NCBI GenBank assembly: GCA_022844165.1
Contig: JALHMH010000007.1
Coordinates: 32,001 to 96,000 of the forward strand
Length of the DNA: 64,000 nucleotides
Direction of reading: 5' to 3'
From: Lysobacterales bacterium
GTDB taxonomy: Bacteria; Pseudomonadota; Gammaproteobacteria; Xanthomonadales; SZUA-5
Position 1 is the stretch's first letter. The number at the start of each line of letters is the position of its first letter. The translations under genes and the position numbers were made by a program. This document shows, one piece after another, positions 1-64,000 of the stretch. The notes under the pieces were generated by a model. It saw nothing but the letters and a program-made list of their open reading frames with translations. It searched no databases and was not told where the DNA came from.

Positions 1-510
1 CCTGCCGTACCGATTCCCACAACCACCGCGGCGGCCACTATCCACCGAACTGGACTCGCTTGTGTGGTTTGCCGTTCATCCCGCGCGATTTTGAGTTGCC
101 CTAACAGATCGCCCTGACTCATCGCTTCGTTAACCCTGACTTGGATGGTGCAATGCTCGCACGCAGCGCGTTGCGCTGCCGTGTAACAAGACTCGCTCAA
201 CACTTTGTGCTCTTGTAGTGACTAACGTCATTCGAGCGCATGCGTTGTCGCCGGGCTCAGCCAGACTGTCGGGCGAAACGCCGATCAGCAACGGAACCCC
301 GGCTGCACCCAAAACCGAGTGAAATGCCAAGGCCCGTGCGTAAAGTGAACGGTCGAAACGACGCCACTGGCGGCTCTCCGCGAGACGACTTGTCCGTCTC
401 CACAATGAGCAGGCCCTGCTCATCTCGCTGAGCCGCTCGGGCGCATATTGACAAACTACCGCCCCATTGTGCTCTGTCGCGGCCGAACAGACTTCCGCTT
501 GCCTTTTCGA

Positions 511-540
511 TTGTCATCGACCCATTGAAGCCGCTACTAT
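511..540 (+). promoter_or_regulatory. putative sigma70 promoter for tRNA-Ser/ffs
   Basis: TTGTCA-N18-TACTAT ending 18 nt upstream of the tRNA. Confidence 0.45.
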
Positions 541-558
541 TACCGGCTCGTTCGAATT

Positions 559-651
559 GGAGAGATGTCCGAGCGGTTGAAGGAGCACGCCTGGAAAGTG
601 TGTAAACGGCTAAACCCCGTTTCGAGGGTTCGAATCCCTCTCTCTCCGCCA
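559..651 (+). tRNA. tRNA-Ser (anticodon GGA)
   Basis: GGAGAGA/TCTCTCC acceptor stem, CACGC-CT-GGA-AA-GTGTG anticodon arm, long variable arm, GGTTCGAATCC T-arm, encoded CCA. Confidence 0.97.
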
Positions 652-688
652 GTTCAATTGAGATTGCGCTTTGGCAATCAACGCTTAT

Positions 689-801
689 GGCGGCCCTTGT
701 CGGTCCCCTCGCGTCATAAGGTCGCTAACCCCGCCAGGCCCGGAAGGGAGCAACGGTCGCGATTGCAGTGAGCGCCGGGGTGTGGCTGGCAAGGGTTGCC
801 A
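689..801 (+). ncRNA. ffs: signal recognition particle 4.5S RNA
   Basis: Terminal stem GGCGGCCCTTGT...GCAAGGGTTGCC enclosing the SRP helix-8 core GCCAGGCCCGGAAGGGAGCAAC (GGAA tetraloop). Confidence 0.93.
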
Positions 802-914
802 CCTGTTCGAGTCGTTTGCACGACAATCGTCCTGACGAAAATAACTCCGATAACTTCTGGGACACGACACCTACTTGCATAACCCCCGATTGTACTCAGA
901 GGCGATTGGCGCGC

Positions 915-1310
915 TCAGCGCCAGGCGCGAACCGCAGTAATAGCCAACGCTATTGTGAAGATGAGCAACGCCGCGATGGGCGATGTCAAAGGCCTCGAAA
1001 GTGCAGGAAAGCACTTTCTCAACATCGTGCTATCGCCATCACTACGGACTCTGATCGACAAAGCCCGTGGCGGCTCGACGCAACTCCGTCGCGCCGAGGC
1101 TGCGATGTAATTCCTGCTCGGCGGTGCGAAGAGCTGAGTCGCGGAATTGACGTTGCTGTCGATCTCAAAGCGCTGCCCGTTCGCTTCCTGCTGAATCCAC
1201 CGCGCATCTTCCTTCAGATAGATGTGACCGGCACGGCCATACCTTTGTGCTTCGACACTGCTCGCACCGGCAAGAAGGATGACTGTGACGGCTAATGGGA
1301 TTGAGGACAA
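915..1310 (-). CDS. hypothetical small exported/membrane protein, possibly a remnant
   Basis: Signal-peptide-like N-terminus (LAVTVILLAGASSVEA) and hydrophobic C-terminus ending in Arg; no family recognised. Confidence 0.3.
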   Translation of the reverse strand: MSSIPLAVTVILLAGASSVEAQRYGRAGHIYLKEDARWIQQEANGQRFEIDSNVNSATQLFAPPSRNYIAASARRSCVEPPRALSIRVRSDGDSTMLRKCFPALSRPLTSPIAALLIFTIALAITAVRAWR

Positions 1311-1411
1311 GAACGCAGTCGCCTGACTGGCATCCGATTGCGGTTACGCGGCCAACAGGGAAGATAGAGGAGTTTTCGCCGCCTTCTAACTTCCTCGAGG
1401 TGTAGCGCTTG

Positions 1412-2335
1412 TTAGCGCTGTGGTGCCGTTGGCTTTGCTGGTTTAACTGGTTTGGCCGGTTTGCCCGGCTTGGGCTGAACCGGTTCGGACGTCGCCGGCG
1501 GCGACGCGCTGGTCGCAACGGTAGGTGCGGTCGCTGCGGGGGGCAATGGGATGAAACCCATCTCGGCCATCGCTCCACGCACGATGTCGAGTCGCGCGGT
1601 GCCGAAATCGGCGACCGCCTTGGCGTCGATGTTCATGGCGTAGTACCACACTTTGCCGGGTCGTTCGACGAAGCCGATTAACCATCCCAGGTACTTGGTA
1701 CCAGTCGCGTCATGGGCGCAGGTGCCGGGCATGCCGTAAATGGTGTAGTCCGGCGTGCGTTCCTGGACCATGGCCTCTTTAACGAGCTTGGTTGCGTTGG
1801 GCGAAAAGCCCAGGCGGCCTTCGCGAAATCCGCGCACAAAGTCGACTTGTTCAAGACCGGTGATCCGCAATGAACTGGTGTTCCAGAATTTGTCGAGCCC
1901 GCCGCTGATATCGGCATTTCCGTACTTGATGCGCTTCAGGTGTTGCGCCAATTTGACGTTACCGATCCGTGTCGACAACTCGCCGGCATACCAGGGTACC
2001 GAATCTCTGAGCGCCGATTCGAAGGTGTGGTCGCGCCGCCATACTTCTGGCCAGGTCGACGCCGCCGGGTGTTTGTTTGGATCGAAAACGATTTTCGTCG
2101 TGTTGTCTTTGATCGCGCCTGTACCGAGCGCAATCGCCGTATGCGGCCACAAATAAGTCTCGCAGGGCGTCAGTCGCTCCGCCAGTCGCGGCGTATTGAC
2201 ACGAAACGACAGCTTGGTTTGTGCATCATAAATTTCCAAAGCGCCGTAACGACCCTTGAACTGGCCGGAGAGCATCGCCGCGTGTGCGGCAGAACTGGAA
2301 AACAGTGCGGCGAGAAACAAGGCAGTGCGAAACAT
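1412..2335 (-). CDS. class D beta-lactamase/BlaR1-like transpeptidase-fold protein with degenerate active site
   Basis: Signal peptide; OXA-like segments IALGTG, DSVPWY (SxV), YGN, FW..LRIT..EQVDF, GWLIGFVE; SxxK position reads PCETYL, KTG position reads MPG; Pro/Ala/Lys tail. Confidence 0.85.
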   Translation of the reverse strand: MFRTALFLAALFSSSAAHAAMLSGQFKGRYGALEIYDAQTKLSFRVNTPRLAERLTPCETYLWPHTAIALGTGAIKDNTTKIVFDPNKHPAASTWPEVWRRDHTFESALRDSVPWYAGELSTRIGNVKLAQHLKRIKYGNADISGGLDKFWNTSSLRITGLEQVDFVRGFREGRLGFSPNATKLVKEAMVQERTPDYTIYGMPGTCAHDATGTKYLGWLIGFVERPGKVWYYAMNIDAKAVADFGTARLDIVRGAMAEMGFIPLPPAATAPTVATSASPPATSEPVQPKPGKPAKPVKPAKPTAPQR

Positions 2336-2503
2336 GGGATCAGTCGGGCCTGTCGATTCGGAGGGGCGCTGGCGAGTCGTTGAATGACGCGCAACGCATT
2401 CGCGGATTCTAACCCCGTGCAGTTTGAATCACCTACTGCGCGGGCAGATGGCGACGTTGAACCTAACCCACTATTCTCTGCGCGCCCAGGCATCAGCCCG
2501 ACC

Positions 2504-4474
2504 ATGCTCAATCCGCAACAACTCGCTGCCGTCGAATATCTTGCCGGACCCTTGCTCGTGCTTGCTGGCGCTGGCTCAGGAAAAACGCGGGTCATCACCG
2601 AAAAAATCGCGCGGTTGTTGAAGACCGGCTTGTACTTGCCGAACGAGATCGCCGCCATCACGTTCACCAACAAAGCGGCACGTGAAATGCAAGCGCGCAT
2701 TGGCAAAGCGGCAGGCGCACAAACGGTCGAAGGGCTCACGATCAGCACGTTTCACGCATTGGGTTTGCGGCTCCTGGAGCGCGAGTGCACGGCCGTCGGT
2801 TTGCGGCGCGGCTTCTCGATACTCGGCGAGGACGATGCGCGTACGCTGATCAAGGACCTGGCGCCGGCCGGCACCGGCAATGAGCAACTGGACGCCATGC
2901 GCGCACTGATTGGTCGCGCCAAGAATGCCGGGCTTGATGCCACGCAGGCGTTGGCGGCGGCGGGCTCGCCGCGGGAGCGCGCGGCGGCGGAGCTGTATGC
3001 GTTGTACCAGCAACGACTTCTGGCATTCAATGCGGTCGACTTCGACGATCTGATCGCATTGCCAGTGCGCCTGTTGTCCAATGACGATGAGCGCCGCCAA
3101 CGATGGCAGCAGCGCTGGCGTTACCTGCTGGTCGACGAATACCAGGACACCAACGATGCCCAGTATCGACTCTTGAAGCTGCTGGTGGGCGAGCGCGGCG
3201 CGTTCACGGCGGTCGGCGACGACGACCAGTCGATCTACGCCTGGCGGGGGGCGAACCCTGAGAACCTGGCGAACATCGGCAAAGATTTTCCGGCACTGAA
3301 GGTCGTCAAACTCGAACAGAACTACCGATGTGCGCAACGCATCCTGCGGCTCGCCAATCGACTGATTGCGAACAATCCGCATGTGCACGAGAAAAAACTG
3401 TGGAGCGCGCTGCCCGAAGGCGATCCGATTCGCATCGTCGCGCGATCCAGCGATAGCGATGAAGCCGAGTTCGTCGCGGCGGAAGTCAACCATCGGAAGC
3501 TGGTCGAGCGCGGTTCGCCGTCCGACTTCGCCGTGTTGTTCCGCGGGAATCATCAAGCGCGTGCTCTGGAACTGGCGTTGCGCGCGCTGAAAATCCCTTA
3601 CCACTTGTCGGGTGCGACGTCGTTCTTCGATCGCCAAGAGATCAAAGATGTGATGGCCTATCTGCGACTGCTGGCAAATCCCGACGATGACGCCGCATTT
3701 GTGCGCGCCGCGACGACGCCCAGACGCGACATCGGCACCACGTCGCTCGAAAAACTCGCCGCTGCCGCACGTCACGGCGCACATTCGTTGAGCGCCGCCG
3801 CGGCTAACAGCGCCGCGCTCGCAACGCTCGCACCACGCGCGGCGCGTGCCCTGGCCAGTTTTCACCAGCATTTGCTCGGATGGCGCAGCGCCGCCCAAAC
3901 GCTCAAGCCGCGCGCATTGATCGAGAAGATCATCGCCGAGACCCAGCTCAAACAACATTGGCGCCAGGAAGCGAAGGCACCCGATGCAGCGCTGCGGCGC
4001 GAAGCTCAGGTCGATGCCTTTCTCGAGTGGGTGGGCGAGCGCCGCGAAACTCAGCTCAGTGCATTACTGACGCAGCTCATGCTCGACAGTCAGGACAGCG
4101 ACCCGGGCAATCGTGTGCGCTTAATGACTCTGCACAGCGCCAAGGGCCTTGAGTTCCGGCACGTGTTCCTCGTCGGCTGTGAGGATGGATTGTTGCCGCA
4201 CGTTTCGTCGCTGGACGAGGGCCGCGAAGATGAAGAGCGGCGTTTGTTCTATGTCGGCATTACCCGCGCCAAAGAAACGCTGACGCTAAGCTGGTGCCGC
4301 TCGCGCAGCCGCTACGGACGCGAAGAAGCGTGCACACCGTCGCGATTCCTCAAGGAACTCCCTGAAGACGACGTGCGCCACTCAGGACAGAACCCCGGGA
4401 ACCAGAGCGCCGAAGACAAGCAACGCGCTGCGCGCCCGCATCTGGATGCCATCAAGGCATTGCTCGGCGCTTGA
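2504..4474 (+). CDS. rep: ATP-dependent DNA helicase Rep (UvrD family)
   Basis: LNPQQ, AGAGSGKT, FTNKAA, DEYQDTN, VGDDDQSIY, LEQNYR, TLHSAKGLEF, EERRLFYVGITRA. Confidence 0.92.
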   Translation: MLNPQQLAAVEYLAGPLLVLAGAGSGKTRVITEKIARLLKTGLYLPNEIAAITFTNKAAREMQARIGKAAGAQTVEGLTISTFHALGLRLLERECTAVGLRRGFSILGEDDARTLIKDLAPAGTGNEQLDAMRALIGRAKNAGLDATQALAAAGSPRERAAAELYALYQQRLLAFNAVDFDDLIALPVRLLSNDDERRQRWQQRWRYLLVDEYQDTNDAQYRLLKLLVGERGAFTAVGDDDQSIYAWRGANPENLANIGKDFPALKVVKLEQNYRCAQRILRLANRLIANNPHVHEKKLWSALPEGDPIRIVARSSDSDEAEFVAAEVNHRKLVERGSPSDFAVLFRGNHQARALELALRALKIPYHLSGATSFFDRQEIKDVMAYLRLLANPDDDAAFVRAATTPRRDIGTTSLEKLAAAARHGAHSLSAAAANSAALATLAPRAARALASFHQHLLGWRSAAQTLKPRALIEKIIAETQLKQHWRQEAKAPDAALRREAQVDAFLEWVGERRETQLSALLTQLMLDSQDSDPGNRVRLMTLHSAKGLEFRHVFLVGCEDGLLPHVSSLDEGREDEERRLFYVGITRAKETLTLSWCRSRSRYGREEACTPSRFLKELPEDDVRHSGQNPGNQSAEDKQRAARPHLDAIKALLGA

Positions 4475-4664
4475 GGTTTTGCTGCGTAGGCGCAATGCGC
4501 TTCGATCGCTTCAGATTGGCCGTAAGAATTCCCGGATCGAAGAACTGCGCTGCCATGGCGAACACCACAGAAAGCGCAGAACTTCCAAACGTTATGCGGT
4601 CTTCAACCATGACGCAGGCGCTCCGCCGACTTGCAGTCAGTTCGCGGGGCTATCCCAAAGACCG

Positions 4665-5909
4665 CTAACCGCCCGTTGTGATTGCTGGCTCTGAGGTTGG
4701 AGCAGCGGCTTCCGTCGCAACCGGCGGTGCCGCGTTGGGATCCGGCAGGCCGAGCGGCAGAAACACGCGTGTCACCTCGACCATTTCCGGTTCCGCATCG
4801 GCTGCGTCTTCCGCTGTTGCCGCCTCTGCGACAGCTGCGTCGGCTGGCGCCGCATCGGCCGGCGGCGCGCCATCGGGCGCTGCCGACGCATCGGCAGGTG
4901 CGGCCTCCGTGGCGAGAACTGCGGGGCGATCCGGTAGGAACTCTTCGATCGGCTTGGCGCGTGGATCGAAAGCCATGCCGAAGATGGTCGCGTACGCCTG
5001 AAGTTTTTCAAAGGTGACATTGCTGCGGCGACGCTCGCCGACATGTTCGGCGACCAACATGCTGCCACCTGGCGTCTGCACCGCCTGAATATCGTCGCGC
5101 ATAGGGACATCGTTGCGATCGACAGGAACGGTGACATCGAATGCCAGACGATAACGTTCCTTGAGAGTGACCTGAACCTGCGCCGGGCCAGTAATGTTGA
5201 TGTTGCTGCGCGTCGCGAACGCTGATAGCGCTTTCATCGTGTCCGCCACGCCAGCGTTCAGATCGGGGAACTCGGTGGCGCTATACACCTCAACAAGACC
5301 GCTCAACTTCAAAGCCGGTTGCGACAAAATCTCTTGCTGTGCGATTTGAATATCGCTGTAGTCGCGAGCGTAGGCACTGGATTCAACCAGGGCCTTAAAG
5401 CGCATCAACCCGTACTGGAAATCCGCCCCAACCGAAGAGTCCAAATAGCGTCCCTTGATCCTTTCGATCGGATTGGCGCCTAGTTCCACGTCGTACGCCC
5501 AGGTCACCTTGACGCCAAGATCGGAGGGCTCGACTTGGTAAGAGATCGAGCCGGTGCGCCCACCGGTCACCACCTGCGTCATTTTGATCGAACTGGTGGG
5601 CGTGCTTTCGATGATCTCGAGATGACCGGCGCCAATATCCGGGTTGCCCGACCATTCCATTCGTGCGCCTTGGCCGCGATCCGGACCCGCGAACGTGAAA
5701 CTGGCCGCAGGGTCCTTCTTCGCCCAGGGCGACCACTCGTTGAAGCGCTTGAAGCTGTTCAACACATCGAAAATGTGGCTCGACGGCCGCTCGATGATGA
5801 TCGACCTTTCGACATGACCATGGCCGCCGCCCGGCAAAAACAAGCCGATCAACAGCAGAACGACGATGGTCAAGATGACCGCGAGCACAAACTCAATGAG
5901 TGAACGCAT
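4665..5909 (-). CDS. membrane-anchored SRPBCC (polyketide cyclase-like) protein with GyrI-like C-terminal domain
   Basis: N-terminal TM; VERSIII, WSPW, G.GARMEW, GADFQYGLMRFKALVE; C-terminal HVG..., PIEEFL and TRVFLPL; Ala/Pro/Asp-rich insert. Confidence 0.75.
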   Translation of the reverse strand: MRSLIEFVLAVILTIVVLLLIGLFLPGGGHGHVERSIIIERPSSHIFDVLNSFKRFNEWSPWAKKDPAASFTFAGPDRGQGARMEWSGNPDIGAGHLEIIESTPTSSIKMTQVVTGGRTGSISYQVEPSDLGVKVTWAYDVELGANPIERIKGRYLDSSVGADFQYGLMRFKALVESSAYARDYSDIQIAQQEILSQPALKLSGLVEVYSATEFPDLNAGVADTMKALSAFATRSNINITGPAQVQVTLKERYRLAFDVTVPVDRNDVPMRDDIQAVQTPGGSMLVAEHVGERRRSNVTFEKLQAYATIFGMAFDPRAKPIEEFLPDRPAVLATEAAPADASAAPDGAPPADAAPADAAVAEAATAEDAADAEPEMVEVTRVFLPLGLPDPNAAPPVATEAAAPTSEPAITTGG

Positions 5910-6006
5910 CCGACAACTCCCAAGTATTCAACGAGCGCTTCATGCGCCCGCAAGACGCGAAATGCTAATAGTTCTGAGGCTTCAGCGCCACGGCGTTAAT
6001 AAAAAC

Positions 6007-6393
6007 TCAAGCTTCTACCACGTTCCGGTACGCGACGGCATCCAACAAAGCTGAGAATTCGGCCGGATCGTTGGGCTGCAGTCGGAACAGCCAGCCGTTC
6101 TGGTAGGGCGACTGATTGACCGTCTCGGGCGCGTCGCTGAGCGCATCGTTAATGGCAATCACGGTACCGGACACCGGAGCGTACACGTCTGACGCTGCTT
6201 TCACCGACTCAACCACTGCGCATGCTTTCCCGGCGGTGACCGCGCTTGCCAGCGCCGGAGTCTCGACGAACACCAAATCGCCCAGCAGTTCCTGAGCATG
6301 GTCGGAGATTCCCACTGTCACAGTACCATCTGCCTCTTGTCGCGCCCATTCGTGCGATTTCAGATACCGAAGATCATCGGGAATAGCGCTCAT
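6007..6393 (-). CDS. gcvH: glycine cleavage system H protein
   Basis: [22 protein letters not shown], lipoyl-lysine [18 protein letters not shown]. Confidence 0.96.
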
Positions 6394-6483
6394 CGGGTTT
6401 CCAGTTAGTTGGGATACGGCAGGATAACAAGCCTGTCAGAAAACGCACGCCTTGGTTGATCTTCGGGCAAAGCTTGCGGGCTG

Positions 6484-7167
6484 TTACTTGTCTTTGGCTA
6501 CCTGATCACACCCGCGCAAGGCCGCAAACCGGCGCCGCGCGCTACGCGCCACACGCTTGTCGTTCGCTACGACGTCCAGGTCGTCATGGGTATCCAGGTC
6601 GTGCACGGATGCGAGCTCTATGAGTGGTGTTTCGGGTGCGACAGAGTCAACAAACAACTGTGCGGTATCGGACTGAGCGTAAGGAACAGCCGACCATGGA
6701 GCCTGGCTCAAATCGATGTTGGCTCCGAACAGCCCAAAGCCACCATCGCTGGCTCTGGCGATCACGCGCATCGGGCCGTTACCGAGCCCTGCGGCGGCCG
6801 CTTGCAGGTGTTCCTTAGCGATCGTAGGGACGTCAGCACCCAGCAGGATCACGCCCCGATAGCGTCGCCGCAGCGCCTGGTACACGTAGCGCATCCGCGC
6901 CCCGAGATCATCGCCGAATTGAGGGATGGTTGGCCAACCGCGCCACAGGCCGAGGGCGCTGGGCTCGGCGACCGCCCACCACGGATCGATGAGACCATCC
7001 CGCGAGGCTGCCTTCACAGCACGGCGCACGCAAATCAGCGAAAGATAAAAGCAACGCCTCGCCGCCAGCACACCGATGCTCTGCGCCAGCCGAGTCTTGA
7101 TGGGGCTGAAACCTGGCGTTTTGACGAACACGGCGACAGCGATCGAAGCCGCTTCGCGCTCCTCCAT
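6484..7167 (-). CDS. DUF2064/CofC-like nucleotide-diphospho-sugar transferase family protein
   Basis: FVKTP..IKTRLA, Q.GDDLGARM, LLGADVP, ASDGGFGL, DLDT..D. Confidence 0.8.
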   Translation of the reverse strand: MEEREAASIAVAVFVKTPGFSPIKTRLAQSIGVLAARRCFYLSLICVRRAVKAASRDGLIDPWWAVAEPSALGLWRGWPTIPQFGDDLGARMRYVYQALRRRYRGVILLGADVPTIAKEHLQAAAAGLGNGPMRVIARASDGGFGLFGANIDLSQAPWSAVPYAQSDTAQLFVDSVAPETPLIELASVHDLDTHDDLDVVANDKRVARSARRRFAALRGCDQVAKDK

Positions 7168-7178
7168 CGACTGGCCGC

Positions 7179-7505
7179 TCAATGCCGCAAGCTGAGCCGA
7201 CCGACGAGAATGTCCTTGAACATCACCCAATCACCCATCAGGCTCCACCAAGGATGCTTGAAGGTTGCGGGCCGGTTCTTTTCGAACACAAAATGTCCCA
7301 CCCATGCAAACCCGTAGCCCATCAACGGAATCGCCGCCAGCCACCACGGATTGCCGCTGATGGCAGCCGCCGCCAGTAGCACCAGTACGCCGAAACTGCC
7401 GACGAAATGCAGGCGCCTGCAGTTCACGTCGCGATGTTCGGAGAGGTAGTACGGATAGAACTCGGCGAAGCTGGTAAAGCTGCGATAGGGAACGGCTTCG
7501 ATCAT
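7179..7505 (-). CDS. DUF962 (Mpo1-like) membrane protein
   Basis: FYPYYLSEH, RRLHFVG, GYGFAWVGHFVFEKNRPATFKHP. Confidence 0.9.
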   Translation of the reverse strand: MIEAVPYRSFTSFAEFYPYYLSEHRDVNCRRLHFVGSFGVLVLLAAAAISGNPWWLAAIPLMGYGFAWVGHFVFEKNRPATFKHPWWSLMGDWVMFKDILVGRLSLRH

Positions 7506-7623
7506 GGCGACAGGTCCAATATCCTGGTGGGGCGATCGTCGCGCAGTGCAGCCGCTACGTCAACGTGCCGGCGCCTGCCGCGTTGTGGGTGATTGCCACC
7601 GCAGGCATATCGGAGATGATCAA

Positions 7624-8001
7624 ATGAACAAGATTCTCATTGTTACCCTCAGTGCCGTGCTGGCCCTGGGCAGTGTCGCCGCCGTCGCATCGGCAGAAGC
7701 CAGTTCCAAAAGCGAACGTATGCAACTGCGCCAGCAGGCCCGCATGTCGGCGCTCGGCGATCCGGCACGGGCGGCAATGGCGCAGTTGCGCTGGATCGAA
7801 CGAATCTACCTGCGCCAGAACCAACCGCAAGCCGCACAGACTCTATATCGCGATGTGCTCGAACGCACGCAGGATCCGGCGCTGCGCAATTTCGCCAATG
7901 TTCGATTGGCTCGACTTGCCGCATGGCAACCGCGAAACCTCGACGCCGCACTGGCCGAGCTCAAGCGCGGACTCGATGAGAACCTGGCGCAACTGCGCTA
8001 A
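7624..8001 (+). CDS. hypothetical secreted helical (TPR-like) protein
   Basis: GGAG upstream; signal peptide MNKILIVTLSAVLALGSVAAVASA; amphipathic helices. Confidence 0.7.
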   Translation: MNKILIVTLSAVLALGSVAAVASAEASSKSERMQLRQQARMSALGDPARAAMAQLRWIERIYLRQNQPQAAQTLYRDVLERTQDPALRNFANVRLARLAAWQPRNLDAALAELKRGLDENLAQLR

Positions 8002-8117
8002 CAACAGGACTGTTGTATCGAATCCGGCAAGGCGGTTCGCCGAGCGCCAACGATCCGCCTTGCCCAGCCGTTCTGGCCCGCGCATGCTTCGATATCTGCG
8101 AACGCAAGGAACCGGCG

Positions 8118-9335
8118 ATGACGGAACGGCATTGGGTGGGCACGTATCACGGTGTCATCGCCATTTGCGCGATGCTGGTGTTGATGATCAGCAACGGGCT
8201 GATTCTCTCGGGACTAGGTCCGTTTCGCCCGGCGTTGATTGCCGAGTTCGGCTGGACCGCGGCGCAGATTTCCAGCGGCGAGTTGATCACCTTCCTGCTG
8301 CTCGGTGTGTTCGCGCCGTTCATCGGCATTCTGATCGATCGCTTCGGTACGCGCGTGCTGATGCAGATCGGACTGCTCGCGTTGGCGGCCGGATATTTTT
8401 TGTACGGCAGGCTCGACAGTCTGACGACGCTGTATGCGATTCACGTGTTGTTTGCGATTGTATTGGCGCTGGCAGGTTTGGTGCCTGTAGTGGCACTGGT
8501 TTCGCGCTGGTTTGACGCTGATCGTGGCACAGCGATCGGTCTGGCGTTGGTGGGATCGAGCCTGGCGTCATTCGTTTTTCCACCGCTCGCCGAGAAGTGG
8601 TTGATTCCCACCTATGGCTGGCGTGCCGCGTTCCAATACGAAGCGATTGCTGCCGTCATTGGTTTTGTCATCGTGGTCCTGCTGGTGCGCTCATCGCCCG
8701 CGGAAACGAGTATGAAGCCCTATGGCGCTCGCGCTGCGGCACCACTGCGCAGCGCCGATCTACCGGGCCTGACGGTCGGCGAAACCGTCCGGACACTCAC
8801 GTTCTGGGTGCTCGGCGCGTGCGCGTTCCTGACGTTTTTCGCGATGCTCGGTACGCTCTACCAGCTGCCGATTTATCTGGGCACCGTTGGCGTCAAGGAA
8901 ATTTCGCTGGGTTATATGGCGATGCTCGGCGCCGCGTTGATTGGCAAATTTTTGTTCGGGTTCCTGGCCGATCGTCTCGGGCCAAAACGCGTGTTCATTG
9001 CCAATCTCGCCGTGATGGCCATTGGCGCTGCGCTATTGGCGATGGCCACACCCGGCAGTGTTTTTGCCGCGCTGGCCGTCTTCGGTGTTGGCTGGGGCGG
9101 CTTGTATACGATGCTGCAACTGTTGACGGTGCAGAACTTCGGCCTCAGGTCGACCGGGAAAATTATGGGGCTCGTGGCGATTTTCGACTGCGTCGGCGGT
9201 GGCCTTGGAAGTTATGTCATGGCCAGCATTTTTGATGCAACACAAAGCTATCGACCGGCGTTCTGGATGTTGTCCGGCATGATTGTGGTTGCGCTGTTGG
9301 CAGCAACGCGCATCCGCCAGGAGTTCCGTGCGTGA
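8118..9335 (+). CDS. MFS transporter (OFA/monocarboxylate-like)
   Basis: About 12 hydrophobic segments; motif A twice ([20 protein letters not shown]); WF...RGTAIG. Confidence 0.92.
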
Positions 9336-10000
9336 AGGCCGTGCTGTTGTTATCCGGAGGCCTGGACTCGGCCACCGTGCTGGCGATGGCGCGGGCGGAA
9401 GGGCGGGAGGTACATGCACTGAGCGTCGACTACGGACAACGTCATCGTGCCGAGCTGGATGCCTCACGACGCGTCGCCGCTGCCCTCGGTGCGGCGAGCC
9501 ACCGCATCATTCCCCTCGATCTGCGCACCATTGGCGGCTCGGCGTTGACCGACGATGCCATTGCCGTCCCCGAGACGCCCACCAGCGGCATCCCCGTCAC
9601 CTACGTACCGGCGCGAAATACGCTGATGTTGGCACTCGCGCTGGGCCATGCCGAAGTCGTTGGGGCCAGCGAGATTTACATCGGCGTCAACGCGGTCGAC
9701 TACTCCGGTTATCCCGATTGCCGACCCGAGTTCATCGCCGCTTTCGAGCGCCTCGCGCAACTGGCGACGCGTGTCGGCGTGGAAGGTCAGGCGATCGCAG
9801 TTCGTGCGCCGATTATCGAGATGAGCAAGGGTCAGATCATCCAGGCCGGTACCGCGCTTGGCGTCGACTATGGCTTGACAGTGAGCTGTTATCAGGCGAC
9901 CGCCGACGGATTGGCCTGCGGGCGCTGCGACTCTTGTCGGTTGCGACGCCAGGGCTTTGCCGATGCGGGTGTGCCCGACCCGACACGCTATCTGCGTTGA
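9332..10000 (+). CDS. queC: 7-cyano-7-deazaguanine synthase
   Basis: [31 protein letters not shown]...CGRCDSC; GTGA overlap with MFS stop. Confidence 0.96.
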
Positions 10001-10075
10001 AGATCTTCCAGGCAGCCGATGCAATTCCAGAGAGCGCCAACGTCCTCATCGGCAGGTGCCCGGTGCCCAAGCCCC

Positions 10076-11164
10076 CTAACCGGTCGCGCCAACAGACCGA
10101 CGGCTTTCCGCCAGATAGGCCTCGCTCTGCATTTCGATGAGCCGCGAGGCGGTTCGTTCAAACTCGGCGCGTATCCGTTCGCCGCGATACAGGGCAACCG
10201 GTGAGGCGGCAGCGCTCAACAGTAGTTTGATGCGGCGGTCGTAGAACTCATCGATCAGATGCACAAACCGCTTCGCTTCGTTCTCCGACAGCACATCGAA
10301 AACCGGTACGTCGCTGAGCAAGACGGTCGAAAAGGTCTGAGCAATTTCGATGTAGTCGGCCGCCGAACGCGGACCGCGGCATAGTGCATCGAAAGTGAAC
10401 CAAATGACGTCGTCGGCGCGACGCTTGACCGGAACGTCACGGCCGTTGATGACGATCGCCGCTCGCGGATCGTTTGCGCAGGGCGCCAGACGCGCAAATG
10501 CGCGCTCGAGTGCCGCTTCGGCCGTCGCACCCAGCGGCGTGTGGTAAACGCTCGCCTGCGTGAGTGCGCGTAGCCTGTAGTCTTGAGCGCTAACCAACTC
10601 CAGGACTTCGCAATGCTGCTCAATGAGAGCAATGGCGGGGAGGAACTGCGCTCGCTGCAACCCGTTTCTATACAGTTGATTCGGCTGAGTATTGCTCGTG
10701 GTCACCAGCGTCACACCCTGGGCGAACAAGTGCTTGAGCAATCGCCCTAGAATCATCGCATCGCCGATGTCCGAGACGACGAACTCGTCCAGGCACCAGA
10801 CGCGGGCTTCGTCCGCCAGCTGTTGTGCGACGCGCTGCAGCGGATCCTCGACCTCAGACAAGCGTGCCAATTCGGCATGCACGCGACCCATAAAACGATG
10901 AAAGTGCAGGCGCCCGCCATCCACCGGCAGTTGATCGAAAAAAAGGTCCATGAGAAAGGTCTTGCCGCGACCCACGCCACCCCAAAGGTACAGGCCGCGT
11001 GCCGTCACCCGACCCTGGATCGCGCGTTGCAACCACGACCGCGATCGGCCCGCTTCGATCTCGTCGTAAATCCGCGTGAGCGCCGCCAGTGCCCGCCGCT
11101 GCGCGGGGTCGTCGCTGCTGTCACCAGCGGCGACGCGTGCATCGAATGCCTGCAGCGGCGTCAT
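10076..11164 (-). CDS. zapE: cell division ATPase ZapE (AFG1 family)
   Basis: GLYLWGGVGRGKTFLMD, HFHRFM, DEF.V.DIGDAM, TSN..P..LY..GLQR, RT.SRL.EMQ. Confidence 0.94.
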   Translation of the reverse strand: MTPLQAFDARVAAGDSSDDPAQRRALAALTRIYDEIEAGRSRSWLQRAIQGRVTARGLYLWGGVGRGKTFLMDLFFDQLPVDGGRLHFHRFMGRVHAELARLSEVEDPLQRVAQQLADEARVWCLDEFVVSDIGDAMILGRLLKHLFAQGVTLVTTSNTQPNQLYRNGLQRAQFLPAIALIEQHCEVLELVSAQDYRLRALTQASVYHTPLGATAEAALERAFARLAPCANDPRAAIVINGRDVPVKRRADDVIWFTFDALCRGPRSAADYIEIAQTFSTVLLSDVPVFDVLSENEAKRFVHLIDEFYDRRIKLLLSAAASPVALYRGERIRAEFERTASRLIEMQSEAYLAESRRSVGATG

Positions 11165-11673
11165 GTTGGCATCGCGAGGCGTGCCATGACCAGCACATCG
11201 CACAGCTGTCCGTCGCGATAGGCGTACTGGCGTAAGCGACCCTCTTCGACAAAGCCGAACTTGCGATACAAAGCCAGCGCCGCGACGTTGTCTGGATAAA
11301 CCTCCAGTTCAAGCCGGGTGATTTGCATCCAGCGTTCGGCGCGCTCGATCATCGCGGCGAGCAGCGCCGAACCGATGCCGCGTCGTTGGAACTCAGCGTC
11401 AACGGCCATGCCGATTTCGCCCGCATGGCGCCGCCGCGCATGAGGGGTCGAATGGCCCAGATACGCGTGACCGACGACCCTGTCGCCGACGACGGCCAAG
11501 AGGTTTAGCGTATCCGCATCGCCGCGCGCCAGGCGCTCGCGCCACAACGACTCGCGCGGATACGGCAGTTGCAGCGTGCCCCCGAACACGGACGGATGGC
11601 GGTAAAGCGCAGCGACGTCGGCGGCGTCGTCAACTTCCGCTGCGCGGAGTACGATCTTGAGGCGGCGAGGCAC
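11161..11673 (-). CDS. GNAT N-acetyltransferase (YhhY/AaaT-like)
   Basis: TLQLPYP, RRRHAGEIGMAV, QRRGIGSALL, LEVYPDN..A.ALY.KFGF; start codon uncertain. Confidence 0.88.
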   Translation of the reverse strand: MPRRLKIVLRAAEVDDAADVAALYRHPSVFGGTLQLPYPRESLWRERLARGDADTLNLLAVVGDRVVGHAYLGHSTPHARRRHAGEIGMAVDAEFQRRGIGSALLAAMIERAERWMQITRLELEVYPDNVAALALYRKFGFVEEGRLRQYAYRDGQLCDVLVMARLAMPT

Positions 11674-11747
11674 GGCGTGGGAGCGATTCAATGGCGGGCG
11701 TTGGAGGCTAAAGCGCCGGGCAATGGAGCGCAATCGGAAGTGCAGCG

Positions 11748-13046
11748 CTAGCGCACAAACACCGCCATGCTCTCCACATGGCTGGTGTGCGGGAACATGT
11801 CCATGACACCGGCGGCCTCCAACTGGAAACCGCTGCTCTGCAAGATGGCGGCGTCGCGTGCGAGCGTCGCGGGATGGCAGGATACGTAGACGATGCGCGT
11901 GATTCGCGACCCCGGAAGGTAGGCGAGCGCTACGTCCGCACCGGCACGCGGCGGATCGAGCAGCAGCCGCGTGTACTGATCTTGTGCCCACCAGGCGCTC
12001 CGATGATCCAGGCTCAGGTCCGCCGCGGCATAACGAACGTTTTCCAGCCCGACGGCGCGTGCGTTGCGATCCGCGCGCTCCAGCAGACCGGCATCGCCTT
12101 CCACACCGACAACCTGGCCCGCACGTTGCGCCAGCGGCAATGTGAAGTTCCCCAGACCGCAGAACAACTCCAGCACCGTATCGTTTGAACTCACGTCAAG
12201 GCATTCGAGTGCCTGCGCGACCATTGCGCGATTGACGCTGTCATTCACTTGCACAAAATCGAGCGGCCGATAGTTGAGCCAAACGCCATCCGCCACGGAA
12301 TAACGCAACTCGGCTGGCTCAGCGCCGTCGAGCGTCACCAGTGTGTTGATGCCGCCCGGTTGCAACACGATGTCCACCAGGTGTGTCTCTCCGAACGCAC
12401 GCAATTGCGCACGATCGCCATCGCCCAGTGGCACAAGATGACGGAAAACCAGCGCAACGCGATCACCCGCGGCGACTTCGATCTGCGCAATCTCGCGCTT
12501 GGCGTCGAGCGCGGCAATGAGCGTTTTCAGCGCTTCGATCAAGCCGCCGACACGCGGATCGAGCGTTTCGCAGCGAGAAATATCAGCCACATAGCGACCA
12601 TTGTCTTCGCGAAACCCCACCAGCGCGGCACCTTTTTTGTCGACGTACTTGACCGACAGCCGCGCCTTGCGGCGATAACCGAGTGTCTCACGCTGCAATG
12701 CCGGCAAGATCCGCGAGGGAACGATCTTGCCGATGCGCTCAAGGCTATCCAGCAGGTGCTTTTGCTTCAGCGCAATTTGCGCCTCCACACTCAGGTGCTG
12801 GAGCGAGCAGCCAGAACAGGTCGCCACAAACGCGCACGGCGGCAACACCCGTGCCGCACTTGGATTGACGATGTCGAGCGCGACCGCGTCGTCGTATTGG
12901 CGGTGGGGCTTGATCACCTGCGCGCGCACACGCTCCCCCGTCAGCGCGCCTTTGATGAACACCGCCTTCTGGCCATGTCGCGCAACGCCACGACCATCGC
13001 TGGCAAGGTCAGTGACGTCGAGTTCTAGAATCGGAAAACGGGACAT
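11748..13046 (-). CDS. rlmD: 23S rRNA (uracil-1939-C5)-methyltransferase
   Basis: TRAM domain, C...CSGC Fe-S motif, F.QVN, LFCGLGNF, LDPPRAG, YVSCHPATLARD, DMFPHTSHVE. Confidence 0.95.
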   Translation of the reverse strand: MSRFPILELDVTDLASDGRGVARHGQKAVFIKGALTGERVRAQVIKPHRQYDDAVALDIVNPSAARVLPPCAFVATCSGCSLQHLSVEAQIALKQKHLLDSLERIGKIVPSRILPALQRETLGYRRKARLSVKYVDKKGAALVGFREDNGRYVADISRCETLDPRVGGLIEALKTLIAALDAKREIAQIEVAAGDRVALVFRHLVPLGDGDRAQLRAFGETHLVDIVLQPGGINTLVTLDGAEPAELRYSVADGVWLNYRPLDFVQVNDSVNRAMVAQALECLDVSSNDTVLELFCGLGNFTLPLAQRAGQVVGVEGDAGLLERADRNARAVGLENVRYAAADLSLDHRSAWWAQDQYTRLLLDPPRAGADVALAYLPGSRITRIVYVSCHPATLARDAAILQSSGFQLEAAGVMDMFPHTSHVESMAVFVR

Positions 13047-13216
13047 GGGCTCAGGCGTCACAAAGGGCTGCGGATAATGCCATTGCTGCCTGCGCTCAAG
13101 CCTGATTTACTGGCAGAAGCGAACATTCCGTGAGGACACGCGGACGTTCGTGGGGACAAGCTCGCATCGTGCCACTGGGCAGGACTGGGCGCCGGAATCA
13201 GGCGAAAGGGGGCTGG

Positions 13217-13795
13217 ATGAAGATTCTTCTGCTCGACGACGATCCGCTGACGGCAGCTTACCTCGGCGAAGTCGTAGCCCAATTCGCAACGCTGACGGTG
13301 GTCACGCGCCTGACAAACGCGCCGGACCCGATCACGTTCGATGTGCTGATGGTCGACAAACGGTTGCCGGATGGCGATGGCTGGTCCTGGCTCGCCGCAC
13401 AAGCTCTCCTGCCAAAGCGCGTCTTGCGGATCAGTGGCGACGAGGGCTCCGATCTGCGTAAGCCGATTGCACCTGAGGCACTTTTGGAGGCCTTGGGCAT
13501 CGTGGCAGACGTCGATGACCGTCAGGCGCGGCTTCAGCTCGGCCATAACGAAGCGGCGATCATCCAGTTGCGGGCGATGTTACGTGCGGAACTGGCGGCG
13601 GCGGGCGTTTGCCGCGCAGCAGATGTGACATCCCAGGACATTGATGTTGTGCACCGGATTGCTGCAGGCGCGCGGTTGGTTGGATTCCCACGGTTGGCGA
13701 TTTGCGCGACGGCGCTCGAGCGCGCGTGGCGCAATGGCATCCCCCACCTGGATGCTCTGTCTGACTTTCAGCGCGCCGCGGCCGCTATTGGATAA
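13217..13795 (+). CDS. response-regulator receiver plus Hpt-like domain protein
   Basis: KILLLDDD, D..LPDGDG, KP; C-terminal helical HRIAAGARLVG..L...A.ALE resembling Hpt. Confidence 0.75.
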   Translation: MKILLLDDDPLTAAYLGEVVAQFATLTVVTRLTNAPDPITFDVLMVDKRLPDGDGWSWLAAQALLPKRVLRISGDEGSDLRKPIAPEALLEALGIVADVDDRQARLQLGHNEAAIIQLRAMLRAELAAAGVCRAADVTSQDIDVVHRIAAGARLVGFPRLAICATALERAWRNGIPHLDALSDFQRAAAAIG

Positions 13796-14312
13796 ACGAT
13801 GCGAGTCGTCGCACGCAGGCGCCATCGCAGAAAGGTCCCGGCGGCATGGTTTGCGTGCCGTAGCTGAAATTGAAGTAATAGCGCTGACCGATCGTCAAAG
13901 GACAATAGTCGACTGTACCGACGGTCTTCCAACCAAGCGCCGGTTGCACGCCGACGATGAAACATGCGGGTGCGATTTGCCCAGGATCGAGACATCCGGG
14001 CGAGGAACTAATGGCCATCGCAATCGCGCCATTTGCGCCACCGGGCACTTCCTGGGCAAACAGCACCCCGTAACCCAGCGGCGTTGCGGTGGCGGTAAAC
14101 TCGAGCGCGTAGGTGATGTCCACCGAGTCGTTGAACTCAATGACGCCGCCGGGATGACTCGGCCACTGCGAAATGTACAGGCTCGACCACGGCAACAAGG
14201 TGAATCGCGTGGTTGCTACCGCACAGCCTTCGAAGCCGTTGGCGAACACGGCGTCCGCTTGCGCAGGTGTCGCGCCGCACATCGCCAGCAGGACCCAGAA
14301 CCATCGCCGCAT
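13785..14312 (-). CDS. hypothetical secreted Cys-containing protein
   Basis: Signal peptide MRRWFWVLLAMCGATPAQA followed by DAVFANGFE; several Cys. Confidence 0.7.
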   Translation of the reverse strand: MRRWFWVLLAMCGATPAQADAVFANGFEGCAVATTRFTLLPWSSLYISQWPSHPGGVIEFNDSVDITYALEFTATATPLGYGVLFAQEVPGGANGAIAMAISSSPGCLDPGQIAPACFIVGVQPALGWKTVGTVDYCPLTIGQRYYFNFSYGTQTMPPGPFCDGACVRRLASFIQ

Positions 14313-14423
14313 CGTCGTCGCCCGTCGAGCCGTTGCGCCCATTGTACTTTTCCTGCGCGACCTTTACATAGGCTTGCGGCGGCGCCAAGAATGCCACCAT
14401 CGCCCGAGCCAGGAGCCACCAAG

Positions 14424-15089
14424 ATGCCCAAGATGCAACTCTCCGCGCTGACACCTCGCCAATACTGGGCGGAGATCAAGGCCAGACCTGGACGCGCTAA
14501 GTTCGGGTTTGGGCGCAAGGCGGCTTTGGTGAATGTCGATTACCAGCGCGCATACACGGATATCGAGACCTTCGCCACCGCCTATGAAACCGATCCTCGT
14601 CAAATCGAATACGTCAACACGCTGGCGGACCTGGCGCGCGCACGGTCGATGCCGGTGATCTGGAGCTACGTGGCGTACATGGATACGCCCGACGATGCCG
14701 GCGTGTGGGGTACGCGCACGAATACCTCGGATAGTTTGCAGAACATCAAGGTCGGCTCCGAACGCGCCGCGTTCGATGCCAGGGTGCGCATCGATCCGCG
14801 CGATGCGGTCATCAACAAACGAATGCCCAGTGTGTTCTTTCAGACGCATCTGGCAAGTTTGCTGGTCTGGCATCAGGTCGATACGGTGATCGTCACCGGC
14901 GGATCGACTTCAGGTTGCGTCCGCGCCACCGTTGTCGATAGTTTGGCGCACGGCTATCGCACCATCGTGCCCGAGGAATGCGTCGCCGATAAACACGAGA
15001 TCCCGCACTACGCCAACTTGTGCGACATGATGCTCAAGTACGCCGATGTCGAGCCTTTCGAGGTCGTGCGAGCGTGGCTGGCCGGTTAG
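14424..15089 (+). CDS. isochorismatase/cysteine hydrolase family protein (N-carbamoylsarcosine amidase/maleamate amidohydrolase-like)
   Basis: AALVNVDYQ, K..PS.FF.T.L, G.STSGCVRAT.VD catalytic Cys, VPEECVAD. Confidence 0.9.
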   Translation: MPKMQLSALTPRQYWAEIKARPGRAKFGFGRKAALVNVDYQRAYTDIETFATAYETDPRQIEYVNTLADLARARSMPVIWSYVAYMDTPDDAGVWGTRTNTSDSLQNIKVGSERAAFDARVRIDPRDAVINKRMPSVFFQTHLASLLVWHQVDTVIVTGGSTSGCVRATVVDSLAHGYRTIVPEECVADKHEIPHYANLCDMMLKYADVEPFEVVRAWLAG

Positions 15090-15106
15090 TTTGGCGGGTG
15101 GCCTAA

Positions 15107-15232
15107 CCCAGACATTTCATGAGGTCGCGGGGAAGTGGCCAGGTTTCGTTGCGACGGCGCAGGTGTCTTCGAGTTTGTCGAAACGACAGACTGTTCGCTG
15201 CCATTTCCTGGCATCTTCACGAAATCTCCGGG
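15107..15232. mobile_element. putative MITE / internally deleted IS remnant
   Basis: Ends CCCAGACATTTCATGA and (reverse complement) CCCGGAGATTTCGTGA match 13/16; flanked by CTAA at 15103-15106 and 15233-15236. Confidence 0.55.
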
Positions 15233-15257
15233 CTAATCGGAGCCCGGCGCCAGGAGG

Positions 15258-15290
15258 AAAGAAAAAGCCCGCACGAGGCGGGCTTCTTCT
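15258..15290 (-). terminator. intrinsic terminator of the IPTL-CTERM-like gene
   Basis: AAGCCCGC-ACGAG-GCGGGCTT hairpin followed by TTTTTCTTT on the minus strand. Confidence 0.8.
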
Positions 15291-15313
15291 GGTCCAAAAT
15301 GCAGCTTCGACGC

Positions 15314-16162
15314 TTAGCGACGAATGGCGAACCAAGCGGCACCGAGCAAGGTGAGCGCCAGTGCAAGCATGCCAAAGATATTCATCGAAGGTGCCGGCGC
15401 CGGAATCGTGAAGCTGCCTTCAACGATGAACGGCAGACCCTGCTGCGGACCGGTGCCTGGCGCGCCCACGGGATCGGTGGTCAAGCCCATGCGCAGCGGA
15501 TTCCACACACCGGTTTGCAGCTGCAGCGCATTGCCGGTTGGCGCTGGCGCCGTCAGGGCTGGCACCACGGGCGGGAAGAACGGACCGCCACCCGTGCCGC
15601 TGGTGGTGAAGTCGATAAAATACGTGCCGCCAGTCAACGTCACAGCAACCGGAATGCGCACAGCCTGGATGGCGCGATTCGTCGCCGTGAGCGTGGTCGG
15701 CGTGACACGGAAGGCGCCGGACAGCGTCGACGTCGCCGGGATGTTGGTGGTTTCGTTGCCGAAAATCACCGCACCAGCCGGCGGCGCGCCATTGCGGATC
15801 TGCATGGTTGCCCCGGTGATGGTCGGGGACGTAGCGCCGGTCTGGTAACCAAACACAATGATCGACTCGATGTTCCATACCTGATTGGCCGGCACGGTGA
15901 AGTCGTCGGCCAAACGGAAGGCGCCCGCACCGGTGAAGCCAAGCGTGTTGTAGAGAAATGGCGCGTTGTTATCCAGGATGCTGACATTGGTGCCATTGGT
16001 CAGCGGGCCCTGGTTGAACAGCACGAGCGTTGGGGTGGTAAATCCTTCGCCCACAACCGGTGTGTTAGAGACGGCTTCGGATGGATCGAAAGTATCTACC
16101 GACTGCGCGAAGGCGGCAGTTGACAATGACGTCGCAAGTGCGGCGATAAGAATTTTGTGCAC
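15314..16162 (-). CDS. surface protein with IPTL-CTERM-like sorting signal
   Basis: GTG start with AGGA upstream; signal peptide; LADDFTVP beta-sandwich; C-terminus APSMNIFGMLALALTLLGAAWFAIRR. Confidence 0.8.
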   Translation of the reverse strand: MHKILIAALATSLSTAAFAQSVDTFDPSEAVSNTPVVGEGFTTPTLVLFNQGPLTNGTNVSILDNNAPFLYNTLGFTGAGAFRLADDFTVPANQVWNIESIIVFGYQTGATSPTITGATMQIRNGAPPAGAVIFGNETTNIPATSTLSGAFRVTPTTLTATNRAIQAVRIPVAVTLTGGTYFIDFTTSGTGGGPFFPPVVPALTAPAPTGNALQLQTGVWNPLRMGLTTDPVGAPGTGPQQGLPFIVEGSFTIPAPAPSMNIFGMLALALTLLGAAWFAIRR

Positions 16163-16290
16163 GACGCAGGGTCCTGTTCTTGTGGGCGGGCACATCGATT
16201 CTAAGTCGCAGAGCGTTGGATGGCAACATTCGCCGAGGGAACACCGATCGTGCGAATATGATCGGCGTCGCTCAACCAGCGCGTTTTTCG

Positions 16291-17187
16291 ATGAAATCTT
16301 CGCTCGACTATTATGTGGATGCCCCGTACTTCCAACGGCCGCGCATTCAGTGGCCGGGCGGCAAACGCCTCGCGCTGTGGATTGCGCCTAATCTGGAGTT
16401 CTATGAGCTCGCGCCGCCGGCAAACCCGCAGCGCGCCGCCTGGCCGCGACCATATCCAGATATCGACGGCTACGGCACCCGCGACTATGGCAATCGCGTT
16501 GGCGCCGAGCGTCTGATGCGAGTGCTCGATCGTTACCCGACACGTGTGAGCGTGTCGCTATCGACCGCACTCTGCATTCACCACCCGGAAATCGTCCAGA
16601 TGGGGCTGGAGCGCCATTGGGAATACTTCAGCCATGGTATTTACAACACGCGCTACGCGTACGGCATGGACGAAGCGCAAGAGCGCGAGATGATCGCCGA
16701 GTCGATGGCGTTGATTGCCGAGCACACCGGCCAGCATTGCGACGGCTATCTGGCGCCGGCGCTGACGCATACCGAGTTCAGCCTCGACTTGTTTGCCGAA
16801 CTCGGCGGACTGTACACCTGCGACTTGTTCCACGATGACCAGCCGACGCCGATTCGTACGCGTTCCGGCGCACGCCTCGTTTCGGTGCCTTACTCCTTGG
16901 AGATGAACGACACCATCGTCTACGTCGTCAACAAGATCGAGCCGCGCCGCTATGGCGACATGCTCAAAACGCACTTCGACCGGCTTTACCAGGAAGGCGC
17001 CGGGAGTGGCACCGTGATGTGTATTCCGCTGCATCCTTACCAGGTGTCACACCCGCACCGCATTGCGGCGTTTCGCGACGCGCTGGACTACATCTGTGGG
17101 CATGACGGCGTGTGGCACGCCACGGCGCGCGAGATCGCCCGTCACTATCTCGAACACCACTACGATGTCGCACTGGTGGCCACATGA
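16291..17187 (+). CDS. polysaccharide deacetylase family, PuuE/allantoinase-like (copy 1)
   Basis: WPGGKRLAL, NLEFY, RDYGNRVG, WE..SHG, DDQP, VPYSLEMND, FDRLY.EG, PLHPY. Confidence 0.9.
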   Translation: MKSSLDYYVDAPYFQRPRIQWPGGKRLALWIAPNLEFYELAPPANPQRAAWPRPYPDIDGYGTRDYGNRVGAERLMRVLDRYPTRVSVSLSTALCIHHPEIVQMGLERHWEYFSHGIYNTRYAYGMDEAQEREMIAESMALIAEHTGQHCDGYLAPALTHTEFSLDLFAELGGLYTCDLFHDDQPTPIRTRSGARLVSVPYSLEMNDTIVYVVNKIEPRRYGDMLKTHFDRLYQEGAGSGTVMCIPLHPYQVSHPHRIAAFRDALDYICGHDGVWHATAREIARHYLEHHYDVALVAT

Positions 17188-18104
17188 GCCTCGATCAGAA
17201 CTACCTGCAATATCCGCTGCGCCGTCGCGGCATGGACCACGACCGCTACCCTTTTTCGATGCTGCACGAGCGACCGCCGCTGCGTTGGCCGGGCGACAAA
17301 CCACTCGCGATCAGCATCGTCGTGGCCGTTGAGCATTTCCCGCTCAACCAGCAGGGCAGGCCATTCAAGGTGCCGGGCGGCATGACCACCGCCTATCCGG
17401 ACTTACGCCACTTCAGCCTGCGCGACTATGGCAATCGCGTCGGCATCTGGCGGATTTTGCGAGCGCTCGATGCCGCAGGAGTGCCGGCCAGTTTTGCGCT
17501 CAATGCGGCCGTCATCGAGCGCTTCCCGACCCTGGCGCGCTCTCTCGCCGCACGCGGAGATGAGCTGATCGCCCATGGTTTGCATATGGACGCATTGCAT
17601 CATCAAGGATTGGGTGAAGACACCGAACGCCACTGGATCGAGTCGGCACGCGATGCATTGACCGCGATCGGCCCTGCGCCCCGCGGTTGGCTCAGCCCCG
17701 CCAAACAGCAAAGTGCGCTGACGCCGGATTTGCTGCAGGAAGCAGGTTTTAGTTACATGCTCGATTGGATCAACGACGAATGGCCATATCGCTTTGCGAC
17801 GCGAAATGGCTCGATCACCGCTGTTCCGCTGTCGACTGAGCTGGAGGACCGATTTGTGATGTTGCACAACCTGCACAGCGAAAACAGCTGGGTCACTCAA
17901 GTGTCGGATGCCATCGATTGGCTGAGCTCAGAAGCCTCCACCGGCAGCCCCCGCCTGCTGACATTGCTGGTCCATGCCTGGGTGATCGGACAAGCGCACA
18001 GAATCGCGGCATTTGAGAAGCTTCTTGCAGCTATCGCAGCACTCAACGATACGATCGTCATTTCTCCGCACACGATTGCATCATCTTTCGTGGCTAACGC
18101 TTAG
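17184..18104 (+). CDS. polysaccharide deacetylase family, PuuE-like (copy 2)
   Basis: WPGDKPLA, VEHFP, RDYGNRVGIWR, E.IAHG, GWLSP, DWINDE.P, LVHAW.IGQ; ATGA overlap with copy 1. Confidence 0.88.
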   Translation: MSLDQNYLQYPLRRRGMDHDRYPFSMLHERPPLRWPGDKPLAISIVVAVEHFPLNQQGRPFKVPGGMTTAYPDLRHFSLRDYGNRVGIWRILRALDAAGVPASFALNAAVIERFPTLARSLAARGDELIAHGLHMDALHHQGLGEDTERHWIESARDALTAIGPAPRGWLSPAKQQSALTPDLLQEAGFSYMLDWINDEWPYRFATRNGSITAVPLSTELEDRFVMLHNLHSENSWVTQVSDAIDWLSSEASTGSPRLLTLLVHAWVIGQAHRIAAFEKLLAAIAALNDTIVISPHTIASSFVANA

Positions 18105-18128
18105 GCATTGATTTCATGCGGCTCCGAG

Positions 18129-19223
18129 CTACCGCCCCCGCGCACTCAAATAGCCGCGGCCGCGCTCCATCAGCGATACGAAACCGACTTCGTCGCCAGC
18201 ATCCACGCAGCGGCGAATTTCCGTGACAGCGTTGAGCAATGCATCGAGAGCTTCGCGCCGATGATCGTTGAGGTGTTGAATTTCGAAGTACAAGCGTGGG
18301 TTTTCCTTCGCCACTGCGCTGGCGATGCGCAATTGATTGTCGAAGGTGGTGCTGGAGAGCTGTGCAAGTTTGGGCGCTGCTTCGCCAGAGTTCGCGAGCG
18401 CGGTGAAAAACGCAATGTTGAGCGCGTGCGACAAACCCAGAACGTAAGCAACCAGGTGGTCATGTTCGGTCAGCGGCATTTCTACCAGCTGCGCCATCGT
18501 GTCGGCAAAAAGCGCACGCGCCGCCGCAACCGGTTCGGCGCCGTTCACTGGCATCAGCAGAACGTGCCGATCCGACAGCAAAGCAGCGTCGGGCCCGAAC
18601 ATTGGATGCACCGAGCAGATCCGCAGCCCGGCCATCGCGCATGCCTTCAGTCCCGAAAGCAGGGGCGACTTGAGCGAACCCACATCAAAGACAAGACCAC
18701 TCGGTTTGCGCTCCGCAAGCTGGAGCAAAATCTCATTGCTGACGCGCAACGGCGCGGCGACAACGATCAAGTCGTGATCGAGCGGAGCACCGGTCCAGTC
18801 GGTGGCGTCGACGCCGTCCGGCGCGCCGCTGGGATCACTGACGCTGAGCGCAAAGCCTTGCGCATCTAAGAAACGCGATAACCAGCGACCCATGCGGCCG
18901 TTGCCGCCGATGATCAGAGCCCGGCGTCCACCGCCTTTGGCCGCCAGACGCACACGGTCCTGCTCCTGAGTGGTCAGCGACGACTCGATGAGCAGCTGCA
19001 TCACCTTCTCGGCCAGTGCCGGATCGAGACCGTGGCCAGCCGCACGCTCGCGCACATGGGAGATGACCTGACGCTCACGCTGATAGTCGCGCAACTGCTG
19101 GCCTTGCGCATGTTTCCAGCGCCCGATCTCTGCCACCAGCGCCTGGCGCTGGGCAATCGCAGCAATCAACTCGGCGTCGACACGGTCCAGCTCCGCGCGC
19201 AGTTCCGCCAGTGGCCTCGTCAT
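18129..19223 (-). CDS. tyrA: bifunctional chorismate mutase/prephenate dehydrogenase
   Basis: N-terminal AroQ LR.ELD.VD..L, RE; GGNGRMG, DVGSLK, HPMFGP, HD..V..V.GLSH. Confidence 0.9.
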   Translation of the reverse strand: MTRPLAELRAELDRVDAELIAAIAQRQALVAEIGRWKHAQGQQLRDYQRERQVISHVRERAAGHGLDPALAEKVMQLLIESSLTTQEQDRVRLAAKGGGRRALIIGGNGRMGRWLSRFLDAQGFALSVSDPSGAPDGVDATDWTGAPLDHDLIVVAAPLRVSNEILLQLAERKPSGLVFDVGSLKSPLLSGLKACAMAGLRICSVHPMFGPDAALLSDRHVLLMPVNGAEPVAAARALFADTMAQLVEMPLTEHDHLVAYVLGLSHALNIAFFTALANSGEAAPKLAQLSSTTFDNQLRIASAVAKENPRLYFEIQHLNDHRREALDALLNAVTEIRRCVDAGDEVGFVSLMERGRGYLSARGR

Positions 19224-19651
19224 CCGGCGATGTACTGCGTCAACTGTGCGATCTCCGCGTCTTGCGCTTTGATGATCGCGCGCACCAGATCGCCGATCGA
19301 CAACATGCCGACGACTTTGCCGCCGTCCAGCACCGGCAGATGGCGAATGCGCTTGTCGGTCATCAGCCGCATGCACTCGCGAGCGCGAGAATCCAGGCCA
19401 ACAGTGATCAGTGGCGCTGGCGTCATGATGTCGCCCACCGGTGTGTCCTTCGAAGAGCGGCCCTTCAGGACCACTTTGCGTGCGTAATCGCGCTCGCTCA
19501 AGATGCCGACCAGCGCCTCGCCGTCCATCACCAGCAAAGCACCGATGCTTTTCTCCGCCATCAAGGCCACAGCCTCGATCACCGGCTGCTGCGGCGCCAC
19601 GGCGAAAATTCCTTTGGGCTTATCGGCAAGCAATTGGCTGACGGGGACCAT
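19220..19651 (-). CDS. CBS-domain protein
   Basis: M.EK.IGAL.V, GILSERDYARK, RIRHLPV, SIGDLV. Confidence 0.92.
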   Translation of the reverse strand: MVPVSQLLADKPKGIFAVAPQQPVIEAVALMAEKSIGALLVMDGEALVGILSERDYARKVVLKGRSSKDTPVGDIMTPAPLITVGLDSRARECMRLMTDKRIRHLPVLDGGKVVGMLSIGDLVRAIIKAQDAEIAQLTQYIAG

Positions 19652-19721
19652 GGCACACCTCGAGGCTTGGCACGCTTCGATTATTGTCCTGTTCGATGCG
19701 CGCCGCCAAGCGCAAATACGC

Positions 19722-21740
19722 CTACCAGATCGCCACCCGCTCTTCTGGCCCCTGCACCATGCCATCGTCTGCTTTGCAGGAGAACGCTTTCTTGAATTCG
19801 GGCATGTTCGCCAATGGGCCGTTGACCCGGAACTTGCCTGGCGCATGCGGACCGGTATTCACCTGCATTTTCAGCGCCTCGTCGGTCCAGTTACGGCGCC
19901 AAACTTGCGCCCAACCAAAGAAGAAGCGCTGCGCTGGCGTCAGGCCATCGATCTCTTCGCCTTTTTTGCCTTCGAGTGCGCGATCCAGCGCCGCGTAAGC
20001 CACCGTCAGGCCGCCGAGGTCAGCAATGTTCTCGCCCAAACTGACACGGCCGTTCAATCGCATGTCGCCGATCGCCACAAACCGCCCAGCCTGATCGACG
20101 AGTTTTTGCGCCCGCGCATCGAATTCTTTGCGATCGGCATCGGTCCACCACATGCGTAACTGCCCTTGCGCATCGAAGCGGCTGCCCGAGTCATCGAAAC
20201 CGTGCAGCAGTTCGTGGCCAATCACCGCGCCGATCGAGCCATAGTTCAACGCATCATCGGCCTCGGCATCGAAAAATGGCGGTTGCAGGATGCCCGCAGG
20301 AAAGACGATTTCGTTCCACAGCGGGTTGTAATACGCGTTCACCTGCTGCGGTGGCATGCCCCATTCGGTCTTGTCGATAGGTTTGCCGATCTTGGCCAGC
20401 TCTTCTTGTTGCTCGAAGGCGCCGAGGCTGCGCACATTGGCGAAATAGGTATCGGCTTTGAGCGCGACGCCAGAGTAGTCCCGCCACTTGTCCGGATACC
20501 CAATCTTTGGCGTGAAGGTGGCCCATTTTTCGATGGCCTGCTTTTTCGTGTCCGCGCTCATCCACTCCAGTTGTTCGAGGCGATCCTTCAGCGCCAGCTT
20601 CAAATTCTCGATCATCGCCATCATTCGCGCCTTGGCTTCCGCCGGGAAATGTTTGGCAACGAACAACTGGCCCAGCGGCTCGCCAAGCAAGAAGTTCATC
20701 TGCTCGATGGTGCGGATATCGCGCGGCTTCTGTTCCTTCTGACCGCGCAGCGTTTGATCGTAGAAGCGAAAGTTCTCATCGACGAAAGCCTGCGTGAGAA
20801 ACGGAGCAGCGCTGCGCGAAAGCTGCCACGTCAGATAGGCACGCCATACCTCAATTGGCGTGTCTTTCAATGCCGCATCCATCACCGCAAAAAACTGCGG
20901 GTGAGAAAACGAGAATTCGTCGACCTCTGTCAGCGTCAGCGCATCGAAGTAGGCGCGCCAATCAACATTCGGAGTGGCTTGACTGGCTGCAACGATGGTC
21001 TGAATGTTGTAACTCTTGTTCGGGTCGCGCATCTCTTCGCGCGGCAAGTGCGACTGCGCAAACCGGCGCTCGAGTTCAGCGATCGCAGCAGCGCTCTCGC
21101 GCGCGGCATCGGTCTGATAGCCGCTCAGTTCGAGCATCTTCGCCACATGCTCCAGATACGCCTCGATCTGTTTCTTTGACGCATCGTCGTCGCGCAGATA
21201 AAAATCGCGATTGGGCAAACCCAGGCCGCCCTGCATTGCGTACGGGATAACCCGCGTATTGTCTTTGAGGTCCTGACGGACGCCCAGACCGAACAGCATT
21301 GGCGTGCCATTCGCATGGAAGCGCTGCACCAGCGCCATCACACCTGCCGCGTCTTCGATTTGGGCGATCTCCGCCAAATCGGCATCGATGGGCGTTGTGC
21401 CGAGTTTTTCGATAGTGGCCAGGTCCATGGCGGAAGCAAAAAACTGACCCACCTGATGTTCCGGCGAACCGGGCGTTACTGCACCATTGCCCGCTGCGGC
21501 TTTGGCGATCGCCAGAAGGCGCGCATTGTTGCGGTCTTCGAGCTCATTAAAGGTGCCCCAGCTCGAATAAGCGCCCGGCACGGGGTTGTTCTTGAGCCAC
21601 CGGCCGTTGGCATGCACGTAAAAGTCGCTGCAGGCACTGACCTCCTTGTCGGCATTGCCTAAGTCGATGCCGGCCTGATTGGTTTTTGCGGCCAAGGGCA
21701 GCGACAATGCGGAGACGATAGCCAGAGCGAGCAGGCGCAT
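19722..21740 (-). CDS. M13 family zinc metallopeptidase (PepO/neprilysin-like), exported
   Basis: Signal peptide, C.DFY.HANG.W, KIGYPD, VNAYY, GHELLHGFD, GENIAD. Confidence 0.95.
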   Translation of the reverse strand: MRLLALAIVSALSLPLAAKTNQAGIDLGNADKEVSACSDFYVHANGRWLKNNPVPGAYSSWGTFNELEDRNNARLLAIAKAAAGNGAVTPGSPEHQVGQFFASAMDLATIEKLGTTPIDADLAEIAQIEDAAGVMALVQRFHANGTPMLFGLGVRQDLKDNTRVIPYAMQGGLGLPNRDFYLRDDDASKKQIEAYLEHVAKMLELSGYQTDAARESAAAIAELERRFAQSHLPREEMRDPNKSYNIQTIVAASQATPNVDWRAYFDALTLTEVDEFSFSHPQFFAVMDAALKDTPIEVWRAYLTWQLSRSAAPFLTQAFVDENFRFYDQTLRGQKEQKPRDIRTIEQMNFLLGEPLGQLFVAKHFPAEAKARMMAMIENLKLALKDRLEQLEWMSADTKKQAIEKWATFTPKIGYPDKWRDYSGVALKADTYFANVRSLGAFEQQEELAKIGKPIDKTEWGMPPQQVNAYYNPLWNEIVFPAGILQPPFFDAEADDALNYGSIGAVIGHELLHGFDDSGSRFDAQGQLRMWWTDADRKEFDARAQKLVDQAGRFVAIGDMRLNGRVSLGENIADLGGLTVAYAALDRALEGKKGEEIDGLTPAQRFFFGWAQVWRRNWTDEALKMQVNTGPHAPGKFRVNGPLANMPEFKKAFSCKADDGMVQGPEERVAIW

Positions 21741-21858
21741 CAGCGATTCCAGCGAGTTAAAAGGGGGGCGCATTGTTGCCAACGTAGGCTAAATGTCCAG
21801 TGCTGGAAGTTAGGGTGGGTGGGTGGATCCTGGGTCTGAATGTGCTGAGAATGGCGAC

Positions 21859-22803
21859 ATGCGTCTTGCTCTGGCCCTCATCGCTGTTCTCGCATTGATC
21901 CTGTTGGCCGTATGGCGGGTCTCAACCGATCCGGTCAGCGAATCACCGCAGGCTGTCGATGCACTCGCGCCGCCGGTATTCGTGCCGCCACGTGTCCGCG
22001 ATACGCGCGCTATCGATGCGGCACTGCCGATTTCCCAAACGCCCCTGGCAGCGTCCGAGGACGCGTTGTTCGAAGCTGCCCGTGCCGGCAGCGGCGAGGC
22101 GGCCTGGCGGCTGGTACAAGCCCTCAGTGCGTGCGCGCAGTCGGAAATGGTGACCGCGACGCTGCTGGAGAACGGTCGGGTCGACGACAAGATGCGCGTA
22201 TTGATGGAGGAGTATCTGGTCCACGCCGATCGCTTCTGCGCCGGATCCGATGGCGACTTCGATACGCGACGGGTACAGGCGCTGAAACTCGGCGTTGTCA
22301 GCGGCGACGTGCGTGCGCTTTGGGCGTACATTCAGTCGCCACCCTTCACCACGCCGCTGGCCATTCGCGATGCCGAAGAGGTTCGTCGCTACCTGCATGA
22401 CGCGCCGACGATTGCCGCGCATCTGGTTGAACAAGGTTACATTGAAGCTGCCGCAGCGCTCGCCGGCGCCTACGACGGCCACAGCAAGCCCGCGCAGCGG
22501 ACCGGCGGCATTCCTCGTCTCGACAGCGAGGGTCTCGCCAAGCTGGGTGAGATGCGCGTGCCGCGATTGAGCCAGTCGCTTTTGGCTCAGGCGGTGCCGG
22601 ACGATCCCGTGCTCGCCTGGCGTTACGCGAATCTGTGTCAGACCAGCGCCATGTATCGGCCCTACTGCGCGCAGATCGAACGCGAAAACGAGCCATTTCT
22701 AACGGCAAAGGACCGCGAAAAAGCGCTGATGTGGGTCGAACAAATGCGCCCACGCATGACGCGAGAAGCGTTGTCATTCATGAACCCGGCTGCGTCGCTG
22801 TGA
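21859..22803 (+). CDS. hypothetical membrane-anchored helical (Sel1-like) protein, paralog A
   Basis: N-terminal TM, A..G...AA..L...L..C, D.V.AWRYA.LC. Confidence 0.7.
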   Translation: MRLALALIAVLALILLAVWRVSTDPVSESPQAVDALAPPVFVPPRVRDTRAIDAALPISQTPLAASEDALFEAARAGSGEAAWRLVQALSACAQSEMVTATLLENGRVDDKMRVLMEEYLVHADRFCAGSDGDFDTRRVQALKLGVVSGDVRALWAYIQSPPFTTPLAIRDAEEVRRYLHDAPTIAAHLVEQGYIEAAAALAGAYDGHSKPAQRTGGIPRLDSEGLAKLGEMRVPRLSQSLLAQAVPDDPVLAWRYANLCQTSAMYRPYCAQIERENEPFLTAKDREKALMWVEQMRPRMTREALSFMNPAASL

Positions 22804-23837
22804 CGCGCTGGCAGGCATGGAATTCGACGGCACTCATCGTGGCTGTGCTCGCGGTGGGCCTGGTTTGGTGGTCGGCGACGCCGCCCAAGGTCGACGTGGT
22901 CGTGGCCCGGTCGCCCGACGATACGATTGCTGCGCCCGAGGGCATATCGCGAATCTCAGCGGCACACGCGGAGCTGTCGGCTACGAGGATGGCTGACGCA
23001 GCGCAACGTCGCGATGCCAACCCGACCTTCCGGGCCGATAGTGCACGCTGGCGAGCGGCGTTTGACAACGGCGATCTGGCAGCTGGAATGGCCTGGTATC
23101 GCGCACTCACGCGATGCGACATGTACGTCGCGGCGTTGAAGGCCCTGGCTGAGAATGAGACGGACGCGCGGCTGTCGGGGCGCAGCCATGAACCCCGGTT
23201 ACGGTGGTCGCAAGAACCCGAAGCGCGGTATTGCGGCCGCGAAGCCATCGGCCCGGAGCAGCGCTTCGAGCTGCTGTTACGTCTGGCACAGGCCGGTGAC
23301 TTGCAATCACAGCTTGAGTTCGCACTGAATCCGCCGCTGCAGGCAGCCCGCGCGGTGGCCGAGATCGAACTCATCGAGCGCTACCGTCGACTTGCGCCGG
23401 GAATATTGCTCGCAGCCTTCGAGCAGGGCAGTCACATCGCATTGCACGCGCTACTGGAGGCGCATGTGCCACCGCGCGTGCCGGCGCTGCGAATGACCAG
23501 GAGTGGCTCGATGCACTCGCCCAAGCCTGCCGGCGAAGACCCCGTGGCCCACCTGGCGCGCTTCTACCATGTCCGCGTCATGCATCACCCGCCGCACCAC
23601 CAGATCATTCAGCCCGACGCCCGCAGCGCGTATCGCTACGCGCTGTTGTGCGAGGCGGTCTGCAACCCGCATTGGAAAGGCCAGGCACAGCGCGCGATCA
23701 CCGAATTGACGCCCACGCTGACGCCGGCCGAAAGGTTGGCTGCCAAACAGGACGCGAATCGCGCCCGGATGCGCTACTTCGCAACGCCCGATCGCTCGCT
23801 TCCGGTCAGGATCGGCCAATGGTGGGGAATGTACTGA
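22800..23837 (+). CDS. hypothetical membrane-anchored helical (Sel1-like) protein, paralog B
   Basis: GTGA overlap with paralog A; TM; same Cys and helix pattern (ALTRC, YCG, AGD, D.RSAYRYALLC). Confidence 0.7.
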   Translation: MTRWQAWNSTALIVAVLAVGLVWWSATPPKVDVVVARSPDDTIAAPEGISRISAAHAELSATRMADAAQRRDANPTFRADSARWRAAFDNGDLAAGMAWYRALTRCDMYVAALKALAENETDARLSGRSHEPRLRWSQEPEARYCGREAIGPEQRFELLLRLAQAGDLQSQLEFALNPPLQAARAVAEIELIERYRRLAPGILLAAFEQGSHIALHALLEAHVPPRVPALRMTRSGSMHSPKPAGEDPVAHLARFYHVRVMHHPPHHQIIQPDARSAYRYALLCEAVCNPHWKGQAQRAITELTPTLTPAERLAAKQDANRARMRYFATPDRSLPVRIGQWWGMY

Positions 23838-23841
23838 GCCA

Positions 23842-24513
23842 TCACCACGGCAAACGTGTGCCATTGGCATGCCAGAACGTACCGGTCTGGGCATGTCCCA
23901 GGTTGTCGATCTGATTGAGCAACTGTGCGGCCGACTCGTCGGCGCTCACATCGCCGCTGCCGCCCGTCATGTCCGTCCGTACGAAACCAGGATGCAGCAG
24001 AAACACCGAGATGCCGCGGTTTTTTAGATCAAGAGCCAACGTTTTGCCCATCATATTCATCGCCGCTTTGCTCATCCGATAGCCGTAATAACCGCCAGAG
24101 CTGTTGTCTTCAACCGATCCCATCCGGCTGGTGATCAGCGCCAACTTGCTGCCTTCGCGCAGCGACGGCATCAGGGACTCGGCCAACACCAGTGGCGCCA
24201 GAGCATTGACCTCGAATTGCCGGCGGATGCCGTCCAACTTCGTCGCGACGTTGCCAAACATTTCGCGATCGAGCACGCCTGCGTTGAGGATGGCGCGATC
24301 GACGATTCGGCCAGCCACAGCCTCAGCAACCCGCGCCACACCGGCCGTCGACGTGAGTTCGATATCCGATATAACCTCAACACCCAGAGAACCCAAAGCT
24401 TCGCTCGGGGAACGGCATACCGCTACAACATCATCGCCGCGGGCTTTCGATAGCTTGCTCATCGAAAACCCAATGCCGCGCGCAGCGCCGGTGATCAAAG
24501 TAACGGACATCAT
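23842..24513 (-). CDS. short-chain dehydrogenase (CsgA/C-factor-like)
   Basis: ITGAARGIG, NAG, TSRMGS, YRMSKAA, LHPGFVRTDM. Confidence 0.92.
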   Translation of the reverse strand: MMSVTLITGAARGIGFSMSKLSKARGDDVVAVCRSPSEALGSLGVEVISDIELTSTAGVARVAEAVAGRIVDRAILNAGVLDREMFGNVATKLDGIRRQFEVNALAPLVLAESLMPSLREGSKLALITSRMGSVEDNSSGGYYGYRMSKAAMNMMGKTLALDLKNRGISVFLLHPGFVRTDMTGGSGDVSADESAAQLLNQIDNLGHAQTGTFWHANGTRLPW

Positions 24514-24660
24514 TTGCTCCTCGAATCGAGTTGAATGACCTGCAGCGAACCGATCGTCAATATTGACCCCATCCCATGATATTGACCAGCATCCAGCGCA
24601 CAAACTGTGCGTCACCGCCACACTGTGCTTTCCTACCGCAATGCCGAACCGAAGCGAATT

Positions 24661-25554
24661 ATGGATATTGAAGCCGTCAGAGCCTACTTGATGAACCTGC
24701 AGGACCGCATTTGTGCCGCCCTGGAGGCACACGAACCGAACGCGCGTTTCGCCGAAGACCGGTGGCAGCGCGACGAAGGCGGCGGTGGGCGCACGCGCGT
24801 GTTGAAACGCGGCGCAGTGTTCGAACAAGCCGGCATTGGGTTCTCCGATGTTCATGGCCACTCGCTCCCGGCCAGCGCCAGCGCCCATCGTCCCGAGATC
24901 GCCGGGCGCAGTTTTCGCGCGCTCGGTGTGTCCTTGGTTTTACACCCGAACAATCCGTACCTGCCGACAACACACATGAACGTGCGCGTGTTCTCTGCCG
25001 GTGACGTTTTCTGGTTCGGTGGTGGCTTCGATCTGACGCCGTTTTATCCGATCGACGAGGACATCGCGCACTGGCATCGCACCGCACATGAGCTTTCGGC
25101 ACCTTTTGGTGCGGATGTGTATGCGCGCTACAAGCGCTGGTGCGATGAGTACTTTTATCTCAAACATCGAGGCGAGACGCGCGGTGTGGGCGGTTTGTTT
25201 TTCGATGACTTGTCCATGCCCGACTTTACCGCAGCATTCGCCTATCAGCGCGCAGTCGGCGATGGGTTTCTCGATGCCTATCTGCCGATTGTAGAACGTC
25301 GTAAGAACACACCGTTTGGGTCTCGCGAACGCGAGTTCCAGCGCTATCGTCGCGGACGTTATGTGGAATTCAACCTGGTGTGGGATCGCGGCACGCTGTT
25401 CGGCCTGCAATCGGGCGGTCGCACCGAATCGATACTGATGTCGCTGCCACCTGAAGTGCGATTCGAGTACGGCTATGCGCCAGAGCCAGGCAGCGTGGAA
25501 GCGAAATTGAACGACTACCTGCGGCCACGCGATTGGCTTGCGGAATTGTCGTGA
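24661..25554 (+). CDS. hemF: oxygen-dependent coproporphyrinogen III oxidase
   Basis: [63 protein letters not shown]. Confidence 0.97.
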
Positions 25555-26198
25555 TCGAAGTGCTGGCGCTCACCGAGCGTTTTGTCGCGCTCAATAAGCC
25601 GGCCGGCATCACGGTGATTCCAGCGCGGGATGAAGCGCCGGGGCAGGCGCTCAGGCAGCGCGCGGAGATCGAGCTGGGGCGGCCGCTGTGGGTCGTGCAT
25701 CGCCTGGATCGAGATACCAGTGGCGTGCTGTTGTTTGCGCTCGATGCCGATGCGCATCGCCAATTGAATCTGGCCTTCGAGCGCGGCCGCGTGGAGAAAA
25801 CCTATCTTGCGTGGGTGGCCGGCGTGCCCGAACCACCGAAGGGTCGGATCGACGGTGCATTGCACGCTGCCCGGAAGGGCAAAATGCGTCCGGCGCTGCC
25901 GGGTGAGCCGGGCGCCAAAGCCGCCGCCACGCGATACGCGATTGACCGTCTTTCGATGCACCAGCAGCAGCCCATCAGCTGCCTGCGTTGTTGGCCGGAA
26001 ACCGGCCGACAGCATCAGATTCGCGTCCACCTGCGCAGCATTGGTCACCCGATCCTAGGCGACGCCGTCTATGGAAAGACCGTGCAATCCTGGGCCCCAC
26101 GATGTCTGCTGCACGCTCAGCGTATTGTCGTACCGGCCGTCGGCGCTTTAGCGCCGATGAACATCGAAGCACCATCGCCGCCGGACTTCGATTGCTGA
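25551..26198 (+). CDS. RluA-family pseudouridine synthase
   Basis: [37 protein letters not shown]. Confidence 0.93.
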
Positions 26199-26206
26199 CC
26201 TCGTTT

Positions 26207-29200
26207 TCAAGCGGCTGCGGCGTGCGCGCGCGGTTCTGGAACAGCGCCGCACTCTTCGATGGCGGGGGGTAGCAGCTTGTACATCACCGGCGTCACCAAC
26301 CGCGCCAATATCGTCGATGAAATCAGCCCGCCGATAATCACCCAGGCCATCGGCGAATACATGCCGACCTGTTGAATCGCCAGCGGCAGCAGGCCGCCGA
26401 TGGCTGTCGCGCTGGTCAGCAATATCGGCAAGAAGCGGATCTCTCCGGCCTGCTCAACGGCTTCGTCGATCGATAGACCTTGCGCGCGCAGCTGGTTGGT
26501 AAAATCGACCAGCAATATCGAGTTTTTGATCTCGATTCCAACCAGCGCGATGAACCCGATCATCGCCACAAACGACAAGCTGTAACCCGTGAGAAACAGC
26601 GCTACCAATCCACCCAGTACACCCAGCGGAATGACCGTGGCCACGATCAGCGTCGAGCGGAAGCTGCCGAATTCGAGTACCAGTACGGCGAGGATTCCGA
26701 AGAGCGCAACCAACATCGCAGCGCCCAGGCCCTGAAAACTCTCCTGTCGACTTTCAACTTCGCCTGCTGCCTGATAGCGATACCCGCGTGGCCAGTCCAT
26801 CTCGTCCAGCTTCGCCAGCACATCGCGCGTTACTTTATCGGTGTTGAATCCCGTTTGCGTGAACGCACTCAGGATCACAGTGCGCTCGCGATTGAAGCGC
26901 TGGATCTGCGGCGGCGAGCGATCGAACTCCAGTTTCGCCAACTGCGAACTGGGCAGAAGTTCACCCGAGAGCGACGGAATGCGCACCTGATCGAGTTGCT
27001 CCAACGTGGGGCGACCATCAATCGGCGTACGCACGACGATGTCATAGCTCTCGCCATCGCGATCGCGATATTGCCCTGCGGTGACGCCGCTGACCGCGAG
27101 GCGCACGGCACGATCGAACTCGGCGCTGGGTACGCCGAGCAGGCCCGCCTTTTCGGCGTCCAGCTGCAGTTTGAGGTCCGTTCGATCGAGTTTTAGCGGA
27201 TTGTCGACATCGCGAGTGCCGGGTGTTGCCTTGACGATCGTCTCCACCTCTCCGGCCAGACGCTTGAGCACATCGAGATCGCTACCAAGGACGCGAATCG
27301 CGATGGGCGCGTCGATCGGCGGGCCGTTCTCGAACTCTTTGATGACGATGCGTGCGTTCGGGTATTCGCCGAACTTTGCGCGCAGCCCATCAATGAAAGC
27401 CGGCGTCTCATCCGGGTCATAACGTTTCACCTGCGCATAAACTTCCGCGAGGTTGGACGCTTGTTCCTGCGGAATGATGTTGTAGTAGATCTTGGGATTA
27501 CCCTTGCCGAGGTTGCTGAACCACAGATCGATTTCTTCGCTCGCAGCCAGTTCTTCCTCGACGAAACGCAGCGCGCGGTCGGTCTCTTCGAGGCTCGAAC
27601 CGTTGGGCGCGGTGATGGTGATCATGAACTGCGGCGTATCCGCTTTCGGGAACAAGCTAAAGCCGACGACCGGTAACAAGCCCAAGGAGAGCACGAACAA
27701 ACCAAGCGCACCGACGACCGTCAGTTTCGGGTGAGCCAGGGACCAGTGCAGCAGCGGTCGATAAAAAGTGTGGATGCCGCGCATCACCGCTTGCAGCGCC
27801 GCGTTGCCCTCCTTTGGTTCGTGGCGCGACAGAATTCGCGATGCGAGAAACGGGATGATGGTCAACGCAACGAGCAGCGAGGCGAGCACGGTAAAGACGA
27901 CAGCCATCGGCAGAACGCGGATGAACTGCCCGGCCGTGCCCGGCAATGCCAGCAGCGGCAGGAACGCAAAGATCAGCGTTCCCGTGCAGCCCAGTATCGC
28001 AACCAGGATTTGCTGCGTGGCTTTGAGAGCAGCTTCCTCGCGGCTATAGCCATCGCGCAAAAAACGCGAAATGTTTTCCACAACCACGATCGAATCGTCG
28101 ACCAACAGCCCCAGCGCCACCACGAAGCCGGCGATCGACAGCTGATTGAGCGAGTAGCCGATCGCGTACAAACCAGCAAGGCCGATGGCCAGCGACAATG
28201 GAATCGAGATCATCACCAGGCTCGCGGCACGAAGGCCCAGCGGCAGCAGCGTGATCGACACGAGGCCAATGGCAATCACGAAATCCAGGCCGAGGCGATT
28301 GAGTCGATTTTCGACGTTCGTGCTTTGCCGAAAGCCGCGTTCGAGCCTGATCCGAGCTGGAAGATCCTTTTCGAATCGGTCGAGCGCGCGATCAATGCGC
28401 TCCTGCATATCAAAGATATTGACACCGTCTTTCTGGTTTGCCGTAACGAACACCGCGCGCTGCCCGGAGAATCGCCCCAGATAACGTTGTTCTGCGGTAT
28501 CCCACTTCACGCTGGCGATGTCCTGCACGCGTATCGTGCGTCCTTCCGAGGAATTGACCACCGTTGAGCGGACTTGATCGAGCGAGGCGTAGGCGCCGGA
28601 GGTTTTCAGTGCGAACGAACGCGCGCCGATATCGATGCTGCCGGCAGGAATGTTGGCGTTATCGCTCTGTACGGCTTGAATGACTTGCCCCGGCGTCAGA
28701 CCAAGCTCAGCGATGCGCTTAAGATCCAGCGCCACGCGCAGTTCGCGCTCGGGATAAGCCCAGCTCTCTGCGGTGCGAATGCCGGGAAGCGTCTTCAACA
28801 GATCTTTGAGTTCGCGTGCGAGCGTCTCCAGCTCTGCGTATGGCGCGTCGTCGCTGACCACCGCCATCTGTACGATATTGACGAGGCCTGGATTGATTTT
28901 CTTGATTTCGAGCGTGACGATTTCCGCTGGCAACTCTGGGCGCAGTGCGTTGACTTCGCGCAAGACCTCCTCGTATTTGCGATCCACATCAATGCCGGCA
29001 ATGAACTCAGGCACGATCACCACGACGCCGTCGGCACTCGTTGAGTTCATCAGCTTGATGTCGTCGAGCTCCGCGAGTCGATCTTCGATCGGTTTGGCGA
29101 CGAGTCGCTCCATCTCCACCGGATCGCCGCCGGGCAGGATGGCCGAAATGACAAACGCCGGAATCGGAAAGTACGGATCTTCGGAACGCGCAATCGAGTT

Positions 29201-29287
29201 GAAACTGTAAATGCCGATAGCCACCAGGCCGAAAAACGCGATCAGCGTGAAGGGGTAGCGCTTGATGGGAAATTCGAGGAGGCTCAT
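26207..29287 (-). CDS. RND efflux transporter permease (AcrB/AcrD/AcrF family)
   Basis: 1026 aa; ALGLLVDDSIVVVENI, GIEIKNSILLVD, RFLPILLTS. Confidence 0.95.
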   Translation of the reverse strand: MSLLEFPIKRYPFTLIAFFGLVAIGIYSFNSIARSEDPYFPIPAFVISAILPGGDPVEMERLVAKPIEDRLAELDDIKLMNSTSADGVVVIVPEFIAGIDVDRKYEEVLREVNALRPELPAEIVTLEIKKINPGLVNIVQMAVVSDDAPYAELETLARELKDLLKTLPGIRTAESWAYPERELRVALDLKRIAELGLTPGQVIQAVQSDNANIPAGSIDIGARSFALKTSGAYASLDQVRSTVVNSSEGRTIRVQDIASVKWDTAEQRYLGRFSGQRAVFVTANQKDGVNIFDMQERIDRALDRFEKDLPARIRLERGFRQSTNVENRLNRLGLDFVIAIGLVSITLLPLGLRAASLVMISIPLSLAIGLAGLYAIGYSLNQLSIAGFVVALGLLVDDSIVVVENISRFLRDGYSREEAALKATQQILVAILGCTGTLIFAFLPLLALPGTAGQFIRVLPMAVVFTVLASLLVALTIIPFLASRILSRHEPKEGNAALQAVMRGIHTFYRPLLHWSLAHPKLTVVGALGLFVLSLGLLPVVGFSLFPKADTPQFMITITAPNGSSLEETDRALRFVEEELAASEEIDLWFSNLGKGNPKIYYNIIPQEQASNLAEVYAQVKRYDPDETPAFIDGLRAKFGEYPNARIVIKEFENGPPIDAPIAIRVLGSDLDVLKRLAGEVETIVKATPGTRDVDNPLKLDRTDLKLQLDAEKAGLLGVPSAEFDRAVRLAVSGVTAGQYRDRDGESYDIVVRTPIDGRPTLEQLDQVRIPSLSGELLPSSQLAKLEFDRSPPQIQRFNRERTVILSAFTQTGFNTDKVTRDVLAKLDEMDWPRGYRYQAAGEVESRQESFQGLGAAMLVALFGILAVLVLEFGSFRSTLIVATVIPLGVLGGLVALFLTGYSLSFVAMIGFIALVGIEIKNSILLVDFTNQLRAQGLSIDEAVEQAGEIRFLPILLTSATAIGGLLPLAIQQVGMYSPMAWVIIGGLISSTILARLVTPVMYKLLPPAIEECGAVPEPRAHAAAA

Positions 29288-29326
29288 GGTGTTTTTTGGT
29301 TCGGGTTGCGGGCGGGTGGCAGACGG

Positions 29327-30358
29327 CTACTTCAAAATGCGGACTCGCTTCCCATCCTCCACATAGGCCGCGCCATCCGTGACCACACGGGTGCCCTCGT
29401 CGACACCACTGTTGAGCGCAATCAGGTCGCCGTCGATGAATGCGATCTCGATCGGCGTTCGTTTGACCACTTCGCCTTCGACCACGAAAACGCTGGCGCG
29501 GTCGCGATCGCCTTCGATAACCGATGCGATCGGGATGCGCACAAGACGACCCGCGCTGGCGCTGGCCGGCACCAGACTAACGCGACCAACAAGACCGCTT
29601 CGCAAGCTCTTGTGATGACTGGCAACCGCCAGCTCGACATCGAACAGGCCGCTCTTGGGATCTGCGGCGGCAGGCAATCGTGTGACTTTGGCCTCGACGT
29701 CCTCGCCAGGCAGCGCATCGAAGCGGAGGCGCGCAACGTCACCGAATGCCACTTGCACGACGTCGCGATCCGAAAGGCTGACGTTCATGACGAACCCGGC
29801 TTCAGCGCTGCCGACGATCAGAACCGGCGCGCCAGGCGCGACGGTCTCGCTGTTCTCCGCCAACTTGCGCAGCACGACGCCATTGCCGGGCGCAGAAATG
29901 ATGGCAGTGCTCTTGTTGAAACGTGTTGCCTTGAGGCTCTGGGCGGCCATTTCCCGCTGCGTGCGCAAATCTTGCAATGCTTCCAGCGGAATCACCTGTT
30001 CCTGAAATAGCCGCTCACCGCGCTCCAAATCGCGTTGTGCTTTCGCCAGCATCTGCTGTGTTTGTTCCACCTGGCTGCCAATTTCGGCGAGTTCCAGCTC
30101 GGCAAGCACCTGGCCCTTGCTCACCGGCTGCCCTTCGTCGACCAGAATTTTGGCGATCACACCGCCGATCTTGAATGCAAGCCGGGTTTCATCCTTGTAG
30201 CGAAGTACGCCGCTGGCGCGAATCGTGGGTGCCGCCGGACCGCTGGTGGCACTGGCGACGCGCACCGAAAGCACGCGCTCCGATTCGGTTTGCACGGCAT
30301 TGCCGTTGCTGCATCCGGCCAGAACGGCGGCCGCGAGCATCGTCAGTATGCGGATCAT
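29327..30358 (-). CDS. RND efflux periplasmic adaptor (MFP), lipoprotein
   Basis: Lipobox LAGC; G.I..I.VDEG..V.KGQVLA lipoyl-like segment, helical hairpin, I.AP..G.V. Confidence 0.93.
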   Translation of the reverse strand: MIRILTMLAAAVLAGCSNGNAVQTESERVLSVRVASATSGPAAPTIRASGVLRYKDETRLAFKIGGVIAKILVDEGQPVSKGQVLAELELAEIGSQVEQTQQMLAKAQRDLERGERLFQEQVIPLEALQDLRTQREMAAQSLKATRFNKSTAIISAPGNGVVLRKLAENSETVAPGAPVLIVGSAEAGFVMNVSLSDRDVVQVAFGDVARLRFDALPGEDVEAKVTRLPAAADPKSGLFDVELAVASHHKSLRSGLVGRVSLVPASASAGRLVRIPIASVIEGDRDRASVFVVEGEVVKRTPIEIAFIDGDLIALNSGVDEGTRVVTDGAAYVEDGKRVRILK

Positions 30359-31779
30359 GGTTGCGCTCCTTGCGTGGGTATGGCCAGCGCGGCCGATAAC
30401 TCGGCCAACCGCACCAGCGCAGAAAATCGGGTCAGGTTATCGTTGAGTTCGGCGCTGGTGAGCGCTGTGCGTGCGTCGATGAATTCCACCTGGGCAATGG
30501 AGCCCGCGTCGCGCTTCTTGCTGGCGATGCGAAATCCCTCTTCGGCGGCAATTCGTCGCGCATTGGCCGTGTCCAGCGAGCGCAGTGCCGTGCGCAGCCG
30601 ATCGGCGGCCTGGCGCACATCCAGCGCGATCCGATTGGCGAGGTCCTGTCGCTCAGTTTCCGCCGCTTCCAATTGCGCAGCCGCCGCTGATACGGCCGCG
30701 TGGCGTGCTCCGAAGTCGAAGACCGTCCAGTTCAACACCACCGAGGCGATCGCATAGTTCTCGCCGCTGCCGAATCCATAGCTCTCACCCTGGATGCCCG
30801 CATCCATCGCGAACGCCAACGTTGGCTTATAGGCTGCACGCTGCACATCGAGCCGGGCTTGCGAAGCGCGCGTGGCTGCATCCAGTTGCCGTAGTTCGTC
30901 GCGCTGCGTAAGACCCTTGGCTTCGAAGCGCGCATTGTCTGTTGCATCCAGGGCGCTGGCGAGCGAGCCGAGCGTTCGGCGTGCCAGGGCACCGGGCTCG
31001 GGCGTGGCAACTCGCTCGATCGTGTGGTCCAGGTCGCGATTCAACAGGAAGTTCAGATAGCTCTGCGCCAGTTCGAGCTGATTGGTCGCATCGAACGTCT
31101 GCTGTTCGACCGCGAGCACCTCGGCTTTGGCCCGCAGGACCTGATCGAGCGTCACTTTACCGTTGTCGAACAGGACCTGGTTCACGCGCTGGTTTTCGAC
31201 CAGCAGCGTCGCGCTGGCTTCGACAATCTGAATTGCTTCGCAGGCGCTCAGAAAATCCAGATAGGCAACTTCGACATCGCGGTCGAGGCGCCTCGCAAGT
31301 GCATCCCGTCCAGCATCCGCGACCTCCACACCCGCGCGCGCAGTGCGAATCCCGGCGCCGATCGCGGGTGCGTAAATCGGTTGCGACAGACTGAGTCTGG
31401 TGTCCTGCTCACGCTCGCGCAAGAACGCAATCTCCTGGTTGGCGATGTCGCTGAAGCGCGCCGCCTGGCCCTGCGCACGCAGCAGCTCATTGAGCGTTCG
31501 GTATGCGGGATTGACCAGATCGCCAACGGGCAATGATTGAACGCGACCGCCTCGTGCGCGCGAGTAGCGTGCGCTGAGCGACACGATCGGACGAAACCCA
31601 GCCTGAGCCTGATCGAGTGCGGCGCTGGCTGCGGCGACGTCCAGTTGTGCCCCGCGCAGCGCCAGATTGCTCGCGCGAGCGTCTGCTTGTAGCGCTGCGA
31701 TCGTGCTCTCATAGTCGACCGCCTGGGCAGCGTTGGTCGCGAAAAAAAGGACCGCAATAAGTTTTCGGCAAGTTGTCAT
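30355..31779 (-). CDS. TolC-family outer-membrane efflux protein
   Basis: Signal peptide, two OEP repeats (L.QPIY, LNW.VFDFG), operon position. Confidence 0.9.
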   Translation of the reverse strand: MTTCRKLIAVLFFATNAAQAVDYESTIAALQADARASNLALRGAQLDVAAASAALDQAQAGFRPIVSLSARYSRARGGRVQSLPVGDLVNPAYRTLNELLRAQGQAARFSDIANQEIAFLREREQDTRLSLSQPIYAPAIGAGIRTARAGVEVADAGRDALARRLDRDVEVAYLDFLSACEAIQIVEASATLLVENQRVNQVLFDNGKVTLDQVLRAKAEVLAVEQQTFDATNQLELAQSYLNFLLNRDLDHTIERVATPEPGALARRTLGSLASALDATDNARFEAKGLTQRDELRQLDAATRASQARLDVQRAAYKPTLAFAMDAGIQGESYGFGSGENYAIASVVLNWTVFDFGARHAAVSAAAAQLEAAETERQDLANRIALDVRQAADRLRTALRSLDTANARRIAAEEGFRIASKKRDAGSIAQVEFIDARTALTSAELNDNLTRFSALVRLAELSAALAIPTQGAQP

Positions 31780-31836
31780 GGTTTCGTTAAACGTGCAATC
31801 GTTAGACAGTTGTCATTTCTTGGTCAAATAAAAGTG

Positions 31837-32490
31837 TCAATCGAGCACGGCGCCGGGCGCCATTCCGAGTCCGGCCAGCCGCAGGGCCTGTTCGACCAGT
31901 TGCTGCGAACTGATGCCGTCGGCGGCGAGCATGTTCGCTTTGGTCGCGGCGATTTGAATGATCCCGTGCATGAAACCCCACAGCGTCATTGCCGTCAGAT
32001 AAGGGTTGCCCAGGTCGCCGCGGATGGAACCATCGGCAACGCCCGCTTCAATGCAGCGCACCATGATCGCGTGGACTTTATCGCCTGCGAGCATACAACT
32101 GGCCTCGGTACTGCCCTCTTCGATGGCGGTCAGCGAGTGCGCCTCGAACCGCGCCAGCGCTGAAAAGTAGTGCGGGACTTCCTGCGAGAAGGCGACATAG
32201 GCCCGCCCCGCCGCCTCGACCTTGTTGCGTCCCCGCTGATGCCGTGCCTGCGCTGCTTCGAAGCGTTCGCCAAGCAGCGTCAGCGCGCGTTCGCAGATCG
32301 CGCAATGCAGGTCGAATTTGTCTTTGAAGTAGACATACACCAACCCACGCGACAGACGCGCGCGGCGCGCCACTTGATCGATGGTGAGTGCGTCCCAGCC
32401 GATATCGGCGTACACCGCTTCCGCAGCGTCCACGATTTGTGCGCGGCGCGCTTCCTTTTCTTCCAATCGGCGTTCGGTGAGGTAGCTCAT
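31837..32490 (-). CDS. TetR/AcrR family transcriptional regulator
   Basis: I.DAA..V....G.D.LTIDQVARRA.LSRG.VY.YFKDK. Confidence 0.94.
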   Translation of the reverse strand: MSYLTERRLEEKEARRAQIVDAAEAVYADIGWDALTIDQVARRARLSRGLVYVYFKDKFDLHCAICERALTLLGERFEAAQARHQRGRNKVEAAGRAYVAFSQEVPHYFSALARFEAHSLTAIEEGSTEASCMLAGDKVHAIMVRCIEAGVADGSIRGDLGNPYLTAMTLWGFMHGIIQIAATKANMLAADGISSQQLVEQALRLAGLGMAPGAVLD

Positions 32491-32505
32491 GTGCTGGACG
32501 ATACG

Positions 32506-32534
32506 TCAATCATTGACACGATGTCAACGATTGA
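32506..32534. promoter_or_regulatory. putative TetR operator
   Basis: TCAATCATTGACA-CGA-TGTCAACGATTGA inverted repeat (12/13) just upstream of the tetR start. Confidence 0.65.
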
Positions 32535-32553
32535 GAGGTTGACTTTTCCGTGA

Positions 32554-34017
32554 TTAATCCTCGCGCGTCACTTTGAGTACTTCTTCGACGCTGGTCAGAC
32601 CGGCCAGGCACTTGCGCCAACCGTCGTCGAAAATGCTCGGTGAATGGCGACGTGCGATGCGATCCAGTTCGTTTTCGCCCACTTTGTCGTGAATCGCCTG
32701 ACGCATCGCTTCGTCGATGGCAACCAGCTCATAGACGCCCGTTCGACCCTTATAGCCGGTGCCCCGCTGCGCCGGACGCCACAGAAATTGCTCGCCGCTC
32801 GTGTGCTTGCCCAGCGCCGCCAATTCGGCGGAACTGGCGAGGTAACGCTCGGAAGTTGCCGGGTCGAGTACGCGAACGAGTCGCTGTGCGAGCACGCCGA
32901 TCAAGCTCGACGACAGCAAGAAGGGTTCGATACCCATATCACGTAGCCGCGTGACAGCGCCGACGGCCGTATTGGTATGCAGCGTGGATAGCACCAGGTG
33001 CCCGGTGAGCGATGCCTGCACGGCAATTTCGGCAGTTTCCAGATCGCGAATTTCGCCAACCATCACCACGTCCGGATCTTGTCGCAAGATGGCGCGTAAC
33101 CCGCGCGCAAACGTCATATCGACTTTGGTGTTGACCTGCATCTGGCCGATGCCGTCGATGTAGTACTCGATCGGATCTTCGACGGTCATGATGTTGCGGC
33201 TCTTGTCGTTGAGCTGCATCAGCGCCGCGTACAAGGTTGTGGTCTTACCCGAGCCAGTAGGGCCCGTCACCAACAAAATCCCATGTGGGCGATGGATCAG
33301 ATCATCGAGGCGGGCGCGAGTCGCTTCGTCCATGCCAAGTTCGGTGAGGTTCAGACGCCCCGCCTGTTTGTCGAGCAGGCGGAGCACCACGCGTTCGCCA
33401 AAACTGGCAGGGATCGTCGAAACGCGCACATCCACTGGGCGGCCGGCGATTTTCAGGCCAATACGCCCGTCTTGCGGCAGCCGTTTTTCCGCAATGTCCA
33501 GCTTGGCCATCACTTTAATACGCGATACGACCGGTTGCGCGATCGACTTCTGCGGCGAGAGCACTTCGCGCAGTACACCATCGACCCGAAACCGAACAAC
33601 CAGTCGATTCTCGTAGGGCTCAATGTGGATGTCTGAAGCGTTTTCGCGAACGGCTTCTGCGAGCAATGCATTGATCAGCCGAATGATCGGCGCATCGTCC
33701 TCACTCTCCATCAGATCGGTAGGCTCGGGCAACTCATCGGCCAATTGTCTCAGGTCGAGCCGCTGATCGATGTCCGCGGCCATGCTGCGCGAATCCTCTC
33801 CGCCGCCCTGATACAGCGATTGCAGCAGCGCCTCGAACTGTTCGGCCGGCAACTTCTGCGGCAACAACGGCACCCCAAGGAAGCGTCGCAATTCGACCAG
33901 CGCTTCGGGCCGAACGTCCTGCCGACAAACCACTTGCGCCTTGCCATCGGCCATACCTGTCACCGCCACGCCGTGGCGTTTGGCAAATCCGAAAGATGGG
34001 CGTGGCAATGGAGTCAT
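32554..34017 (-). CDS. gspE: type II secretion system ATPase
   Basis: [65 protein letters not shown]. Confidence 0.92.
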
Positions 34018-34029
34018 GAACAAGCGCGT

Positions 34030-35499
34030 TTAGCGAACGGGCCGCGATTCTCGCACGTGGGCAAGGTCGTTGGTCCGCACATCGCCAGACGAACGCTTGT
34101 CGACCGGGCCATCTTGATCCTGGATGGCGAAGTGCTCGATCACTGTCCAACCGGCCTGCGAAAATGATTCTCTCGCCAGTTCCGATAACGTGCCGGTCGT
34201 CACCAGGGTGGGATGTTCGCCGATCAGATCGTCGCGCCAGGCGAAGGCGGCGATTTGATCGGACCAATGAATGTGATCGACAGGCAGCAGCACCGTCTGC
34301 TGTCCGTTGTTGTGGATGAGCCCGGGCGTGCCGCCGATGATCGCACCGCGGGCACCCGGTTCACGCGACTGGATATCCGCCGCCATGCGCAGCGATAACA
34401 CCAGGAATCGCGCATCGCGCTCGTCCTCGGCCACGCGTCCGAGCGCTGCCCATTCCACCGCCAGATGGCGCTGGTGCTGCGCGCCGATGAGATCGACAAA
34501 CTCGATTTGCAGAGTCAGCGGGAAGGCCCGGTTGCGCAACAAATCACGTGCCGGTTTGCCGGTGACGCCCAACGCTTCGAGCGCTTTGATATTGCGCCGA
34601 CGAATTTCCTCAGGCGGCAATTCCCACGCCAGTTCGTAGGCGCGTGTGGAAATGCTCAGGCCTTCGCCGACGATGCCGCCAATCGCGCCGATGCCAAATC
34701 CCACCAGCTTGCGGCCTGTCCAATCGGCCCAGGCGAGGCGGTCGAGCCGTTCATCCAGCAGCGGATTGGTCGAATACGGGTCGACGCCAACATGCCGCGC
34801 AATCTCACGACGTGAGCGGTGATAACCGATCCAGCGTAAAGACGCCGATGTTGCCGTTGATTGCGCCTTCTCCGAAAAAGTTCGACCTGACCCGCCGTGT
34901 CCCGTTTTTTCGTCGTCGTCGGCCATGGCGTCGCGCGACGCATCGGCCAGATCGACCGCCAACTCACCGACGCGCCGCGCGGTGCGCACCAGGTATCGGC
35001 CAATGCCACGCGGCAGGTTGGACAGCGTCTCGCCAGGCGCATCGACCAGCGTGGTCACCGCCTCCACGGGCCGCGCGACACCGCGCTCGGCGGCATCGAC
35101 GAACGCATCGGATGCGGTGATTTTATCAAGCGCGCGCACCGCGTCGAGTTCCGCCAGTCGAATCGCCAGCAGATCGCGACCAGAGACACGCAAGTTGCCA
35201 ACATTGGTGCGCACATCGAACTGTGCGTAGTAGTCGGCGATCGGAACCGGTGTACGTACCAGCCAGCCAATTCCGGAGGCACGCAGGCTGCGGTCAATCG
35301 CCGCCAACTCCAGGGCTGGCGCCGCTTCGTACTCCGGCGGCAGTCGCTGGATATTGCTGGCGCCGGCAGGCACCTCGAGCGCCGCCTCTGCCGCCGCTGT
35401 CGGCGGCGTTGTGGGCACAACGTCGCGCCTGACATCGACACGCGCGCCAGGCGTGCAGGCGGCCAAAAGGAAGGTGGTGATCAAAAGCAGAACGCGCAT
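34030..35499 (-). CDS. hypothetical lipoprotein
   Basis: Lipobox LLAAC; 489 aa; VDPYSTNP motif; stop 12 nt before the gspE start. Confidence 0.78.
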   Translation of the reverse strand: MRVLLLITTFLLAACTPGARVDVRRDVVPTTPPTAAAEAALEVPAGASNIQRLPPEYEAAPALELAAIDRSLRASGIGWLVRTPVPIADYYAQFDVRTNVGNLRVSGRDLLAIRLAELDAVRALDKITASDAFVDAAERGVARPVEAVTTLVDAPGETLSNLPRGIGRYLVRTARRVGELAVDLADASRDAMADDDEKTGHGGSGRTFSEKAQSTATSASLRWIGYHRSRREIARHVGVDPYSTNPLLDERLDRLAWADWTGRKLVGFGIGAIGGIVGEGLSISTRAYELAWELPPEEIRRRNIKALEALGVTGKPARDLLRNRAFPLTLQIEFVDLIGAQHQRHLAVEWAALGRVAEDERDARFLVLSLRMAADIQSREPGARGAIIGGTPGLIHNNGQQTVLLPVDHIHWSDQIAAFAWRDDLIGEHPTLVTTGTLSELARESFSQAGWTVIEHFAIQDQDGPVDKRSSGDVRTNDLAHVRESRPVR

Positions 35500-35637
35500 G
35501 TTGGACCCTCGTGCGAATACCGGCGAGGCTAAGCTGACTTGTGCAACCTCACACGAAGCCGCGAAGAAAAAGGTGGCTTCGTTTAGTGTCTTCGTTCAGC
35601 CCTTCGTGTGAAGCAGCTTGCCTGCGCGGCGAACAAC

Positions 35638-36810
35638 CTACCACACGCTACAGGCAAAACCCTTCAGGTATCGCGTTTCGGGCATCGCCGGGTGTTCAGG
35701 ATGATCGCTCGATTGCGCCAGGCGCATCAGCACGCGCAAAGAACGACCCGCGCTTTGTGCGGCACGCCGCAATGCATCGAGCAAACTGATCTCGTCGAAA
35801 TGGTGCGAGCAGGAACAGCTGATCAACCAGCCGCCGGGTTCGAGCAAACGTAGTGCCGCTTCGTTGATCCGCCGGTAAGCGAGCGCACCTTCTTCGGCGT
35901 CCTTCTTGCGCTTGATGAAGGCTGGTGGATCGACGACGATGGCACCGAAACGTTCACCGCCAGCCTTGAATTCCCGGCAGGCATCGAACGCGTCGGCCTC
36001 AATCGCGCGAACGTTGGCCGACACGCCGCTGTAGCGCGCGTTCGCGTTGACCGACTCGATCGCGGCGTTGGAAGAATCGACACACCAAACGTCCCGTGCG
36101 CCGGCACACGCAGCGCCAATGCCCCAACCGCCACCGTAAGAAAACAGATCGAGCACGCGCAAACCGGAGAGATGCGGCAAGACGCGCGCACGGTTGTCGC
36201 GCTGATCGTAGAACCAGCCGGTTTTTTGTCCAATGGCTGGTGCGATGGCGAAGCGCGCGTTGCCTTCGTCGATGATGATCTGTTCCGGTAACACGCCTTC
36301 GATCTCCACCGTCGATGGCAGGCCTTCGAGCGTGCGCGAACTGCTGTCGCCGCGCCAGACAATCGTCTCGATGCCATCGATTGAACCCAGCGCACGCGCC
36401 AACGACGGGCGCAGCCGCTCCATGCCGGCGGTCGTGATCTGCACACTGAGCACAGCACCATAACGATCGACGACCAGCCCCGGCAGACCATCACTCTCGC
36501 CGAATACCAGACGGCATTGGCGGGCGAGCCCGAGCATCCGGCGCGTCGCAACGGCGGCGTGCAAACGCTGCGCAAGCCAGGTATCAACGTCGAACTGCGC
36601 AGTGGGTGCTTGCAGCAGACGTGCGGCGATCAGCGAGTTCGGATTGACATAGGCAACGCCGAGACTCTTGCCTGGGATCTCGATGTCGACAAGTTCTCCT
36701 GGCGTCAAACCCAGCGTTCCAAGCTTGCCTTCAATCTCGTTGGCGTAAATCCACAGGTGTCCTGTGCGCAGGCGGCGCTCCGCTTCGCGCCGCAACTTGA
36801 GCGTGCGCAC
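35638..36810 (-). CDS. class I SAM-dependent rRNA methyltransferase (RlmI/RlmK family)
   Basis: GHLWIY, ESDGLPGLVVDRY, GQKTGWFYDQRDNR, VLDLFSYGG, DPPAF, SCS, PETRYLK. Confidence 0.92.
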   Translation of the reverse strand: MRTLKLRREAERRLRTGHLWIYANEIEGKLGTLGLTPGELVDIEIPGKSLGVAYVNPNSLIAARLLQAPTAQFDVDTWLAQRLHAAVATRRMLGLARQCRLVFGESDGLPGLVVDRYGAVLSVQITTAGMERLRPSLARALGSIDGIETIVWRGDSSSRTLEGLPSTVEIEGVLPEQIIIDEGNARFAIAPAIGQKTGWFYDQRDNRARVLPHLSGLRVLDLFSYGGGWGIGAACAGARDVWCVDSSNAAIESVNANARYSGVSANVRAIEADAFDACREFKAGGERFGAIVVDPPAFIKRKKDAEEGALAYRRINEAALRLLEPGGWLISCSCSHHFDEISLLDALRRAAQSAGRSLRVLMRLAQSSDHPEHPAMPETRYLKGFACSVW

Positions 36811-36811
36811 G

Positions 36812-37966
36812 CTAACGTTTCTCGATCGGAACGAAGACCTGATCGTCCGGACCGGTGTAGTTCGCGCTCGGACGAATGATCTTGCCATCCAGGCGCTGCT
36901 CGATCACATGCGCGCACCAGCCGCTGGTGCGCGAGATCACGAACAGCGGCGTGAACATGGCCGTCGGCACGCCCAGCATGTGGTAGGTCGAGGCGCTGTA
37001 CCAATCGAGATTCGGGAACATCTTCTTCAGCTCCCACATCAGCGTTTCGATGCGCTCTGAGACCTCGAACAAACGCAGATTGCCGGCTTCGGTGCAGAGC
37101 TTGCGAGAGATCTCTTTGATAATGACGTTGCGCGGATCCGATACGGTGTAAACGGGGTGGCCAAAACCGATGATGATCTCCTTGCGATCAACGCGCGCGT
37201 GGATATCGGCCCCGGCTTCCTCGGCGTTTCGATAGCGCGCAATGATATCCATCGCCACCTCGTTGGCGCCGCCGTGTTTCGGGCCACGCAACGCGCCGAT
37301 CGCACCGGCGATGGACGAGTACATGTCCGAGCCCGTGCCCGCGATCACACGCGCCGTGAACGTGCTGGCATTGAACTCATGCTCAGCGTAGAGAATCAGC
37401 GATTGATCGAGCGCACGCGCATGCGACTCGCTCGGACGCCTGCTGTGCAACAAATGCAGAAAGTGTCCGGCGATCGACTCGTCATCGGTTTCGACATCGA
37501 TACGCGCACCGGCATGGCTGAAGTGATACCAATACAGCAGCATCGAGCCGAAACTGGCCATCAGCCGATCAGCGATGTCGCGCGCTTCAGCCAGCGGATG
37601 CGACTCGCGCTCCGGCATGATTGCGCCAAGCACCGATACACCGGTGCGCAGCACGTCCATCGGATGCGTGGCTGGCGGCAGCATTTCCAGTGCGTCTTGC
37701 ACGATCGCAGGGATCCCGCGCAGTCGCTTGAGCCTGGATTTGTAGGCGCGCAGCTCCGCAACGTTGGGCAGATGGCCATACACGAGCAAATGCGCGACTT
37801 CCTCAAAACAAGCGCGTCCGGCCAGATCGTGAATATCGTAGCCGCGATACGACAAGTCGTTGCCACTTCGACCCACCGTGCACAACGCTGTGTTGCCAGC
37901 GGCGACACCCGATAGGGCAACGGATTTCTTTGGTTTGATCGCGGTCACCGGCGCGGTTTCGCTCAT
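36812..37966 (-). CDS. prpC: 2-methylcitrate synthase
   Basis: [48 protein letters not shown]. Confidence 0.94.
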
Positions 37967-38267
37967 GTTTTCGCCCTCGTACGATGGTGGCCGCGGAGAA
38001 TACACCGCGATGCCAAGGCGACGCTGCGCGGTCTGCCGCTCCGGCGCCGTTGCGTCTGCGGGAATGTCATTGCACCAGGGTCGACCGCACTGCACAGTTG
38101 TTCCGCCCCGGTCCAGCCAGGCAAAGCGACGCGAGGGCGCATTCTCCGGCTGGCGCGTCAACCCAGAAACGTCCTGAAACCGCCCGATTTGCGAAACTTG
38201 TTTGCCCACCGCCGCAAATGGCTGTATTGCGGTAGATTCACCGCAGTCCGACCGGGAGGAGGCTGCT

Positions 38268-39941
38268 ATGCGCACACAAAGGCTGCTGTTGGATGACATC
38301 TACCGCCACGAGGTGGAGCAGGCCAGCCGCATCTATCTGACCCAGCCTGTCGGAGGTGGTCAGGCGGTCGACTACACCTGGGCGCAGGTGATGGATCAGT
38401 CGCGGCGCATGGCGGCGCATTTGAAGAACCAGGGTTTTCCACCCGGCGCGCGTATCGCGATCCTGTCGAAGAACTGTGCGCACTTCGTTATGGCGGAGCT
38501 GGCCATTTGGATGGCCGGCTACACGACGGTGGCCATTTTCCCAACCGAAACTGCTGACACTGTCAAATACGTGCTCAATCACAGCGAAGCCAGTCTGCTG
38601 TTTGTCGGCAAACTCGACACCTGGGCGCAACAAGCGCCTGGTGTACCCGCTGGCTTGCCGCGGATTGCTTTTCCGCTTGCGCCGAAAACCGAATTCGATA
38701 CGTGGGATGCCGTGATATCGCGAACGCCACCCATCGAAGGCCAGCCACAGCGCGCTGCCGATGACCTGGCGCTGTTGATGTACACCTCGGGATCGACTGG
38801 CACGCCCAAAGGCGTGATGCACTGCTTTGCCGGCGCTTCGGCGGCAGCCACGGGCATCGCCGCCGACATGCGATCACAAATTCGCGGCGAGCTCAGAGTT
38901 CTGTCGTATCTGCCGCTGGCGCACATTTTCGAGCGTGCATGGATCGAATGCGCATCGTTCGTTGATGGTCGAACGCACATCTTCTTCGCCGAGTCGCTCG
39001 ATACCTTTTTGGCTGATCTGAAACGCGCTCGACCGACTGCGTTCATCTCGGTGCCACGTTTGTGGCTCAAGTTTCAACAGGGCGTACTGGCAAAAATGCC
39101 GGCCAGGAAACTGGATCGTTTGCTGCGCATTCCGATTCTCGGCCGCATTGTTGCGCGCAAGATTCTCAGAGGACTGGGCTTGGACCACGTACAGATGGCT
39201 GGGAGCGGCTCGGCCCCGATTCCGGCGGATTTAATCGCCTGGTATCAACGCCTGGGCCTTAATCTGCGCGAGGGTTATGCGATGACCGAGGACTTTGCCT
39301 ACTCTTTCATTTCGATGTTCGGCAAAGCCGCGCCGGGTTATGTGGGCGTCGCGTTGCCCGGCGTGCAAGCGCGTCTGGGCAGTAACGGCGAGATCCTGGT
39401 GAAGTCGCCGGGCAAACTGGTGGGTTACTACAAGCAGCCTGAGTTGGATGCGCAGTGTTTTACCGAAGATGGCTTTTTCTGCACCGGCGATCTGGGCGAG
39501 TTCAGCGCGCAGGGACTGCTGAAAATCACCGGTCGTGCGAAGGAGCAATTCAAAACCGCGAAGGGCAAATACGTTGCGCCCGCGCCGATTGAAAATCTGC
39601 TGAATTCGCATCCAATGGTGGAACTGTCGATCGTGTCGGGCGTTGGCCAGCCGGCGGCTTATGCGCTGGTCGTTCTGGCCGAGCACGTGCGACCGCAGCA
39701 GAACGATCCGACGATACGCAAACAGATCGAAGAGGAATTCGGGCAGCTGCTCGATCAAATCAACGGCAGAGTTGCGGACTATGAACAGCTGAAGATGATC
39801 GTCGTAGCGCGCGAACCCTGGAGCATTGAAAACGGCTGCCTGACGCCGACGATGAAAATCAAACGTGCACGCATCGAAAGCAGCGTCGAGGCGCAGCTGG
39901 ACACGTGGTATCAAGGTAAATCAAAAGTGCATTGGGCCTGA
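38268..39941 (+). CDS. long-chain fatty acid-CoA ligase (AMP-binding)
   Basis: [54 protein letters not shown]. Confidence 0.93.
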
Positions 39942-40087
39942 GCCCACGCGATTCCCGCCAAGAGTTTCGGTGCATTCGAGGCCTTTGGCATCGCCCGTCG
40001 CGGCGCATCCGCACAACAGCGTTGGCGATGGCTGCGGTTCGCGCCTGACGCCGAGCGCGCCAAGAGCGTCTCGGTGCTATCGGGGGC

Positions 40088-40597
40088 TTATGCAACAGCT
40101 CCGTTCGGCGACACCGAAACCAGCGCCATCATCAGCTCATCGACAAAGTGCGCCTGATGCGCACGTTTGTAAGCCATTCGCTGGCGGCCTTCAATGCCAA
40201 ACCCGAGTTTGGCGTAAAACGCGATCGCGCGTGGATTGTCGGATTCCACGAGCAGTTCGAAGCGCATGACGCCCGCTTCGCGCAAACGAGCGATTGCCGC
40301 CTCGATCATGGTTCGGGCAACGCCGGTACCAACCAGTCGCGGTGCAATCGCGATGGTGCTGAGGTACGCCACGTGGCGCGTACGACCGGCAAATCGCGTG
40401 GCTCGGTAAAAGCCCGCCAGTTCGCCCGAATCGCCGACGCACAGCGAGAAATTTTGGGTACTGAGCAGTTCTTCATACACCGGCTCAAACTGTGCCCGAG
40501 TCATTGCGTCGTAGGCCAGGAAAGGAACAACGGTTGGCGCCATGTACAGCGCATAGACGTCATCTATGTCGGCTGGTCCTGCGAGTCGATGTTGCAT
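40088..40597 (-). CDS. GNAT N-acetyltransferase
   Basis: G.GVA, EL.VESDNPRAIAFY.KLGF.IEG. Confidence 0.85.
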   Translation of the reverse strand: MQHRLAGPADIDDVYALYMAPTVVPFLAYDAMTRAQFEPVYEELLSTQNFSLCVGDSGELAGFYRATRFAGRTRHVAYLSTIAIAPRLVGTGVARTMIEAAIARLREAGVMRFELLVESDNPRAIAFYAKLGFGIEGRQRMAYKRAHQAHFVDELMMALVSVSPNGAVA

Positions 40598-40679
40598 GGC
40601 GGGCTCCAGCCGTAGTTGATTTCCATGGTTGCCCACGGCGAGGATCGCTGGCGCGATATCTGACCGTTTGCCGTCTTGA

Positions 40680-42209
<1,530 letters not shown>

Positions 42210-42309
42210 TCGATCGAGCACAGCGCCGGCAAAACGCGCTGTCGAACGGAGCAGGCAACGCTCGGCGCTCTGCGACGAAGCCGCCTGGATCGTGCCCGAT
42301 GAGCGCGCG

Positions 42310-44628
42310 CTACAGTCCGAATCTCGGTCGCATCTGTGACTGCACCGCAGGGCGCCTCAAGCTGGCCAGCAAACGCGACCTCAGGAATGCCGCGTCGTCG
42401 ATCGCGGGGGGCGAATAGCGTTTAGCGAATTCGTCAGCCGTGAGTGCGGGACTCTTCAGGTGGCCCTGGAACAATCGGCATCCTCGCGCTCTAAAGAAGC
42501 GCAACTGCGCCTCGCTTTCGACGCCTTCTGCAAGTACAGTGAGATTCAATTGTTGGCCCAAAGCGACGATCGCGCCGGCAATGATGTCGCCGCCCTTGGT
42601 ATCGCCGACATCGGCGACAAAACAGCGATCGATCTTGATCGTATCTACGGGCAGACGGCGCAGATACGCCAGCGAGCTGTAGCCGGTGCCGAAGTCGTCG
42701 ATCGCGATTCTGATTCCAAGCAGGCGCAGCGCCGACAAGGTTCGTTCGATGTCCCGCCCATGTTCCATCAGCAGACTTTCTGTCAGCTCAAGTTCCAGGG
42801 CTGCCGGGTCTAGTCCGGACTCTGCCAATATGCGCATCAGCCGTGATTGGAACTCGGGATTCAGCAACTGGCGCGCCGAGAGATTGACACTCAGGCGCAG
42901 CGCCTCGTGCCCGGTCTGGCGCCAGCGTTGCACTTGCCGGCACGCCGACTCCAACACGCGATCGCCGAGGCGGCCAATCAGTCCGCCGTCCTCCGCCGCA
43001 GCGATGAACTCTCCGGGCATGACCAATCGGCCGTCGGCCATACGCCAGCGGACCAACGCCTCTACGCCCGTGAGGCGTTCGTCTTCGCAATCAAAGATCG
43101 GTTGATAGTGAACAACGAATTCGTCCGCCAACAGCGCGCGTCGCAATTGGGCATCCAGGGTCAGTTTCCGCTGCGCACTGGCCACCAGTTCAGGCGTGTA
43201 GAACTGGTGTTCGTTGCCGCCGGTCGACTTGGCGCGGTACAACGCTGCATCCGCGCCGCGCAGCAGCTGCATGCTCGAAGCGCCGTCGTCTGGAAACACG
43301 GAAAAGCCGATGCTGGCTTCCACGAATGCCACCTGCCCATCGGCGAAACACACTGGCTCGCGCAGTGCTTCCAGGAGTCGCTCCGCGAGCAGCGAAGCGC
43401 CCTTCGCGTCTGCGGCCGACCGCGCGATGATCATGAACTCATCGCATCCAGTTCTTGCGATGAAATCCTCGCCACTCAATATCGAACGCAGGCGCCCGGC
43501 CACGCTGCGCAGCAAAAAGTCGCCGTAGTCGTACCCGAGCCCATCGTTGACAATGCGGAAACGATCGATATCCAGCAGCCCGACAAAGAAGCGTCCGCCC
43601 CCCGGGGATTGCGCACTCTCGTCGATCATGCGCTGGGCCGCGACGCGATTCGGCAGCCCGGTCAAAGCATCGATCTCGGCCACATGATTTGACACCTGCT
43701 GACGCGTCTCCGCTGCGTCCAGCGCGTTCCGCAGCTGCGTTTCGCTATGGAGATCCGCCGCATCGCGCTCGATGGCTGCCCCCAACGCGGCAGCGATGAT
43801 TCGCATGCTGGCTTCATTTGCGGCAGCCCACATCCGCGAATGCCCGTCGTCAATGCCGAGAAATCCGAAGAGTCCCGCGCGGCAGCGAATCGGGACCACC
43901 ATCAACGAGCCGATACCAAGCGCCTTCAACGCATTGCGTTCGATCGGCGGAAAGTCATTCAACGTGCCACGTATGCACTGGTCCTTTTGCAGCACGCGAA
44001 TCCAGCGGGCTTGCGCGGCACTGATCGGCATCCTGACGCCATCGCGCAGCGCCGACAACCCATTCTTCTGCCAGATCGAGTGCCGGATACTGTAGTTGCC
44101 GGGGTCGGTGCCCTCGAATTCGAACAGAAATGCCCGTTGTGCCTGGAAGCACTCACCGACACGCCTCAAGAGTTGCGCGATTCTGGCTTTGAGCGGGCCG
44201 TTCCCCAGCAGCAGCGGCGCCGACTGCGCCGCCAGGCTTAAGCCGGCATCGACCGATTTGCGATCGCTGATGTCGAACAGCACACAATGGAAAGCCTCAG
44301 CGTCGCCATCACTGCCGCGTTCGACCCAGGAGCGGTCCTCGACCCAACGCCATCGATGACCGCAACGAATCCGATACTCCATGTGCCAGCGCTCGGGATC
44401 CGCCGGCAGCGCGAGAATGTCGCTTTCGATCCGCGCCAGATCTTCCGGATGCATCAGCTCGGCAAAACAGGCGCCTCGCTGGAGCGCCTGCGCGTCGATG
44501 CCCCAATCGATGGCATTGGCGGACACTTCCTCAATCGGCCAGCCCGGTGCATTGCGCCAGCGAATCGCAATGGCGCCGGTGTCGGTGATGGCATTGGCAA
44601 GGAGGATTTTTTCGACGTTGGCGATCAT
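42310..44628 (-). CDS. PAS-GAF-GGDEF-EAL c-di-GMP signalling protein
   Basis: HPED PAS, GAF (LMVVPI, GFLGID), DALTGLPNR, GCDEF, YQP, EALVRW, ELTES, DDFGTGYSSL, AEGVE. Confidence 0.93.
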   Translation of the reverse strand: MIANVEKILLANAITDTGAIAIRWRNAPGWPIEEVSANAIDWGIDAQALQRGACFAELMHPEDLARIESDILALPADPERWHMEYRIRCGHRWRWVEDRSWVERGSDGDAEAFHCVLFDISDRKSVDAGLSLAAQSAPLLLGNGPLKARIAQLLRRVGECFQAQRAFLFEFEGTDPGNYSIRHSIWQKNGLSALRDGVRMPISAAQARWIRVLQKDQCIRGTLNDFPPIERNALKALGIGSLMVVPIRCRAGLFGFLGIDDGHSRMWAAANEASMRIIAAALGAAIERDAADLHSETQLRNALDAAETRQQVSNHVAEIDALTGLPNRVAAQRMIDESAQSPGGGRFFVGLLDIDRFRIVNDGLGYDYGDFLLRSVAGRLRSILSGEDFIARTGCDEFMIIARSAADAKGASLLAERLLEALREPVCFADGQVAFVEASIGFSVFPDDGASSMQLLRGADAALYRAKSTGGNEHQFYTPELVASAQRKLTLDAQLRRALLADEFVVHYQPIFDCEDERLTGVEALVRWRMADGRLVMPGEFIAAAEDGGLIGRLGDRVLESACRQVQRWRQTGHEALRLSVNLSARQLLNPEFQSRLMRILAESGLDPAALELELTESLLMEHGRDIERTLSALRLLGIRIAIDDFGTGYSSLAYLRRLPVDTIKIDRCFVADVGDTKGGDIIAGAIVALGQQLNLTVLAEGVESEAQLRFFRARGCRLFQGHLKSPALTADEFAKRYSPPAIDDAAFLRSRLLASLRRPAVQSQMRPRFGL

Positions 44629-44706
44629 GCCTCGCCCCTAACTTGTGCTTGTCAGGCCGGAGTTTGCTACATCGTCCGCCCCAGAAAAGTTCGGTTGCCG
44701 ACAAAA

Positions 44707-47397
44707 TCAGTTTTTGCGAGATTCTTGGCGCACTTCTTCAAGATCCTTGTCGACCATGTCACGGATTTGCACAGGATGTTGGTCGTTCAGACCGGCGCGC
44801 ATTGTCGCCAGTAGCTGTTCGGCCTCTGTATGACGCTGCATACCGCGCAGACTGCGCGCATGACGCAATGGCGCAAGCAGCGCGAACTGTGAGCCGTCGG
44901 TCGATAGACGGGATTCTTCCAATAGTTGCCTGGTCAGGGCATAGGCCTCATCGAATCGACCTTGGCGTTGTAACGATCCGGTGTATTGATAAAGCACGCG
45001 AAGCCGATCCGAATCGCCCGGAGCGAGCGTGCCAAGGGCGCGGTCGAGCGCTTCGCGGAACTCAGCATCGGCCTCTTCAAATCGCGCGTTGTTGCGCAAC
45101 GATGAGGCAAACTCGCTGCGCGCCACGAGTGTGCTGCGGTGCGCCTGGCCAAACCGCGTCTGGGTACCTTCGAGGGACGCTTCCAAGAGCGCAAGCGCCT
45201 CTTCATTGCGCGCCACGTTCGAGAACAAGACGCTCAGGTTCAAGGCTGTTTGCAGTGTTTCAGGATGCGTCTTCCCCTGCTGCTGGACACGCTTTCGATA
45301 CGCACGTTCCATGATCGGCAGCGCGCTGGCGATATCGCCCGTCAAATGCAGCAATCGCGCATAGTTCTCTTCCAGGGTCGTTAGCGTCGGGTGATCGACC
45401 TCCAGGTGTTGAACGCCCAAAGCGTGCGCTGCGCTCAGATGTTCGCGAGCGAGCGTTAAATTGCCCATCCGCTCATGACGCAGCGCCAAATTATTCGCCG
45501 CAACAAGCGTAAGCCAGTGCGTCGGCCCAAGCAGCTTTCCCAACTCGATGAAGGTTGTTTGCGCGAGCGCCAGCGCGGCGCCGTGTTCGCCATTGTCAAA
45601 CAACGCCGCGGATTTTTCAGTCAGCGCCTGCGCGGTATCAGGATCGATCGCACCGAAGGTCTCTTGCGCAAATCGGTAAGCCTCATCGGCAGCCGCCAAT
45701 GCCCGCTCCGGCCGCTTTGCACCGCGCTCGCTCAGGGCGATGTTGATGGATACATAAGCGCGCAATCGCGCGGCCCAATCCGCCGGGCATTCAAGACACT
45801 GCCCCGCGCTCGCCAGTTGCCCGAGCGTCTGACGAAACTCCACAAGCGCCGAATCGAACTCGCCGAGTTCTGTCAGGGCGCGCGCATGCGCCGCGAGAAT
45901 ATGCAGCCGCACCGCGGTGCTGGCAGCTTCCTCTCGCAGCAGCTCGGCCAACGCCTCGCGCGCTTCAGCCACACGACCACCCTCAAGCAAGGCGCGCGCC
46001 TTTCCAAACTCCGTCAGCTGAAGTCGCGCACCGGTGATGCCCGCCGCCCGAAAGTCGGCCGCGGCAGCGGCGAAGTACTCGACGGCACGCGGCGTATCGC
46101 CAAGCGCGCGCCAGGTTTCTGCCAGGGATGCGCGCATGCGCGCACGTGCGACAGGTGCGTCGGACAGGTTGCGTTCCAGTGCACGGTCGGCGTCGCCCAG
46201 GACGTCGTGAACGGTGACGGCCCGGCCCTTTGCAAAACTCGGATTGGCACGCGACAACAGCCCGGTCATCAGTTCGATCATGCCTTCGGATTCCTGGCGC
46301 TGGGCTTGTTCGCGCAGAGCGAACTGCATGCTGATGGTCGCGGCGCCAAACAAGGCCAGAGTGACAGCGGTTGCCGAAGCCACCAAAATACGATTGCGCC
46401 GCGCAAACCGGCGCATTTCGGCGTACAGGCTGGCTCGCCTCGCCAAGATTGCCTCATCCGCCAGATATCGGCGCAGGTCCTCGCTGAATTCAGCAGCGTT
46501 GCGATAGCGCTGGTCCTTTTCCTTGGCCAACGCTTTGGCGAAAATCGTATCGAGATCGCCGGCAAACCTGGCGTCGACACTGGCCAGAGGCCGCGGCACA
46601 GCGTTAATGATGGCGTTGAGCACTTGCGCCAGATTGACGCCGGTCACGGTGTAGGGCATCGCGCCGGTCAACAGGCGATAGCCAATCATGCCGAGCGCAT
46701 ACACGTCGGTGCGGATATCGACCGCACCGGGCTCGCTCATCGCTTGCTCTGGGCTCATATAGGCCACGGTGCCGACCACAACGCCGACACCAGTCAGTTC
46801 GTCGCCGCCACGGTCGGCCGACAGGCGTGCAACGCCAAAGTCGAGCACCTTGGGTTGGCCGTCAGCTTTGACCAGAATGTTGCTGGGTTTCAGATCGCGA
46901 TGAATGACACCGCGGATATGCGCGTGTTCTACCGCGTCGCAAATGCGACGCAAGATATCCAGACGCTCAGGCACACCGATCGCTGCGCAGTAATCGAGCA
47001 GCGGCGTGCCTTGCACATACTCCATTGCGATATACGGTGCACGGCCCATCTCGGCGGAGGTACGGCCACTGGCGATCACTTGAGCGATGCCGGGATGGGT
47101 GAATCGCGCGAGGATCTGCGCTTCCTGTTGGAAGCGCGCCAGGTGTTCGGCGTGGGTGATGCCGACGTGCAGCGTTTTGATGGCTACCAGACGCTGCGGG
47201 TGACGTTGTTGCGCCAGAAACACAACGCCCATGCCACCGGCACCGAGCACACGGACGATGGAAAAATCGTCGATGTCATGCCCAATCCAGGCCGCCGGCG
47301 TGAGTGCCAGCGGCAGAACCGTTGGTCCTGCCGCCGCCGAAACGGCGACCCGCGATGGCGGGTCGACGGCCTGCATCAGCGTTGCCGGCTGCTCCAT
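44707..47397 (-). CDS. Hanks-type Ser/Thr protein kinase with TM and TPR repeats
   Basis: GAGGMG, VAIK, HRDLKPSN, DFG, YMSPEQ; TM; G..HP.TL...NL repeats; start could be 47412. Confidence 0.92.
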   Translation of the reverse strand: MEQPATLMQAVDPPSRVAVSAAAGPTVLPLALTPAAWIGHDIDDFSIVRVLGAGGMGVVFLAQQRHPQRLVAIKTLHVGITHAEHLARFQQEAQILARFTHPGIAQVIASGRTSAEMGRAPYIAMEYVQGTPLLDYCAAIGVPERLDILRRICDAVEHAHIRGVIHRDLKPSNILVKADGQPKVLDFGVARLSADRGGDELTGVGVVVGTVAYMSPEQAMSEPGAVDIRTDVYALGMIGYRLLTGAMPYTVTGVNLAQVLNAIINAVPRPLASVDARFAGDLDTIFAKALAKEKDQRYRNAAEFSEDLRRYLADEAILARRASLYAEMRRFARRNRILVASATAVTLALFGAATISMQFALREQAQRQESEGMIELMTGLLSRANPSFAKGRAVTVHDVLGDADRALERNLSDAPVARARMRASLAETWRALGDTPRAVEYFAAAAADFRAAGITGARLQLTEFGKARALLEGGRVAEAREALAELLREEAASTAVRLHILAAHARALTELGEFDSALVEFRQTLGQLASAGQCLECPADWAARLRAYVSINIALSERGAKRPERALAAADEAYRFAQETFGAIDPDTAQALTEKSAALFDNGEHGAALALAQTTFIELGKLLGPTHWLTLVAANNLALRHERMGNLTLAREHLSAAHALGVQHLEVDHPTLTTLEENYARLLHLTGDIASALPIMERAYRKRVQQQGKTHPETLQTALNLSVLFSNVARNEEALALLEASLEGTQTRFGQAHRSTLVARSEFASSLRNNARFEEADAEFREALDRALGTLAPGDSDRLRVLYQYTGSLQRQGRFDEAYALTRQLLEESRLSTDGSQFALLAPLRHARSLRGMQRHTEAEQLLATMRAGLNDQHPVQIRDMVDKDLEEVRQESRKN

Positions 47398-47428
47398 CCT
47401 GCACCATTTCATCCCTGTTCCGTGCAGT

Positions 47429-50146
47429 TTACTCCGGTTGCACCGGCGCCACGATGCCGAAGATGCGATTGGCTTGCGGTTGATGATCGCCCGGGGTGTT
47501 GTCGGTGAGCGGGAAAACCACGCGATTACCGGAAATGACGGCACCGCTCACCGTTTGCCAGGCGATGGTTGTGCTGTCGCCCACCACTGTTGGGCCATAG
47601 CGCCGCAGCTGCCAGCCGCTGCCCGAGAACTCATAGCCGTGATAGATGATTTCAGCCAGCGCATACGGACAATTCTGAAACTCGAACTGCAACGGCAGTC
47701 GCCCCTGAACGAATCCCGTGTCGTCCAGTACCGTTTCGCTGCTCAGTGAGGCAACGTTGACAATTTGTGTGCAGGCTGTGCCGCTCTTTTCCTGACCGGG
47801 GTTCAGCTGAATATCGCTGAGCGTACCTTGTTGTGCTTCGCCTTTGTCCTCTGTATCGAAGACGAAACTCGCCACGCCACTTTGCTCAGCATCGACGATA
47901 CCGTCGCCATTGCCATCTCCGCCGTTCGGTGCAGAAGACTCGGTGGCATTCGAAGCGCCATCGAGGTCGCTGTCTGCGTGTTGCGTCGATCGCATGGTTC
48001 CGCCGGCCGTTCCCGTGTGCACGGTCGGCGTACCGTCGGCTGCATATGAGACCGCCAGACCAGCGCCGCCAACGGCAGGCGAACCAACGCCAGTGGGCAT
48101 CCAGGACAGGCCACCGTTGTCGCTGCGGTACACGCCACCTGGCGCGGCATCTTTTCCGGCGACGCTGGCATAGATGCGCTGGCGGTTCTGAGGATCGGCT
48201 TGCAGTGCGAGGACTTCCGTGCCCGAGATGCCGTTGTCTTGACGCGTCCATCGCAGTCCGCCGTCATCGCTGCGGTAGATGCGGGCCTGGCCCGGCTGGC
48301 TGGGATCGGACATGCCGACAAACACGCGCCCGTCGACGACGACCAGCGCGGAGACGTCCCAAACAGCACCGGTGCCGCTCATCCTGGGTAGTCCTTCGGT
48401 GGCCTCCGTAAACCGTCCGTTGTGGGCGACGAACACCCCGTTCGAGCCGATGGGTAGCGCATCTGCGCAGCTGGCGCAGTAGCCGTTGGCGCGTGTACCG
48501 ACGAATATCTGACCGGGTTTGCCGATGGCAATTGCTGTCGGAGTCGGCGCATACGTGCCGGGTGTGCAGGCGCCAACGGGTAGCGTATCGAATGGTTGCC
48601 ATGAAGCGGCGGCATCAACGCTGCGCCAGACGCGCGGCACTTTGAGCCCGGCCTGCCCTTGGTCACATTGGATGCGGCCATCCGCCGCAAAGTAGAGCAC
48701 CTGCGCAACACCCTGTTTGACCGATGCGGTGTCGACAACGAGCGAGCGCACCTGCCCCAGTTGCGCCGCGCCACCGGTGGGCATCGGCACGAGGCGATCT
48801 GCAGCGGACCAGCTGCGACCGCTGTCGCTGCTCACAAAGACGCCTCCGCGATAGCTCGACTGCGGCATCCCCAGCGGCGCAAAGTCGGCGCCAACGGCAT
48901 ACACGCGGACATTCATTGGCGACAGCGCGTTGCCGGGGTCGTATACCAGCGCATTGATCGTATCGAGCCCCAGATCTGAATTCGATCGAAACCAGGTGAG
49001 GCCGTTGTCCTCTGACCGATAAAGCGCCGGCAGTGTCGGCCCTGCGCGATCATTGCGCACGCCCGCAAGCAGAATCGAGCCGTGCGGCGGCTGCGCGGCG
49101 ATCGCGGCGATTGGCGTACTGCGAGGCCCGCCGCCGACATTCGTCCATTGCCGATCGGTACTTCCTGCAACAAGCACACCCTCTGCAGAGAACGCGACCC
49201 ATCGGTTGTGACGCGAATCGATCAGAACTTCGCCGATGGCTTGTGTGCCCGAGCCACGCTGCGTGACGAAGCTGGTACCGCCGTCCTGACTCTGCGCAAC
49301 GCCTTCGGTCGTGCCGAACAACAACCGCTGACTATCCAGCGGATCCGAGGCGAGGCTTTGCAGACGCGCCGTACCCAACTGTGGTGTCAGATCCTCAAAG
49401 GCGCTGCCGCCATTCGGCGACCGATAGCTGCCGAAAGCACCGGAGAGGAAAAACTGGCCAACAACGTTGGCATTAAACGCGAACAGTTCGGCCCGCGCTG
49501 CGCCGTCGGCATCCCACGGACCTGCCACCGGCGAAAACCGCGCGCCACCGTCGGTACTCAGATACAAGCTTGCGGGGTGGTTCTTCAGATTGCGCTCACC
49601 GGCCCACACCAGGACACGGCGGCTGTTATTTGGGTCCACCGCAACCCGCTCGATGCGCTCGGGCAACTGCGTGTTCGCGACGCGCGTCCAGCGCTCGCCG
49701 GCATCGTCGCTGCGCCACAATCCGGCACGGGTCGCCAACCAGAGCTGGTTCGATGCGCTCGCGGCGTAGGCAATGTCCAGAGTCGCAAAACCCGGCGCGG
49801 TTGTTGGTAAGCCAACGCTCTTGCTGCGCCAGTTGCGTCCGCCATCGACAGAGATGAACGCACCGCCGGCGCCGGCCAGTGCCAGGATTTGTGCTCGATT
49901 CGGATGCGCAACGATGCGCAGCGCACCCGGCAGCGCCGAGGTCAGTCCGGCAGATGCGCTATGCCAGGTGGTGCCACCATCCATCGACTTGTAGATGAAT
50001 CGGTCGGCGCTTGCGTAAATAGCGCCATCGCTCACCGTGGCGCTGTCGATACGTCCGCCTTCGGGTCCGTGCGAGGTCCAGCGCAGATCAGAAGCGTGCG
50101 CCTGGAGGCCGATCATCATAGAGAGGCAGAGTGCATTGGTTTTCAT
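47429..50146 (-). CDS. secreted BNR/Asp-box beta-propeller protein with C-terminal choice-of-anchor U-like domain
   Basis: Signal peptide; GP.GG; many S.DGG.SW Asp-boxes; DGNGDG..DAEQ..VASF; YGPT...W...LTDN..GD. Confidence 0.85.
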   Translation of the reverse strand: MKTNALCLSMMIGLQAHASDLRWTSHGPEGGRIDSATVSDGAIYASADRFIYKSMDGGTTWHSASAGLTSALPGALRIVAHPNRAQILALAGAGGAFISVDGGRNWRSKSVGLPTTAPGFATLDIAYAASASNQLWLATRAGLWRSDDAGERWTRVANTQLPERIERVAVDPNNSRRVLVWAGERNLKNHPASLYLSTDGGARFSPVAGPWDADGAARAELFAFNANVVGQFFLSGAFGSYRSPNGGSAFEDLTPQLGTARLQSLASDPLDSQRLLFGTTEGVAQSQDGGTSFVTQRGSGTQAIGEVLIDSRHNRWVAFSAEGVLVAGSTDRQWTNVGGGPRSTPIAAIAAQPPHGSILLAGVRNDRAGPTLPALYRSEDNGLTWFRSNSDLGLDTINALVYDPGNALSPMNVRVYAVGADFAPLGMPQSSYRGGVFVSSDSGRSWSAADRLVPMPTGGAAQLGQVRSLVVDTASVKQGVAQVLYFAADGRIQCDQGQAGLKVPRVWRSVDAAASWQPFDTLPVGACTPGTYAPTPTAIAIGKPGQIFVGTRANGYCASCADALPIGSNGVFVAHNGRFTEATEGLPRMSGTGAVWDVSALVVVDGRVFVGMSDPSQPGQARIYRSDDGGLRWTRQDNGISGTEVLALQADPQNRQRIYASVAGKDAAPGGVYRSDNGGLSWMPTGVGSPAVGGAGLAVSYAADGTPTVHTGTAGGTMRSTQHADSDLDGASNATESSAPNGGDGNGDGIVDAEQSGVASFVFDTEDKGEAQQGTLSDIQLNPGQEKSGTACTQIVNVASLSSETVLDDTGFVQGRLPLQFEFQNCPYALAEIIYHGYEFSGSGWQLRRYGPTVVGDSTTIAWQTVSGAVISGNRVVFPLTDNTPGDHQPQANRIFGIVAPVQPE

Positions 50147-50356
50147 AGTAAAGTTCCTTAGCGCAATTCGCGCACGAGTCAAGTGAGCGGTCCGTTCGCC
50201 GCCCTTTTATTGATGCATAGATCGTCGTTGAGGAACTGCTGCCGCCAGTCGATGTGAGAATTTGCGAGAATTGGGGACGCTAAATCCTCGCCACAAAGCC
50301 GCTTTTACGAGCTACGTTTGTTAGCCTTGCGCATGGTCGGGAGAGAGCAAACGGAG

Positions 50357-51388
50357 ATGCGGCTCCAAGCCCTGGAAAATTCACCGAGTGGGGCTGAGTT
50401 GCGGCCGGGCAGTCTGGCTGACCTGCATGAATCTAACGCGCTCCTTGGCGGCGTGTTCGATTTGTCTCCCGTTGCGATGGCGCTGCACGAACCCGAACAT
50501 GTGATCCTCAATGCCGCCGCACAGCAGTTGTTGGGCACCGAGCGAGATGCCGATCCTGCGCGTTTCCTCCGGGCGCTGTCCGAGAAACTCGGCGCAGCGC
50601 CGCGCACTGGCGAATTCGTCAATGTCGATAGCGAAAGGCATTTTGTGGTCAATCAAACCCGACTCGTTGGTGCGGGCGAGTTGTGGTTGTGGTCGATACT
50701 GGACGTCAGCGCCACCCATCAATTGAAGCGTCAACGCGATCAGTTGCTGACGTTTTTCATGCACGACCTGCGCCATCCATTGTCGTCGATTCTGGCGGTG
50801 ACAGGCGATGAACATGCGGCGCCGGTCGCGCCGACACCGCAGCAATTTGCGGAGATTCGCCGGCTCGCCAGGTTAGGGCTGCGTTGGGCCGAAGACATGG
50901 CCGCACTGCTCCAGGCGAGTAGTCTCGAACCACGAACATTCCAGCAGATTCCGCTGCACGAGGTGGTCGACGAAGCGGTGCAAACCTGGTGGATCCATGC
51001 ACGCACGTCGGGAATCGAGCTGAAACTGATGAGTAACGATGAGGTCAACGTCCGCGGTCACCGGGAGTCTTTACTACGGGTGATCAGCAACCTCTTGCAC
51101 AACGCGATCGAGCACAGCCCACCTGGGAGCGTCGTCATTCTGGGTTCGACACGCAGCCCCCTGGGTACACAACTGCGTATCCGCAATCGCGTGCTCGCGC
51201 CGGGCGACCGTCGGCGCGGACTCGGATTGGGTTTGCGGTATGTGCAAAGCGTAGCCAAGCAGCACGGAATCAGTTTCGCCGCTGGAATGCCGGCGGACGG
51301 CGAACACTTCGAGGCGACGCTGCATTTCGTCGCCGACGTATTGCGCGCGCCGCCATCGCGTCGCGCGTTGCAGGCCCAACGCCCATGA
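50357..51388 (+). CDS. cytoplasmic sensor histidine kinase (atypical HATPase)
   Basis: H-box HDLRHPL, N-box NLLHNAIEHS, G2 GLGLGL; no DxGxG; no TM. Confidence 0.8.
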   Translation: MRLQALENSPSGAELRPGSLADLHESNALLGGVFDLSPVAMALHEPEHVILNAAAQQLLGTERDADPARFLRALSEKLGAAPRTGEFVNVDSERHFVVNQTRLVGAGELWLWSILDVSATHQLKRQRDQLLTFFMHDLRHPLSSILAVTGDEHAAPVAPTPQQFAEIRRLARLGLRWAEDMAALLQASSLEPRTFQQIPLHEVVDEAVQTWWIHARTSGIELKLMSNDEVNVRGHRESLLRVISNLLHNAIEHSPPGSVVILGSTRSPLGTQLRIRNRVLAPGDRRRGLGLGLRYVQSVAKQHGISFAAGMPADGEHFEATLHFVADVLRAPPSRRALQAQRP

Positions 51389-52077
51389 ACATGTACCCGA
51401 TCGCCGTTGTTGAAGACGACGAAAACATTCGCCAGTTCCTGATTCGCGTTTTGAACGAAGCGGGATACGAAGCTCATGGATTCGAACTGGGCCGCAAATA
51501 CATCGCAGCGCTCGCGCAACAGACATTCGCGCTTGTGGTGCTCGATTGGGAACTGCCGGATGTAAACGGGATCGAAATTGTGGCATTGATGCGCGGCTCG
51601 ATGAACTCGGTCACGCCGGTCTTGTTTGTGACGCATCGGGATAGCGAGGCCGATGTCGTGACCGCCCTCGGCGCTGGCGCAGACGACTTCCTGAGTAAAC
51701 CGGTTCGAAGCATGGAGTTGATTGCGCGCGTGAACGCGCAGCTGCGCCGCTCGCACACTGTCCAGGAGGAAGACGAACGTATCGTCGGCAATATCCAACT
51801 GAATCGGCATCTGGCCTACGCGCAAATCGGCGATCAGCGAATCGAAATGACCGAACGGGAATTTCTGCTGGCGTGGTTGTTGTTTGGCCGTGTCGGCACG
51901 CTGATGACGCGCGAAGAGCTGGCACGCAGCCTGTCTGGCGCACGTGGCATGGTCGATTCACGAAGCCTGGATACTGCGATTTATCGGATGCGCAAGCGCC
52001 TCGCGATCGAACCGAAGAATGGGCTGTTGCTGCGCACAGTGTATGGCGTCGGATATCGCCTGGAGCGCGTCGGTTGA
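51385..52077 (+). CDS. OmpR-family DNA-binding response regulator
   Basis: VEDD, LDWELPD..G, GADDFL.KP, RTVYGVGY; ATGA overlap with the kinase. Confidence 0.94.
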   Translation: MNMYPIAVVEDDENIRQFLIRVLNEAGYEAHGFELGRKYIAALAQQTFALVVLDWELPDVNGIEIVALMRGSMNSVTPVLFVTHRDSEADVVTALGAGADDFLSKPVRSMELIARVNAQLRRSHTVQEEDERIVGNIQLNRHLAYAQIGDQRIEMTEREFLLAWLLFGRVGTLMTREELARSLSGARGMVDSRSLDTAIYRMRKRLAIEPKNGLLLRTVYGVGYRLERVG

Positions 52078-52193
52078 GCGCTGTTGGAAAATCTCTTCCG
52101 GCCGCCTAGGCAGAAGGCGGGATCGCGCCGAGCGCCGCCGAGTCCTCCGCGGACGGCTATGCTCCCGGCACAATTTGCCGTCCGACGTTGCCG

Positions 52194-53753
52194 ATGAATA
52201 TCCATGCCGACAAGATCCTGATCCTTGACTTTGGTTCGCAATACACGCAGCTCATCGCGCGGCGAATCCGCGAGTTGGGTGTGTATTGCGAAATCTGGTC
52301 ATGGGACCACGAACCCTCGGAAATAGCGGGTTTTGCGCCGAAAGGCATCATTTTGTCGGGCGGGCCGGAATCGACGCTGGATCCGCAGTCGCCGCGGGCG
52401 CCAGAGCAGGTCTGGAGCGCCGGCGTGCCCGTGCTCGGCATCTGCTACGGGATGCAGACGATGGCCATGCAACTGGGCGGGCGAGTCGTGCCGGGGCACG
52501 AGCGCGAGTTCGGATATGCCTCGGTGCTGCCCACCGGGCGCTCGCGTCTGCTCGATGGGCTCGACGAGAATCCGGCAAATGCGCTGGATGTGTGGATGAG
52601 CCACGGCGATCGTGTCGATGCCCTGCCGCCTGGCTTTCAGACCATCGGCGCCACGCAGACCGTGCCGATTGTTGCGATGGCCGATGAGCGACGTGGGCTT
52701 TATGGCGTTCAGTTTCATCCCGAAGTCACGCACACCGCCAAGGGGGGCGCGATCTTGCGTCGCTTCCTGGTGGACATCTGCGGCGCCGCGACGCTTTGGA
52801 CCTCAGAGCTGATTATCGACGATGCCATGGCGCGCGTGCGCGCTCAGGTCGGTTCCGACATCGTGCTTCTCGGCTTGTCAGGCGGTGTGGACTCGTCGGT
52901 CGTTGCAGCGCTGCTGCATAAGGCCATCGGCCAGCAGCTGATCTGTTTGTTCGTCGACACCGGACTGCTGCGCTACAACGAAGGCGATCAGGTGATGGAC
53001 CAGTTCGCCGGTCAGCGGCACCTGAACGTGGTTCGCATCGACGCGCGCGAGCGGTTTTTCGACGCTCTGAGCGGCGTGGCCGACCCTGAAGCCAAGCGCA
53101 AGATCATTGGTGCCGAATTTGTGGCGGTGTTCGACGAAGCCGCGCGTCGCTACGGCAATGCCCGGTGGCTGGCGCAAGGGACGATCTACCCCGATGTGAT
53201 CGAATCGGCCGGCTCGAAGACTGGCAAAGCGCACGTCATTAAGTCGCACCACAATGTCGGCGGCTTGCCAGCCGGGATGCGCATGGGATTGGTCGAGCCC
53301 TTGCGCGAGCTGTTCAAAGATGAGGTGCGGCGATTGGGTGTTACACTCGGCCTGCCGCCCGAGATGGTTTACCGCCATCCGTTTCCTGGTCCCGGCCTTG
53401 GCGTGCGCATTCTCGGCGAAGTCACCCGCGATGCTGCGGACGTGCTGCAACGCGCGGACGCGATCTTCATCGATGAGCTGCGCGCTGCCGGTTGGTACGA
53501 CAAGGTCAGTCAGGCATTCGCCGTGTACCTGCCGTGCCGTTCAGTGGGCGTCGTTGGCGACGCGCGCGCCTACGAGCCGGTCATCGCCCTGCGCGCGGTC
53601 GAGACCATCGATTTCATGACCGCACACTGGGCGCATTTGCCCTATCACTTGCTCGATCATGTCGCACGGCGCATCGTCAACGAAGTTCGCGGCGTCAGTC
53701 GCGTGGTCTATGACATCAGCGGCAAACCGCCTGCGACCATCGAATGGGAATAA
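52194..53753 (+). CDS. guaA: GMP synthase (glutamine-hydrolysing)
   Basis: [50 protein letters not shown]. Confidence 0.98.
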
Positions 53754-53875
53754 GCGATCGTGGAATTGTGAACCCTGGCTAACCAGCAGTGATGCAGCTA
53801 TCTGCCATCGGCCTGCATTCCTGCGTTTAGCTCTGACAGCGGTACACTTACACAACTCTATGCCTGGGCCTTGCC

Positions 53876-55942
53876 ATGAGCCGCACTAAAGTGGGTCACT
53901 ACGACATCGTCGCCGAACTCGGTCGCGGCGGTATGGGGGTGGTCTTCAAGGGTTACGAGGCTTCGCTCAATCGGCATGTGGCGATCAAGATGCTGAGCGA
54001 GTCGCTGGCCGGCGATACGCAGGTCGTTGAGCGCTTCTTTCGCGAAGCGCGAAGTATGGCGCAGCTCAACGATCCCCACATCGTACAAATTTACTTTGTC
54101 GGCGAGGACCAGGGCCAGCCGTACTTTGCGATGGAATTCGTCGAAGGCGAATCACTGAGCCAACGACTCAAACGCGATGTTTCGCTTCAGCCGATGGAGG
54201 CAGCGCGAATCTTGCTCCAGGTCGCGCAGGGCTTGTCCACAGCGCACGATCGTGGCGTCATCCATCGCGACATCAAACCCGCCAACCTGCTGATCACGCA
54301 GCGCGGCGTGGTAAAAGTGGCTGACTTCGGTATCGCGCTGGCTTCTCAGGATTACAACAAGAAGCTCACTGGCACTGGCCAGTTTGTCGGTACACCCGGC
54401 TATCTTTCGCCTGAGGTATGTCTTGGCAAGCCGGTTGATCAACGATCCGATATCTTCGCGCTCGGCATTGTGTTCTTCGAGATGCTGACCGGCCGTACGC
54501 CCTTCAAGGACGAGTCGCCGCTCGGCATGATGCTGGAGGTTGTGCAGGCAGAAATTCCGGATGTACGCGAAATCAATCAATCGGTCGATTCGCGGCTGTC
54601 GGACATCTTGCGGCGCATGGTCGCCAAAGATCCAGCGGATCGCTATACCAGCTGTGCTGAGCTGATCGCCGATCTTGTCGCATGCGGCGTAAACGCTGCA
54701 TCCCCGGTCACACCGGCGCGACCTGCCATGGCGCCACTCGCAGGAACGGCGGTCAACGCACCCACTCCGCCCGAAATGCGCAAATTGTCTGCGGCGTCGA
54801 TCGCACCACCGCCAGCCCCGCCGACGGCGGCCGCAGCAGGTTCGCGTCAAGCGCATGTTGGTGACGCTGTTGCGTCGGCGCCCGCCACAAGGCGATCGGC
54901 ATTACCGTGGGCAGCGGCGCTTGCCGGGCTCGCCATCGCCGGTGGTGCCGGTGCCTATTACACGAACGCGTTTTCGCTTCGCGATCGCATTGACGGTATC
55001 ACCGCCGCCGAGCCGGCCGCCGTTGTCGCGCCGACGACCGATGCCGCGCCCAGCGCAAAAGTCGCGGCGACGGCGGTTGCGACGACTTCATCGGCTGAGC
55101 CTGTGCCCGCAGCGGCGCCAGACGCGCCAGCGCCAACGTCGGCCGAGAGTGCCGTTGCGCCGACGTCTGCGGAACCCATGGCCGGCGCTATGGACACGAC
55201 GCATGTCAAAACCGCCACGATGGTCTCGCCACCTGAGCGAACATCGGCTGCGGCTACGCCTGCCGCATCGCAGCCGCCGCCAGCAGCGGTGGCGACACGA
55301 TTGGCCGAAGCCCCGGAACCGCCGCAACCAGCGGAAGTGCCCGTTGCAGAAACCAGGGATGAGAAAGCCTTTCCGCGGCTGGCGGCACGACAAGGCGAGC
55401 GACTTGCGCGTCGCGCAGAGCTGGCCGACAAGACCGCCGTGCGAATTGCGCGGTCCACGCCTGCGGAAACGCCGACACAATCGCCTGCTGCGTCTTATGC
55501 GGGTCCGCCGCGCGTCCTGGTCTTGTCATTCGGCGATCCTGCCGTTGCCGGAGCGGCGGAGCTCAGCATTGAGGAGCGGATTGGCGAGACCCAGGTCGTG
55601 CTGGTCGATGAAGATCTCGCGGGTTTGTCGGGCATTGAAGATGGCTCACTCGACGTTGCCCGGTTGGTCAACGCTGCCTCGCGCGTCGCGGATTTTGTCG
55701 TGGTCGTCAAAGCAACGCCACTCGGATCGCAGCCGCTCACGTTCTATGGCGAGGTGATGACGCAGTACACGGCGCGGATCGAACTGTCGACTTACAATGT
55801 GCGCAATCGCAGCAAGCTCGGTGGCCATCAGGCACAAGTCAGCTTCACCCATTTGAACGCCGATCCGCAAACGCGCGAAGCCGTTGCGCCTTATCTGGGA
55901 CGCATTGCAGAGGTTATCGCTGGTCGCCGCGCCCGCAGTTAG
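53876..55942 (+). CDS. Ser/Thr protein kinase with TM, Ala/Pro linker and extracytoplasmic alpha/beta domain
   Basis: GRGGMG, VAIK, HRDIKPAN, DFG, GTPGYLSPE; TM WAAALAGLAIAGGAGAYY. Confidence 0.92.
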   Translation: MSRTKVGHYDIVAELGRGGMGVVFKGYEASLNRHVAIKMLSESLAGDTQVVERFFREARSMAQLNDPHIVQIYFVGEDQGQPYFAMEFVEGESLSQRLKRDVSLQPMEAARILLQVAQGLSTAHDRGVIHRDIKPANLLITQRGVVKVADFGIALASQDYNKKLTGTGQFVGTPGYLSPEVCLGKPVDQRSDIFALGIVFFEMLTGRTPFKDESPLGMMLEVVQAEIPDVREINQSVDSRLSDILRRMVAKDPADRYTSCAELIADLVACGVNAASPVTPARPAMAPLAGTAVNAPTPPEMRKLSAASIAPPPAPPTAAAAGSRQAHVGDAVASAPATRRSALPWAAALAGLAIAGGAGAYYTNAFSLRDRIDGITAAEPAAVVAPTTDAAPSAKVAATAVATTSSAEPVPAAAPDAPAPTSAESAVAPTSAEPMAGAMDTTHVKTATMVSPPERTSAAATPAASQPPPAAVATRLAEAPEPPQPAEVPVAETRDEKAFPRLAARQGERLARRAELADKTAVRIARSTPAETPTQSPAASYAGPPRVLVLSFGDPAVAGAAELSIEERIGETQVVLVDEDLAGLSGIEDGSLDVARLVNAASRVADFVVVVKATPLGSQPLTFYGEVMTQYTARIELSTYNVRNRSKLGGHQAQVSFTHLNADPQTREAVAPYLGRIAEVIAGRRARS

Positions 55943-55948
55943 CCGCGC

Positions 55949-56587
55949 TCAGAACCTGTAAGCCACTGCGCGCATAAGGTCTGCCGCCCACTGCATCAGG
56001 CGCGGCAGAGGTTGCGGCAACGACATTGCGCCGTGCTCGACCGCATTCTCGCGGTGGCGAGCCTCATCGCATTGCATGGTCTCGAGAACCGCGCGGGTGG
56101 CCTGATCGTTGTCTGGCAGCCGCCTCAGGTGTTCGCCCAGGTGGCTCTCCACCTGGCGCTCGGTCTCGACGACGAAGCCAAGACTCAACCGATCACCAAG
56201 AGTGCCCGCCAGCGCGCCAATCGCGAATGCCCCGCCGTACCAAAGGGGGCTCGCGATGCTGGCACGAGCACCCAGCTCAGTGAGTCGCATCTCACACCAT
56301 GCGAGGTGGTCGGCCTCCTCAGCGGCTGCGCTCAACAGATGCTTGCGCAAATCCGGATCGCGGGCGACGCTCGCCTGACCAAAATACAGTCCTTGCGCGG
56401 CGACCTCGCCAGCATGATTGATGCGCATCAGGCCGGCAACATGCCGGCGCTCCTCGTCGCTGAGCGCGGCCTGTTCGTGGTTCGAAGCGGGCGAGGCGCG
56501 CCCAGGAGAGTCTGCTGGGGCGTGCGTAATGCGTAACGCGCGATCGGCTTCAGCCAACAACCGGTCGGTCAGCGAAAACTGGCGCAT
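55949..56587 (-). CDS. coq7: demethoxyubiquinone hydroxylase (di-iron)
   Basis: MRINHAGEVAAQGLY.GQ, EE.DHL.WC, ETERQV..HL, DE..H. Confidence 0.94.
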   Translation of the reverse strand: MRQFSLTDRLLAEADRALRITHAPADSPGRASPASNHEQAALSDEERRHVAGLMRINHAGEVAAQGLYFGQASVARDPDLRKHLLSAAAEEADHLAWCEMRLTELGARASIASPLWYGGAFAIGALAGTLGDRLSLGFVVETERQVESHLGEHLRRLPDNDQATRAVLETMQCDEARHRENAVEHGAMSLPQPLPRLMQWAADLMRAVAYRF

Positions 56588-57648
56588 CAGTGCATTGCCT
56601 CCAAAAAAAGTTCCGCTGGATGGCGGACTGCAACATCGAGTTTTGCCGCAAGAAGACGTTCGCGCAAGTGCTGTGCGCAACCGACGTTCGTCGTCACCAG
56701 AGTGCTGACAGCCAATTGCCTCAGCTCATCGATGATCGGCGCCGCGAGTCGATCGGCCAACGCCGTATGGGATAACACATTCGGCCCGGCAGCGCCGCAA
56801 CAGCCAAGACCTCGCAGCGGCGAAATCGTCATACCCATGGCCCCCAGCAGCGTCGGCGCCGCACTTGCCGCATGCGAGCACGGCGTCCACAACGCGACGT
56901 GCAACGGTACTGCATGAATTCGTAATCGCCAACGCGCTGTGTCTTTCATCATCCATGCGCACCATTCATCGACCTGATGCCCGGCGCTGCGCAAGCTCTG
57001 GATGCAGCCACTGTCCAGGGCGATCAGGCGTTGCGGCTGGGTCTGCGCAGGTGGATCAAAACCCAGGTGACGATCAAGCGCACCGCAGCATGGCAAGAGC
57101 GCAGCTGTGATCGGCGCGCCGAGGCGCTCTGCGATGCTAAGTACTGCGCGCTGCGCCGACGCCTCCAGCGTGCGCGCAAGGCAGCCAACATAAAGTTGCG
57201 TCTTCTCGGGCCCGCCGGGCACCACCGGCACCGGCGGTCCAACACGCTCCAGCCATCGCCCTTCGCGCGCCGGCACACAACCGCGCACACTCGCGGCAGC
57301 TTGAAGCGCGCGCGACAGGCCACCCGGCGCCCGCACCATTCGGCGCAACAAGCGAAGCCGCCAGGGCAAGCGGGATCTGGGCAAGCGCCGCGCCGTTCGT
57401 TCAATGATCTCGCCGTACTCGACGCCGGCCGGACAGACCGTCTCGCAGCGGCGGCACTGCAGGCAGCTGTCGAGCGACTCGATCGTGCTGTCATCGACCG
57501 GTACGCCGATTTCGATCCGCTTCGCCAACGCGATTCGTCCACGCGGCGACTGCGTTTCCAGTCCGGAGACTGCAAACGTCGGACAATGCGGCAAACACAA
57601 ACCACACATGACACAGCGGTCGGCGAGCGCTGCAAGACTTTCGCTCAT
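56587..57648 (-). CDS. Fe-S binding oxidoreductase subunit (GlcF-like, 2x4Fe-4S plus CCG domains)
   Basis: CVMCGLCLPHCPT, SPRGRI, CLQCRRCETVCP, CCGAL, CCGAAG, N.GC. Confidence 0.88.
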   Translation of the reverse strand: MSESLAALADRCVMCGLCLPHCPTFAVSGLETQSPRGRIALAKRIEIGVPVDDSTIESLDSCLQCRRCETVCPAGVEYGEIIERTARRLPRSRLPWRLRLLRRMVRAPGGLSRALQAAASVRGCVPAREGRWLERVGPPVPVVPGGPEKTQLYVGCLARTLEASAQRAVLSIAERLGAPITAALLPCCGALDRHLGFDPPAQTQPQRLIALDSGCIQSLRSAGHQVDEWCAWMMKDTARWRLRIHAVPLHVALWTPCSHAASAAPTLLGAMGMTISPLRGLGCCGAAGPNVLSHTALADRLAAPIIDELRQLAVSTLVTTNVGCAQHLRERLLAAKLDVAVRHPAELFLEAMH

Positions 57649-57860
57649 CCTGATCGCCGCTCGCCTTGCCGGCTCCATGCACCTCCGGAATGGCCTTTCA
57701 AAGCCAAAATGAATTCAACGCGACAGAACCGCAGTGTCTCATTGTCGACCGCTGGTTGCCGCTCATCTTGGAAGCCGAACGCGCTGGATCTCTCAGGCGC
57801 CCACTGCAAGTGCTTGCCGCCGCTGACATCCCACGGCAGTCGATTGAACAACAATGGCAT
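57645..57860 (-). CDS. possible small hypothetical protein
   Basis: ATG-started 71-aa ORF whose stop overlaps the GlcF-like start (ATGA); no family recognised. Confidence 0.2.
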   Translation of the reverse strand: MPLLFNRLPWDVSGGKHLQWAPERSSAFGFQDERQPAVDNETLRFCRVEFILALKGHSGGAWSRQGERRSG

Positions 57861-57953
57861 GTGCGAGCACAGGATTGAGCGGGAACGGTAGTCTACGGGT
57901 CAGAACGGCAAGCGTTTTGTGAACCGCAACTGCCGGCTTGCAGCAATTTAGAC

Positions 57954-57983
57954 TTGCAGACTAGCCTTCAGACCCTCTACACT
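57954..57983 (+). promoter_or_regulatory. putative sigma70 promoter of rplM-rpsI
   Basis: TTGCAG-N18-TACACT followed by GC-rich CTCCGGC. Confidence 0.55.
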
Positions 57984-58023
57984 CTCCGGCTCTTTGAAAG
58001 TCTAGGTCCATGGAGTGGTCCAC

Positions 58024-58452
58024 ATGAAAACGGTCAGCGCTAAGCCGGAAACCGTAAAACGCGATTGGTTCCTGGTCGATGCCTCGGGCAAGACGCTCGG
58101 CCGCCTGTGCACGGAACTCGCGCGTCGTTTGCGCGGAAAGCACAAAGCGATCTACACGCCGCACATCGATACGGGCGATTTCCTCGTCGTCGTGAATGCC
58201 GAAAAAATTGCCGTCACCGGCAACAAGCTCAACGACAAGCTCTATCACCGCACCACAGGTTACATTGGTAATCTGAAGACGGTCTCGTTGAAGAACATGT
58301 TGGCTGACCATCCCGAACGTGCGATCGAAATCGCCGTCAAGGGCATGTTGCCGAAGGGCCCGCTGGGCCGCGATATGTATCGTAAGCTCAGAGTTTACAA
58401 AGGCTCCGAGCATCCGCACGCCGCGCAGCAGCCGGCCGTACTCGACATCTGA
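58024..58452 (+). CDS. rplM: 50S ribosomal protein L13
   Basis: MKT..AKP..V.RDW..VDA.G..LGRL, GKHK..YTPH.DTGD, GMLPK. Confidence 0.98.
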
Positions 58453-58466
58453 TTTAGGACGCACCC

Positions 58467-58859
58467 ATGGCTTCGACGCAACATTACGGCACCGGCCGCC
58501 GCAAATCTTCCGCCGCGCGCGTGTTTCTGCGCCCAGGCAAAGGCCAGATCACAGTGAACGAGAAGTCGCTTGACCAGTTTTTTGGTCGTGAGACGGCACG
58601 AATGGTGGTGCGTCAGCCCCTGGAGCTGACCAATCTCGCCGAGCGATTCGACATCCTGGTGACCGTTGCTGGCGGCGGCATGACCGGTCAGGCTGGCGCC
58701 ATTCGCTTAGGCATCTCCCGGGCGCTCGTCGAATACGATGAGAATCTGAAAAGCGATCTGCGCAAAGCTGGCTTCCTGACGCGTGACGCCCGCGAAGTTG
58801 AGCGCAAGAAAGTCGGTTTGCACAAAGCCCGTCGCGCGACCCAATACAGCAAGCGCTAA
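58467..58859 (+). CDS. rpsI: 30S ribosomal protein S9
   Basis: [34 protein letters not shown]...QYSKR. Confidence 0.98.
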
Positions 58860-58910
58860 TCGCACTTGCCCGATCCACCCGTGTCGCCCGCGGGTGCATC
58901 GCAGCGACAT

Positions 58911-58984
58911 TGGGGGATCGTTCAACGGTAGGACAACGGACTCTGACTCCGTTTATCTAGGTTCGAATCCTAGTCCCCCAGCCA
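58911..58984 (+). tRNA. tRNA-Gln (anticodon CTG)
   Basis: TGGGGGA/TCCCCCA acceptor stem, ACGGA-CT-CTG-AC-TCCGT anticodon arm, CTAGGTTCGAATCCTAG T-arm, GCCA end. Confidence 0.97.
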
Positions 58985-59607
58985 AAAACATGGCCGCCGC
59001 AAGGCGGCCATCTTTTTTGGCTGGGGGACTGGGTGAGAACCTATGAGGTTCGACTCGGAGCGCAGGATGCGCGGAGAGCGCGAGCGAAGCGAGGCCAAAG
59101 GCCGCGGGCCATGGATGGCCCGCGCAATCCTGGTCCGCCAGCCAAAAACATGGCCGCCGCAAGGCGGCCATCTTTTTTGGCTGGGGGACTGGGTGAGAAC
59201 CTATCAGGTTCGACTCGGAGTGCGGGATGCGCGGAGAGCGCGAGCGAAGGCGAGGCCAAAGGCCGCGGGCCATGGATGGCCCGCGCAATCCTAGTCCCCC
59301 AGCCAAAAACATGGCCGCCGCAAGGCGGCCATCTTTTTTGGCTGGGGGACTGGGTGAGAACCTATCAGGTTCGACTCGGAGCGCAGGATGCGCGGAGAGC
59401 GCGAGCGAAGGCGAGGCCAAAGGCCGCGGGCCATGGATGGCCCGCGCAATCCTGGTCCCCCGGCCAAAACATGCCGCCGCAAGGCGGCCATGGATGGCCC
59501 GCGCAATCCTGGTCCCCCAGCCAAAAACATGGCCGCCGCAAGGCGGCCATCGACGGCACAGCGCGCGCCCTGATGCGCTGCCTCGCCCCAGCCAAAAACA
59601 TGGCCGC
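58966..59607 (+). repeat. tRNA-linked (RtT-like) tandem repeat array: 3 full 160-161-bp units plus 3 truncated units
   Basis: Units start at 58966, 59126, 59287, 59448, 59505 and (partial) 59586; the first five begin with a copy of the tRNA 3' end AATCCT(A/G)GTCCCCCAGCCA (variants in units 2 and 4). Confidence 0.95.
58990..59018. terminator. intrinsic, probably bidirectional, terminator after tRNA-Gln, repeated in each full unit
   Basis: ATGGCCGCC-GCAA-GGCGGCCAT followed by CTTTTTT and preceded by AAAAA. Confidence 0.8.
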
Positions 59608-59613
59608 AACTGA

Positions 59614-62600
59614 TCAGGGTTCCGTTCGTCGCCGCGGATCCAGGCCCTCTGCATCGATCACGCGATTCTCGCGAAGCAGGTCGTAGATCAGATCGGTGAG
59701 TGCGGCCATGGCCTGTCTATCGGATTTGAGCATTAGTGTCGCCAGCTTTTGGTGTGATGTCAGCGCGCGCACCACGCCCTGTTGCACGGCGCCGGGCAGG
59801 TTGCCCCTGAGCGCCTGGTCTCGTGAGTTGTTCTCCACTTGAGCGACCACCACATCGTTCTCCTTGGCGATCGCCGCGATGTGGTTGACGAACATCGCCT
59901 GATCTCGTAACGGCGTAGCCTCTCCGAATAGCCGGTTAAGGCGGTTGATGATCTCCATCAGGTAGTCAGGCTGGTCATCCCGTACCTCGCCCCCTGGGCC
60001 GATTGGCTTCAATTTGGGTGGCTCAGTGCCGGACTTCTTGGCCGGTTCAGTCGACTTGATCTCGAAGCCCGTCAGTAAAATTCCATCCAGGTCGACATTG
60101 TCCGGCGTCACGCCCCTCAGCCGCTTGGTCAATAGGCGCGCGAAGGCAGTGAAGTTCTCCAGCTCCGGGTCACCAAAGTCGATAATCTGCGCAATGTACG
60201 CGTAACTTCGGCAGAAGCGCCCCAATCCGCTCTTGAACCCAAGCAGCGCGCTCAGCTGTTCGCTGTAAGCCTTACGTTGATGATCGGCCGACTTGGACGC
60301 CGCTTCATCCCCGCGCTGGCGGGCAGCCTCGTAGCTCGCCTCCCATTCGGCAACGGTGTCTGACAAAGCCTTGACCCGCTCGTTGAACTGGCGCGTGGTC
60401 CGCTCGGTCGCCGCGTACAGCGCCTTGTGCCGTGCATCTTCCTTCTTGGTCACGTCGCCGACGGTCTGAAAGCGCGCCTGCTTGAACCGTTCCAGATCCA
60501 CTGACGCATAAAGGTCGTGCGCGTCAAGTTGTTCCTTGATCTGGTAGACCACGTTCGGATCCTGCACATCCTCGATTGCGGCACCGTCATCGTATTTCGC
60601 GAACGCGCGGCGAACGCTGACCGGATCGTTGATGAAGTCCACTACGAAGGTGTCGTCTTTGCCCGGCGCCGTGCGGTTCAGGCGCGACAGGGTCTGCACA
60701 ATCTCGACGTCGTTGGCGATCTTTTTGTCCAGGTACATGGCGACCAGCTTGGGCTGATCGAAGCCGGTCTGAAACTTGTCGGCGACCAGCATCACCCGGT
60801 ACTCCGGTCGCTCGAAGGTGGCCGCCAGGTCATGACTGTCGGCACCCGGATTCATGCTGGCCTCGGTGAACTCTGCCTTGTCGTCAACCACGAAGGTGTC
60901 GCCAGCGATGCGCTGATCGGCGGCGTGCGTGATCTGCTTGCCGGTCAGCTTGCCGGAAAAGGCCACCAGTGAGCGGATGCCGGCGTATTGCGGATGGCGC
61001 TCGATGTAGCGATCGAAACCGATCTTGTAGCGCACCGCGGCCGCGCGTGAACTGGTTATCACCATCGCCTTGGCCTTGCCGTCCAGGCGATTGCTGACGT
61101 TGCGGCTGAAGTGCTCGATGATGAATTGCACCTTCTGGGTGACATTGGTCGGGTGCAAGCTCATCCACTGCGCCAGCGCCCGCTTGGCTTGTCGTCCGCT
61201 GACGCGCTTGGCGTCCTCGACCTGCTTCGCCAGATTGAAAGCCGTCTGGTACGGCGTGTAGCCGCGCAGCACGTCCAGGATGAAACCCTCATCGATCGCC
61301 TGCCGCATCGGGTACTTGTGGAAAGCAACCGGTGGGTGTTCCTTGCTGCGTTTGTGGCCGTCCACAGGGCGCCCGAACAGCATGTACGTCGAGTGCTTGG
61401 GCGTCGCGGTGAAGGCAAAGTGGCTTAGATTCTTCGGTCGTAGTCGCGATTGCTGCAGCTTTTCCAGCAGTTCCTCGATGGTCAGTCCGGCGATTCCCCC
61501 TTCGCCGCCCAACGCCAGCGCGGCTTGCAGCTTGGTGGCGCTGGTGCCCGTCTGCGAAGCATGCGCTTCGTCGATGATCACCGCGAAATTGCGGTTCTTC
61601 AGGCCGTGCTCGGTGACGATGGCCTCCATCGCATACGGGAAGGTCTGGATGGTGACCACGATGATCGGCGTGCCCGCCAGCAAAGCCTCAGCCAGTTGCT
61701 TGCTCTTGGATTGAGAGGACTTCTGGCGGTCAATCGCCGCGATCACGCCGAAGCGGTGGTCGATCTGTTTGACTGCGTCCTGCAACTGGCCGTCGAGTAC
61801 CGTGCGGTCGGTCACGATGACTACGCTGTTAAAGATGGCCTCGCCATCGTCGCGGCGCAGCTTGATCAGATCGTGCGCAGTCCAGGCGATGGTGCTGGTC
61901 TTGCCGGAGCCGGCGCTGTGTTCGCACAGGTACTGCATGCCGGGGCCGTTGGCCTTGGCATCGGCTACCATCGCGTTCACGGCCGACCATTGGTGGAATC
62001 GCGGGAAGATCAGCGTCTCGCGACGGGACCAGTTGCCTTTCAGGTCCACCACGTCCTTCTTCTCGGTGTAGACAAAGCTGTGAAAGATGCGCAGCCAGGC
62101 GTCGCGCTGGCAGATGTCTTCCCAGAAGTAGGCCACCGGGTACTCGCCATCCTCGCGCGGCGGATTGCCGGCCCGACCCTTGTGGCCACGGTTGAAGGGT
62201 AGGAACAAGGTGTTGTCGCCATCCAGCTTGGTGGTCATCCGGATATCGGAGTCCGACATCGCAAAGTGGACACGGCGCCGCGCTTGAAGGTCAGCAGGGG
62301 CTCGCGCCGACGCGTCTTGGCATCGACTGGCAGTCGGTCGGACTTATACTGGGCCATCGCCGCATCGGCGGACCGTGTGAAATCGGTCTTGAGCTCGACC
62401 GTGGCCACCGGAATGCCGTTGATGAAAAACACCAGGTCGATGGCCAGCGTGCGCGACGGGTGGTACTGCAATTGCGGCACCACGCGCAGCCGGTTCGCCG
62501 CGTAGCTCTCTTTGACCTTGGCGTTGCGCTGGTCTTCGGGCACAGCCTCAGACATCTCGATATGTCCGCAACCCGCCAGCGAGAATCCGCGCCGCAGCAG

Positions 62601-62864
62601 GTGGATGGTGCCGTCCTTGTCCAGTGCCTGTGCCAGTCGCTCCAGCAGCGTCTCGCGCGCAAGCGCCGGGTCGCCATGGTTCGCCTTCAGCAGGCGCTGC
62701 CAGCGCTCCTTCTGACTGTCCTGCAGCCAGCCCAGCACATCCTCGGGGTAAAGCGCGCGCTCGGTGTCGTAGTCCTGCGTGGTACCCACCAGCCAGCCCT
62801 GATCGCGCAGGCGCGCCAGCACATAGGCTTCGAAGTGCCTTTCCCGGTGATCTCGGTCATTCAT
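59614..62864 (-). pseudogene. hsdR: type I restriction endonuclease subunit R, split by a 1-bp frameshift near 62271
   Basis: N-terminal part has IDLVFFINGIPVATVELK (nuclease motif); C-terminal part has HSAGSGKT, DEAH, FTATPK, QTLSRLNR; adding one G gives continuous FKRGAVVHFAMSDSDIRMTTKL. Confidence 0.88.
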
Positions 62865-62998
62865 TGGGGTGCCTCGTTGGACCTGTCATCTGCGTGACGC
62901 GCCACAAAGAATCGCTCATACCACTCGCCAAGGCGCTTACCGGCCTGGCGGATCAATCCCGCGAGTGCGGCGTCGTCTACGGCGCAGAAGGTGTTCAC
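62861..62998 (-). CDS. 45-aa ORF (MNTFCAVDDAALAGLIRQAGKRLGEWYERFFVARHADDRSNEAPQ), possibly a gene remnant
   Basis: GTGA overlap with the upstream stop and ATGA overlap with the hsdR start; fills the gap exactly; absent from the supplied track. Confidence 0.6.
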   Translation of the reverse strand: MNTFCAVDDAALAGLIRQAGKRLGEWYERFFVARHADDRSNEAPQ

Positions 62999-63903
62999 AA
63001 TGCGTCTCCCGCTGCCTTCGCGAGTTGGTCAGCTTCCCAGTCCTTGTAGGTCTTCGGGGAATTCTTCAGTCGCCAGTCCAACGTCCCGTTGGCCGGGCGA
63101 CCCTTCACCGCTGCGGCGGCTGCGCTCGGGCTCTTGAATGCATAGTTGGTGGTGAACACGCAGTGCGTCGTTCGTGGTTCCAGAACTCCCATGCGGAGCA
63201 GTTCGGCATGCGGTTTGGCGTAAGCGTGGTCAGCAGGCCCGGTCCACGCAAGGCGCGCTTGCGAGCCGGCCTGCACGATGAACTCGCCACCCTCAAGAAT
63301 GGCCGCAGCGGCGATTCCGTACTTGCGATCGCTCAGCTCGAACTCGGGACTGCCGCTGGCCGCCGACACGTGAAGTGCTGGCGTGTTGGGTCGCTTGTTG
63401 CTGATGAAGAGATCAATCCGAAGCGCAGGAAGCACCATCAGCACGTTTTCGAGAAAGGCCTCCATGTTGGCCTGCGCAGCTTCGCTTAAGCCAGGGCGCG
63501 CAGGCGTGTTGCCGTTCTCCAGCGGCACGCGCCCCACGGCGCGCGCCTCCTCGACCAGACGTGCTTCCAGGTAGCGCACATGCGCCTTGTTGAGGACGTT
63601 CGCGGCCGAAGTGACCAGTACCGCGGCAGTCCACCAGTCCTTCTGCCCGTCGTGGTTGCGCATGCGGGCACTGATGTCCTCGGCCTCGCCGATGTAGGCG
63701 AGAGGAAGACCGTCGCGCTCACCGATCAGCAGATAGACGCCGGTGTAGCGCGCCTCCTTCCGAGCCAGCGCGTCGCTGATCTGCGTGCGCGGCACCATGA
63801 GCAGGTGACCGGTCCAATTGAAGACCTCGGCGGTCAGCATGCCATCCGGGCGACCGTCGATGAAATACAGCTCCAGCGAGCGACCTTTGGTCTGATGGCT
63901 CAT
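62995..63903 (-). CDS. GIY-YIG nuclease family protein with DUF4357 domain
   Basis: GVYLL...YIGEAE....RM..H...KDWW, L.KAH.RYLE, N.N.P; C-terminal F.V.AGS, F.SPSAAA..V.GR..NG...W. Confidence 0.88.
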   Translation of the reverse strand: MSHQTKGRSLELYFIDGRPDGMLTAEVFNWTGHLLMVPRTQISDALARKEARYTGVYLLIGERDGLPLAYIGEAEDISARMRNHDGQKDWWTAAVLVTSAANVLNKAHVRYLEARLVEEARAVGRVPLENGNTPARPGLSEAAQANMEAFLENVLMVLPALRIDLFISNKRPNTPALHVSAASGSPEFELSDRKYGIAAAAILEGGEFIVQAGSQARLAWTGPADHAYAKPHAELLRMGVLEPRTTHCVFTTNYAFKSPSAAAAAVKGRPANGTLDWRLKNSPKTYKDWEADQLAKAAGDAL

Positions 63904-64000
63904 GCGACCTCCCGCAGATCGATCTGGCCGGTGACGGCGGCGGTGATCAGGGCGGAGCGGCGTTCTGACCGCAGTATTAGGCTGCGCTCGGTGGCCGCCA
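63900..64000 (-). CDS. hsdS: type I R-M specificity subunit, 3' end only
   Basis: Translates ...ERRSALITAAVTGQIDLREVA*, a typical HsdS C-terminus; ATGA overlap with the GIY-YIG gene. Confidence 0.8.
   Translation of the reverse strand, partial: AATERSLILRSERRSALITAAVTGQIDLREVA

Follow-up and report, generated by a model that had tools for sequence, protein, structure and literature searches.

The gene for tRNA-Gln(CUG) at positions 58911-58984 of the window, i.e., the whole 64-kb stretch of DNA analysed here, is immediately followed by a series of repeats that each contain a piece of the tRNA in sense and in antisense orientation. Are these repeats a known kind of tRNA-associated element, and what could they do behind this gene? 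The tRNA gene is preceded by rplM and rpsI, from which it is separated by a 52-nt gap, and no sigma-70-like promoter site was found in 57800-59900. Downstream, the repeats end at position 59607, 7 nt before the stop codon of a converging gene similar to the R subunit of type I restriction systems (hsdR-like), which belongs to a restriction gene cluster that also includes a DUF4357 gene. Between these two boundaries the array comprises three full units of 160-161 nt, two truncated units and a stub:

58911..58984, + strand: host gene tRNA-Gln(CUG) (ARAGORN; Rfam tRNA model, 62 bits; 19-mer search)
58985..59144, + strand: unit 1, 160 nt, with terminator 58990-59011 followed by a T run, arm 59018-59033, core motif 59034-59057 and tail 59126-59144
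59145..59305, + strand: unit 2, 161 nt, with terminator 59150-59171, arm 59178-59193, core motif 59194-59217 and tail 59287-59305
59306..59466, + strand: unit 3, 161 nt, with terminator 59311-59332, arm 59339-59354, core motif 59355-59378 and tail 59448-59466
59467..59523, + strand: unit 4, 57-nt deletion derivative (unit alignment, 57-bp period), with tail 59505-59523
59524..59594, + strand: unit 5, diverged, 71 nt, with intact terminator hairpin 59529-59550, 35 diverged nt and a tRNA-end remnant of 9 nt at 59586-59594
59595..59607, + strand: stub of 13 nt (AAAACATGGCCGC) that corresponds to the start of a further unit and is broken within the hairpin
59614..62259, - strand: converging type I restriction R-subunit-like (hsdR-like) gene, given as context only (Pfam SWI2_SNF2, ResIII, T1R_D3-like)

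A full unit is composed of a terminator hairpin, a 16-nt antisense arm, a core and a tail in which the tRNA's final 19 nt are repeated. Tandem Repeats Finder detected a 161-bp period (3.3 copies, 96% matches) at 58966-59491 and a second period of 57 bp at 59429-59557. The 19-mer that forms the tRNA 3′ end, AATCCTAGTCCCCCAGCCA, was searched in the whole 64 kb with up to three mismatches allowed (chance expectation 0.01); it occurs five times, each time with at most two mismatches, at 58966 (the tRNA's own), 59126, 59287, 59448 and 59505, with no further copy, and the remnant that ends at 59594 is a sixth tRNA-end copy. Downstream of the first three copies the order is the same, an A run leading to a 9-bp G+C-rich hairpin and then to a T run. 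The arm, TGGCTGGGGGACTGGG, is complementary to the tRNA 3′ end at 15 of its 16 positions, as had been noted before, and together with the neighbouring A and T runs it forms a 20-nt match at 95%. In the full units the core starts with TGAGAACCT...AGGTTCGACTCG, and the core motif TGAGAACCTnnnAGGTTCGACTCG, directly 3′ of the arm, gave three matches against 0.00 expected. The original prediction of three near-identical units, each holding the tRNA 3′ end and its antisense copy, was confirmed by Tandem Repeats Finder, the 19-mer search and the unit alignment. One difference between units concerns a small hairpin, which is GTGCG/TGCGC in unit 2 instead of GCGCA/TGCGC; both substitutions pair as G-U wobbles on the + strand.

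Beyond the third unit the array is degraded. Unit 4 keeps a damaged hairpin, the last hairpin and the tail, its T run, arm and core being gone, and the deletion junction falls at a GGCCAT microhomology. This pattern suggests, as far as the sequence of the units can tell, that the array is young close to the tRNA and decayed at its distal end. It also bears on the idea that a single unit was wrongly expanded into an array during assembly. Tandem repeats of about 160 bp are indeed hard to assemble from short reads, but units 1-3 differ pairwise at 4-6 positions in the unit alignment, and the array continues behind them with two units that have decayed in different ways and then with a stub; both the non-identity of the units and the decay of the distal ones argue against an artefact. 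Comparable arrays are moreover present in the finished genome of Escherichia coli K-12, with four RtT copies at tyrT-tyrV, and, as two units in tandem, at one locus (L008) of the genome scan described below. We consider an assembly artefact extremely unlikely.

Repeats with this layout have been described as tRNA-linked repeats (TLRs), first in 1978 (Egan and Landy 1978 and Rudd 1999, both cited through PMC8144298). According to the account of E. coli K-12 in PMC8144298, 22 TLR copies are distributed over ten loci, and the 18-19 bp at their 3′ end are identical to the end of the upstream tRNA or rRNA gene. The array in the window lies directly 3′ of tRNA-Gln(CUG) in the same orientation, and its units 1-4 end in the upstream tRNA 3′ end with 17/19, 19/19, 17/19 and 18/19 identities, respectively. 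By the published definition the array is a TLR array. TLRs are in addition characterized by transcription with the operon and processing into a discrete RNA, a point on which the window offers predicted folds and the analogy to E. coli and Thioalkalivibrio.

The comparison with Rfam gave a more qualified answer. The RtT model (RF00391) aligned over its full length (model positions 1-130 of 130) to all three full units, but at 26.7 bits for unit 1 and 26.9 bits for units 2 and 3 (E of about 0.03, corrected for 4227 families) none of them reaches the gathering threshold of 45 bits. By this threshold the units are a divergent relative of RtT and not an Rfam-defined member, and standard annotation would miss the array. 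We also used a covariance model, R1, made of 12 TLRs from E. coli and from the relative loci and containing no sequence of the window; 11 of its 12 members score above the Rfam threshold, the exception being L010. In the 64 kb, R1 retrieved the three units at 48.1-52.0 bits with E-values from 9e-11 to 8.5e-12 (unit 1, 51.4 bits, E 1.3e-11; unit 2, 48.1 bits; unit 3, 52.0 bits, E 8.5e-12). Only four hits in total were obtained at E up to 10, and the fourth (8.4 bits, E 2.4) is noise. Since the tRNA-derived ends may supply part of the R1 score, a core-only sequence profile without arm and tail was also built. It was significant for the same three units only (E 1.1e-4 to 2.4e-4, the next best match having an E of 2), and the alignment covered just the first 30-33 of its 89 positions, so that the start of the core can be called homologous by sequence and the rest is comparable as a set of hairpins only. 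The conserved core start, TGAGAA(C/G)CT followed by a short loop and AGGTTCGA.TCG, produced three exact matches against 0 expected, and its columns are invariant in the alignment. The resemblance to the E. coli tyrT repeats that had been pointed out for this locus is real, judged by the Rfam RtT model, by comparison with the K-12 locus and by R1. No second copy of the array was detected near the tRNA-Ser gene (559-651) or elsewhere in the 64 kb by motif search, R1 and visual inspection. The element class is already known, and the array is a real, divergent form of it matched to a glutamine tRNA.

Relatives were searched in species-representative genomes with a degenerate core motif whose loop length leaves out the common enteric form. 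The scan returned 11 loci, none of which has three matches and none of which comes from the window's own genome. GuaA has its greatest similarity to PDB entry 1gpm, an E. coli structure, which merely hints at a proteobacterial, probably gammaproteobacterial, origin of the DNA. According to ARAGORN, the host tRNA is tRNA-Gln(UUG) at seven loci, all in Ectothiorhodospiraceae and other gammaproteobacterial MAGs (L002, L004-L007, L009 and L012), tRNA-Lys at two (Rosenbergiella and Rouxiella) and tRNA-Arg(CCG) at one (Bacterioplanoides); the remaining locus, in Amphritea, has two tandem units and no tRNA. Nine of the 11 loci score above the Rfam RtT threshold, the other two being L007, which is cut by a contig end, and L010, which gave no hit at E up to 1. 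At the two loci whose neighbourhood was checked (L006 and L009), the element lies between tRNA-Gln(UUG) and prs-rplY, a housekeeping setting. The R1 hits in E. coli comprised five elements of the lys operon and three of the arg operon, and rrfB was followed by a weak one. With filters off, R1 found no Gln-linked TLR in the metT-glnX operon of E. coli K-12, the only hits there being on tRNA genes at 12.7 bits. In Pasteurellaceae, RNAs of the RtT family have been reported as neighbours of Asn and Lys tRNA genes (PMC4986893). When 58900-59620 was compared by blastn with 72,556 records of plasmids and 50,697 of phages, the tRNA-Gln part (query 3-94) was matched and the repeat was not.

The closest known systems share the plan of the array and differ from it in detail. 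The founding TLR array, the RtT repeats of E. coli tyrT/tyrV (rttR; RF00391), is likewise tandem and placed directly behind a tRNA gene, and its copies, scoring 133-137 bits, are each closed by the last 19 nt of the tRNA, have a 5′ arm that pairs with the tail, and start their core with TGAGAA(C/G)CT...AGGTTCGA.TCG. In contrast to the window, the host is tRNA-Tyr, the period is 178 bp and no terminator hairpin separates CCA from the arm. The arm is also shorter, about 10 nt with ACCACCA unpaired, whereas the 16-nt arm of the window covers the GCCA end, the central core of the window differs in sequence, and its scores on the Rfam model are low. The Gln(UUG)-linked RtT elements share several features with the window: they are G+C-rich, have a glutamine tRNA as host, a host-matched arm and, after CCA, a hairpin with a GCAG loop. 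That hairpin, however, has no T run; these elements score 52.8-66.4 bits, above the Rfam threshold, at six of the seven loci (the seventh is the truncated L007), and they occur as 1 to 1.5 units, against three or more in the window. The host anticodon is UUG (with prs-rplY as neighbours at the two loci checked), as opposed to CUG in the window. In E. coli, the TLRs of the lys/val and arg tRNA operons, as well as RrA/RrB/RrF, which follow 5S rRNA genes, have, like the window, 18-19 nt of 3′ identity with the upstream stable RNA gene in the description of PMC8144298. These short E. coli TLRs resemble the window in their host-matched arms and are detectable by R1, but they are mostly 84-88 nt long and lack the inner GAACCT/AGGTTC hairpin.

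The two ends of the element follow the host tRNA. Among 14 pairs of a TLR and its host, the last 19 nt of the repeat differ from the tRNA by no mismatch in eight, by one in three and by two in three. We then calculated a duplex matrix in which the 16 nt preceding TGAGAA in each of 15 elements were paired with the tail of every element. The best partner belonged to the arm's own host class for 13 of the 15 arms, with one tie and one failure (Rouxiella), and the mean duplex energy was -21.3 kcal/mol within the own class (55 cells) against -10.9 kcal/mol with other classes (170 cells). The arm changes with the host tRNA across Tyr, Lys, Arg, Gln-UUG and Gln-CUG, and the arms of the TLRs in the E. 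coli lys and arg operons are likewise host-matched. RNAalifold predicted the arm-tail helix from the 12 non-window sequences, and both sides are changed in five of its ten pairs. The antisense arm thus co-varies with the host tRNA across five host types in both the matrix and the helix, as expected of the tRNA-adapted element postulated from the window sequence. In an alignment of 18 sequences, which is model-fitted and favours the model's structure, 92.9% of 493 cells are paired, compared with 32.5-46.6% when the partners are slid; in the same model-fitted alignment, compensatory (double) changes occur in 11 of 29 pairs and the covariation score was reached by none of 500 shuffles.

If the repeats were coding, as was suggested in the past for tpr in the tyrT repeats of E. 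coli, they would be genes of a small basic protein. Open frames of 217, 233 and 128 aa do run through the array, and RefSeq annotates tpr and ychS over E. coli RtT copies. However, Pfam gave no match at E up to 0.01 for any of the three ORFs of the array, both strands have open frames, which G+C-rich repeats would be expected to show, and conservation follows the base-paired positions of an RNA. The probability of this explanation is practically negligible.

A right-anchored comparison shows that the 5′ segment of these elements is more than an arm complementary to the tail: it is an antisense copy of the tRNA T arm and of the 3′ strand of the acceptor stem. The copy spans up to 27-29 nt of the 3′ part of the tRNA and is visible for Tyr, Lys and Arg hosts. 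Host-specific T-stem bases can be recognized with these three hosts, and four of five in the window. The antisense T-loop is mostly altered to TGAGAA and is unaltered in the E. coli lysQ copy. In the window, 23 of 29 antisense positions are matched with one 1-nt gap (manual count), including 15 of the terminal 16, and the arm is the most complete among those examined. It also pairs with the terminal GCCA, an end that is single-stranded in most other TLRs examined. Deviations of the arms are often A-to-G changes that keep G-U pairing on the tRNA-sense strand, e.g., in the window arm, in the Gln(UUG) arms and in the tyrT spacer copy; together with the substitutions in the small hairpin of unit 2, these changes fit selection on the sense-strand RNA. 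In the literature searched, which did not extend to Rudd 1999, we found no description of the 5′ segment as being, over its whole length, antisense to the 3′ part of the tRNA.

This complementarity also allows a more speculative view, to which we give a slim chance. TLRs may be more than passive trailers, namely a class of element that arises by a mechanism in which the ends are taken as copies from the host tRNA; in the window, where the antisense copy extends right to CCA, the 16-nt site complementary to tRNA-Gln could capture or prime on the tRNA, or the stem of about 36 bp could mark read-through precursors for cleavage by a nuclease specific for double strands. In its form, such a 16-nt complement of a tRNA 3′ end equals the primer-binding site of retroviruses.

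Predicted folds of the array suggest how the two ends could interact in RNA. Unit 2 folds at -78.8 kcal/mol (z -6.8), a stability equalled by none of 200 shuffles, and in this predicted structure a 16-bp closing helix between arm and tail encloses five small hairpins. When the tRNA and the RNA made by reading through the first terminator are folded together, one long hairpin is predicted (z -8.1), in which the antisense segment reaches back over the terminator stem and is paired with the T arm of the tRNA and with its acceptor 3′ strand. The read-through stem of about 30 bp proposed earlier, which would sequester the acceptor/T arm, corresponds to this predicted minimum-energy fold. For the whole array, the minimum-energy fold has hairpins between the arm and the upstream tail at every unit, in preference to the Rfam-type closing helix.

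The array has a definite anatomy, belongs to the TLR class, and has host-matched arms and a conserved structure; starting from these observations, we infer its transcription, processing and recombination history as follows. Most tRNA-Gln(CUG) transcripts would not get past the first terminator: the RNA folds in the order of its synthesis, tRNA before terminator, and by the time the arm would be copied most transcripts should already have ended. The units would be transcribed only upon read-through of the terminator, and with three strong terminators in series the distal units should be almost untranscribed. In a read-through RNA, two alternative pairings would be available to the arm: a backward one, over the terminator, with the tRNA-type end that precedes it (a stem of about 36 bp), and a forward one with the tail of its own unit. 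The forward pairing would close a multi-branched fold similar to the tRNA half made up of acceptor and T stem, an imperfect mimicry in the window given the pairing of the arm with GCCA. Because the last 46 nt of each unit are shared with the tRNA gene and its flank, nucleases that cut behind the tRNA should also cut behind each unit, and such cuts would set free structured RNAs, about 130-160 nt long, with an end at CCA or close to it. The authors of PMC8144298 reason likewise for the 5S-linked copies. The array itself may expand and contract by unequal recombination between direct repeats of 19-46 bp, as the unit pattern and the 1.5-unit forms in L004 and L006 suggest, and its distal part may decay by microhomology deletions. 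We regard it as probable that the locus is a tandem TLR array on tRNA-Gln(CUG) with this account of read-through, processing and unequal recombination.

The hairpins alone might account for the array. The GCAA-loop hairpin, predicted from the start to be a terminator, is present in four unchanged copies and was scored on either strand by a consensus terminator scan, which counted 13 terminator-like sites in the region where shuffles gave 2.0. On the minus strand these hairpins would terminate the converging hsdR-like gene, whose transcript would first meet the one at 59550-59529. The repeats could accordingly be read as a stack of two-way terminators that insulates rplM-rpsI-tRNA-Gln from the hsdR-like gene, with the core as a passenger, and the unchanged 9-bp G+C-rich stems with their A and T runs, the convergence of the genes and the retention of the hairpin in truncated units 4 and 5 (damaged in unit 4), which have lost arm and core, all agree with such a role. 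Yet in distant genomes the core and the closing helix are maintained, with compensatory changes, which a pure terminator stack does not explain; many TLRs, such as those of E. coli tyrT, have no terminator between tRNA and arm; and both substitutions in the small hairpin of unit 2 maintain G-U pairing on the + strand. Termination and insulation as the only function of the array is thus rather unlikely, and a pure terminator role is possible for the distal units, where the hairpin was kept and the core lost.

The position next to restriction genes raises a different possibility, namely that the 19-nt tRNA ends are cores of attachment sites, left as scars or decoys of site-specific integration, and that the restriction cluster is an island targeting the T-loop of tRNA-Gln. 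Attachment cores in tRNA genes often run from the T-loop to CCA, and so does the repeat; the R-subunit-like and DUF4357 genes start 7 nt past the last stub, and the last copy is broken inside its hairpin exactly at the boundary with the restriction gene. Decoy attachment sites at the edge of a defence island had been suggested for this locus, a suggestion that the analysis did not support. No integrase or recombinase family was found with Pfam among the ORFs tested in 59614-64000, and no further 19-mer occurs in the window, of which 4.4 kb are visible downstream, the far end of the cluster lying outside. The G+C content is 0.59-0.65 on either side of the boundary, without a step at 59607. Relatives exist without an island, between tRNA-Gln(UUG) and prs-rplY (L006 and L009), at tyrT-tyrV and in the lys and arg tRNA operons of E. 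coli, and the compensatory changes in internal hairpins would be unexpected of a scar. We judge integration scars or decoys to be very unlikely.

Read as a tandem TLR array, the locus widens the class beyond the curated model, which it extends to G+C-rich, apparently non-enteric Proteobacteria and to a tRNA-Gln(CUG) host. The design of the family is that of a conserved hairpin cargo between a host-matched arm and a tail identical to the 3′ end of the host tRNA. PMC8144298 describes TLRs as having no known function, the single phenotype reported for the tyrT copy having later been assigned to a neighbouring gene. With its strong terminator, complete antisense arm and three near-identical units, the regular version in the window would be a convenient test case for this question. 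RNAs of this kind are produced elsewhere: transcription is described for the RtT RNA of E. coli and for RrB, which lies in rrn operons (as summarized in PMC8144298), and an expressed, up-regulated RtT sRNA is listed for Thioalkalivibrio (PMC8092127). The RNA 3′ETS-leuZ, which like the products proposed here comes from the trailer of a tRNA transcript (PMC8144298), is unlike them in that it has neither a repeat nor a copy of a tRNA 3′ end, the likeness being in the manner of production only. Among the 5S-linked elements, RrA/B/F bind Hfq and CsrA in vitro, as related in PMC8144298.

The host of the repeat array, tRNA-Gln(CUG), is separated from the rpsI stop codon by a gap of only 51 nt (window 58860-58910), in which neither a promoter-like nor a terminator-like site scored, and this tRNA may be co-transcribed with rplM-rpsI. 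Searches of the E. coli K-12 metT-glnX operon (locus L013) with model R1, a covariance model built from 12 tRNA-linked repeats (TLRs) of E. coli and other genomes with no window sequence, detected no TLR behind any of the four glutamine tRNA genes of K-12. In the lys/val and arg operons of this strain the model matched five and three TLRs, respectively. The use of glutamine tRNAs as hosts thus appears characteristic of lineages other than that of E. coli K-12. A scan of species-representative genomes recovered a tRNA-Gln(UUG) followed by RtT and then a prs-like start in a record titled Halobacteria archaeon MAG (locus L005). This arrangement is the same as in gammaproteobacterial MAGs, and the contig may be mis-binned.

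The long TLR located after lysQ in E. coli K-12 (locus L014, 3183-3309) carries the antisense T-loop and T-stem of tRNA-Lys unaltered (GATTCGAACCTGC), whereas the other long TLRs examined present TGAGAAC at the antisense T-loop position. The lysQ TLR appears to preserve the 5′ segment of the family in a less modified form.

The genome scan also yielded an array from an Amphritea MAG:

L008 1120-1480: two TLR units in tandem, both ending in a tRNA-Lys-like 3′ end

Each of the two units is followed by a terminator hairpin. This array is an orphan, since a tRNA gene is absent from the 1.3 kb upstream of the units.

Frames of 217, 233 and 128 aa are open across the repeat array of the window (58953-59686, both strands), and none of the three has a match in Pfam. 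In the RefSeq annotation of E. coli K-12, tpr and ychS lie over RtT copies; these genes and the array frames may both be examples of one type of repeat-borne ORF.

Two restriction-associated features lie downstream of the array:

59614-62864, minus strand: type I restriction R-subunit-like gene (HSDR_N, helicase and domain-3), split in two ORFs
62995-63903, minus strand: 302-aa ORF with a DUF4357 domain at its C-terminal end, adjoining the R-subunit-like gene

Within the split gene, ORF 62235-62864 carries the HSDR_N domain, whose companion ORF 59614-62259 holds the helicase and domain-3 parts (both minus strand). The two ORFs share 25 nt and are read in different frames; the gene is either a pseudogene disrupted by a frameshift or the product of a sequencing error. 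The remainder of the cluster to which the R-subunit-like and DUF4357 genes belong is located past the window end.
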